From Paraphysomonas bandaiensis (Eukaryota; Protista; Chrysophyceae), in assembly GCA_965644295.1 (NCBI GenBank), contig CBFFRP010000346.1, positions 35,221 to 99,220 of the forward strand: DNA of 64,000 nucleotides, given 5' to 3'. The first letter of the stretch is position 1. Each line of letters opens with the position of its first letter. A model generated the notes under the pieces. The model had not been told where the DNA came from and did not search any database. It worked only from the letters and a program-made list of their open reading frames with translations. Both the position numbers and the translations under genes were made by a program. Positions 1 through 64,000 of the stretch are shown piece by piece.

Positions 1-1088
1 TGAAAGAGGAGATCCTTGCAATTGAGAGTACATTGAAAGGCAAGCACATGCAACGGGAAGGCATCACTGCCGGCGAGGCTGCAGCTGCAAATCGCAAAAG
101 CCGGAGAGAGAAGGAAAGTGTGATGGAGGACGATGCTCTTGACACCACAGATAGCACAGCAGATGCCAGCACCAACTGGCGGCTTCGGCGGAAACAACGC
201 TTGAGTGGAAGGCCTATATCTTCCGGACGTGATGATACTGTAAAAGATGCTCTAACGTACGAGCAGTTGTGCAAGCAGTGTGAAGAGAAGCAACGAGAGG
301 TGGAAGTATTAGTTGCAGATTTGCAAAAGACAGAAAATATTCTGTTAAATCAGCGAGGGGATGGAGGGGATGAGTTGGCGGCGTATATGGCACAGAGTGA
401 GAGGGCCCAAGCAGAAGAAGCGAGAGTGAGATTAATAACTGATATCAGTGCTGCAGAGAGAGCACTTCAACGTTTGAAGAATTTGGCGAGTGTTGCAGCC
501 CCTGCCCTCTCATCTCTTTGCACATCCAGGCAAAAAGTACAGCATCAAACGGCGAAAGTGTCGTCCCTCGAGACCACGCTTCCCTCTACATTCGCTGCCG
601 CGGAAACTTCAACAGTCCAGTCTATACCAACCGAAGACGGGGCTAAAGTATTATCAATACCCGGAACAGATGTTATCCACAGAGAAGATGAACCCACCAA
701 GGTTGCCTCTCAAGTCACGGCTCCTGCACCTAGTTCTAGTATACAGCACAGTAAAAAGAAAGCTAACTTGAATAGAAATTGTGTCAGTAGTGTGTGTGCA
801 AATATTGTGTGGGATAGAAACGGATCTGATGGGGAAGATGTTATCGATGTTGACACAAGTGGGGTTGCGGCAAAGCGTTCTAGAGGGGATAGGGGAAACA
901 AGAAGAAGAAGCAACGCATTGACGAGGAACCACGGAAGAAAACAATTGGCCCAAGTATGCCCTCTGCAGGATCCTCTCAGGGTGCGCATCTTAAATTATA
1001 CGACGACAATGAAGATAGCACATGGGTCCCACCGTCTAATCAAACAGGTGATGGAAAGACAGCTCTTAACGCGAAGTACGGCTATTAG
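1..1088 (+). CDS. SLC4A1AP: Kanadaptin (SLC4A1AP-like), 3' part; runs in from the window edge
   Basis: Frame open from position 3 to TAG at 1088; coiled-coil region; ends WVPPSNQTGDGKTALNAKYGY, matching the conserved kanadaptin C-terminal motif WVPPxxQxGDGxTxLNxKYGY. Confidence 0.85.
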   Translation, partial: KEEILAIESTLKGKHMQREGITAGEAAAANRKSRREKESVMEDDALDTTDSTADASTNWRLRRKQRLSGRPISSGRDDTVKDALTYEQLCKQCEEKQREVEVLVADLQKTENILLNQRGDGGDELAAYMAQSERAQAEEARVRLITDISAAERALQRLKNLASVAAPALSSLCTSRQKVQHQTAKVSSLETTLPSTFAAAETSTVQSIPTEDGAKVLSIPGTDVIHREDEPTKVASQVTAPAPSSSIQHSKKKANLNRNCVSSVCANIVWDRNGSDGEDVIDVDTSGVAAKRSRGDRGNKKKKQRIDEEPRKKTIGPSMPSAGSSQGAHLKLYDDNEDSTWVPPSNQTGDGKTALNAKYGY

Positions 1089-1405
1089 CAATCTGCTAAG
1101 AGTATTATACATATTGTTTGCGGGATGGTTGTGATTTTTTTTGCTGATAGCTTAAGTTAATTGTGAAACTATATTTGATCCAAAAAATGCATATTGTGTT
1201 ACTGTTTACGTAGTCAGCTATCTTTCAACTGTACGGTTACGGCATATATACATTGTACTACGTACTTAGTAGTAGTACTCCTTAAAGTATAGGTGTATTA
1301 TGTATAATTACACCTTTGGCGGTGTAGTATATGTGCAGTCCATGTGTATGATATGTAGTATAGAGTAAGGGCATATTGTGTGTCCAGAGTGATGTCTGTG
1401 ATACA

Positions 1406-1740
1406 TAGTAGTGAATATCCGATTTTTAGCAATAGAGCAATAGGCGTGTAAGAGTCAGAACTAATGTAGCAAAACAATTTTCACTAACAAGTGCTGAACT
1501 CTGATATCCTACTATATTTGGCATTTAGCGCTACGACAGCTACTCTGATATCGCTAAAGCTCAAGGCAAACGCAGTGAGCAAGTAGAATGTTGATATACC
1601 TGACATGTGCTATCTTCAGGATTTTTCAGTCCTCAATGTGAACAACCCGGATGCTTGACTTCATCAGGCAGCCCAATATCCCGAATGTTCTTGAGCTGGG
1701 CCCATTCCCGGATGTTTGATATCAGCAGGCAGCCCATATA
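1406..1740. repeat. Unclassified dispersed repeat, copy A (may extend to 2424)
   Basis: Begins TAGTAGTGAAT...TTAGCAATAG...GGCGTGTAAGAGTCAGAACTAATGTAGCAAAACAATT, shared with copies at 2425, 21602 and 51181; internal ~30-bp CCGGATGCTTGA-type subrepeats. Confidence 0.75.
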
Positions 1741-2424
1741 CGTTTAGCGAGAATGTATTAAGCAGGAGATCATCCCACAAGTGAGGGCAGCATTTAGAAT
1801 TCTCTGAGATGGAAACTGAATAGACAATTTGTCTACGGTATAATTTGTGTGGGAGTAGGGAACTGCCATCTGCTCAGAAATGAGGTTGTTGTTCCCGCAA
1901 AGGCAATTGTGGAGTTGAACATAGATAGGTAGAGAGGGTGTGTTGGTCTCTATGAGTAAGGAGTGAGGAGACCAACAAGAAGCATCGGATAATTAATATC
2001 AGGACGAGAGCTTCTCGCAATGCCCAGTGTGCCAGATTCCAGGAGATGCTTTGTGACCGTGTGTCAACGTTAATCCATTATCTCGAGTAGTTATGGCGTC
2101 CGAGGATGCGATTCACTTTGGTCACCGTTCTTCTGCCAGATATTTTTCCTTGTACTCATACGTCCAGTTGGCGTTTTCGTCATGCTCTCAACGCTCGTTT
2201 TGTACATATGTTCAGCTGGAGTCAATACAATACCCCATTGGCGCGATGTCCTACTTATGCTCCTAGTCGTGCTGAGATGGATCCCTCGCTTTCCTTTCCG
2301 TTATTTGAGGCACACTCCAGTGGCGTACTCACCCGTTAAACACTCCTATTCTAGCAAGACAATCTCATTCCCTAGAGAACTGATCCCACGACACTTCCAC
2401 ATGCTACTTGATGAACCATACGCC

Positions 2425-3119
2425 TAGTAGTGAATGTCTAATTATTTGCAAAATAGTATGTGTCAGAACTAATGTAGCGAAGCAATTTAACTAACAAGTG
2501 CTTAACTTTAATATCCTACTCTTTAGCGCTACGAGAGCTGCTTGTGCGTCACTGCAAGCACCAAGGCACAACCACTTTTGCTCTATCACTCAAAAAAAAC
2601 GATTGAGCAAACAAAATGTTGATATACCTGACATCTGCTGACTTCAGGGTATTTGGGCCCAGTCTCGGATACCTGTATATTCGTCGAGGCCCAAAAACGT
2701 TTACACAAGTGATACTAATTAGTGTTCCTTGTACCACACAAGCATTTGGTTATGCATGGCAAAATATTATCTGCTGACTCTATATGTGGCTCACGCTTGT
2801 TCCCCGAAGAAATATCTCCGGTACTTATCCTTACATGACGCACTACTACACCATTGGTACTATGCCATCAATAACGGGCACATAATTAATATACCATCGT
2901 ACCACATACCAGCAGTCTGCTTCATCAGTTGTCGGCCAAAGCATTGTCTGCAGTCTGCTCACAAGGCTATTTTTCTATCGCAGAACTTCTACTGCAGCAC
3001 ACTCACCTCTAGAGGCATAGAGTTGCCATGATTCAACTATGGTCTCTCGACTAAGTATCACTACACACTAAACTCCTTCCACCCTGCACAACTGAGCTCG
3101 AAGTGGCTATTTAAACACA
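2425..3119. repeat. Unclassified dispersed repeat, copy B
   Basis: Same start motif; block GTGATACTAATTAGTGTTCCTTGTACCACACAAGCATTTGG nearly identical to the one at ~51598; ends CTATTTAAACACA like the 51181 copy. Confidence 0.75.
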
Positions 3120-3129
3120 AACATACATA

Positions 3130-3277
3130 GAGGATATAGTTATATTTAACCACGGGCAATAAGGAGGCTATATCGTCCCGCGCTCAAAATTTTGAAACGA
3201 GGGCGAAAAGCCCGAGTTTTAAAATTTAGACAAGGGACGATACTCCTTATCCCTAGGTTAAATTGTAGCTTATCCTC
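3130..3277. repeat. ~150-bp imperfect palindrome/hairpin
   Basis: GAGGATA..ATTTAACC..ATAAGGAG..TATCGTCCC..AAAATTTT..GGGC-GAAAA-GCCC..AAAATTT..GGGACGATA-CTCCTTAT..GGTTAAAT..TATCCTC pairs arm to arm. Confidence 0.85.
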
Positions 3278-4094
3278 ATGACGTTGAAAAGTTAATATTA
3301 GATTGTATAGCTATTTGTAGCATGCTTGCTGTATTAAGAAATAGATGTTCCTTGATTAAATTAATAACACAAATGAGAACTCATATAGTTTCAAATGAAT
3401 GATATGTATACTGTAAGTGTGATGATAAATGTAAACAGTTGAAGGTGAGAGAGAGGCTTCTTATTGCCTTAATTAGAATCATCATCACATTTATATACAG
3501 CAGGCTTTACCTCTGCAAGTGCACCTTATCGAAGGATGTGTGTATGATATGAGACACACAATATCCTGAGAAGCATGATATGGCTCCAACCCTGAAAGAA
3601 CTGGGTGCCACTGCTCCAAACCACCTATATAGCATCAGATATGGTACTTAAACTCTCCTGTAATATTCTTGAAGTTGTTTCGAAGTCCTGGATATGAAGA
3701 CAGATCACTTGCACTGACATCGTTGTGATCTTACACAGCAGTCGAAGGATGGAATATAATCTGGAGTGTTAGATGATCTGCTCTTGATATTAGGCTTATG
3801 ATTGTGGTTTCTCTATAATTGCGTACTATAATAAAATCACGTACATTCGACTGTCATTATCATAATGAAGATAGAAGTGAGCTTCTGTTCAACCGAATAT
3901 TGAAGTTGAATGTCTCTATTTGCCCGGTGCTGATATGAGCGCCCTGTTGAGCCCAAGCCAGGTCAAAAAAAAGCATTTTTTGAGACAAAATGGGGATAGA
4001 GTATTATCATACAACATTACACTGGTATTTAACATTTAAAATATAATCTAGTGCCAATATGGTATAAATTATAAATTAACTGCATGTTGAATAT

Positions 4095-4359
4095 TATTAG
4101 GATTCAGCTTAATACATGATTGTATCTGTGAGTTATAATGTTCAATGAAATATACCATGAACTGAATTAGAGAGAGTATCTGTCGAAGATACGTGATCGT
4201 CATCATAACGTCGTCATTATCAGTTACACTTCTAACTATTCCGTTGTGCATGATAGTACGTTCTACATTGTCATTCATAATTTTCACTCTATCGTGTTCA
4301 TTACTTACACTCTAATAATCACAACATTGTTTTACTATTATAAAGATCAATTCTTTATT
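4095..4359 (+). repeat. 5' LTR of element 1 (TATTAGG...CTTTATT)
   Basis: Direct repeat of 9574-9838, bounded by the TSD and PBS. Confidence 0.95.
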
Positions 4360-4368
4360 TGGTAGCGG

Positions 4369-5235
4369 ATGGTAGTTAAAGTTACAAGTTACCACTCAAC
4401 CGACTCGGATTCGACAACCGACAAGCGAAAGGACTCAATGCCAAAATTCGATGCGAAGAACTTCTCCAGGTGGCAGAAGAAGTGCCGTGCATGGTTCTAT
4501 CGCAAGCCTAAGATCGTTTATACTCTACAGAACGATCACCCAATTGAGCCTGAAGCAGGAGAAAACTCAGATGACGAGGACTACCAGTATCGACTCGAAC
4601 AGTATCAGGATGCGAAACGATATTATGATGAAGGTAATAACTACCTATGGTCAGTAGTCATTGCAAGCTCTATCATTGGTCAGAATGAAGAGGCTGAGGG
4701 GATTTTGGAGAACGTCCCCGATGGAGACGGTAAAACCGCCTGGACGGACTTGCTCAACCACTTCAAAGAAAAAACGACTAACGATGTAATCACCGATCTG
4801 ATTGGCCAGTTTCAGAGCATAAAAATCAAAAAAGGTCAGTCGATAATCAACTTCCTTGACGCTGTCGAAAAGCTCCGAAACAAGCTGATTAATTATGGTC
4901 ATCGGATAAGTGACCAAGATCTTATCTCACGCATTCGCCAAGGCCTGGTATCCAAAGAAAATATGACATATCGAGAACTGGCGATCAACCTGCAGATGCA
5001 CCCTATCGATGACTACAAAACACTCATACGCAGACTACGCGGATTAGGAAGCTCGTCTGTTGGAATGCTCTTGTCAAGCAACGAAGAATCAAAAACCGAC
5101 AGTATTCAGCTTGCAGCCTCAAAACCCCCATTTTTCAAAAGTAAAGTGAATTCCAAGCGCAAAAAGGGGACATCTTTCAGAAACCATTCCAATAAACCGA
5201 AACATGACAAGAGAGCTGACAAAGACATACATTAA
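4369..5235 (+). CDS. gag: Copia gag, ends just before the zinc knuckle
   Basis: MPKFDAKNFSRWQKK...GDGKTAWTDLLNHF copia gag motifs; the CCHC knuckle (CFRCD*KGHIASEC) follows in the +1 frame with an internal TGA. Confidence 0.85.
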   Translation: MVVKVTSYHSTDSDSTTDKRKDSMPKFDAKNFSRWQKKCRAWFYRKPKIVYTLQNDHPIEPEAGENSDDEDYQYRLEQYQDAKRYYDEGNNYLWSVVIASSIIGQNEEAEGILENVPDGDGKTAWTDLLNHFKEKTTNDVITDLIGQFQSIKIKKGQSIINFLDAVEKLRNKLINYGHRISDQDLISRIRQGLVSKENMTYRELAINLQMHPIDDYKTLIRRLRGLGSSSVGMLLSSNEESKTDSIQLAASKPPFFKSKVNSKRKKGTSFRNHSNKPKHDKRADKDIH

Positions 5236-8200
5236 GTGCTTCCGATGCGATTGAAAAGGACACATCGCTTCAGAATGCAAACACTCATGGGAAAGAATCC
5301 AACAGATGAAGAATTCCTCTGGAAACAAATCAACCAGTAGGAAATTCAAAAAAGTTAGATTCCAGACCCACCAGAGCACTGAAAACGACGAATCCGACCA
5401 GTTTGCAGATTATGAAGACAGTGGTCCACTACAACAGAAAGGACGAGACTTCGGAGGAGTCGGATATCCAACAAACGACGAAACGAACTTCGTTTTTGAT
5501 CAAGAAGCCGGAATGGGGACCCTTGATTCTGGCTGCACAGTCTCCATCACACCTGAAGCCGGATACATCACCAATTATGAGGAATGCCTCACCGACATTC
5601 AAACAGCTAAGTCAGGATCAACTATGACCTCTTCAGGACATGGAAGACTTGGTATTATCCCCAAGTGCAAGAACGTGGACCATGCTTCAAGGACACTCGT
5701 GTCCATCAGCCAATTAGATGACCTAGGGTATAAAATCTTGTTCGGAAACCAATCAGTTGAGATATATAAAGATGAAATACTGCTATCAAAGGGTAAGAGA
5801 GTTGGAGGCCTATATGAAATTCCGTTAACAGACCTCGGTACTCCTATTGACGTATCCCACCTTGCTTCAACTGCTTCAGGCCCACTCGCAACCCTAGCAC
5901 ATAAGAGATTGGCACATTCTTCAATTGGACTCATACAGAAAGCTGTACAGTCAAAATTAGTAACGGGTATTAAGTTAACGAAGTCGGAGATGAATGCTAC
6001 TTCTTTACCGGGTGGCATATGTGATGGTTGTGCTAGTGGTAAATCTCATCGCCGAAAACATAGACACGCTATCAGACAAATGCTGCTCAAGCGTGTAAGA
6101 AGAGCGAATGAGCTGGGGGAGCTAGTAGTAGCCGATTTTTCTGGACCCCATGCACCAGAGGCAATCATTACTGGCAACCGTTACATACTCGGGATGACAG
6201 ATGTAGCTTCCAGACACCAATGGGACTCCTACGGACAAACGAGAGATGAAGATTTTGTCATCCAATCCATACAGAAAGTTGTTATGTATCTACATAGTAA
6301 AGGCAAACGCCTACAACATTATCATGCGGATGGCGGGAAGGAACTGGTATCAAGAAAAGTTCTAGAGTATCTTCAATCAATAGGGGCTACATGGACTTTC
6401 AACTCCCCGTATACCCCCGAGGATAACCCATTCCAAGAGCGATCATGGCGGACAACTAAAGAACGAGCACTCAGCAGCCTTATCGACTCTGGACTCCCAC
6501 CGAATTTCTGGGAACAAGCCTCAAGGGCGACAATACACATCAAGAACAGGTTACCGTGTCAAACAGCTAAAGGATTTATGTCTCCACTTCAGTTTATCGA
6601 AAACGAAATACCAGACTTGAGTTATGCCAGAATATGGGGATGTAAATGCTTTGTGAATATCGATTCCAGTCTCCGAAAGAACAATTGGGACAGACATAGC
6701 TGGCCTGGGTATTTTATGGGCTATCGAGAGGATGGTCCTGGATATATAGTCTTTGTTCCCGCATTAAGAGACTTTGTTATATCAGGACATGTATTTTTCA
6801 ACGAATGTGTTCCACCAGCGGATAAGAGATATTTTAAGGAGATAAATGAGATCTTCAGAGAGAATGAGACCACCAGGACAGTAGAAAGTTTCAAATATCT
6901 CATAGGTCTAGCACATATAGATCCAGACGATGGATTAACATATGTAACGACTCAAATAAAGCTCAGAAAAGGATTAATTGCAGCGTATCGTGGTCTAGTG
7001 GACGACAGCGGTGACACTACACGAATCATCCAGCTCGACGACCCCATTCATGCTGCAGACGTCGAAAAGTACACTGAAGAATACATAGAACTCAAAGCAG
7101 TTGGTCTCAAATGTAATACTTCTCGATCAAAAACCCCAATACATAAAAATCCAGCAAATCAGATCGAGACCCCGATACAGTTAATGAATCTCCAGCGCCA
7201 GACGCTACTTCCAGGGGGAGTGGCGTGAATCTAAGACATCATGATGCCGCGCAGGAGAGAATCAGCAGCCATCGGGATGAACCTACCCACTCCGATGCAA
7301 AGATAGCGAAGACTCGCCCTTCGAAACAATTCAATGGGAATCTAGTGCCAAATCCGGCACCACACAGTCAAGTGGATCGTGTGTGTCAGCGTGTGGCCAA
7401 ACGCTGTTATAAGCCTGCTGATTCATCGGGAGATTGGGAAAATCAGGGTACACCTGAAGGGCCAAGTAAGGTCCGTGCTACAGCAAAACAACAATTTTTA
7501 GCTGGTAGAAAGAGTGTTCTCCGAAGCAGGAGAATGGCCAGGAAACGGGTAATTGTAAATATACATAAACTTGGTGATGGTGTATATACATGTGATGTAA
7601 ATGCTAAACATGTAGTAAATCATATGGCACATGATACACAATGTATATCAAAATTACATATAAACAATATTGATATTGTTATGCATGCTATCAGTAATTG
7701 CGATGACATTGACGAGCTAACTGATACACCAAAGAGTGTTCAAGATGCTATTTCAGGTAAATATAAACAGCAGTGGATCGATGCTATCAACAGAGAAATA
7801 TCCACTCTTCAGAGGAAAGGATGCTGGAGATACACTGCGTTACCACCTGGAGCAAGAGCCATAAAAGGGGAAACTCATATTCAAAATAAAAAGAAAACAG
7901 AATGATATCAAATTCAAGGCTCGACTGGTCGCACAGGGTTTTACTCAAATCCAAGGCACCGATTATAATGATACATACAGCCCCGTCGCGAAGGCTACAT
8001 CACTACGTACAATTATTGCCCTTTCGACTATTACGAAACTCAAATTGCACCAAATCGATTTCACAACTGCGTACATCAATGCTGACCTCGAAGAGGACAT
8101 ATACATGCATCCCCCTCCTGGCATGGACGTCCCTGACGGAAAAGTCCTCAAACTGATGAAAAGCATCTACGGTCTAAAGCAAGCAGGTCTTAACTGGTAT

Positions 8201-9373
8201 AAGTGCTGTACAAATTTTATGCTAGATATGGGTTTCACCAGACTAATATCTGACCCGTGTATATTCAAAAAGCAGATTAATGGCAGGATTATGCTAATAG
8301 CCATGTATGTGGACGATATTATTATAGCATCTACATCCGACACTGATATCCAACAATTCAAAGACCATTTATCCAAAAAGTTCGAAATTACGGATCTCGG
8401 ACTCCTAGATTATTACTTGGGCATCTCCATTCATCAAGATTTTGACAAAAATATCACGACTCTCAGTCAGGAGCAGTATGTCAGAAAACTGCTGGACAAA
8501 TTCAACATGTCCAACAGTAAACCCATGTCAACACCTATGTTACTGTCTTTCAACTATGATTTACATGAATACAATCATCTTTCAGAGTCAAATCAAAGTT
8601 CTGTTCAGAATTTCCCCTACAAGGAGCTCATAGGTTCCCTAATGTATCTAGCTGTATGCACTCGACCGGATATCGCCTACGCAGTCAATACTCTTGCCAG
8701 ATTTTCTGATATGCCTAATCTAACTACCTGTAATGCTGCGTTACATGTTCTTAGGTATCTCAAAGGCACTGCTAAGCAAGGATTGATATATTCTGGATCC
8801 CACATAACATTGTCAGGATACTGCGATAGCGATTGGGCACGATGTCACCTCACTCGACGGTCCACTACAGCTTTTACATTCTTCATAGGTAATTGTCTTA
8901 TATCATGGCAATCTCGATTACAGACAACTGTGGCATTGTCATCTACTGAAGCTGAGTATATGGCTCTATCGTCAGCAGCTCAGGAAGCATTATGGCTACG
9001 CTCTTTATTATCAGAAATTGGTTTCAAACTTCCATTCTCAACAACTATTTGGTGCGATAATAAAGGGGCAGTCCAATTATGTTACAATCCTACTCATCAT
9101 CGTCGTACGAAACATATTGCGATACGGTATCATTTCATTCGAGAAAATATTGCCGAAAACCAATTGACTGTTGACCATATTCCCACCACGTCAATGTTAG
9201 CCGATCTTCTCACGAAACCACTAGGAACAACTAATTTTCTTCAATTGCGAACTACATTGATGGGGGGAGCTGGGTTCGACATCCCATCCAGCAGCAACAG
9301 AAAGCGATCAACAACCTCAGAGACACCTAAATCACAATTAACAAGCCACAAGCGACCTAGGTGGCTAGTTTGA
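5231..9373 (+). pseudogene. pol: Copia pol (protease, integrase, RT, RNase H), broken by a TGA at ~5252 and frameshifts at ~7220 and ~7868
   Basis: LDSG protease; HKRLAH...CDGC zinc finger; integrase ADFSGP / HADGGKE / PFQERSWR; RT KARLVAQGF, LMKSIYGLKQA, YVDD; RNase H YCDSDWA, EAEY, CDN, ADLLTK. Confidence 0.92.
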
Positions 9374-9573
9374 GTTACACGGAGTTTTTACCATTTTTTT
9401 TTACTTTTATTCAATACATGATGCTGGACTAGAAGGGTGGTCTCACAATATGGCATCTCTGCAGTTCGCTTATTATTGACTAGTGACTACTACTCTGGTT
9501 TTTACTCTCAGTGTGCATAAGTTCATATTCTCTCTATTATCTACGGTTCACTGATTATTTCATTGAGGGGGCG

Positions 9574-9838
9574 TATTAGGATTCAGCTTAATACATGATT
9601 GTATCTGTGAGTTATAATGTTCAATGAAATATACCATGAACTGAATTAGAGAGAGTATCTGTCGAAGATACGTGATCGTCATCATAACGTCGTCATTATC
9701 AGTTACACTTCTAACTATTCCGTTGTGCATGATAGTACGTTCTACATTGTCATTCATAATTTTCACTCTATCGTGTTCATTACTTACACTCTAATAATCA
9801 CAACATTGTTTTACTATTATAAAGATCAATTCTTTATT
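9574..9838 (+). repeat. 3' LTR of element 1
   Basis: Repeat of 4095-4359, preceded by the PPT and followed by TSD AATAT. Confidence 0.95.
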
Positions 9839-10377
9839 AATATATATGTTCGGAGCACTATTAAATTCAAATACTTGTACAGTTCACTACCTTTTTCGAT
9901 GCACTTCTTCCTTAATATTCGAGTTCACAAAACTGCCCATGCAGGACATTTGAAATCAATATCGCAGGGTGCAAGTTGATAAAGTAACACAGAAAAATAT
10001 AACAAATAGGTGTTTACTTCAACGAAACAAAATGAGAAGCAGAATGCATACGCTACATTTACTATACTACATAATAAGCTGCTATATACTTTTCACTTTG
10101 AATCACTTTCACAACTTTCTAACAACAGGTACATAGAACAACGTATGGAGGAAGTACTCATGTGCCGAAATTGCAATCACTGACTATAATTCATCAGAAC
10201 TGGCGGTATTATCTACAGCAATAACACAACAAAAAATGGTATAGGGTTTGTGAGTTTTAGATTCGTCTGGTGTCCCAGGTAAATAGACACGCCGTACGTG
10301 GAACAACAGAAAAGGCGCCATTGAACCCTGTGCCGCCGTATAGCACGTCGCTGTGAAATTAAAATCCGGCGGAAGAA

Positions 10378-12024
10378 CTATGAGAACGAATGCATTCGAG
10401 GCCTCACAAAAGTCTCTTGCATGCCTTGTAGCCGTTCTTCTAGGCTCCTCGCATACGACTTCTGATACTCAAGCTCCTGCTCAAGTGGGGTCTTGAGTGA
10501 ACTATAGTGCTGCAGACATTGCTTCGCAGTAGGTCGATTCTTTGGATCCGGAGCCATAAGAATCGACAAAATGCTATGTAATTCGCCTGGTGAACTCTCT
10601 GGAAGACTGAACACACCGTCTCGTAGGTTATGCCATTCAGTTCCATTAGATTCCATAACCCTCCCAGTGTAGAGCTCGTATGCTGACCATATAAGGTTAG
10701 CCCAAGAAAAAATATAAAAACCAACATCCTGTCGCTCACCTGTAACACCAAGCGAGAAGATATCACATTTGGTGATGTCCTGAACGGGACCCCAATTCAG
10801 CAGCTCCCGTGCCATATATCGACTATCCCCCTCTTCCACATTACCATTAAACTTCCCGTTCGTCAGGTGCAAAGCTAGGCCGAAATCCCCAAGTTTATAT
10901 CTATTACGTTTGACCAATATATTCCCAGGTTTGACATCCAAATGTACAAACTCATTGCTGCATAAATAATTTGATAAGACGATGTGTTTACAGTTAGAAC
11001 TCTCAACCTGTGTAACATATCAAGTGCATTGAGAATATCCCTGAGGAGTGTGAAAATGCTCGATCTATCGAACGTCGATGTATCTTGCGCACATGCATCA
11101 CAGAGCTCCATTTGAATGCAGAGGTACTCGTCCTCCATCCAAGCGCTGTAGTATCGTACTACAGAGGATGCCTTTTCTGGATCTTCATTAGCAGACAACG
11201 CCGCTAATGCTTGTACCTGCATAACTACATTAGTTTTCATCGCTGCAGCTACACAACTCAACCTCATGCATCATAGCAGTTCGCTCGGTCTGATTGTGGG
11301 GACGCTTGCGGGACTTCTTGACGGCGTAGACGACCCCATCTAGAAGTGCTTCTGCTCGATAGACAGTACCAAATGTTCCAGTTCCTAGTATAACTATCAC
11401 ACTCTCTCCAAAACAACACGATTTTGACGACTAACCTATTACGTCTAATATCCGGAATTCGTTGTTTAGCCGCGAGTATGAGCTAGCATGTAGTCCACTT
11501 AAGCTATCTTCGTAAGGAGTACTAGGAATATCGATCACATCCACTGGACTTTTCTTTAATTTCTTCGCCGGGGCTGCCATCTGACCAATGTCAAAACTGG
11601 CTGTTCTTCCCCACTGTCTAGTTGTTGGTGTCTACATACGCATTACGACAGCAGCACTCTAAACTAATCATAACGTACCACAGCTGGTGACTCAGTAAAA
11701 AAAGAAGAAAAATTAAATCGGCCACTCAGTGGACGCGTGAGGGATGATGGTCTACTTGCATTTGACTCAGATCGGCTACATTGATCGATTGCAAGCTCTT
11801 CAAGTGCAGAAATATCATCCATCATATCGCCATCATTCTCACACTCGAAACACTTTTCTTCATTCGACTCACCGCCAAAGAAGGACATACGTGATAAAAA
11901 CGCCGGTATTTGAATTTTCTAAAATATGGAAATATTATAAGACTGTGTACCCCTCAATCGCCAATGCACTTACAAGGCTTCCATCTTCACCTTTCATAGA
12001 TGCAGTGAGCGATCTTGCTGACAT
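10378..12024 (-). CDS. WEE1: Wee1/Myt1-family protein kinase (multi-exon)
   Basis: GTGTFGTVY, YAVKKS, VVRYYSAWME..IQMELC, HLDVKPGNIL, LGDFGLA and the Wee1-diagnostic EEGDSRYMA; short introns; start ATG at 12024 inferred. Confidence 0.88.
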
Positions 12025-12748
12025 AGTTTATAGACTTTATAGAACGGTTGTAGCGGTTAGAGCCGTTGCTACTTTAGGGAATAGCTAACAGGATCAGAAC
12101 TCAGTTACACTCAAATATCGGATATGTATATTCTACTTAATAGTGTTGCTATCAATTTTCATTCACACACTAATAAGGTATGAATAGTTTTCGAGCATAC
12201 AGCTCTAATATAGTTTAAACAATGAGCTACATACTATAACAGCAGGTGGACTGTTGGGTTGTACGCCAATTGGTAGTGTATCATATATAGACGTACTGTA
12301 GGACAATCCTCGTCCTTTTCCCTCACTGTGTTCAAAAAATTATGAAATTTGAAATTAGAACTAGTATTTGTGGGTACAAGAAGCCAACTGCCAACTTTTT
12401 CTGAAATTTTGTTGGATATTAGTGTCTTCAGCATACTCTTTACTTTTCTCTACTATAAATTATTTGTACCCACAGAATATCAGTATAAAAATAAAATACT
12501 GGAGTTTTATTCAATAACTAGGATTTCAGCAGTGGATGGGAAGAAAATATTGATTTTTTTGAATATTTTTTTATCCGGTGTTGTGTTTCTACTTTTAAAT
12601 TGCTATGCTCCTTAATTCTATGCTAGAGTTGAGCTACTCAGTGGTATTATCTTGCACTGGGGTTTAGGAAAGAGAAGTAAGCGTTCTGTATGGTATATGG
12701 TTGTGTGGGTAAGTAATTGAGAATTGGCGTGTTGTTTTCCAATTAGAT

Positions 12749-15700
12749 ATGGCTCATATGTTCGTAAATACTATTGGTGTCATGGAGGGGGGGGCGAAAA
12801 ATATGTTTCACGGGAAAACTGTTGTCGACATCGATCCTCCAGCAAACACAGATCCTTATGTTCTCGCATGTAGTTGTGATAATATGATTGGGTTTGCAAA
12901 CGGGCAGTGCCTAACTCTCTGCACCGTCCCTTGTTTTAGCGAGGAGAATGTTATTGACATTGAATTTGATAGCGATATTAGAGCAATGGCATGGCAGTCT
13001 ACCGCGAGCTCTTTGCTTGTCGCTGACAGTTCTGGTACGTTGCATCTTCTTTCATCTTCGGGACAGAAGATTTTTTCCCATAAACTAATTCCAGGTAATG
13101 TGTCTCGCCTTTGATAGCACTTAACACAACATCGTTTGACATATAATGTTCAGCGAAATCAGACAGCGAAGTTATATCAATGGGGTTTATGGAGATATCG
13201 GGTAGTTCCATGTCTCCTTCTCTTATATGCGTGATAGACAATGGCTGCGTTATTGCTGTTGATGCATTACCAATTGACTCTCTACGAGAAGCCGTTAATT
13301 CTGGGTCGGGTATCATGGAAATTATGCAGAAAATAAAGTTTTCGAAATGCATGACAACATATATAAATCCAGGAAAGGTTCTACTATATTCCTTGCCAGG
13401 TGAGGATGTGGGAGTCGGTGGTGGTTCCGTGTGTGGCGGTGTCATTCTTGACTCGCACTCTGCGGTGCATGTTGTCAGGTATGAGTCCCTCGACAGCACA
13501 GTCACCGTAAACCTTGTAGAAAGTATCAACGATGAAGTGTATAGTGACATGGCGTTAGTTCCAGTAAGCTCTTCTCGCCCCGCATCTATCGTACTTCTCG
13601 GAATATCTTGCGGGGTAACTGTGGTCAACTTGAGCTCTGGCGAAGTACTACAGCACATGACGGGGGAGGTTCCCCGCTCTCTTTTACCAGGGTGCGATTC
13701 CATTGTTCTCTTGGAGACACGAGGAGGAGACATTATATTGTCACTGTCCTCTTCAGAGCAGGAGGTTGCTTCGGTGCTCACATGCGCTCTTGTGGGCACT
13801 CGTGCAGTAGTGATAGACATTTCGAATCTTCCAGAGGAGTGTGCCCCACAGAGGACTATCGGAATGTATCCTGTGGGAAATCGTGCTTCCGACAGCTGTA
13901 GTCATCGTGTAGCGTACTGGAAGAGTAACTCGGAGGTAGCTGTGGTGGGATACTCTGAGGGGGTGTATGCGACCCTGGAAGCAATGGGCGGTGATTCTGA
14001 TGCAAATACTGAGGAGTGTGATACTGCCACGCTTCTGGGGAGACTGATGAACTCGCACATCTCATCCAACTGTGCTGTAGATCAGGTTCGAAAGAGCTTT
14101 GCTTATGTCTCTGCTGATGAAATTATGGCTCTACTGCGTTGTATACTGCTTTGCACACAGTTGCCGTTGTCAGAGATGCGCGAACTCATGGTGTCAGCTC
14201 AGGTGAGTTGCTTCCGTGTAGTTTATGCTTATTTTCATATCTTTGTGTGGGAAATAGGACTGTCTTGAGCGAATGACATTCACCGAACACCATTGCAACG
14301 AGATGCAGTGCCTACTTACATGCTGCCAAACAGCATCCGAATACGATTGGCGCGAAGATAGAGTGCAATCTTCCACTGAGGCATGCCAAGAGCATGTCGA
14401 CGAATCAAATCTGGAAAGAGACGTCAGACAAGTATCCCAATTTCGTGATCTTTTGTATGGCAACGCTAGTGTAGCGTGGGAAGATTGCGTGAAGCGAGGT
14501 CACTTACAGGCATCCAGTGCTATTTTGCATCGACATCTCGGTGATGTTCTTCCTTCTGAGCCGGATATAGCCCTGAATTTAGTTAAAAGTGATATGTGTG
14601 CACCAGAAGAAGTTGTTGATTGGGTCAAACGAGACATTGTACCAGCGCTATTATTGTGCAGCAATACAGATAGCGTGCTGCATGTATGCACTGATCTTCT
14701 CCGCCGCGCCAGTGAGTCAGAACGGACTACGTTGCGCCCATTCGCTTCTGTCACTGCGTCGCAATTGGCGGTGAGCATTTCCACGTCCCTGCTTCCTGCT
14801 GACTCTGTTGGGTCCGATTCTATTATTGTTGCAGCGGAAAGAGCGTTAGAGGTCTATGCAATGCAGTCCGCATTCTGGACGCACTGGGGAATGAAGGTGT
14901 CTTCTGAAGATGTTTCTGAGAGAGGTTTATCTGGGGTATTGTCGTCCAGATTGAAGTCCAGCCCAGAGAGAACTATATCGACTGACATTGATATTCACGT
15001 CCGTCCACTAGTGCAAAAGTATGGAGGTGACACAGACATGCTTCTATTTGAATGGGTGTGTGACACTCTGAAGTCATCTGTCGTTATGACTGCGGACGAT
15101 AGCTATGAGCATGTACCATCCAATGACAATGATGACCTCATGGAAACATTTGTGTCCGTTACTCGACTAGTGAATGTAACTTCGTCAATTCAGACACCGA
15201 ATCTGAGGGCAAGGGCGATTATCAGTATCCTACAGATGCTAGTAATTCCAAAGCGAACACAACGTGACGATGTAGATGTGGACAATGTATTTGATGACTT
15301 GTCGCGCCTTTCACAAGAGGTGTCTCACCTGGTCTCTCAGAGTATTGCAGATTCATTGACGGAAGCTTTTCGCTCCCACAAATTACGTGAACTCGTAGCG
15401 CGTTACAATATCATCGGGTTTGATCCTCGCAATGCCCGCCAGGTAAGGGAGGCCATAAGTGTTATTGTGACGAAGATCGACAGTGAATCCTCCGTGGCAG
15501 ACGCCCTGTGCTTTGCTGATGCCTATGCATCCAGTGCTGTAGATGTGAATGGCATTCTTGTCAAGGCACTCGTCCACAGAATTGTCACCAGTAATTCAAG
15601 TGGGGATGATAAACCAGGTTATATATTGAGAGACTTTTCTGGACGGGATGGGATTCTCAAGAACGCCCTGGCTCATATCCCGACGAGTCGGCTACACGTT

Positions 15701-18700
15701 GTGGTGGAAGACACTTGCGAGTACTTGCTGTCTGTTGTTGATGACTTATGCCTCAGAGAGGATGAGTCGGAGCGCAAAGTGGGATTTCTTGCGAGTCCGA
15801 CAGACGAAGAGTACTTCAGTAACTGTGTTAATGGAGCGCTTTACTTATGTAACTACTTCCTGGACAGTGTGGGAGACAAGCGCTCTTCCGTGGGTGAGAA
15901 CAGAGATAGTAAAACAGCATCGTTGACTGCACAGGCTACTATGTGGACGGAATATCAAAATATGCTGAAGCGCATTCGCAAACTGATGAGCGAATTTTCG
16001 CTCTATTTATGTCCTGCCGAGTTGCGTGACCACAGCGTGTGTGTATCGATAGCAACCAGTGTTGCTGTTGTAAAAGCCAATGAATTATTGCTGCTCCTGG
16101 ACTCTCATGTAGCGCGCAGTGCTAATGGCGGGGTTAACATGGAAGACTTTGTGAAGCACTGTACAACTATTGGAAGCGTTCGAAAGCTTTGTACTGTATT
16201 GAATATTTCTTTTGTGGGTGCATTGAATTCCATGATTCGCCATGTCCTCTCCAATGGAAATATGGTAACTAAACCTGTGTTGCTATGCCTCTGACTTCCG
16301 TATTATTAGGAGCTGGGTATGAGTATCGCCGAAGTATTGGTTACTGAACGAAAAGATATCTCCGCGATGACAAGCTGTCCCAATGTATTTCAACATAGTT
16401 TTATGGAGAAAGAGTCAAGTGTGAAGGATGGAGAATTGGTCCTCAATGCTGCGGTTATTATATGTGGGGCTGCTGCAAAGAAGGTATGGTGTAGGTACCC
16501 ATATACAGGCCTTATGATCCGCTTTGTAGGAAACTATTCAACGTCGAACTGAGCAGTATCCTCGTTCGTCGGCACTGAAAAATATTCAGCAAGTGTCATC
16601 TGTACAGTCGGATGCCGCACCCTTTGCTTTGTCAGGAGAATTACTCCGTTTGTCTGTGTTGACTTGCTCGGGCAGCTCCCTTGGTAAAACTGTCGATTTG
16701 CTTAATTCTTGTGAACTTGTTCTGGATGTGCACCAGCGGCTTGAAACTCATGTCGGCAAACCCCCTGGTGTTAACATAGCTTCTAATTTTGAAGGGAGTT
16801 CTGTTGGTTCTTCCAGCCATATCCATGGCACACAGATAGCTGCCCATAGAGGACGTACGCCTGCCACCTCAGGACGCGCCACCAACGTGAACGCGGAACA
16901 CGATAGCAGTGACTTCTCTTGTGGAAATCAAGAGTCTATCAATCAAGTCTCACTGCAACAACTCCAATCACAAATTGGTGGGACGAACTTTACCCGTGAT
17001 GGAATTTTGCTGACACCTAGTGTAATATGGGGGCCGCTTTTAAAACATATCGTTCTTGAGACACGTAGACGGGAGAATGCCACGTCATTTGGGGACGCCA
17101 GAACCGTAACTGCGACAGACGATGATGTAGATAAGTTGGTTACCATACTGCAACGATCCGAGAATCATATGTTGGCTGTGCGTGTATTGTTGTCTTCTTG
17201 GCAATGTCACACATCGAAGAAACAGGTAAGTGAATGTGTAATGCGTTTTGTCTTGTGACTCTAAGTGACTGTTAATAATTACAGTGTTTGCATGCGTCTA
17301 TGATGGCCCTTAGCCGTAAGGTTCTGAGTTACAGAGATATAGATAAAACTCTAGCAGTTGCGTGTTTGTCGACAGTGCCCTACGAAGCAATGGTTCGGGA
17401 GCTACGGAGTGCGGTTCCATCGATTCAGAGTGACTTCTCTAGACTGCGGACAGTAGCTCAGATTGGAGAACAGTTGGCCCAAATGTGGGACCAAGAGGAG
17501 CTCCTCCTCGTGTTTGAATCACTTCAGACTAATGCAAAGTGGTGGCACATCCTCTCTGCCCATGGGGTCAAGATAGACCCAAGAGCATTTCAGAGCTCTG
17601 TCCCAGCCCAACGTGAGGCATGCATCCGTGCAGTGGTCCCAGAGCTCTTGCATAAAACTCGAGGTGATATATCTCTTGCTATGGAGTACTGCAGTCAGTA
17701 CGACCTGGAGGCGCACTACGCATCTATCTGCTACATCGAGTATGTACTTCTGCTCTCACCTGCAGGCTTTCACATATCTAGATGGAGTGATGACATCAAA
17801 GCTGCATGTAGTTCAGTGGAAGAGAGTCTTTTGGTGACGTCCTTGCAGAGTATACTACCCAAGATTCATTCCTTGGACTATGAAAAGGTAGGTTGCAACT
17901 CGAGACTACAATTGTGCGACTGCGCTCACGTCACACGCAGATACGATATACGTGCACCTGGATGATGGGAATTATAAATGATGAGGACCTTGAACAGGAT
18001 AACGACACTGACCCTCTCGACGACTCCGGAATTGACTCTGCTATTGTTTGTAATGAGCATGAGAAAAATATAGCAGCGAGAATCGATCTTAAAGAGCAGT
18101 GCTCAAAGTACTTAGATATTGCCACCCTGTTAAGCAATTTAGGGGTTTCTGTTAACATGCGCAAAGTTTATCCAAACCTTGCACTGTACGAGAATGTTCC
18201 TGAAGAATACACGTACAGGCTTCCTTTTTGGAATCTTCTGCATGAGCCTTGGAGTATTCTGGAACCTTTATTGAGCGCTGACGCCGAGCTTGCTGCCAAA
18301 TTAACTCCGATATGTTCTTACTTGAATTTAGATCGCGACGAGTTCTACATCAAGAGGGCAATGAATATATACTCGAAACGCACTTCAGGCCTCACTGCTG
18401 CCATTGTGGATGGAGTTTTAGAACCCCAATTCAGAAATGTTCTGAGTGATGTGGAGGATGTGGTGACTTATATAAAGAGTCCTTTTAACAGGGTGCGCAT
18501 TTGGCGGTGGGTCTTTGATGCCGCTAAGGACATTCACTTCGATGTTGCATCAGCTGCCCTGCAAACAGCGTTAGGAGTATTTGAGGATGGTGTTACGGTG
18601 CGGTTGGTAGGATACGGAGGTGAGGACCTGAAGCGACTGGATGAATTGAAACAAGAAGTGGTCTTAGATGCAGTCAAGCACAAATGCCGTGCTGATATTT

Positions 18701-21212
18701 TGCAGCTTGATAAAGAGAAGACGAAACTCATGACTGGTCAACAGCTAGGTTGTTTTTTTGCCCCCAGGCTAATGCCAGTCCTGGGTGATGTATCTGCAAC
18801 TCTCAGAGCCCTGTTTGAGATTGCTGTTGAGGAAGCATGGATCATTCAGTTGGATCGACTGCGACGAACTCAAGATGTATTGTGTTGTTTGGACATCATG
18901 AAATCTACTCTTGTCCCAGCTGTTTGTGAGTATATGTCTCATGTAGGTAACGTTGCCATGTCAATACATGAACACCACAGTGTGCTCTACCCATCTCATG
19001 ATCAGGAAAGAAGTGTCGTAGAATCAATTAAGTCTACGACTGGTCTCCTGGCGTCATCTGCCTTGCAGAGTACTCGTCATAGCTTAATTGGAAAGCTGCT
19101 TGCAGACGCGGAAACTCATGCTGATGCAACAAATCGGTCAGTTCTTTCCTCTACCGATAAACCAACGGGGTCTTCTCAATTAGCTTCCGGTTGGGGTGCT
19201 GGTAGTTCGTCTGCATGGGGAACTGCACTTGAGTCAGGTGTATCTCCTTCCGCGGCGGAGAAGCGTCGCAGAGAGGATGTGTTTCGAGCGTTTTCTATTT
19301 CATTACTTGTCATGTCCTGCTCCGATTCGTGTCCAAGGTGAAAACTATACCAATGATTGTCAACAGAGCTAATCATTTTGTCTCTACAGAGATGTATATA
19401 TAAATCAGCTCATGATAGTGGGAAGTGGAACAGGGGCAAGGGTTCAGCGCCGTCTCACAGCGAGATCGAAGTTCCGGGCAATCCAAGCTTTGCTTTTTTT
19501 AAATAAGTCCATCCGTACTCTGTCTCTTCCAGGTGCTTTATCTGAGGAGCAGAAGCTGTGCAGCGCGATGCTTGAAGACAATTTACTTTTGATGAAGCTC
19601 AAATGGTACTTATATTGCTTGGCAGAATTACAGGAGCTTAGACTTCCTTGCTCGGAGGATACACTTGCACTGGCTGTGGGATACAGTCCGCCTGTTGGTG
19701 GTGAAGTATTACCACTTCAACCCGCCAATCCGTGCCCACTAGTAAATACATGGCTACATGATGAGGGACATGATCCAGGGGTATGTGAGCTAGCTCGGGA
19801 CGTACTGATTGCTGCAGAGTGCACAGATGATCGTATGTGCATAACCCTTTTAACACATATGCTGCAACGTGGATTTACAAGAGCCGCACTACATACTGTC
19901 ATCTGTGTCCGAAAGAATACTGTTGTGAATGCTATTTTTCGAGACGACTACCTTGGAAGTGAGATCGTACAGATGCTGCTAGGCGTGTCTGGTGATGTCG
20001 GAGATAAAATAGAGCAGGTGTGTTACCTATGGTTCTGTATTGCATTTATGATGCACGTTTTCAGATGTTAGAACTGTTTAAAGCAAAGGAGAATGTGAAT
20101 CAAGATGTGAACTGTGGGAAGGAGAATACAATTAGTGCTCCCAAGGTTTCTAGTACAAGCAGTGCAGTATACAAGCCGTCTTGCAGCTCTGGTAATGGCG
20201 TCGAAACTCTCTCGGCATCTTGCGGAAAGCGTATAATGTTGTTGAGTCTTCGCTCTCCGTGGAGCAGCGGCGCCTGGGAAGACTGTCCTGAAGATGTTGC
20301 TTTGACTGCAGAGCGTCTGCAATGTATATGGCGGCTACTCCGCAATGAGTCATTCCAGCACATGGAAAATTATGCTGAGAAACTTCAGGCCGCTTGCGTT
20401 AGACTACTGGTAAATTCTTGCAACCTGAAGCAATTTCCGGCACCATCCCCGTATCAATCTCCAGGTAGCCTCAGGGACAGTGCTGTGGAAAGTATGACTT
20501 CCGATGCAGCTTTTATGGCCGCTTGCTCATTAGTGTATCATATCCGTCGGTGTATGGAAAATACATCCACAACGCGTTCTATGGCGCTAGGTACCACACG
20601 ATTTCTTTTGGAAGAGTTTCTTGTCAAGCTTCTTCATATAGCTTCCTTTGGTATAGATAAAGAACGGTGTGATTCCTTACCTCTTACCCAGACTGAGAGT
20701 AATAGGCTTGATGTAAAGTCCTTGCTAAGACTATTATATTGTCTTTGTGAGACAATCCCAGGAAGTGATCTTCAATCTGTACTTAGCCGTTACTGTATGT
20801 TCAGGACAACATCAGAGACCTTCACTAAAACTCTCGATTTTGAATGCCATGAACTTTCTGCTACTGACATAGCCAGTTCGAGCACGATTAACAAGCAGTT
20901 CGACTCACTTTTGGCATGCATGGCTGCCTGTGGTGAGATGCTCGAGGCTGATGGGGCATACTGTAGAGTCGTGTGGCACACCATATTGTCATGGCTTGCA
21001 AGCAGGTATGTTGTCGTTTTATTTAAGATATACGAGTTCATAGTTTCTTCAGCACGCAAGCAATGAGCTATATATATCATGTTAAAAGTAATTTGTCTGA
21101 AGAGTGTAGACGGCAACTAAAACTGGCAATTGAAATATTCGGCACTAATTACTCAACGAAAAATGTGAATGGGAACAATATACTACAGGTTATTGAGCAG
21201 CTGACAGCTTGA
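12749..21212 (+). CDS. KNTC1: Kinetochore-associated protein 1 / Rough deal (RZZ complex), multi-exon
   Basis: Chain of + strand exons, >2500 aa: N-terminal beta-propeller-like region then helical solenoid. RKVLSYRDIDKTLAVACL...QIGEQLAQMW...LQTNAKWWHIL and RSKFRAIQALL resemble ROD conserved blocks. Last exon 21053-21212 inferred from a GT-AG intron. Confidence 0.72.
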
Positions 21213-21601
21213 TTGCATTGAGTTGTCGCGAGTGTTGAATCTCAATTGTGACATTATAGTCTATAATATGGTACAGTATTTGTGTTATTGTGCATGTTAT
21301 AGAGTAGGACAGGGTAATAGTTGGATAATCGAATGATTCGGGAAGTAATACTCCGAAATAATATATGTAACCACGTGACTCATTCTTAATTAGAAGTAAT
21401 TTTGAAATTGCACAATTTGAAGATTTGTTGTTCCACGTAAGATCAGGATTATACTTACAACATGTATGATGTGCAATAAAATAGTACTTAGACTGAATAT
21501 CTAAGGCATACAGCAGGGATTCTAAAAATATGACGCTAACTTGGAGTTTGTAAGAGTTAACGATCAAGTCACTCAATTGCTTAACAGTTACCTGTAGTAC
21601 G

Positions 21602-21680
21602 TAGTAGCGAATGCATTTTTATTAGCAATAGGCGTTGAAGAGTTGGAACTACTTAGCATTTCAATTTATCTAACTAGTAC
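21602..21680. repeat. Unclassified dispersed repeat, diverged short copy C
   Basis: TAGTAGCGAATGCATTTTTATTAGCAATAGGCGTTGAAGAG...CAATTTATCTAACTA aligns with the start of the 51181 copy. Confidence 0.6.
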
Positions 21681-22245
21681 GTAGTTTCTCCGAAGCTTTA
21701 ACTCTACGAAAGTCGCTTGTGCGGTGCTCGCATACCTTTTCCTCTTATACCTTAACCCTGAACAATTTCTCACATCATGTGTACTTTGTTCTGTGTTGGA
21801 CTCTAGGTTGTTACGACGTGCAGTTATTGTTATAGCTTTCTTGCTTGCACAGCGCAACCATAAGCAGTGAATAAAGCATAAACTACTCTACTCTTCTTAT
21901 GTTATCAATATGACATTGTCGTAGATGGCACTCTTAATTTCACCATGATAGGAATAATTCGAGTAATTCGACGCAACTTCTAACTCCTGCGCAGAGAAAT
22001 ATACCTATTAAAACCACAACCTACACTTCCTTGATATCATGACTCGATCTCATATAGCATTTCACCATGACGAAAACAACAGAGTTTCCACTGTTATGAC
22101 AACTGACACTCTTGCCACCACAATGTAACTCCAGGTTTCATATTTCGACAGACCACTCATGGCATGTGAGAGATTTGCCAATTGGTCTGACTCTTACCAA
22201 ACTCATGAGAAGCTCCAGGACATAATTTCAGCCACACCCGATGTT

Positions 22246-25200
22246 TCACGGCATCCTCTCATCTACAAAATTCCATGTAGAGGAGTTTTTACCATCATTC
22301 CCGACAGACCACCGAAATTCATCCTCGTCTGCAAGAGCGCGTGAATTAAACCCCGGAGGTACAGCAGAAAACCCTGGGGGAACATCTGTTGCCAATGAAT
22401 GATCTCTCTCTGTATCATCCTGGTTCATAAGATCAAAGATACCGTCTTCAATCTGAGGACACATGATATCAGTACCCCAGTAGTCGTACTGCCGCTCCAC
22501 ACAACCCAACCCATTAAGTGCATTGTTTTCAGGAGAGCATGTCCGACCGACACCCTCACCTATGAGTCCCCCAAGATTTAGACCCAAGCCAAGAGTTGCT
22601 TGATTACCACCATGGCTAATCCAACCATCCGCATCTACATTTTTTTTGTGTAAAGCTTCCAAAAAAGGGGTCGGGTCACTGTCGGTAATATCGTCAGGTC
22701 GGTCCACAATAGACTCTGGAGCAAGGACACTCTCTACCACAGGTAAATTCTGATTGTGTACCGAGCGCATTGGGCGGGCCGCAAAAGCCGGTTTGAACAC
22801 AATAATATCATCAGCATCGTCGTCATCGTCCTCAAGTTTCTCAGCAGTCTGTGCAGTATAACGAGCACTACAATCGCTACTTGATTCATTGTCCTCTTCT
22901 TCCGTAGAAAGCCCAGAGGCATTGCTCTCTGACTCTGAATGTCTGCGCCTACGGCTTGGATGAAGATCCCCGCTTGTACTGTCTCTATCACCTGTGTCTC
23001 CAGCACTAGCTGGCATTTGCTTCACAGTTTCAGAAACCCATGACTTGTCGCCGTCCTGATGAGACACAGCTGCCATCGCCGCGTCATATAAATTTGTGGA
23101 CTTCTTGTCCCCAGGCAGTGAAGAAACCACTGGGAATTCGCTAAAAGCATTTGGGTTCTTGTCAGAGGGCAGCGTCGTCGACTCATGCGACATCTTTCGC
23201 AGCGAGGACGATTCCCTGTCGCCACGTGGATGCTTTTTCGCTTCTCTACGAGACTCTCGCCGACGAGCCTTGTACTCCTCCTTAACTTTTGCCTTTCTTT
23301 CCTTTCTATTCCTCTCCCTATCCAGTGATCCCCTCTCAGGTCGACTTGCCTTGGATGGAGGAGTAGCCGCTTGATGAGACTTAGAGGACGGTGGCGGAAC
23401 TAGCGAGTGGTCTACGAAATAAGACACGTTTCTCAGACGGCGGTTAAGAACTTGTCCATCTTTTTCCGGCTGCAGGGGGGAGGCAGATAATAGAGTGGGG
23501 AGCGGAATCGAATCAAAGAATACCTGTATACACATCACACTTCCAAAGTAAATATACATCAGTTTAGCACCTCGTATTGTCTAGCTAATGGAAGATATCC
23601 CCTCAACTCTATGTGCTCTGCTAAGGGTGGCGGGACCTCCTCTACACTACTATGGTCAGAAGTGTCTTCTTTCTTATTCCAATTAGAAAGAGAGGTCTTC
23701 ATATCCGCAAGAGTTACGCGCATGCTAGAGCGTGCCCTATTCTCGGAGCGAATTAGCTCTGGAGATGCATTTTCTGGTTTGGGTAAAGCTACTGTGGCAA
23801 CCTCACCACCCTGTACAGAATAGCTATGATTCGATATACTATGGAGGAAGTTGAGATTCCCCCGACCCCAATCACAGAAAATGCTCAGCATCTGAAGTGT
23901 GGAAACTATATGAGACCTTCGAGGTCCAGTTGATCCAATAGGACATACGCACAACGAAATCCTAGCAACACAATAATCACATCACATTCATCACCATTTA
24001 ACTACACACCTGTTAATTAGACTAAACAAAAACACCAATGCCAAACTCTCGGCATTGCTACGAGTGGAAATATTCGTAGTTTCTTCATCTTGGGCTTGGC
24101 CCTGAGAATTGCGCACATTGTTGCCCCGCATCCTCCGTGACGCTTCAACAGAAGGGAAGTGGATAGAAAAAAGACACACGCTTATTATCCTTAGCAATAT
24201 TTCTCCTATGTCCGTTGATTGATTGAAAGGCATTAATCGTTCAAAGTCTTCAAAGAGGGCTGGCATCCACGAGGTCACAAGGGATGTGGTTTTGGAAAGG
24301 ATATTTGTATATTCAGTGGATGTTGCAACCCCGGCCTGAGCCTCATCACATGAATTTGAGCATGACGATATAGTCGCCGCCTCATGCTGTGCAAGAGTAA
24401 ATAAAGCTCCGTGGATGTACACAAATCGCGTCAGGAAGCCACTTATATCTGGTGTATGGACGGAGCTTCGTGACACGCGCTTCGCGTTTTTGTCGAATAC
24501 AACTTTGAGGTTATCCGTACCAGTAGAAAAAGGGTGTGAAACAAGGACACTTCGACAGTAAAAATACACGGAAGTTAACTCCATTACACCCACTGAAGGC
24601 CCACCGTTGTACGCAGTAAGGACCGCTAGCTGAGTATAATCTCGTGTCAATATGAGAGACAACTCAGAAGGACAGATTTACCTGGTTGTGTGCATTTCCA
24701 ACAGAAGGCATCACCTGTCTAGCACGCTGGTAGTACCGCCGTGCCACACTCCAATCCTTCACCTTATTATTACTATGCAGCTCCGTGTACCTATTGACAC
24801 GGTAAGTGAGTGTGTATTGACGCCAAGCTATCAGCGATACCGTGCGATATCCCCGAGGAATACCAAGCAAAAGTTGACGCTGCGAACAAGGGCCGGTATA
24901 TTACCATCACTGGTAATTGCTACATCACTACTGCATTCGTTGCTGCTTTCAACACTGTCATTCTTCGAATCCAATAGAGTATATATAGTCCTTTCCAACT
25001 GCATGCTCACGTTATTTCTATTAATAATGATAAATAATTCCAACCTTGACTAATAAATTCTCATAAAACAAAGCACTTTCGCAAAGGAATCGATTAAATG
25101 ATGTACTTAAACGTAATAAATTCTGCTTTTGCTCCTCAATTCGTATGCCCTCTTCCGTACCATTATCAATAAGTGAAGTAATACCACGAATGCGTTTTCG

Positions 25201-25462
25201 GTAATCTTCTATCTTGCGATAAAAGCAATGCTTCCATAAAGTATTGTCAACGTTTTTGGAATACGCTATTGATGGGTAATTTACAATAACTCTGACATAA
25301 CACTGCTTCATGCTACGATATCATCGGCATTAATTTGAGTGAGATGGTGATATAAGAAACTTACTGTGATTGAATGCGGCTCTTCTCATCAACAGATTCA
25401 GCACTCCTCAACTCTTTGTCGAGTGATGAAATTTTTCGTAGTAAGTCTCGTCCTTCTTCCAT
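22246..25462 (-). CDS. EST1/SMG5-6-7 family NMD/telomerase-associated protein (SMG7-like, no PIN domain recognised), multi-exon
   Basis: EST1/14-3-3-like motifs LWKHCFYRKIEDYRK, CLVFLGDIARYR, ARRYYQRA...GNAHNQLAVL, YFYCRS...HPFSTG; later EHIELRGYLPL; low-complexity C-terminal tail. Confidence 0.85.
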
Positions 25463-26058
25463 ACCTTATTTTGACGAGTCACGATTGGCTATGTCGATAG
25501 CGAGTGGTATGTACCAGAGGACATGAGGTACATTGGTACAAACAGATGTAGGAACCCATATTTAATTCAATTATATGACGGCAACAGCACAGACAACCAC
25601 GACACCCTGTTGCTAATGCCGGAACAATATCATATAAACATGAAGGTGAGTCACCTGTATTTATATTCGAGGAATAGTGTTTGATTTTGTGGCAGAAGCA
25701 TCTAATACAATCAAGCAACACCACAACACCACTGCCTACATGTTACTGTATTATACAAGTGTTGGACACAGAGGCTGTATATGTTCTGATAATTTCGTCC
25801 TCACCACCTGCAGAAATTGACCAACCACGACCAAAAAAATATCTGTTTGCATGCTGCTGTGTGTGTGGATGACGATGATTTGTCGAAGTACTACAGTGCT
25901 GCTCTTGAGTAAAAACATTGCAGGTGATGGGTGGGATGGGGCGGAGGTATATGAATTTTCGAAACCACCACCTGCAGCGTATGGTACGCAGCATAAGACT
26001 TCTAAGTCGTCAATTAGCTGGCCTCAAGAAACAGTGACCCACCTTAAAGTTCTGTACA

Positions 26059-27098
26059 ATGGACCCGTCTTCCTTTTTGGCAGGTACTGTTTCTGGCGCG
26101 TTGGCTACTGAAACAAAGGAATCGATATTGGGTCAGGAATTGGAAAAATTACAGGAGAAAAAGGTTCATACATAGCAGTTTACTTGCACCTATTAACAAT
26201 CATAGCAGAATAAGCTGAAGGAGGACAACACGAAATATGTTTCTAATCATCCTGAGCTTAGTGTAATCATTGACGAGTTTGTAGCTGATGTATTGCAAAA
26301 GAAACCTCATGTAAATATCTTGTCTGGAGTTTTTATTGTGTATAACAATTGTGGTGCCAATGTTTAGGATATTGTTAAATTTGGGGAGAAGTTCTTTTCT
26401 AAACGAGCAAGGAAATCCCAAAAGGTACACTCAGTCAAGCGTACCTGTGATTATCTTTGATATGGATATTGTAGATCAATGATTTAAGTGGATTACCACC
26501 ACTTGTAATTGCTGGTCCATCTGGCGTTGGGAAGGGAACTATTATTAGCAAGCTTGTGGCAAGTTATCCTGCCTTGTTTGGTTTCTCTGTCAGTCATACC
26601 ACGCGAGCACCACGAGCTGGGGAAGTCGATGGTGTTCAATATAATTTTGTTAGTAGTGATGAGATGACCGAAGCAATAAGCGCCGGGAAATTTATTGAAC
26701 ACGCTCACGTACATTCCAATTATTATGGCACCAGTTTTGAAGCTGTGCAGTGTATTCAGGCCGAGGGAAAGATCTGCATACTTGATATTGATATTCAGGG
26801 AGTTCAGAGTGTTAAGGGCTCAGGACTGGACTGCAGGTATATTTTTATTGCCCCACCCACTATCGACGAATTAGAGCGACGACTAAGGGGACGGATGAGC
26901 GAAAGCGACGATAAGATTCGTATTCGACTAGAAAATGCGCGGGGAGAAATTGCGTATGGTATGGAGAAAGGGAACTTTGATGCGGTAGTTGTTAATGACA
27001 GTATTGAAACGACATTTGAAGAAATTGTCCGATTTCTCAGACACTGGTATCCTAATTTTGAATTCGGTGGTGTTCCCGATGACGAAGAGGAAGATTAA
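26059..27098 (+). CDS. Guanylate kinase with an N-terminal RIIa/Dpy-30-like dimerisation-docking domain (4 exons)
   Basis: Splicing three short introns gives ...EDNTKYVSNHPELSVIIDEFVADVLQKKPHDIVKFGEKFF... then PLVIAGPSGVGKGT, SVSHTTRAPRAGEVDGVQYNFV, YYGTS, ILDIDIQG. Confidence 0.88.
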
Positions 27099-28138
27099 CA
27101 AATTTGCAATTTAAATGTTGCTTATACCGTACCATAATCAACATATGTCTTGTAACAAAGTTTTGAGTAATAATTAATCGTAATGTTTACACAGAGTGGT
27201 CAAGACGACGCGAATTGGATCTAATTATATGTCTATGGTTACTACTCGCAATGTGCCATACACTATGTGTAATATGATACTGTGGAAGATATTCCAGTTT
27301 ATATGTGAGTACCTAAAAAAAGTAATGTCACATACTTAGTACACACTCCTGATTATAAATGAGGGCAACATTATTCAACCTATAGAGGATAGAGAAGATA
27401 ATACTACATTATCTTAAAAACACTCAGTTCTATATATAGCAGTAAATGTCATTATCGGGTTGCCATTAACGGTAGTGCAGTTCCCGGCAATTATAATGGC
27501 ATTAATGACAAAGGTCCCGGGATATATAATGGCAGCAGTGCCTTCCCCTCCATATATTGGTTGGCAACCTCCAGAACATCTGGATCATGCTCACAAGCCA
27601 GGGTTGCGTAACAATTAATTGCAATTAAATTGCAATTATTAGGTATAGCTCGCGCAATTATAATTGCTATTATTGCAATTAATTGCAATTTAATTGTGCC
27701 AATTATTGTCTTAGTTAAAATAAGATTTAAGGTTAGTCTTGATATTTAGTAAGAGTATACTTGATATTATTAGAGATAAAGATTGAACGATAAGGCCTAA
27801 TAGTATAATAGCAAGACATGTTGGAGCAGAGCGTTAGCACCACACGTGTGCGTATCTTGTACAGTCGCGTATCATGTATAGTTTGGTAATTATTCAGTCT
27901 ATTTGGTATTTCATTGTATACGTGTGTTGTATTCACGCGTTAAGAGATATACGTGAATCAATGATTCCTAATACTCCCCCTCAATGAATTAATCATATGA
28001 TGTATACATAGATATATGAATATAGGTGTATATTTTTGGAGATAGTTCTACTGAGGGTAAAACTCACGAGTGTAATCACAGATTGTGGATTACACTGATG
28101 TCAACATACAGCATACTCGTGGGAAACTCCGTAGATCT

Positions 28139-31100
28139 CTAAGTCATCCATTGTGGTCTCTTGGTTGAGTTCTCTGCCGGTGGGATAGATACTTTTGTTC
28201 TTTTATTGCTAGCAGGTATGTTGATACCTCCCCCCCCCATTAGTGAATCCCGCAATCTGTGGAACGTGTTTGATGTGAGGGGTTTAGTTAGAATGTCGGC
28301 CAGCATCTCGTTTGTAGGCATGTAATCAACGATAATAGAGTGCGATGCGACTTGTTCTCTTATGAAGTGATATCTGATGGCGATATGTTTTGTTCGTCGG
28401 TGGTGTACGGGGTTTAGGCATATAGTTGAATTGCACCTTTGTTGTCACACCATATGGTTGTTGAGTATGGCATGTGGAAGCCCAATTCCGAGAGTAGTGA
28501 CCGTAGCCAAATAGCTTATTGACATGCTGTTGATAGTGCCATGTACTCCGCTTCTGTAGAGGATAGAGCTACAGTGGTCTGGAGTCGTGATTGCCAGGAA
28601 ATAAGACAATTTCCAATAATGAAGCAAAACGCTGTGGTCGACCTGCGAGTTAAGTTGCAGCGTGCCCAATCACTGTCAGCGAATCCAGTTAAGGTAACAG
28701 ACTTCTCGGAGTACTGTAGACCTTGATCGATGGTGCCTTTGAGGTACCTAAGTATGTTTAGTGCGGCTTTTTTGTATGTAGTTAGATTTGGATTAGTACT
28801 GAAACGAGCAAGGGTGTTTACGGCATATGCAATATCAGGTCTAGTGCACACAGCAATATACATAAGTGAACCTATGAGCTCCTTGTAAGGAAAATTTTGG
28901 ACAAATTCTTGATTTACTTGGGATAGTTGTTCCTTTTCGAGAATGTCTATATGAAAATTTGTTGTCATGGGGTGACTACGTGGCTTGCAATCTTCCATGT
29001 TGAATCTGTGGAGTAGGTTCCGTATGTATTGAGATTGATTTAGTGTCGTAGTTCGATTCTGTATATATCCTGTTTGTGACGAATATGCCGAGGTAGTAAT
29101 CTAGGAGGCCGAGATCATGAATGTCGAATTTTTCAGCTAACGAATTCTTGATTCGGATGATGTCAGTCCTACTTTTAGCGGCGATAATGATGTCATCGAC
29201 GTAAACTGCCAGAATTATGGGTCGACCATTGATTGATTTCGTGAATATGCACGGGTCGGACACTAATCTGGTAAAACCACAGTCTAACAAATAATTAGTA
29301 CAACATTTATACCAATTTAACCCGGACTGTTTGAGTCCGTATATGCTCTTTAGAAGTCTGAGGACTTTACCGTTTGGAACATTGAGACCAGCAGGTGGAT
29401 ACATGTAAATTTCCTCTTGGAGGTCTGCATTGATGTAAGCAGTGGAGAAATCTACCTGGTGAAGCTCCAACCCAAGTATAGTTGCTAGTGCTATGACTGT
29501 TCTCATTGATGTGGCCTTTGCGACTGGGCTGTAGGTTTCGTTGTAGTCTTTACCCTCGACCTGGGAGAAACCTTGAGCCACTAACCTCGCCTTGAAGGTA
29601 ACCTCATCTCGCTTGAACTTTACCCTAAACACGAATTCTTTGTTATCCTCCAACAGCCTTTGCTCTCTAGAGACTTGATTTCTTTGTTGATGGCTCTTAG
29701 CCATTGTTCCTTGTACCTGCCTGATAGAGTGCCTCACCAACATTGTTAGGTGTGTTAGGTACATCATTGCTACATGTGTCATTTGCATGCATAATGATGT
29801 CAACATCATTCATGTATAATGTTCTGTAACTATCATGTTTATCAGGTGTTTTGTGGTTGTACAGATATCGTTTATCAACATCACAGTGGTATATATTGTC
29901 ACCAAATTTGTGTACATTCATGATTACCCTTTTTCTAGTCTGCCTCTTGCTGTGGAGACTTTTCTTTACGCAACGGCTCACCTTGTGACGGTGGGGTGTC
30001 CTTACACCTGTAATTGCGCCATCCGGGCTTTGCCGGCTCCTGTCACCCTGGGAATTCGCAGTCTTGATAGCTCGTTTGACTTTACGAGCAGGGTGATCAC
30101 GCTTGTTGTCACCCCGTGCCTCCTTCGGCACTGTATTCCGCTGAGCTTCTGCTGTGCGGCGAGGCCTTGCCTCCTTTTCATTTGAGTAGGGTCCTCTCAA
30201 ATGGCTGTGACTCCCGCCCCGTGTGGCGTCATGACGGCTATCGGTTGAACTGCTCCTCCCTGGAGCTGTTCCTTCCACGGGGCATCCTGGTTCCTCTTGC
30301 GGGGGTGATACCGCGTTCTGATAACTAAAGTGCTCGGCAGTGTATCTTTCGATGTCCGCAGTGTGTATTGGGTCATTTAACTCGATGACCCGCCCTTCAT
30401 TTTCTCGTGGGGCCAATCCTCTGTAAGCAGCCACGTGGCCTTTGATGACTGTGATTCTTGTCGTGATGTATTGGAGGCCATCCTGTGGATCTGTGTGGGT
30501 TATTCCAACGAGGTATTGGAAGCTCTCGGTTGTTCGATTCTCTGAATTTTCTTCTCTCAGTGATGATTCGATTTCAGCGTAATAGTTTTCTTTGACGTCG
30601 GGGATGCACTCATTGAAAAAGACGTGACTTGAGATATAACAAAGTCCTTGAGTGAAGGTACATATATGACGTACCCTGGTCCATCCTCTCGGTATCCCAT
30701 GAAGTACCCAATATGGCTCTGTGGAGACCAATCGTTTCTTCTCTGAGACTTGTCTATGAATGTATGGCATTTGCAGCCCCAAATCCTGGCGTAAGATAAA
30801 TCGGGGGCCTCGTCGTGGGTGAACTGATACGGTGATATGAATCCCTTTGCAGTGGCGCATGGCAGGCGATTTTTCATATGCGTGACGGTGGACATGGCAT
30901 GTTCCCAGAAGTTGGGTGGTAGGCCTGAGTTGCAAATGGATGCAAGCGTTCATTCCTTGGTCGTGCGCCATGGTCGTTCTTGAATGGGGTTGTCTTCAGG
31001 CGTGTATGGAGCGTTAAAGGTCCAGGTTGATCCTAATTTTCTCAGCAAGTTCAGTACACGATGTGATACTAGTTCACGGCCACCATCAGCATGATAGTGT

Positions 31101-33768
31101 ATTAGCCGTTTGCCTTTCGAATGCAGATAATCCACAATTTTCTGAATGCACTCAATGACAAAATCCTCGGTTCTGTGTTTTCCATAGAATGTCCAACTGT
31201 ATCTTGAAGCTGCATCGGTAGCTCCGAAGACTACGGTGTTTCCTGTGACTATTGCTGGAGGTGAAAATGGTCCAGTAAAATCAACTGCTATAAGTCCTCC
31301 AAGCTCCTGCGATCTTCTGGTTTTTGTCGGTATCATTTGCCTTGTCTCGCGCCTATGTTTCCTCCTGTGAGCCTTGCCTTGTGCGCAGCCATCACACAGG
31401 CCTTCTGGTAGCTGTGTGGCGAGCTCAGGTCGGATTTTGAAATGGTGATTCCTTTTTTACAAGATTCAACTTTAGTGCTTTTTGAATTAAGCCAATGGAT
31501 GCGTGAGTCAACCTTCGATGTGCCAGGGAAATCGAGGAACCGCTGGATGTAGATGCCAAGTTGCACTGGTCTTGGATGTAACCTAAATCGGATAATTTGA
31601 CCTCGTGTATAGACCGTTTTGTTTCCTGGCTGTGGTTAACAAAATTCCATCGTGGTATATGCGTGCCTCGTTTTGTCCGAATACTATGTTGCAGTCGGCG
31701 TCTGTTGTCAACTGGCTGATAGAAATTAAAGTCTTTGACGCATCTGAAACTAACTTGCACTTTCTGATCAGTCCAAGCTTGCCGTATCCCAATGCCTGCA
31801 TTTCTGATCCTGATTTGGCGGTGTAAATAGTGGTTTGGTCATAAGTGAATTCGGAGAGTAAGCTTCGTGCTGCTGTAATTGATATTGTGCAGCCAGAGAG
31901 TCTAGAATGCCGAAGTCCTGCTTCTCGTGTTCCGTATGTAGGACGTGATTGTCTGTGATCATCCCAGAGAATGCACTGTAGTCATTGTCATCGTTTGGCC
32001 CCTCATCGTCATAGTCTTCCAGTCTTAAGTTCGAATCCCGATGACTGTTTCTTGGAGTGATGCCCTTTCCCTCTTTTGTCGTCGTTTCGTTTGTTTGTGG
32101 ACTTCTGCATCTGTTGTATGTGTTCCCACGAGTGCTTGCACTCTGCTGCAATGTGGTTGGATCCATTGCATCTGAAGCACTTAACTTCGCGTGACTTTGC
32201 ACTTGTAGCTCTGCTGGACTTGTTGAATTTCTTGTGTTTCGTTGGATTTCGCTGCCCGTTGTGCTTTTGCTTTTTCGATTGACGGAGGTTAAACGGCTGT
32301 TTGCCTGTTGAGCTGTAGTTTGCGCTATCCCGTTTGGTTTCCGTATTTTGTGATAGTAGGGAGCCTACAGTGGAATGCTCGAATGCTCTCAATCTTCTTA
32401 TCAGCGTTTTATAATCATCAATTGGGTTCATTTGGAGGTTGATTGCCAGGTCCTTATAGGTCTGGTTCTCATTTGAGACCATCCCTTGTCGTATTCTTGA
32501 AATGAGGTCTTGTTCAGAGACTTTGTGGCCATGTGTAGCGAGCTTTAATCGCAATTTTTCGACTTCGTCCAGGAATTGATTGATTGTTTGAGCTTGCTTG
32601 ATTGCAGTTGGCCAATGAGGTCGGTTATCGTATCATTTGAGGTCTTGTCTTTGAAATGCTTTAAGTCGATGTGATGAACAAACCTGGAGAAGCGCTCTAA
32701 ACCTGGTAAAATTTTGAAAATGTCGATTTATGTTGAGTTTTTGATGCTTTTTGCAATAAATACTGCAGCAGGTGTGAAGAGAACATGTTTTTAAAGACAT
32801 TTAATAAGTTTTATATTAGTTACAGGCCAAAAACGTGAGAATGTAACGGTTACACTATACATGATATATGCGTACTATAGTGTACGTATCTATGTACAGC
32901 AAAGTTCTGTTGGCTAATTAAAAATACTTACAAGCGATAATCAATAGAACTTCTGGCACGATAATCAGAATGATTGATTGCGTAGTTTACATGATGCTGC
33001 AGAAGAAAAAGGACTGTCACTACGCTTCAAAGGCATTTCATGTAAGCTTTTACCCTGCCGTAAGTAGCTAGAAACTACACTGTGTTTCATTTATAGTATT
33101 ATCTTTAAAGTAATATAGTATCTAATCATGTATTGTATGTGTATAATGTATAATATATAGTTACGTTGATGTGAGATTTTCATAAGTATTATTACAGTAG
33201 ATTTATATGAAAAGTAACAATATAATACAATATTTTAGTAAAATATTTTTAAAATATATATAATTGAAAATATACAACAACTAAATTGTAATTAACATTA
33301 ACCCTAGTCTTCAAATAAGTACTTATACGACACTTTTCCATATATGAAACCTGGTGAAATCACTTTACCAGGTTTCACGATCACACCAACTTTTTTCGAT
33401 CTCTGGCCATGCCCTTTTTCCATCTCCTCCAGGGACTGTTTCGATAATATCCTCTCTGCTTCTTCGTTTTGGCCAATCACCGCGCTGGATAGAAGTGACC
33501 ATCATAGGTAATTGTTGCCCTCCTCGAAATACTGCATATTTTCGTCGTAGGCGTTTTTCCTCTACTGTTTCTTCCTCTTGAAGTATAGGCTCCTCTGGCG
33601 CATCATTTCTTAGGATGTATACTATCTTGGGCTTTCGAAAGAACCAGGCTCAACTTTTCTTCTGCCATTTCGAGAAGTTCTTGGCGTCGAAGGGTGGCAT
33701 GGAATCCTTCCTCTTGTCCGATGAGTCGGAGTCGGAGTTATCGTAACTGTTAGAGTCTTAGGACTCAT
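28139..33768 (-). pseudogene. gag-pol of element 2, many frameshifts, gag interrupted by an insertion
   Basis: ORF fragments colinear with and homologous to element 1 gag-pol. Confidence 0.9.
32663..33392. mobile_element. 730-bp AT-rich non-autonomous TIR element inserted in gag of element 2
   Basis: Imperfect ~32-bp TIRs AAGTCGATGTGATGAACAAACCTGG / rc AAGTTGGTGTGATCGTGAAACCTGG; removing it plus one TTT restores gag WPEIEKHFKDKTSND, which aligns with element 1 WTDLLNHFKEKTTND. Confidence 0.85.
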
Positions 33769-34613
33769 CCGCCGCCAAAATAAGATTTAAGGTTAGTCTT
33801 GATATTTAGTAAGAATATACTTGATAATTTATTAGAGATAAAGATTGAACTATAAGGCCTAATAGTATAATAGCAAGACATGTTGGAGCAGAGCGTTAGC
33901 ACCACACGTGTGCGTATTTTGTACAGTCGCGTATCATGTATAGTTTGGTAATTATTCAGTCTATTTGGTATTTCATTGTATACGTGTGTTGTATTCACGC
34001 GTTAAGAGATATACGTGAATCAATGATTCCTAATAAGTTACTCATTGCAAACACGTATAGCATCTTCAACCGTATGATGATATAATTGACAGAATATGAT
34101 AATCCATGTCCATACCGCTGCGCATCTAGTTCGTAGTAAACTGTAAACTTCAACCCTGCAGTGTCCTGTAAGGCATCCAGGTTCGGGAGAACATGATTGC
34201 CACACTACATATAGATATATATCTTCAACCAGAGGGGTATTGAGCATTACATATGCACTATGGACTATGGATCGAGCTGAAGTAAGTTTTGTAGCTCAAA
34301 ATCAAGAGGAAAGACACATAATCGACCGTTCAAAAAACAGTACCTTTTTTAATGTAAAGAAAACGTTATATATATAACGAGAAGCCACCTTCCCACTATT
34401 GTAATAGCCATTAAGGGCAATAAATCGCCATCGTCCTCAGTGTTTTTCAACTTCTAATTCTAATAATATTATGTGCTCTTATACTATATAGTTAATATAA
34501 TTGCAATTAATTGCAATTTAATTGCAACCTTACAGCGAGCAATTGTAATTGCAATTATTACGTATGTTCCATGCAATTACAATTGTAATTCAATTAATTG
34601 TTACGCAGCCCTG

Positions 34614-35176
34614 TCACAAGCCCCCCAAATCGTCGCAACCCAAGTATCATTTCGTTCATGCCATCGCTGTCGTGCTCTGCCTCCTCCAGTAGGTTTCGAC
34701 TCTAACCCCAGGTGATTTCGGTTCTTCTTCATCAGACGAATTCTGATCTTATGAGCTGATACCTCAGCCTGATACTTGTCAAACTTCAGCACCTTGTTGT
34801 TCTCCTTCGCCTCATCAGAGCTACCATTCGCTACCATGTTAGAATTGGACATTTCACTGAAGTTAACTTTGCTCTACACGTAAACCTTATCCTTGCTATG
34901 TTGAACACAATACACTTTCAAGTAAGAAATTATTATTATTATTCTGAACACTTCACTACATATTCGTGTAACATCTGATGAAACATCTGTTCTCAGCAAC
35001 ATCTGTTTATCATATGTTCATCAGTCAGCTCTATATCTTGTATTGGCACACATAAGTAACTGAATTTAATTCCTTTGTAAGTATAATCACCCGTTACACC
35101 TATGAGTTGACTTCACCTATTGCACACTATCAACTCACTTCAATTGCACAATACCCTTGGAAAACTATATTCAGCA
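34614..35176 (-). pseudogene. Remnant of a third LTR retrotransposon (LTR end, PBS, gag start); gag continues at 27598-27491
   Basis: Minus strand reads TCTAACA|TGGTAGCGA (CA end + PBS), then a gag-like ORF (KVLKFDKY...RNHLGLESKP...WHERNDTWVATIWGAC) that joins in frame to EHDPDVLEVANQYM once the hAT element is removed; outer LTR limit 35176 is tentative. Confidence 0.6.
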
Positions 35177-37075
35177 TATACAATAGTTAAGAAAGTTATT
35201 GTTTATAATCAAAATTCGGCCGGATATATGGCTTACGGAGTTAATCGGTGTACGGATGAACCTTTTTAGGTATTGCTTTGGATTGAATACGAGACATGAG
35301 TATATTTTTATTCGAACAGCGAAAGCAGATGCAGTAACAGCTACGCTATTGCTTTGTTTTATGGGTGCAAGCGTTTTATAATATAACATCCTCATTCTAG
35401 GTCTCAAGTTGGATGCTGTTTCCATCGGGTGATTCTTATTCCTATAAATGTGAGTTTCTGTTCTCTTAATTTGTATCATTAGGGCAGTATGGGGTATGGG
35501 CTTATGACGCAGTCCAACCGTTACTTTCATGGACTACTACGAACTACCTGCGTATCATTGGGGTTGGGGAAGCACAACACTGTTTCAGGTACTAGCCTAT
35601 ACCGTGATTTTTAATACCTTGTATTCGTGTCAAAAAGTAATGTGGACTAGGGTGAGACTCTATGTTGAAAGTAACGTCGGATAAAGAAAGTTAGTAACAC
35701 TATCCTTTATTATCAGTTTGTGGCTTACTAATTGCACTAAAATATCGTATACCGTATAACTACTGTTGCTCACTAACGCATATAATCTAAACATAAATGC
35801 AGATTCAGTTTATCATTAACTCACGATCTCACAAGGAACATACCACAGTTCATAGTGATCAGTTATTTTAAACACTTTGACTAGGTTCAACGTAAATATA
35901 TGCAGTAGAAATAGGTGATTCACCCGTAGTTGCGTCATATATATCTTATAAAGAGGAGAGGTACGAGCGGCCACCCAACTCTGTTCTACTTATTATAGTT
36001 TACGATAAAAGTACGTCGAACGATTGCTAGTATACTTACCTACAATTCGAGTGGAATCAGTTCTTGCAACTTCTCCATAAATAGATCGATATTCAAATCC
36101 TTTTTGTCTCGTGAATTTGTACCCACGAGAGTGAAGCTAATGAAGAGGATGATTACTAAATTTAGTCGCTACTGACCCTAAAATATAATTGAGTCTTTCA
36201 ATTCCTCGACTCTCAGGTAAAATACTTTTCGTACCACCGGCTACCACATTTTCCACAAACTGATAACCTTATTGATTAATGGCATCCTGTTATAATACGA
36301 ATGATGTCATGGAGCAATAGTTTTCTATTTAAAAATAGCTTGAAAGAGTAGACGTACGAATGAAGGATAGGTTTTCGAACTCGGATAGTAGCAGACAGAG
36401 ATCGGAATTGGAGCACTGGCTTGAATATGAGTGTCAGTTACTTCTTTAGCCGAATGATTTTCAACTCGGTAGTGACAGCACTTTCGTTCCCTGCAGTGCA
36501 GTATTGCAATTGGCAATGCCATTGAAGATCCTGCAAAATTATGAACCGCCAGCAATGTATTATTTCGCAATCTACAATCGTATTCCATTGTAGTAAAACA
36601 GAACTGTTGTTTTTGTCAGGAATTCCTACACTTTTTGCCGTTGAATCATCTTCAATTTGAATATATGAATATATTTGCAGTTCTAAAAAAAGAGGGGTTT
36701 TATAGAACGCACAGAATGTTGGTAAAATCCACTATTTTTGAAAAACAGTTGACAAAAAAATAACACTCCCTCTGCTATGTAGGTGATGAAACCACCTTAC
36801 TCGTACATCATCGTCGAAATGTGTGGTAGTCGTGTGACATAGGTAGCATCATTTGCAACGAAGTAATCCCCACCCCATCCCATGCTCCCTCAACTAACTT
36901 GACGTAGACGATATAATCAGCGCATCTTGACTTCCTGAATGACTGACATATAATCACACACTTGGACATGTCACACTGCCATTACTTTATATAAGTTTTA
37001 AATAATTGCGTCCTCGTCATCCAACGGTAACTTAGTTATGAATACCAGACACTAAGTTGAGTGGGTGAAGCTCCA

Positions 37076-38298
37076 ATGGAGCAGTGTAATTTAATTGTGA
37101 ATTACTTACCCCTCTATATTGATGATGCATCATTAACGGTGAGACTGCAGTACTTCGTGGATGTGTTTAATTTATATTATTTTTAAATAGGACCTATTTG
37201 CGCCGTATGGAGAGATATTGCAAGCCAATGTTGCACGAAACAAAACAACTGGTGAAAGTCTCTCCTATGGATTCGTCAAATTCGCTCGTATAGAGGACGC
37301 AAATGCTGCAATTGCTGCACGAAATGGATTTCGTATGGGAAATAAACAACTCAAAGTTAGCGTTGCCCGACCTAAGCCGGCGGACATTCAAAATAGAAAA
37401 TTGTTCGTGTCTAAACTGCCCTTGTGGTATACAGAGAATCAAGTTCGAGAACTCTTCGCCGAGGTTGCTACTATAATTCTTTTACTGTATATTAATAATA
37501 AACGCAGTATGGCCACATCATTGAGTGTCGCCTATTGCTAGAATCGGATAGAAAAACTTCCAGGGGATCAGCATTCGTGGAATACGATCTCGCTTCTGAA
37601 TGCGAAGCAGGTATAGTTATCATCGATGTGTTTTTATTATATGGCATAATTGTAGCTATGTTGTAGCATTGGCCGCAATGCATGAAAAGATTCCTCCAGG
37701 AGCAACCAGTAGTATATGTGTATATTATGCCCGCCCACCACCGTCATCAGATAACTCATCGAATGACACAACCCGACTATCGGGTCAGTCTCCTACAGCC
37801 GCTGCTCAGATACCTGCTTGGGTTGGGGGTCCTTGGTCGGTTCCCTCATCATCTCCCTCATTTCCGTACCCCATTGCGCCCCAGGCTGCCTTCATGGCTC
37901 CACCTGCTCCGCCTTACCCTCAGATGTCCCCTACAAGTCCTGCAGGTCAATATCCTTGCTCCAGCTCAACTCATTACCGGTCATTTTTTCCGGAGTCCAG
38001 CCGGACACCGGATATGCAGGAGATCAGCTTCGAGATATTCGGGCTCCCAGCTAATGTCAATGTCAAGATGCTAGTTGATATATTTGAGCCGTTCGGTCAC
38101 GTAACAGCTCTAGTGATTGATCACACGCTAAGAGATTATAGAGTAGTGTCATGTGGAAGTGGCTGGGCTAGGATGATTTCAACACCTCAGCAAACGCAGG
38201 ATTTGTTCCGGCTAGTTCATAATACCTGTGTGTTTCCTGGATACCCGCCTATTCAACTTTTGATTTTCCAGCCATCAAGTGAAAATTCGAATATCTAA
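37076..38298 (+). CDS. ELAV/Hu/Sex-lethal-like RNA-binding protein with three RRMs (multi-exon)
   Basis: NLIVNYLP (RNP2), SLSYGFVKF (RNP1), KQLKVSVARP, KLFVSKLP, SRGSAFVEY, Pro-rich linker, degenerate third RRM. Confidence 0.85.
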
Positions 38299-39894
38299 CT
38301 ATCGTGTTAGTACACACTAAACACGTCATGGTCTCCAGTATTTATTTGTCTTTGCCTTGACATTGATGCCTTTATGTTTTATTTCCTTTGTATTTTTTTG
38401 CCCTCGACTTCGGAAAGTTTTATTATATGTGTCTATACTTTACATTGCGATCCCTACATTTGTAGCTCAGCTTCACATCTACATGTCATGCTGTTTTATT
38501 GTCAATACAATCACCCTTCTGAAAGTGTTCAGCACGTAATAACTTGCGTTTTTTTACCTTCCTATGTAAGTTCGGTGCGCTTGATTTCGGATGTTGTCTT
38601 TCGTTTTGTTAGAGATATCTGTTCACGAAGTGATTTCAATTATGGTGGATGAATATCTGTTTTATTGTGATTATGGTGTCCCAATATATATATTATGAAC
38701 AGTTTTTTTCATCTAGGCCCTCGTCAGACAGCGTTTTCAGAAGTCAATAAATGAACTGTCAATTTTGTTTTTGAGGGCGTTTTTTTAAAGTTTTAAAAAT
38801 ACAATTTTTTTATGTTGATGTCTACGCTGTCCCTTTCTAGACCAAATCGAATAAATGCTTGTGAGTACCATTTTCAGGTTAGTTGTAGAAGTCGATAATC
38901 GAAAACAGCATACAGAATTGACGAACATGACATAGTAGGGGGAACAAAACTATATTATAGTGGTGATTCGAATTGCTACAATACTGTTATGGACTCTCGA
39001 TATATGCTGACAAGCTGTAGTTATCTCTGATGATCATATGTGTACTTAGCAGTACGTAATAAACGTACCTTATAATTTGGGATATTTTATAAGCCCACAT
39101 GAAACTCGTCACTTATACTAAATTTATCTTTAAGAAATTTGTAAAATATCAGGAAAATTTTATGTTGACATTTCGATGGCTTCATGGAAGAGGCTAAGCA
39201 CGGTGTTGAGTTGACATATTGCTTACAGTTCTATATTATTTTTTACGAATATATACTATGAGAAGCTTATGTCGTAAGTTGACTTCTGTTAGATAGTTGC
39301 ACTATCAGCTTATGAGCAAATCTAACATAAAATTAGTACAACGCTTTAATCATATGTTCAAGATCTCCTCCATCAGGTGGTTAGGTATACGACGGCCTTC
39401 CTGTCAAAATTTAATAGATCTAAGCAGTGATGAAACCTATGTGGTATAGACAGTGTCTTGTGTCACGAAAGCGTTGAAGTGAAATCATATATTTCTGGTG
39501 CAGATCACAGTGACTTTGTAATAATAATAATAGTACTGTTTCACAGTCTTTTCTGTAAAATGCAGCTACCATGAATTCTTTGTTAGATATATAGCATAGG
39601 CAGGATATTTTGGAATGATAACTGGCTGTGTTTTTTACCTACAGTAGTTACCCATCAACTTCATGACTTTTACTAGGAATTCCTAGCAAGAAAAATGCGA
39701 AAGGTATTTTAGTTACCTAAAAAATTCAGTATTTTGACCGACCCAAAAGTACAGTGTAAAATTTAAATTGAAGAAGAAAAAAAGTGAAATAAAGAAGAAA
39801 AAAGGAAGGTGCTGACTCTGTGATATGTACATAGCTAATATATGAATCGTCGTTGGTTGTTATTAACATTCCACTATCAACCTGGTAAGTAAGA

Positions 39895-41259
39895 ATGGCA
39901 ACAGATGAGTTGACCGCCGTGTCTCTCTTTGTCCGTCTGCTGCAGTTTGAGACTGTTAGCGATACCGGTCCCACTAATGGCGGTTATAAGTCTTGCGCGG
40001 AATGGCTCTGCTCTCAGTGCACTGAGGCGGGCTTGACGTCATTTGTACTACCAGAATCTGTAGAGAATAAGCCTATTGTTGTTGCAGAATGGAAAGGCAT
40101 AGATGACAGTTTACCGTGCGTTTTCTTGAACGGTCATTATGATGTCGTACCGGTTGTAGAGTCACAGTGGCAGTATCCTGCATTCGCGGGCTATCGTGAA
40201 AATGGTAGAATATATGGTAGAGGATCACAAGATATGAAATGTGTATGTATTCAGTATCTTATTGCTCTCAAGAGATTAAAGCAGAGAGGATATATCCCTA
40301 CGAGAACTATCCGGCTGTCTTTTGTACCTGATGAGGAGATTGGGGGTATTGACGGTATGGGTGTACTCCTCAATTCCTCCTGGTTTTTAGAAAGACCGAT
40401 TGGAATTGCTCTGGATGAAGGACTGGCTTCAGAATCGGATGAATACTCTGTGTTTTATGGAGAGAGGCTTCCTTGGTGGATACGGGTAGGATGTTAGATG
40501 AATTTGGTGCTGTAAGTGATGTTGTGGTGTTAGATAACAGCAGAAGGTAACACTGGCCACGCCAGTAGATTTATTGAAGGCACTGCGATGGAGCAGATGA
40601 TGGGCGTGGCCAATCGCGCCCTCGAGTTTCGCCGTAAGCAGAAGGAACTCCTACATGGATCATGTCCCCACTCAGGGTGCTCACACAGTGTAGCCCAGAG
40701 CAAAACCCTTGGTGATGTGACCTCCTTAAATATAACGAAATTGCATACTAATTCAGACGGAAGTGCTGAAGCTTTTAACGTAGTGCCATCTACAGTTCAA
40801 GCTGGGATGGATATCCGAATATCTCCCCATGTTGACCCCGGTGATATGGCGTTGGAAATAGACAGGTGGTGTAAGGAAGCCGAGGAGGCTGTCCCAGGAG
40901 GTAAAGGCATAAAGTGGGAGTTCGATGTAAACAGAGGACAACAACACGCGACAACTGCCACGGATGAGTCAAACCCGTGGTGGGAAGTGTTCACTCGCTG
41001 TCTGTCGGAGCAGTGTGGGGTACAGTGCAAGCCTATGGTTTTCCCTGCAGCCACTGACAGCAGGTTTCTACGTGCACTTGGCATTAAAGCATTTGGTTTC
41101 AGTCCAATTAGACGCAGCCCTATTTTGCTCCACGAGCATAATGAGTATTTGGCAGAAGATGTTTTTTTGGAGGGATGCGAAGTGTATTGCCATGTCATAA
41201 CGGCGCTCTCTTCGCAAGCTGAGTTACAAGAAGATACATGCACTAACACGAGTAAATAG
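39895..41259 (+). CDS. ACY1: Aminoacylase-1 (peptidase M20A), one intron at ~40486-40533
   Basis: LNGHYDVVPV, GRGSQDMKC, FVPDEEIGG, ALDEGLAS, GNTGHASRF, FPAATDSRFLR, LLHEHNE. Confidence 0.95.
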
Positions 41260-42112
41260 ATAGTCCATCGAGTTGGAAAAGGATTATTAAAACTATTATG
41301 ACCATCGTGTACTTAATATTTAGTAATACTTACTGTGCATTACTTTGTTACAATTCTACCGATGCAACAGACCGCAGTACTACTTTCTAAAATTTATTAT
41401 TTTCACGGCTTTAAGGGGGTGTTAACATGAAGTGTAAGCTAAATGGAAGATGAACAAAAGAGAGAAACCTTGTGTGTGCTTATTGAATACTGAATACTAT
41501 ATACATTCAAGTTTTTTGGTATTTTATTAATTGAATTGAATTGTATTTGTATTACAGTATGCGAGTTTGATCGTCCCTTAGGTGGTGGTAGTTTATTCTT
41601 ATTTGACGAGGAGGAAATGAGATATCACGTCATCATTAATAATACATGTAGTGTGTACTGTGTATCTACGAAACTTATCTCAAACCTGTGGCCAAACACA
41701 CTCTATGTTCTAATTTCTGATTCACTTTGATATACTCAACACGTAAGATAGCATTCGGAGAAATACTTTGTAATATTTCTGCAACACGGATAACGTGAAA
41801 CCTACAAGAACTGGGCGAATATGACATTCGCGATCCCTTGATTAATGGCGAGAGCAGAAAAGACGTAAAGTACAATACAATTGTCACAGAAAAAAGATAC
41901 AAAGATACTTATTGAAAGAACGTAAATAACGCCCGCTGAATTGAAAACATGACCTGTGCCGTATATTACTTAACTTCTTTCATGACAAAACTATAGTTCC
42001 AATAATGTATCATATGTGTATATAATCAAATCAGGCAACAGAGCACATACATCAAGCAAGAAATTAGGATAAATGCGCAATTATATATGGCGCATTCTTG
42101 CATGTTGGCACC

Positions 42113-44420
42113 TCACTTCAATTGTCTGGCCTCCACAAATCTCTTAAGTAGCTCAGGTCCCTGAGAAATAATAGTTAAAACAAACATCATTCGCAAAACG
42201 CGTCAGTAAGGACGAAAAATTGGGATAGCATCTTCGACATGTGTCGTTATCGAGAAAGTAGAATAAACAGTGAACAGTTCACATATGCTCACCTTTTCAA
42301 CAACCATGTCGTAGTTGATATATGGATACGCCATTTCAAACTCCATTTTAAGATTCTTAATTTTCGGTAGTTGACTTTTGTCAACAACTGGGAGCTCAAT
42401 GTATGTTGGGAATTGAGCGGAGTGGTGAACTGTGTTGACCGCAATGACACTGTCTCCAGGATACATCGGGTCAGCTAGCAGCAGACCATTATTGGGATTA
42501 ATGGAAAACCGCGGGTAGTTGGAAGACGACACGGCAAATCGCAGAGAGTGCCCTGGAGCCACTACGTACGATGTGTTCCACAATGATATGTACGCTGGGT
42601 ACACCGTGCCCTTCTCCATATACACGGGAGTGGTACCCCCTTCTCGCCAGCGCATGCGAACAGCACTGTCCTGAATGAGTCGTGCCTCGCCAGTGGGATA
42701 TACATCAGAAACGCGTACCTATAGATATAGCCAACTCAAGATGGTACTTTGCATTGCTGTTTAATTGAAGCATCTACAATCGGTAATACGATATGGGCAT
42801 GCACATATTATACTCACCATGAAGTCAGTATCAATAGCATCTGAAGATACATACAAGTGACCATTTATAGGACCAGTGAGCACCAATTCCTCAGTCAATA
42901 CAGGAGTCTCAAAGACTAGTACATCCTCACGCAAATCAATCTCCTGTTGGTCCAACGGACCACAAGGAGCGTCGCCAAACAAATTATTACCACCGTTTGT
43001 ACCAATGGGGTCCTCTGGATCATAAGTGTATGATGAAGATGTCGATACACCATCACTGCCATCACTTGGCGCAGAAGGGGATACACTGCCATCTCCGTGA
43101 AGAAAGTACTTCACCATAGTAGGTGTAGGAAACGCTTCCACTGATGTCCAGAACTGACCGGCTTCACGACCAGCATCATCATTGGACGACATGACATAAA
43201 ATGTAACATTCTTTATGTTGTTGCGCTTAACCGGCCGAGCTCCGAAAGTGTCGTACGCCTAGTACAATAGTTACAAATCAAGTACATGTGTCCATCATTA
43301 CTTCTAAATAATATTCGCACACAATGCAATTCAAAAGAACGTGCTCTGCATGGACTCATTCGACACGACAACAACGTGAAAATAATACAGGTATAACTCA
43401 ATTTATACCTGCATCAGCGCTAGTGCTGTTCGTCCGGCCACAATATCTTCCGTAAAGTAAGGTGCTGCGTCCTGACAGTGACCGCACGGGTCAATCGTCA
43501 GTACGGACTTATATCTATATATTTTGCAACAGATTGAGTGCACCATATTACAAGCAACATATTTTCACACCTGGCGGCGGGGTCAGCTTCATAATTGTAC
43601 CCTTCATACGCTGCCAGGTTTCCTACCAGGAAAATATCATACCACCCTGCCCAGAACCCAAATTTTCCTTGTTTCACGAGCTGATAATTCCCGGTAAAAG
43701 TCAAGTCTTCCCACCACGAGGTCTCGGCTTCATTCTCCATAAATTCATCCCAACAGGTTTCAACATCATATTCACGCACAGTACCAGTCAGCCATCGGTT
43801 AAGGAGGTTATATAGCAAGGCGCCATTGGGATAAATAACGTCATAGCCTATTGAGGAGGTCCATATGTAGTACTGACTCATGAGCCAGGAGGGCGCATTG
43901 TAATTAGTGGTAAAGGCCCCTAACAAAATGCTATCAACCAATGCATAGAAAAACAACTGTAATATATAGCTATCTATACTTTAAGAAACCACAACAATGC
44001 TCAAAAATATTCGGATAATAATTCCTACTTACCTAGCCCATCTGCGGAAGCCCCAAAGGTATATATCTCACCATTGCTCCATGACTGCTGCACAATCCAA
44101 TCACCGAGGTCCTCAGAGTCATTTGCATCGGCTTTCCAGTTAGAAAAATGTCCTTGTGATAAGCCAGTGCCTCTCATGTCCTGGCACACAGAGATAAACC
44201 CCGCTGGCACAAACAAATCTGCCAATAGCTCAATTCCAAACTGCCCATAAGGACTTCGATCCATTATAACTGTTGCATTTTGTCCATCTTCAAAATCTCT
44301 GGGAAAAGTTATACGAGTGTGGAGTTTGAGCCCATCTCTGGTCGTCACATATGTTGTCCATGACCGCTCAGTGGAAGCACCCGCTGTAATAGTCGCTAAG
44401 ATTAATGTGAAGAGTAACAT
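42113..44420 (-). CDS. CocE/NonD (peptidase S15) family alpha/beta hydrolase with a putative signal peptide, multi-exon
   Basis: TRDGLKLHT, DRSPYG, QDMRGTGLSQG, WSNGEIYTFGASADG, AGWYDIF, DPCGH, YTYDPEDPIGTNGGNNL, SSSNYPRFSINPN; hydrophobic N-terminus. Confidence 0.88.
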
Positions 44421-44773
44421 AAAATAGTTACGGTAATAAGAATAAGAATGATGTGGGAGTGGGATATTATATCTGTCTGTTAAAGTGATTTACATCATAT
44501 GATATGAACTCATTCGGTCGTATAAAGAGATAGTAGGGTACACCCATATATGACAACTGCTGTAGATGACCTAACATTCCGTCACCGGATCGATATCCGT
44601 ATAAATCTGGATATGGGCTACAGAGTACATGCACTCTGTACATATATATATACAGATGACGATATTACTCTACTGGATTAAGATATGAGAGTGGGCACTG
44701 TATATATACACATGTATGAACCATGAAATCATATCAACAAAATGCTTCCTAGTTGTATATATTGGCACTGAAT

Positions 44774-47700
44774 ATGCAGAAGAACGTTATCAAACAGGGA
44801 TATCTGGAGAAGCATGGTGGGAAGGGACTGATGGCTTCTTGGACAACTCGTTGGTTTGTTTTAACCAGCGAATCTCTTACATACTATACTGAACCCTCTT
44901 TAGCTGTAAAAAAAGGTGAAGTGATATTCAATCCAACGTGTTCAGTTCATCGGTCGGCTGCGGAAGGGAGTAGGAAGTATTTGTTGACATTAGAAAACAA
45001 AATAACTGGAAGGAGTTTGTTGATGTGTCCCCCTAATTTGTCGCTGTTAGTGGCATGGGAAGAAGCATTAGAGTGTGTTCTAGGAAGTGTCGAGGATAAA
45101 TGGGTCCCTGAGAGCGATATCAGCATCAGGGATACGTCCATCAGCTCCTCAAGCTGCTCAGTGGCTGTTGTGGATCCTACTATAGGCGCAAACAATATTG
45201 CCGAGTTCATTAAAGTCGGGTATATTCAGAAGCAAGGCCATAGAGTGCAGTCATGGACCAATCGTTGGTTTGTTTTGACACGTTACTCGTTATCGTATTT
45301 CAGTGATGAAACGATGTCCATACGTAAAGGTGGACTACCTATTGATCACAATTCTTTTGTCACTCGCCGCAGTACCAAAAGAACCACTCTAAGCGGCAAG
45401 AAGCACTTATTTTGTTTGTATATTGGCGAGCGCAGACAAACTCTCTTGATGAATGCGTCCAGTGAAGACAGCCGTACAGAATGGATGTCAGCTATTAACA
45501 CCACCGTCTTAATGCTTAAGCATATCAAACACGTAGTGGCAGTTCGCGTTAGTATTTGCGGAGAGGACGAGCAGTTTGTGGTGCATACTGACGAACCGGT
45601 GTTTGCTGTTAGAGTATACCTAGACTCCAAAGTAACTTGTACTGAATATCACCACTATGCTGATATTCGCAAGGTGTATAAAATGATTACTCTAGCTGCT
45701 GGAGCAGTCTGCTTTGATAACGCATTTCCTCGATCCTATAAGCGCACCTCATTCGGCGTAAGTCTTACTGATGATGAGCTTGAAATGCGTCGATATCATC
45801 TCGAAAAATGGCTTCAGGAATTGATTGTTAAATTCCACGAATTTGATTATTTGAGTGGTATTGATGGGTCCAACGATATCCAATCAGCAATTGCAACGCT
45901 CTATGGATTTACTTCACCGTTTGGCCTTGCCAACTACCTTAAAATGGGTGCTGCAAGCCATGAAGTCAAAAAGGGAAATATCTTAGCACGTAAGGCTTAC
46001 AGTGATGTTGTATCCAAGGAGCCGGATAGTGATGATGAGTATACTGACACTGGAGAGAGCACCACAGCTTCAGTAGATGCAGTCGTTTCTTCAGACAGTA
46101 ATTGCGCCACTTCGATGACCTCTATTACTTCAGTTACAGAGGCACCTACCGGTGATCAAGGTCAGTGGCAAGTGACATTATGTACTCACTTAAATTTTAT
46201 ATTGCTTTGCAGACATTTCGAACCAAAGTAGTCATGATCATTCTTTTCGCACGAATAGCCTTCCTATTCCTATCTCTCCTCGTAATGGTGATATGTTTGC
46301 TGATGACTATCCGGAAGGGCATTCAACTGAGCTCGGCCAAGATCCAGGCATCTATCAAAATGATGAAGACGAAGTGCCAATGAATGCCTCACTGCTGAAG
46401 AAATATCCTATACGTAAACTTGCGAGATTCTGTCAGATGAAACGAATTGATAGCACAACATTCAAATCACAAAAGCATTATGTGAAAGCCCTTCTAGAAA
46501 CCAGTGAAGAGGAGCCGCGCCTACAAGGGAAACAAGTTTTGGCTCTCGTTAAACGATTGGTTCATATTGTGGAAAGTAAAAAGCAACAGGTGATCGATGC
46601 CAACACTACCACTGAAATCCACTCTATATTCACAGACATGCTTCGTAAATTGCGTGTAGTCGAGTCCATATCCAAAACTATGGAATATGAATACTCAACA
46701 CATGACAAATTGGGTGCAATTGTGAGCTGTTTATCTATTTGGGACGATGATGGTGAATTTAACAGGGAAGATTGCGCATTGCTGTCATCACTCCGTGGAA
46801 GTATACGAGTTGATTCTCTATTGCTACTTGCGTTGAAGTGTCGTCTTTCTCAAGCATCAGTAAGCAATGAGTGGATGAACAGATTTTGTGCTCGTCGTGG
46901 TATTACAACCCTCACAAATTTAATGTTAGATATATTAGACGAGGAGCCATTGTCACAGCTAAATGGTGCTACGTTGCTACAGTTGTTGTATTGTTTTAGA
47001 CTAGTTGTGGATAGCAATTGTATTGAAGCTGTTGTTGATTCAAGAAGCACAATTGAAGCGTTCGTCAGGTCATTGAAATTTGAGATGAAGGCTGTGGCTG
47101 TAGAGGCATTGGAACTGCTATCTGAGACTATTGTCCATGGAGGAAGTACTGCAGCATGGAAGGTTGTTAGTTGTTTAAATGACTACGCCAAGTCGCATGA
47201 CGAAAAGCCCTTCGAGATATTGGTAGTGGCTTGCAATGGTGGTGATGTCGTTATTCAATATGCTGTAATCAGTCTAATTAACTCTATTATGCTATATGAA
47301 TCGGATGTGGAGGAGAGAATACGTATCAGAAATTGTTTGTCAGATTTGGGGTTTGAGTCCATGTGCACGATGTGGGTAAAGGAGTATCGCAAAGCTGGTG
47401 GAGCTGTGGTTGTTCTTCCTACAGTAGAAGAAACTGCAAGTAAGCCCCTTGTACCTGCTGTTCCAGCTGAACGATCCGAGCAAGGTGAGATCACCGAAGA
47501 AGTAGACATTGAAAGTGACATTGAGTACACTTACCGGCGCAAGCTTCGTGGGGGGGTGCGCGTTGCTGACCAAATCCTTGAAGAACATTTAGCCGAAGAT
47601 GATAAAACAGTTGTTGTGCCCACGGCGGGGATCATGGAGGGCTACGCAATTCAAATTACGGATGTATCCCACGACACTCCCTCGGCATCTGATATTACTC

Positions 47701-50047
47701 ATAACATTGGCAAATTTCTGATTGGAAAAACGAAAGCAACTGAAGTAGAAAAGAAAAAAGATATGTTCAAAGCTCGGCGACTCTGGTACCGAATACTAGA
47801 GACTTCTGTAGTGTGGTTTGACTCTGAGGAAGGTGGACATGAGCCCGGAGTCGGTGGTGAACTGGGGTGTTTTAGATTGACTGACGTGAACGAAATTATC
47901 GACTATGGAACAATATCCCCTAAGTTTAATTTACAGCTTCAGAATTGCTTCTCTGTTCAGTTTAAAGATGGCAGCCAGCATCATATGTACTTTGACTGTA
48001 TAGAACATAAGCACCAGTGGTATGTGGCCTTAAATGCAGTTTTAAATAGAGTTTTACTGCCTAAAACTGCGTATCGACTTCCTATTGACGACGGAATTCA
48101 TACGTCAGCCCTATTAAAATTGCGAAAAAACTTCGAAAATTTTGTGACTATATATAAAACTGTTGCAAAAGAGGATATTGCTATTGTCTATGACACAACT
48201 GTCAGTGATATGGTCGAAGAATCTGCATATTCGTGTAATACATCTTCTGATACAATGTTTTTGACCTTGTTTATGCATTATGAGTTAAAAAATCACAAGA
48301 ATGGAGGCAAGATGCACTCGGCTCTACATGACCTTGCAGCCTATGTTTACAAAAACTACGCCCCACAGCCCCCCTCCAAAGATGACGATGGCGCGGGGAA
48401 AAATCACCCGCTGGCTGTACCCGACTCTACGCGTAGTGTGCCGAGAGCACCTGCATTGCCGCCCGTTCCCGTTGCTAAACCGGTCAAAATGCCCAATGTG
48501 AAATTGAAGCAACTGTATTGGACTAAAACGAAGCCTGTGAATGTCATTCATACTGTCTGGGAAACTATGACAGAGCCTAGCATTACCTGGGAATCTCTAG
48601 AAAATAGGTTTCTCGCCAATCAACCCAAACCAAAGAAAAAAAACAACGGCTCAGCTGTGCCTTGTATTTCAACGAAGAAAAAGCTGGTTTCATTGTTCGA
48701 TGGCAGACGAACTCAAAATGTTGCTATTGCGTGCGGTAAACTACGAAAGTCTCCTGAGGAGTTGTACGAAATGGTGTTGGCATTGGATCCTGAGGAACTG
48801 ACTTCTGATGTGAACGATACTGTTCTTAATCTATTGATACCTACTGCTGATGAGCTGACAACGCTGGCCGCATATCAGGGAAGTATAGACGACTTAGACT
48901 ATTGTGGAAGACTATTTTCCTTGTTTACTGGTATCGAGCGGCTGGAACAACGGTTGCATGTGCAGCGCATAATGCTAAACTGGTCTGACCAAGTTGCTGT
49001 CCTTTTCGAACAGTTAAATACCGTTCAGCAAGCAGTGAAGGAAATTCAGAGCGAATCGTGCCTTTCATCTCTAGAATTTGTATTATCTGTCATACTATCG
49101 ATTGGAAATTATATGAATGGTATGACTAATCGTGGGCAAGCCCATGGCTACCGTCTTGATATCTTGTTGAAGTTGAAAGATGTACGACAGTCAGGAGAGG
49201 GGGTTGGACGGCGACATTTATTGCATTTCATCGTGGAGCAGATATCTCTCTATTATCCCAATGTATTAAAATTCTATGACTCATGGAAGTGTGTGTGGGC
49301 AACGATAAAAATCAGGAGACAGAATTTGGAAATATTAATGCGTGATATTGAATCTGCGCTGGAGTTATGCGTTAATGAGATAGAGGCATCTGATTTAATA
49401 GAGAATGAATTAGTGAGGACTCCTCTAGTTAATCGTCTGAGTAAGTTGAATTGCACGTATTGTCGAATAGGTTTAGTAGCATGGAAACTGCATGTATCAA
49501 ATTTATCTTGGGTTGTGCTATTGTTGTAATACTTTCTATGCGCGTTGCTTCAGGAGCGTTTATTTCTTCATCATCAGAAGCATATAAAGAATTAGTGGAT
49601 AAGTTTGAAGATACTGATAGGTCTGTGCTATCCATCAAGCGTTACTTAGGTGAAACTGTGCTTGGACACAACACCAGTACAGACGATGATCCCTGGCAAA
49701 CTTTTTTTACCCTGGTAGTCAAATTTGCTAATATGTACAAAGTATCTCTTCAAGAAATGGAAGATTGGAAAAAGTCGGAAGAGAGGCAAAGAAATAAGCT
49801 TTCCGCTAAGCAACTAGCTGCCATTAATCAAGAACGCAAGGCACTGCGAAAGTCTATTAAAGATCCTAAACTAGAAATGCCTGAACAGAATACTGCGGAG
49901 AAAGCAGCGATTCGAAAACGTGTCAGTGTGAAGAAGTCAGAAGATATGATGAAAGTGTTTAAGGCAAAGATGATGATTATTCGAAAAAAGAATGCGCTGG
50001 AAGTTGACTCTGACATCAGTGATGATGAAGATGGGGAGGAGTGGTAA
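44774..50047 (+). CDS. Formin (FH2) with PH-PH-PX N-terminus, FH3-like armadillo region and an internal PH domain
   Basis: Two KxGYxxKxG..WxxRWFVL PH domains; PX-like RRYHLEKWLQEL; FH2 motifs LKQLYWTK, RRTQNVAI, ILSIGNYMNG..RGQAHGY; in-frame intron 46161-46212 and a further intron at ~49442-49534. Confidence 0.85.
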
Positions 50048-51180
50048 CACTGCATTTGTATCTGTACGTCACAGTCAAGGTAACTAACGTCTAATCTAAG
50101 CAGTATTTTATAGTGTAATATTCCATGTAGTAGGTTCGCATTGAGGTTTGCCGAGTTGAGACTATCCGGATGTCGTAAATACGTCTCCCAAATGCTAACG
50201 TTGAAGACTGAAATTATAGTATAGTAGCTTACATTTTTTCTCTTATATCTTGTATTGTTTGTATTTCTTGCAAGATAGTTCGCATTGGCAATACTCTCTT
50301 TTACTTGTGGGATGCGTTTGCATGCACTATTATATTACTATATAATTATATAACCTCACTGTTGTGGGGTTGCTTTGAACTACTGGTAATAATGCGATAA
50401 ATTATCACTTGTTTAATCCTTCAATGACGTCAGCAATTTCAATACATAACTTACTAGGTGAATCTGTACGGGGTGAGTACTATATGTTACAATGCAAGAC
50501 GAGGACAAAATAGTTTGCTAAGATATTATTATATTAAAATAGTTAATAAAAGTCTAATAGTAGTTTTGGTCTTTCTAACTATTTCTATTCTATTTTTTTT
50601 ATGTTTCACATATGTTGCCCTGACGCTATATATTGTACAACGTACAACATGATGAATACATTCGTTTATATTTTATATTCTTGTTAATAATTTGTAGCAT
50701 ATATGGGTGCTTTTTATAGTTGAAGCTAAACTTTAACATTGGGATAATGAGTATCGTCTATTGTTCAAATAACTAAACGTAAAAGCTTTTGTTTGATGTC
50801 ACCGTTTTTAACACTTTCAAGTGAAAATTGTTTTTAAACAGATTAAAGACTGCTAAAGCTATTATTTTTATGTTTGTTATACGAATTGAGATGATACATC
50901 ATTATTGGATGCAGGTGCAAAACTCACTTTTTCTTTTGCGACATCGCTTGCACTCCAATTTCGGTAAATATGGCTTGCATCGCAAGTACCGTTTATTTTA
51001 TATGTGCACTTCAAATATATATATAAAAGATCTGATTATTACATGAGAGAACTTATATGCACTTCAAATATATGTCACTCACCGACAGCACACAGTCCGT
51101 GCGGTGTTGACCATCACATAAAAAAACAGAACTTGTAGCATGAAACAATGGGAAATATATAGCCAGAGTGAAAAATTGTG

Positions 51181-51802
51181 TAGTAGTGAATGTCTGCTTA
51201 TTAGCAATAGGCGTGTAAGAGTCAGAACTAATGTAGCAAAACAATTTATCTAACTACTGCTTAATAACTCTGATATCCTACTATTTGTCGTTTTGAAAGC
51301 TGCTTGTATTATGTCACCGGAAGCACCAAGGTGCAACCACCTTCGTTCTCTGTCCTTGAGGTGAACTAGCCCGGATGCTTGACTGTAGGAGGTAGTCCAA
51401 TACCCCGGACGCTCTTGAGGTGGGCGTATTCCAGGATGCTTGATTTTATCATGCAGCCCAATACCCCGGACGCTCTTGAGGTGGGCGTATTCCAGGATGC
51501 TTGATTTTATCATGCAGCCCAATACCCCGGACGCTCTTGAGGTGGGCAAATTCCCGAATGTGTGTTTCTTCATCAATGCCCAAAGACGTCTACACCAGTG
51601 ACACTAATTAGTGTTCCTTGTACCACACAAGCATTTGGCTACGAATGGGCAGGACAATATCTGCTGGCTATATATGCGGCTCACGTTAGTTTCTCGGAGA
51701 AATCTCTCGAGTCCGACTTTGTTGAAGGAGAAATTGTGTATACAGAAATGTTTTACATTCACTGACGACACAGTTTAGACGGGACATTACTATTTAAACA
51801 CA
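51181..51802. repeat. Unclassified dispersed repeat, copy D, containing a 61-bp tandem repeat (~51368-51547)
   Basis: Shares both ends with copy B; TACCCCGGACGCTCTTGAGGTGGGC recurs at 51401, 51462 and 51523. Confidence 0.8.
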
Positions 51803-51970
51803 CAAAATGACTGTGTGTATGAACTCTACTTCAGACAACAAATACGTATTCATAGTTCTCATACATTCGCTATTGTTATTTTACAATATATATACATAAA
51901 CGCAATATTGCACAAGAAAAGTGAAAACACAAGAAATCTATACTTTCTAGTGAATATACATTCTACTGCC

Positions 51971-54900
51971 CTACGGGTTATTTTCGTCGGCATATTTCCC
52001 ATTGTAAAAACACATGTCGCATACTCTAGATGGCTCCATCAGGCCAAGGCGGATAATAGGATGGCGATTGACGGAGCATGGGCCACAAACCAGTCCTCCA
52101 CAGCACCTACAGTTATATCTAGAGGTTTCAAATAAGAAGTGCCGGGAACAACATTTCTACACAACTCACCTCTCTTTGTACTCCTGCGCTTCCCCTCTGA
52201 AGGTAGAATGCCACGTGAAGCTGCTGCCGCAGCACTTGCAGCAAAGTGCCTCGTTATAGGGCATCCAGGGTGGGGGGCGACACGGCGCACGACGGTACGA
52301 CCGTACCTGATCAAAAGTCACAGGCATATACACATCCGATAAGCACACCAAACCTCCTGGAGCGCTTCGAATATACTCTTACTGGAGTGGTCACGGAATA
52401 TGTTTCCCTGTACCAGAATACGCCTGAGATCTGGAAAGTCCCGTGGAACAACTGCTGCATTGTAGAGGCCTCTCCATGCGTATATATGGACCAGTCTGCC
52501 AGGAAGCCACAATTGTATGACCTCTTGCTCATTGACTAACACGCACTCCTCTTGGTCCAAGCTACCATTTTCTGTGGAGTTTGAGTCAATCAGTGGCGGA
52601 ACCGCATCCACGGTGGGAAGAGTGTTGGGAGAGGCATCGGAGCCAGCTTCAGGGGTGTCCCTCCATCGCGGAGACCACAATGCAGTCGCTCGAGTGATTG
52701 CATCGTTCCAGTCTTGTTGGAGGTACTTGAAAACCCCTGACCTAAATGCGTTTACTTCCTTCATCAGCAGCCTACAGCAATCAAGTATGACCCAACGGAG
52801 CTGAATTACACAACTTACGCTGTACCTTATAGAAGCAGGAGTGACACGCGCTATGAGGTCATCGTGCAAAATAATAGTCGTCACGAATTCTTTCATTTCA
52901 TCAGCAGTATGTGCGTCTACAAAAGATGGCGTTCCATACGAGTAGCACTGCACATTCGGGATTGAGACCGATCGCAGCATGTATGCCACCAGTGCAGCTA
53001 CTGCGCCCCCAAGAGAATGTCCAACGATCTGGATACGGAATCCTTGCTCTGCCAGTGTGACCAGGCACGCCCCAAGTTCCACGAGTATAAACATCGCAGA
53101 CCGATAGATACCACCACATGCGTATGTAGTCGTTGAAGAAGTTGGAAGCCATTCCCACTCCTGCATGACACTTCAGAAAACAACAAGACGATGCATTGGA
53201 ATGTCACCTGAGACGACCCTATCTGTGATGCAATACAGATATCCGACCCAGAAGCCGATGCACTTCCGATATAACTGTCGGAGTGGTAAACCCCATATAT
53301 GGCCCGCATGATCTCCTCCTCCGGGGGTGGAAATGCGGTAGGAGCGTTGCGTATATCTGTAACCACATCTTGCACTGAGTGTGTTCCGCGGATAACCAGG
53401 ACCACCTCTTTGTTGTCGCCATATTCCGGTGATTCGTCCAGTTGACAATGTTTGGGCTCACCTGCACCTGGTGACTTCAATACTTCTGAGAGTTTTCCAT
53501 CCTCTCCTACAGTCCACCTGCCTGCAGCTGAGGTGGTAGCATACAACCCAAATGCTGGTTGTTCTGGCTCCGAGGTCTCCTGCATACAGAGGAGTGTATA
53601 TCCTTGGGTGGACGCCATGCGCTGACATTCAGCAGGCTTATCTTCATATGCAATCATCAGTGCGAGTGATGAGTAGCTGCGCAGGACACGTCAATGCGAC
53701 ACACACACTGGCGAATGCTGTACCGTATAATGATGTCTAATTCGTCATCTAATAAATCGTCGCATACAGGAGGCTCGTCAGGACAGGGAATGTAGTCGGC
53801 GGCATGCGTATTATTACGTGAAGGCGTCCAGTGAGCCTTGTATTCATCATCAGGATTGCATCCCCTCAGCCCGCGGTCGATGGCAAGCTTGTAGTAGATA
53901 CAAGCTGTCAACTCATGCAAACTAATAGGGTAGTGTTGATCCTACGTACAGCAATAGCAACATAACAAAGTTATTCATTCATACCAGCCATATGAGGAGA
54001 GGAAAGCATATATTAGCGTAAAACAACTATCACTAACCAGTCCGCTAATTTTCTTTAGAGTTTCAACAGCCTCCACGAAATCCTGTCGCAGCAGTACCCC
54101 AGCTAGCCCGGACATGCCGTACCTGCACCTCCATATCACATGTATAGCAATGGAAAGTAGAACGAAAGTTATAACCTCACCTACGCAGAATCTCCACCGT
54201 CTCCACAATAAGCACAGCAGGATAATTCTGCATAAGCGCTGTCTTAACTACAAACAGAGTGCCATCCACGACTCGAAGCGCCTTGTCCACACCTCTATCG
54301 ACACCACGTGACATATATGGGATCAATGAACCCGATAGAAAGTCGCGTACTCTCAGTAGCCGCCACTGAACTCGGTCCATACGAGCCTGGGAATCCAATC
54401 ACCATACAACAGTACGTCTACTATACATTCTTACCTCACTGTCAATAATCTGCTCACATTCCAAGCATACCCTCACTGGATCTGTGTATCCATATTTCAT
54501 TATCCGTCGAGAGGACTGAGAATGCTCCCGGCAGAAGGACCTTCCTGCATAATAAACTATTATCACGAGTAATAAAACTAGGACAGAAACACACCGCAGT
54601 GCCTGCAGTGGTGTCTGAATAGTGAGATTGAAAATTCCCGCTGACAAGAGTAGCAAACTGTGTCTTCTTGAAACGCAGGAGGGGTAATGAGGTCGGTAAT
54701 GATGGCAGCAGCCTCGGAACTTCCAGCATCAAATGCAGCAATGAGGGCATCAAGTGCACTGAACCTGTCCAGGACAAGACGAGTGGACGGTTTCGGTACT
54801 GGGGTCGATATGGGAGCGGAAAGCACACTATCAGTACTAGTGCGATAAGCACCCTTACCAGAATGCTGAGAGAGAGAAAGTGTGACGGTCTCTGCACCCA

Positions 54901-55874
54901 CAGGCATGTGGTTAGTGGGAGGCAATGAGCCAGATGACCTATCGGACACGCTGTCTCGGGTACAATGCAGAAGTTGACGGTGAGCCCAAGAGAGAGTTGA
55001 GAACCGTGCCCGTCGCTTAATTGTCGCAGAATCCAAGGAAAGACTATGCGCTGGGTCTGGTCGAATGATATTCTTGCTGCTTCGCACAGACCTACGGTGG
55101 ACTACCTCTGGATCGTCTGATATCATCAGCGTCGCATACCTGCAACGCATAGGTTCGTGTCACTTTACAAACTAGTAATACTAACACTACTAACCACTTC
55201 GTGTATGTCCTTGTTCGATCCACTGCAAAATAACATGACTCGATAATTACATCGCCAACTGCTTGGAGGGTCGAAAACCGTTTTAGGGCACCATCCGCCT
55301 GTTTAACTGCTGAAGTGATACTTTCTTTGGTGGCATTCGTTAGTGGCTTACTATGCTTGGTCACAATGTCATATCCTCTTTTGGTAACAAAACCTGCTCC
55401 TTGTACAACATATCTGTTCACAAACTTGACCAGAGCGGAAGTAATTGCATAAACTCGCCCCCTAATATGTAGAACTCCAGTTTCACGTGAAGGAGGATCA
55501 CTAAGTGTCGGCTCCGTGTCATGGACAAGGACCTCGGATACATTGTCATTTGCCTCGAAATCATTCGAAGACATGTCTATCACGGCAACTTCACAGTCAG
55601 AGCCTGACATATCGACAACATGGTGATTCATTGCTCTGTCCACACATAATGAACCATTGAGGTCAATGTCGTCGAATTCCCTCTGAGGAAACTCCTCCAC
55701 AGACTGAACAACATCACCCGACAAATTCAATAACCCGGCATACCCAGCTATAGTGGAGTTCATACCCTCAGCATCATCCGCTGGTGTGTAGGAAACATGT
55801 GTTGTATCTGTATCAGTGCCTGTGTCCTCGGCCCCATCATCCAGACCTGCAAACCACTGATACTCCTCAGTCAT
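51971..55874 (-). CDS. Class-3 (DAG-lipase-like) lipase flanked by two FYVE zinc fingers, multi-exon
   Basis: CYSCQREFSISLFRHHCRHCG..FC..VRVCLEC; VIRGTHS..DVVTD, GHSLGGAVA, HDDLIARV, PGRLVH, DH; C-terminal WMP..CKCC..YNCRCCGGLVCGPCS..RVCDMC. Confidence 0.88.
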
Positions 55875-56306
55875 TATATCAAACAATTACATAAGATGGA
55901 TTGATTATGATAGTCGACATCTGAAGTGTTATATATACATGTATGTATGTATGTAGAGATGAGAAGAAACATGTACAAGAAAGAAAAGAAACATCTCAAA
56001 AACATCCAACAATACTGCTGTAGGATAACAAGAATACGGCCGTACTGTAAGCTGACGACTTCAACAAGAGAAGTATACCACATGATAAAAAAAATTATTC
56101 TGTAAAATGTGGAAGGTACCGTACTCAAGCCCGCACCATAATGGTGTGGAACTATATAAGTGGTGATGATGAGTGACCAGTGGTATGTATGGTGTTGCTG
56201 GTGAGTAATAGATCCAGGGAGGTGGGTGTTGAAGGAGGAGCTCTCTCATCACAGCATGGTATCATACATACAGAACATAATAACAGCGAGAACATATCAT
56301 AGTAGC

Positions 56307-57233
56307 ATGGAATCAACTACCACGGAATCAACTACCACGGAATCAACTACCACGGAATCAACTACCACAGGGGGCATTAGAAAAGTCGGTGATGGGGAAA
56401 CCAAAAATCGTAACTCCTCTGCGTTAGCTCAGTTTGCGAAGTACTTGGAGATGCGGTTCGACGGGAAGAAGAGGTATAAGGAACTCATAGACAGTGATAT
56501 AAATGTAGAACTATTTCATCAATGTTTCGGTGGCTTTTTGATCGATCACGCCGTCCATGGAACAACGAAGAAGCCTTTGACCCTAGGTACTGCTTGGCAG
56601 TATTTGTCAGACACGAAGACTGCGCTGACGAAGCGATTTAAAAGAAATGAGTTATTAAGCAGCTCCAATGAGCTGTGGTACAAAGATGTGAGAGCGGCAG
56701 TATCAAAGCATATTATCAAGCGGTGTATCGCACAAGGAGTGCGTATATCAGAGAAAACAAGTCCAGTGGGGAAAGAACTAATGAAGCGCATAGGTGAATA
56801 CATTATACATCGGGCATCTGATTTCTCCGGTAAGTGGACATACTTCACATATCTATGATTTACTGTATACCCTATGGTAGACAACGTCAACAAACAGAAA
56901 AAACTAAATCGAGTATTGACTAAAGGACTCGGCCTATTGTACGATGACGAGAAACGTTTTCTTGATGAGCCGAAACCCTGTATGGCAAGTCAGTCTACTT
57001 CGTACAGAGAATGGAAGAGTAATTTAAAATGCATAGCTGAAAAGGTTGAATTGCGTGTTATTGTTGATTTATTTGGTCAGGAAAATTACGACAAGTTTCA
57101 CCCCAAAAAAAAAGCCTCTAAGAAATACATAAACAGTATATATGATGCAATGAGTGCACGAAGGGACAGTGATGGTAACATTATTCCAAGGACAAAGAAA
57201 AGGAAACTTCAGTCTGATGTTAGTAATCTGTAG
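56307..57233 (+). CDS. Crypton/tyrosine-recombinase-like protein lacking a recognisable catalytic domain (2 exons, ~291 aa), left copy
   Basis: LTLGTAWQYLSDTKTALTKRF...WYKDVR...KRCIAQG..SEKTSPV resembles the N-terminal core-binding region of stramenopile Crypton YRs; 51-bp GTAAGT...TAG intron (56830-56880) joins the two ORFs in frame. Confidence 0.55.
56309..56368 (+). repeat. 15-bp tandem repeat x4 (GGAATCAACTACCAC, encodes ESTTT); mirrored at ~61039-61098
   Basis: Directly visible in the sequence. Confidence 0.95.
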
Positions 57234-57759
57234 AATGCCAATATATGTATTCATTTATAACCACTCCATCAACTTTTTATAATGTACCCTTATAATTAAT
57301 GATTCATTAGTAATTGGAATACATCGTATCATTATTTACAGAGCATACAACAGTATAATCAACCATTACAGCGTTCAGCATTTTATTATTCGACACAGTC
57401 TGATGTTAGTAATCTGTAGAATGCCTATATGTATTCATTTATAACCACTCCATCAACTTTTTATAATGTACCCTTATAATTAATGATTCATTAGTAATTG
57501 GAATACATCGTATCATTATTTACAGAGCATACAACAGTATAATCAACCATTACAGCGTGCAGCATTTTATTATTCGACACAGTCTGATGTTAGTAATCTG
57601 TAGAATGCCTATATGTATTCATTTATAACCACTCCATCAACTTTTTATACTGTACCCTTATAATTAATGATTCATTAGTAATTGGAATACATCGTATCAT
57701 TATTTACAGAGCATACAACAGTATAATCAACCATCACAGCGTTCAGCATTTTATTATTC
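57210..57759. repeat. ~185-bp tandem repeat x3 (mirrored at ~59651-60200)
   Basis: CAGTCTGATGTTAGTAATCTGTAGAATGCC at 57210, 57396 and 57580. Confidence 0.93.
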
Positions 57760-58128
57760 CACACCGTTCAGAATTCTTATCACATACAGCCATACTGCAT
57801 ACCCTTACACAACATGACACATATTCACTGCAAGATGGAACAGGGGCAGCCGGGCGCTTGTGTCGCTTAGGCATCCCTCTTGCACCGGTAAGTATAAACG
57901 TCATTGCGCCTACAACAGCATAATAAACCATCACAGCCTTCAGCATTTTATTATTCCACACCGTTCAGAATTCTTATCACATACAGCCATACTGCATACC
58001 CTTACACAACATGACACATATTCACTGCAAGATGGTACAGGGGCAGCCGGGCGCTTGTGTCGCTTAGGCATCCCTCTTGCACCGGTAAGTATAAACGTCA
58101 TTGCGCCTACAACAGCATAATAAACCAT
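57728..58128. repeat. 197-bp tandem repeat x2 (mirrored at ~59282-59682)
   Basis: CCATCACAGC(G/C)TTCAGCATTTTATTATTCCACACCG at 57731 and 57928. Confidence 0.93.
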
Positions 58129-58652
58129 GACAACATTCAGCATATCATATACCATCACACAACATAGTGCATGCATGATATACAGCCTTCTATTCCTTCA
58201 AATGTACCACTTCTCATCTCTCTACATACCTGACACTTTAAATAGGATGATGGGAGCATGATGCTCCCACCTGGAATTCAATCATTGATATCCATATCAA
58301 ATCACTTCATACCATAATATACAGCCCTTCACAGTTCCTCTCCATACAGCCTTATAAACCTCGTCCAGTAACTGCATATCTCATCTCACAGTTTCATGAA
58401 ATAAGATGGTAGCAACATGTTATCACCTATCATTCAAGCACTCATTAACGTGTATCTGCTGCATATGGCTGCCTCGTCATATTACTATATACATATACTC
58501 GATGCATGTGATATGATGCACTATGCTATGATGCACTCTGCTGATTGGATCACTCGATGGGCGCACTTGCTGTGCGGCCTTTGTGTAAAAACAAGGGTGC
58601 GGGATCCCGCACCTGCGGTGCGGGCTAAATAATTTTTCCAGACAAGTTATAA

Positions 58653-61574
58653 GGGTGCGTTCGGTAGACCAAAAAAGTGCTGGATTTGCTCAAATTCGCT
58701 GGATTTCATCCATCCACTGGAATTTGGAAAATCTTACCGAACGCAAAAAAGCAAAATATGCTCATTTGCTGGAAAAATTATTTAGCCCGCACCGCAGGTG
58801 CGGGATCCCGCACCCTTGTTTTTACACAAAGGCCGCACAGCAAGTGCGCCCATCGAGTGATCCAATCAGCAGAGTGCATCATAGCATAGTGCATCATATC
58901 ACATGCATCGAGTATATGTATATAGTAATATGACGAGGCAGCCATATGCAGCAGATACACGTTAATGAGTGCTTGAATGATAGGTGATAACATGTTGCTA
59001 CCATCTTATTTCATGAAACTGTGAGATGAGATATGCAGTTACTGGACGAGGTTTATAAGGCTGTATGGAGAGGAACTGTGAAGGGCTGTATATTATGGTA
59101 TGAAGTGATTTGATATGGATATCAATGATTGAATTCCAGGTGGGAGCATCATGCTCCCATCATCCTATTTAAAGTGTCAGGTATGTAGAGAGATGAGAAG
59201 TGGTACATTTGAAGGAATAGAAGGCTGTATATCATGCATGCACTATGTTGTGTGATGGTATATGATATGCTGAATGTTGTCATGGTTTATTATGCTGTTG
59301 TAGGCGCAATGACGTTTATACTTACCGGTGCAAGAGGGATGCCTAAGCGACACAAGCGCCCGGCTGCCCCTGTACCATCTTGCAGTGAATATGTGTCATG
59401 TTGTGTAAGGGTATGCAGTATGGCTGTATGTGATAAGAATTCTGAACGGTGTGGAATAATAAAATGCTGAAGGCTGTGATGGTTTATTATGCTGTTGTAG
59501 GCGCAATGACGTTTATACTTACCGGTGCAAGAGGGATGCCTAAGCGACACAAGCGCCCGGCTGCCCCTGTTCCATCTTGCAGTGAATATGTGTCATGTTG
59601 TGTAAGGGTATGCAGTATGGCTGTATGTGATAAGAATTCTGAACGGTGTGGAATAATAAAATGCTGAACGCTGTGATGGTTGATTATACTGTTGTATGCT
59701 CTGTAAATAATGATACGATGTATTCCAATTACTAATGAATCATTAATTATAAGGGTACAGTATAAAAAGTTGATGGAGTGGTTATAAATGAATACATATA
59801 GGCATTCTACAGATTACTAACATCAGACTGTGTCGAATAATAAAATGCTGCACGCTGTAATGGTTGATTATACTGTTGTATGCTCTGTAAATAATGATAC
59901 GATGTATTCCAATTACTAATGAATCATTAATTATAAGGGTACATTATAAAAAGTTGATGGAGTGGTTATAAATGAATACATATAGGCATTCTACAGATTA
60001 CTAACATCAGACTGTGTCGAATAATAAAATGCTGAACGCTGTAATGGTTGATTATACTGTTGTATGCTCTGTAAATAATGATACGATGTATTCCAATTAC
60101 TAATGAATCATTAATTATAAGGGTACATTATAAAAAGTTGATGGAGTGGTTATAAATGAATACATATATTGGCATTCTACAGATTACTAACATCAGACTG
60201 AAGTTTCCTTTTCTTTGTCCTTGGAATAATGTTACCATCACTGTCCCTTCGTGCACTCATTGCATCATATATACTGTTTATGTATTTCTTAGAGGCTTTT
60301 TTTTTGGGGTGAAACTTGTCGTAATTTTCCTGACCAAATAAATCAACAATAACACGCAATTCAACCTTTTCAGCTATGCATTTTAAATTACTCTTCCATT
60401 CTCTGTACGAAGTAGACTGACTTGCCATACAGGGTTTCGGCTCATCAAGAAAACGTTTCTCGTCATCGTACAATAGGCCGAGTCCTTTAGTCAATACTCG
60501 ATTTAGTTTTTTCTGTTTGTTGACGTTGTCTACCATAGGGTATACAGTAAATCATAGATATGTGAAGTATGTCCACTTACCGGAGAAATCAGATGCCCGA
60601 TGTATAATGTATTCACCTATGCGCTTCATTAGTTCTTTCCCCACTGGACTTGTTTTCTCTGATATACGCACTCCTTGTGCGATACACCGCTTGATAATAT
60701 GCTTTGATACTGCCGCTCTCACATCTTTGTACCACAGCTCATTGGAGCTGCTTAATAACTCATTTCTTTTAAATCGCTTCGTCAGCGCAGTCTTCGTGTC
60801 TGACAAATACTGCCAAGCAGTACCTAGGGTCAAAGGCTTCTTCGTTGTTCCATGGACGGCGTGATCGATCAAAAAGCCACCGAAACATTGAAATAGTTCT
60901 ACATTTATATCACTGTCTATGAGTTCCTTATACCTCTTCTTCCCGTCGAACCGCATCTCCAAGTACTTCGCAAACTGAGCTAACGCAGAGGAGTTACGAT
61001 TTTTGGTTTCCCCATCACCGACTTTTCTAATGCCCCCTGTGGTAGTTGATTCCGTGGTAGTTGATTCCGTGGTAGTTGATTCCGTGGTAGTTGATTCCAT
61101 GCTACTATGATATGTTCTCGCTGTTATTATGTTCTGTATGTATGATACCATGCTGTGATGAGAGAGCTCCTCCTTCAACACCCACCTCCCTGGATCTATT
61201 ACTCACCAGCAACACCATACATACCACTGGTCACTCATCATCACCACTTATATAGTTCCACACCATTATGGTGCGGGCTTGAGTACGGTACCTTCCACAT
61301 TTTACAGAAAAAATCCAGCGAAATTAGTTTCGTGTTTTGAGTCGAAAGACGATTCACTGGATTTTTGAGAAGTGCTGGATTTTTGAATCACGATTATACA
61401 TACAGTATATGCGTTAAATACACGTATACCGGATGTGGCAATCGTTCGGTAGTAAGCGCTATGCCCATTTGCTGGATTACCCAAATACAGTGCATTTTCA
61501 ACCAGTGGAATTTATCAAAAATCCAGCGAATGCAAATCCAGCACAAAAATCCATTGGATGAACCGAACGGGCCC
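58653..61574. mobile_element. PIF/Harbinger (Tourist-like) MITE of ~0.39 kb, interrupted by the right arm of the palindrome
   Basis: TAA on both sides (58650-58652, 61575-61577); TIRs GGGTGCGTTCGGT / rc GGGCCCGTTCGGT; repeated subterminal GCTGGATTT motifs in both halves. Confidence 0.85.
60177..61100 (-). CDS. Crypton/tyrosine-recombinase-like protein, right (inverted) copy
   Basis: Reverse complement of 56307-57233 minus one codon. Confidence 0.55.
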
Positions 61575-61891
61575 TAAAGAATAGAATTTTGTATTTTCAG
61601 TTTCGTACGATGAAAACCGTTTCAAGATATCCTACTTTAGGATATGTCCCTTCAAGATACTTCACAAAAATATGGAAATTGTTGGTGTTTGATGTTCGTT
61701 TGTTTGTTCTTTTTCATTCTTTTGACTTCTTTCAAATAAGTGAATGTACACACAACACACTCAGCCCTTTTCGTTACTTTTGTCATTTCCATTTTTGTGA
61801 TTGGTCATAAGTAAGATAGTTATATATACATACACATACATTAAGTATCGATTCAATGCGTCCAATATAATTGTGTATATCTGTGTGGAAT

Positions 61892-64000
61892 ATGGATGGG
61901 GAGAGGATTGTGTTTAGATTATCTAAAGCACTATGGAATGAGTGTAAAGAAAGAGAGGCGAAAAATATTGAAAAACTTGAAGCTAAAACTGATGAATATT
62001 GTCGCCATAAACTCATGCTAGACCATTCTCTCACCGTTGATCCCTCTGCGTGTTCACGGTGTGGTATATCGAAGACATGTAATCGATGTAGATCAATTCA
62101 TTATGGAGAAGATACATCTGAAGGGAAATCTAATGTCTCGGCTAAGAGGGGTAGGAAAAGACGACTTTCTGACGATAAATTAACGTTTCAGTCTCTTTTA
62201 CCTTTTCTCTTAAAGACTAGAGATAAGTTTCCTCCTGAGACTCTTCAATCTCCAGTTATTTCACAAGAGTATGAGCATTATGTCGGGGCGATTCCATCAC
62301 TTTCTTACGGCGACTTGTTGAACCACCTTATATCTGTCAGGGTGGAGTATGTACAGCGCTATATGCGTCCAATAGTTCAGAAATTGATGAGTCACAACAG
62401 GAATGGGGATGTGTATAACCACCCGGTTGATCCAGTTGCTCTAGGCCTCGTTGATTACTTTAAAGTAATTCCGAATCCAATGGATTTAGGTACAGTAAAA
62501 ACGAGGCTGCTTCAAGGTTACTATCACACAATTGAGTCGTGCGCAGACGACATAAGCCTAGTGTTTCGCAATGCAACTGTATATAATCATCCCGACCACA
62601 TTGTACATCAGTGTGCAAAACAACTAAACAATGAATTTCAAGAAGATCTGAAATCGTTGAGGGAACGCTTGAACAAAGAAGAGGAACGCAAAGCTCACCA
62701 TACTTGCGGTACATGTTTGGGTTCCAGTTGTGTTTTGTGCGGTGAAAAGTGTCTGAAATTTGAGCCAGCAATCCTTGTCTGTTATGGTACCTGTAGCCAA
62801 CGAATAAAGCGCAACGCGACGTACTATGTAGCACTTGACGGCGCGATGCTGTGGTGCCAAAAGTGCTACACTGGGTCTGGTCCGGTAATGGTTGAGTCTG
62901 CTGGGCCGGAGCACAAACCTCTACTCAAAAAAGATCTTATTAAGCGCCGGTTCGATGAAGAAGTGGTGGAACCTTGGGTAGAATGCTCTACGTGTCTTAG
63001 GCGGGTGCATCAAGTTTGTGGACTGTATAACCGCCTGCATGATGAGAGCGAAGTGGAAGAAGCAGGTGGCAAAGGGAGAGCGTTCCAGTGTCCATTATGT
63101 AAGCTTGAGGCGATTGGAGCCACTCCGAATGCGCCGAGTGGACATGTGACGGAGGCCGGGGTGGTCAAGCGATTGCGAGCGGAGTCGGTTGAGGGACGAG
63201 GAGAACGTGTGCGTCGGCGGGCCAATCGGCAGGACTTGGAGGAAAGGAGACAAATAGACAGCACGCCTGTCACAGAAGTACAAACGGACTACGATCGCAG
63301 CTCAAGTGATGACTCAGAACATGAACAAACTTGTTTTGACGATGAAGAGGGAAGTGTGCCAGTTGTGAAGACCATTCCATCACAACATACTGGTGCGAGT
63401 GATACGTCTCACGAGGCCGATGGTGGTATGGAGGAGGATGACGAAGATGAGGTTAGGTCCCTCTCTTCTCTTGGACTGTCATCAGATGTTGAACCAGTTA
63501 GGGCCTGTGATCAGTGGCGGGCGTCAAGCCTTCCTCGGACTCGACTTAGCGACTTCCTTGAAGCTATGGTTGAAGAGAGACTGCGGCAGTGTGGAGAGAA
63601 GGATTTAATGGAATCTCTGACTATCCGCATGACATCCAACTGCATGCATAATTTCGAGGTCCCAGATGTCATCACTGACAACCTCCCAAACGCTCATGGC
63701 AATCGTGTGCAGCAGTACTTTATGTACAAGCAGAAATGTATCTTGTTGTTTCAACGAATTGATGGCATAGATGTGTGTCTTTTCTGTCTTTATGTGCAAG
63801 AATTTGACGAGCGATGTCCTGAGCCTAACAGGTCGAAAGTATACATTGCGTATCTTGACTCTGTGGAGTACTTCCGTCCACGATCGCTGCGCACGACGGT
63901 CTATCATGAGATCCTGGTGGCATATTTGAAGTGGTCACAGGCCCGTGGATTTAAACAGGGACATATATGGGCATGTCCCCCGCAGCGTGGAGACAATTTT
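61892..64000 (+). CDS. CBP/p300-family histone acetyltransferase (bromodomain, RING/PHD, KAT11), 5' part; runs off the window and is absent from the ORF track
   Basis: Open frame from ATG at 61892: HPVDPVALGLVDYFKVIPNPMDLGTVK; CGEKCLKFEP; WVECSTCLRRVHQVC; KCILLFQRIDGIDVCLF..YVQEF..VYIAYLDSVEYFRP..RTTVYHEIL..HIWACPP. Confidence 0.93.
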   Translation, partial: MDGERIVFRLSKALWNECKEREAKNIEKLEAKTDEYCRHKLMLDHSLTVDPSACSRCGISKTCNRCRSIHYGEDTSEGKSNVSAKRGRKRRLSDDKLTFQSLLPFLLKTRDKFPPETLQSPVISQEYEHYVGAIPSLSYGDLLNHLISVRVEYVQRYMRPIVQKLMSHNRNGDVYNHPVDPVALGLVDYFKVIPNPMDLGTVKTRLLQGYYHTIESCADDISLVFRNATVYNHPDHIVHQCAKQLNNEFQEDLKSLRERLNKEEERKAHHTCGTCLGSSCVLCGEKCLKFEPAILVCYGTCSQRIKRNATYYVALDGAMLWCQKCYTGSGPVMVESAGPEHKPLLKKDLIKRRFDEEVVEPWVECSTCLRRVHQVCGLYNRLHDESEVEEAGGKGRAFQCPLCKLEAIGATPNAPSGHVTEAGVVKRLRAESVEGRGERVRRRANRQDLEERRQIDSTPVTEVQTDYDRSSSDDSEHEQTCFDDEEGSVPVVKTIPSQHTGASDTSHEADGGMEEDDEDEVRSLSSLGLSSDVEPVRACDQWRASSLPRTRLSDFLEAMVEERLRQCGEKDLMESLTIRMTSNCMHNFEVPDVITDNLPNAHGNRVQQYFMYKQKCILLFQRIDGIDVCLFCLYVQEFDERCPEPNRSKVYIAYLDSVEYFRPRSLRTTVYHEILVAYLKWSQARGFKQGHIWACPPQRGDNF

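Follow-up and report, generated by a model that had tools for sequence, protein, structure and literature searches.

A 5.2-kb palindrome in the Paraphysomonas bandaiensis genome, probably built by two separate insertions of a non-autonomous Crypton

Introduction

How did a long and almost perfect palindrome come to lie between two divergent host genes of Paraphysomonas bandaiensis, and does it act on the transposon family from which it is built? The locus is part of the window analysed here, a stretch of 64,000 nucleotides from contig CBFFRP010000346.1 (assembly GCA_965644295.1). A first-pass annotation, made from the sequence alone, had described the structure as two convergent copies of a defective transposon and as a candidate hairpin silencing locus of the kind known from Mu killer in maize. 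We have therefore examined the element, its target sites, its relatives in the genome and the corresponding sites in public sequencing runs.

Results

The palindrome is present in the assembly and spans 5.2 kb, with a left arm at 56101-58638 on the plus strand and a right arm at 58772-61306 on the minus strand. The alignment of one arm against the other gave no mismatches, and the sole difference was that the left arm has 3 nt inserted at 56516-56518; this count confirmed the earlier description of two arms of about 2.54 kb that are identical save one 3-bp indel. The distance of 127 bp given in that description is correct for the gap between the complementary stretches but not for the spacing of the elements, whose 3' ends lie 133 nt apart (58639-58771), and the two values differ because both 3' flanks start with CAG by chance. 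Internal tandem arrays (15 × 4, 184 × 3 and 197 × 2.2) are mirrored between the arms, and the recombinase-remnant open reading frames (ORFs) of both arms point inward according to the ORF list. On the left side lies a host gene for a FYVE and class-3 lipase (Lipase_3) protein (52318-55886, minus strand; Pfam; 5' limit inferred), in which the ORF at 55092-55886 had no Pfam match. On the right side, a CBP/p300-like gene starts at an in-frame ATG (61892-64000, plus strand) and matches bromodomain, RING, PHD and KAT11 (HAT_KAT11) in Pfam. The ORF list and the Pfam hits agree with the earlier placement of inward-facing ORFs between these two divergent genes. Both genes point away from the palindrome and neither reads into it; the left flank at 53000-56098 is single-copy.

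A genome search found 12 near-identical copies of 2.5 kb, which are 99-100% alike, together with many longer copies. The end patterns counted in the genome (40 3' ends and 44 5' ends) suggest a family of about 40 copies. The full element measures about 3.85 kb and has one gene with a 58-nt intron, which is exactly missing from a public contig (L075). The 2.54-kb derivative is the full element minus 1306 nt, a deletion that removed the intron acceptor, residues about 196-621 and all catalytic residues. Since both copies in the window lack residues about 196-621, they are non-autonomous; the view of two convergent copies of a defective transposon is thus borne out, each arm having lost the catalytic domain of the recombinase.

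In the left copy (2538 nt), the deletion junction lies at 56866-56867 by comparison with the full element. It follows recombinase exon 1 (56307-56829, the N-terminal core-binding part, with a donor at 56830), which is mirrored from 61100 on the minus strand in the right copy (2535 nt). A C-terminal coding stretch is left over at 56867-57233, where a candidate alternative acceptor at 56880 would preserve the frame (291 aa). The internal arrays of 184 nt (three units) and 197 nt (2.2 units) occupy 57210-58143, are mirrored at 59267-60200 and are fixed in the family. Their unit-specific variants are indeed shared by the two arms, as noted at first pass, but they do not link the arms to each other, since they occur in every dispersed family copy; as proof of an inverted duplication they were rejected for this reason. 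A subterminal 10-nt inverted repeat (56128-56137, partner at 58617-58626) may be an arm site of the recombinase, and GC-rich overlapping hairpins lie just within the 3' end (58596-58626, mirrored at about 58784-58814). An Rfam search gave no match. A Helitron or Helentron reading of these hairpins was ruled out by the Cre-like protein of the family.

The full-length member encodes this protein in a single spliced ORF, a tyrosine recombinase being its only enzyme. The model of the full-length protein (pLDDT 92) found its best structural matches in Cre and Tre, with a TM score of about 0.53 along the whole length. Searches with exon 2 or the public protein P0001 as the query yielded about 560 unnamed relatives. 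Among 45 relatives, R216, K244, R324, W348 and Y359 are invariant or nearly so, and the H position of the R-H-R-Y tetrad is occupied by K321. Pfam gave no significant match for the recombinase protein or exon and no match to the GCR1_C domain, and a PDB sequence search with the recombinase returned nothing significant.

The element carries no long terminal inverted repeats (TIRs) or long terminal repeats (LTRs). All copies end in TTTTTC and follow a TTTTTC-like host word that varies between them, and no further duplication is present; a TTTTTC-type core was found at both ends in 13 copies, and empty sites carry one core. With a single tyrosine recombinase and short terminal direct repeats, the element fits the Crypton definition as given in the part of the survey by Kojima and Jurka (2011, PMC3212892) drawn on here, namely one tyrosine recombinase and terminal direct repeats of 4-6 nt. 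Judged from the near identity of its intact copies, the family looks recently active.

Each copy in the window has its own target site. The left copy follows the host word TTATTC (56095-56100, plus strand), an imperfect match to the element core TTTTTC at 58633-58638. Behind its 3' end come 14 nt of host DNA (58639-58652), whose final three letters, TAA, are the left target duplication of a miniature inverted-repeat transposable element (MITE). The left part of the MITE (58653-58771, plus strand) forms most of the loop of the palindrome, while the right part (61307-61574, plus strand) lies beyond the right copy and is followed by TAA at 61575-61577; sequence comparison places the target core of the right copy, TTTTTC, within the MITE at 61307-61312 on the minus strand. 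When rejoined, the two parts give a 387-nt MITE that has GGG...CCC ends, is flanked by a TAA duplication and shows 1-3 differences from three intact copies (L032, L034 and L035). The right arm is therefore a clean insertion into the MITE, and the intact copies display its empty site. The MITE is multi-copy, short and non-coding, with a TAA/TTA duplication. By its traits we take it to be a PIF/Harbinger-like (Tourist-like) MITE, which it resembles in its length of 387 nt, its GGG...CCC ends, its TAA/TTA duplication and its several near-identical copies, and from which it differs in its imperfect terminal repeats.

Public runs were compared over the repeat-free interval 58150-58800. In run X5 (public DNA of another sample under a different organism label), a 487-nt contig leads from the left flank into the spacer without any element, joining the flank to 58639 with TTATTC. 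This is the empty left site, in which no host DNA has been lost or duplicated. The search for empty sites in other strains, proposed at first pass, thus found the left copy to be absent from another sample; judged by depth, X5 holds no filled left junction. A 52-nt contig of X5 carries the MITE-to-element junction at the 3' end of the right copy, and the left 3' junction is present in its filled state in a record of run X3 that extends 26 letters into the element, below the bar of 31 letters. Dispersed copies on three other contigs (L003, L004 and L005) match the right arm letter for letter, and the 3-nt insertion is private to the left arm when compared with the dispersed copies. That the arms are nearly identical follows from the youth of the family. 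Most likely, the arms came one after the other, and the left copy is probably the later insertion (right, then left), although the two junction contigs of X5 cannot be phased.

Taken together, we consider it likely that a Crypton with recent activity inserted twice to give the palindrome, in two separate events that left the copies facing each other. A Harbinger-like MITE would first have entered the short interval that separates the divergent genes. The 3.85-kb copies would then have supplied the tyrosine recombinase in trans for a 2.54-kb non-autonomous Crypton, which inserted into TTTTTC inside the MITE. A further copy of this derivative would have followed afterwards, entering at TTATTC in the opposite orientation, 133 nt from the 3' end of the first. 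Both Crypton insertions may have used a circular intermediate with a crossover in the 5-6-nt core. The palindrome is probably a by-product, and it is likely to be young and unstable. The assembly is the only source that places both insertions on one molecule.

Whatever its origin, the locus might still function like Mu killer, a transcript across the spacer giving rise to long double-stranded RNA (dsRNA) and, through siRNAs, to silencing of the Crypton family in trans; we regard this as unlikely. The fold-back predicted at first pass for a transcript crossing the centre is permitted by the geometry, with a stem of up to 2.5 kb, and the genome encodes two Argonautes and one Dicer-like protein with two RNase III domains, so that a pathway for processing a hairpin would be available. 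Moreover, a public spliced contig of the element begins in a host flank, which means that read-through into some copy occurs somewhere, and RNA contigs of the element reach to 182 nt from its 3' end (run X12) or to the end itself (run X11). On the contrary, the RNA-type runs X11 and X12 covered the 3' part of the element but gave no RNA contig across 58656-58800, a weak test in that both runs represent other strain variants in which the locus is perhaps absent, the RNA status of X11 is a guess (it may be DNA) and rare forms are lost from contigs. The two host genes face away from the palindrome, the near-identical intact copies suggest fresh activity of the family, the left copy is missing from another sample, and the hairpin read-through model is disputed even for Mu killer (PMC3440606). 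The analogy drawn at first pass fails for the origin, the locus consisting of two whole copies, each with its own target site, and not of one rearranged element. For the function, the RNAi genes agree with the analogy, while the orientation of the host genes and, weakly, the RNA runs speak against it.

Slightly less probable again is that the structure is a product of assembly, in which real insertions on different homologues or in different cell lineages were merged, or polishing made the two arms more alike. The contig ends 2.7 kb beyond the locus, and another contig (C18), which overlaps this terminal 2.7 kb, starts at 61311, where the right arm has its outer edge. No record spanning both arms was seen among the public reads compared over 58150-58800, and reciprocal flank swaps between contigs C58 and C259 indicate that family copies can be mis-joined or recombined. 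Nevertheless, the filled left 3' junction in X3 and the filled right one in X5 argue for real insertions, and the private 3-nt insertion speaks against full homogenisation of the arms. The four precise target-site joints with different outer flanks are also unlike a fold-back chimera; these distinct junctions, together with the unique outer flanks, rule out a fold-back or amplification chimera as such. A one-step inverted duplication of a single copy, by template switch or aberrant transposition, would explain why the arms are nearly identical and belong to the same derivative, and an inverted duplication bounded by Crypton 3' fragments does exist on contig C545. For the present locus we hold it to be very improbable. 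The arms are each complete at both ends, with a target core of their own, the identity between the arms is not above their identity to dispersed copies, and the clean empty left site in X5, with host DNA neither lost nor duplicated, largely refutes it.

A second tail-to-tail pair was found on contig C58, where a full-length copy and a 1525-nt copy lie 45 nt apart, that is, two different derivatives at natural target words. The 45-nt spacer is a piece of a third repeat with natural target words at both edges; its reading as a Tc1/mariner-like remnant was rejected on account of this membership. Random placement would give 0.001 facing pairs, or 0.01 if a tenth of the genome is open, a statistic that is post hoc and concerns two pairs among about 40 copies. 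A Crypton 5' end occurs at the left flank in only 1 of about 16 copies of the repeat in the C58 spacer, a count that favours a local effect over a hot spot set by sequence. The 5' flanks of the C58 pair are exchanged with inverted ends of a Tc1/mariner-like element, the reciprocal arrangement being present on C259. This swap may reflect ectopic recombination or a mis-join, and the exchanged flanks imply a more complex history for this pair. A reciprocal product joining the mariner interior directly to the third repeat was not found, C259 having a Crypton between the two. As a modest hint, the two pairs suggest that the Crypton tends to insert near a resident 3' end. A stronger version seems doubtful to us, namely a built-in bias by which new copies land about 50-150 nt from a resident 3' end, facing it, so that palindromes form routinely and dsRNA from read-through limits the family. 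Such a bias could come about if recombinase bound at the resident 3' end captured the incoming circle. If true, it would amount to a self-made, Mu-killer-like brake for a tyrosine-recombinase transposon.

Discussion

What is new at this locus is the Crypton family, while the double-insertion structure itself is ordinary. To our knowledge, the movement of Cryptons has so far been inferred from sequence rather than shown. The locus offers a test bed for this question, as it holds a young Crypton whose ends, target core and empty sites are known to the base; in addition, samples differ in the presence of a copy, and the family of about 40 copies includes two tail-to-tail pairs. The circle model, insertion near a resident end, and whether RNAi is triggered by a natural palindrome in a marine protist can all be tested directly here.

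Compared by described features, and not against named CryptonS proteins, the element resembles the stramenopile-type Cryptons in the part of the survey drawn on above (PMC3212892): it has a single recombinase gene, no LTRs, end repeats of 5-6 nt, a length of about 3-4 kb, no GCR1_C domain and non-autonomous derivatives. It differs from CryptonS in its core, TTTT(T)C as against TATGG in most CryptonS, and in the K at the tetrad H. Tail-to-tail pairs are not described in that part of the survey.

Like our locus, Mu killer is a long inverted repeat that lies between two host genes, is made from a deleted transposon and has its 5' ends outward (PMC3440606). It derives from a single rearranged MuDR in which the same end is present twice, and it has proven dominant silencing activity; doubts have been raised about its hairpin read-through model (PMC3440606). 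Here, in contrast, there are two whole copies with both ends, and neither host gene is read into the locus. Among known phenomena, transposable-element dimers come closest; they arise by double insertion during a burst of activity, and the inverted ones among them are rare and strain-limited (McGurk and Barbash 2018, PMC5932611). Both cases involve two adjacent copies inserted separately in a burst. Those dimers share one target site, whereas the Crypton pairs occupy distinct target words 133 nt (45 nt on C58) apart, and the enzyme here, unlike that of those dimers, is a tyrosine recombinase.

Other Crypton arrangements and their flanking repeats

A second tail-to-tail Crypton pair was found at G000:C58:213317-218827 (L070; G000 is the genome assembly, C-numbers its contigs and L-numbers stretches fetched from it), in which a full-length and a 1525-nt copy face each other across a gap of 45 nt. 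Each copy has as its 5' flank the outermost 43 nt of a Tc1/mariner-like terminal inverted repeat (TIR), and the spacer is a piece of a third repeat family, unbroken versions of which are present in L073 and L074. Ten letters at the 3' junction of the left copy of the window palindrome (58638-58647) equal the first letters of this third repeat, a match that is probably due to chance. Another Crypton copy, located at G000:C259:4316-5879 (L076, L077), resembles the 1525-nt C58 derivative in length and end structure and carries flanks reciprocal to those at C58, namely the third repeat on its 5' side and mariner interior on its 3' side. Candidate origins of these reciprocal flanks are ectopic recombination, a cointegrate or a mis-join.

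A 3.38-kb Tc1/IS630-like element with 191-nt TIRs lies at G000:C32:44246-47621 (L071), encoding a DDE ORF as well as a second ORF in the opposite direction. Cryptons sit next to its TTTTTC (TIR positions 38-43) in two instances each at C58 and C433 and also at C111; at C259 the sequence adjoining the Crypton is its inner TIR.

A further perfect inverted repeat was found in G000:C545 (L082:142-4728), with arms of 1699 nt separated by 1189 nt, the outward end of each arm being a 300-nt copy of the Crypton 3' end (94%). It encloses host-like coding DNA, in which a sulfotransferase-like motif was spotted by eye. This structure is possibly an inverted duplication bounded by Crypton ends.

Contig C18 (L052, G000:C18:1-1790) starts where the right arm of the window palindrome ends on its outer side (window counterpart 61311-64000), and its overlap with the window's contig covers the final 2.7 kb of the latter, which ends at window position 64000. 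Just past the 3' end of the lipase gene, a tandem repeat (51397-51554) comprises 2.6 copies of a 61-nt unit that are 97% alike.

Coding potential of the deletion derivative

The coding A run at arm position about 1002-1010 is 8 A long, rather than 9, in many copies (L006, L007, L008, L016-L019), and the 8-A variant shifts the frame of the last codons; this difference may be genuine or a homopolymer error. In-frame splicing of a 51-nt intron (window 56830-56880) is predicted to yield a 291-aa protein that keeps the DNA-binding part and lacks the catalytic domain, making this predicted product a possible dominant-negative candidate.
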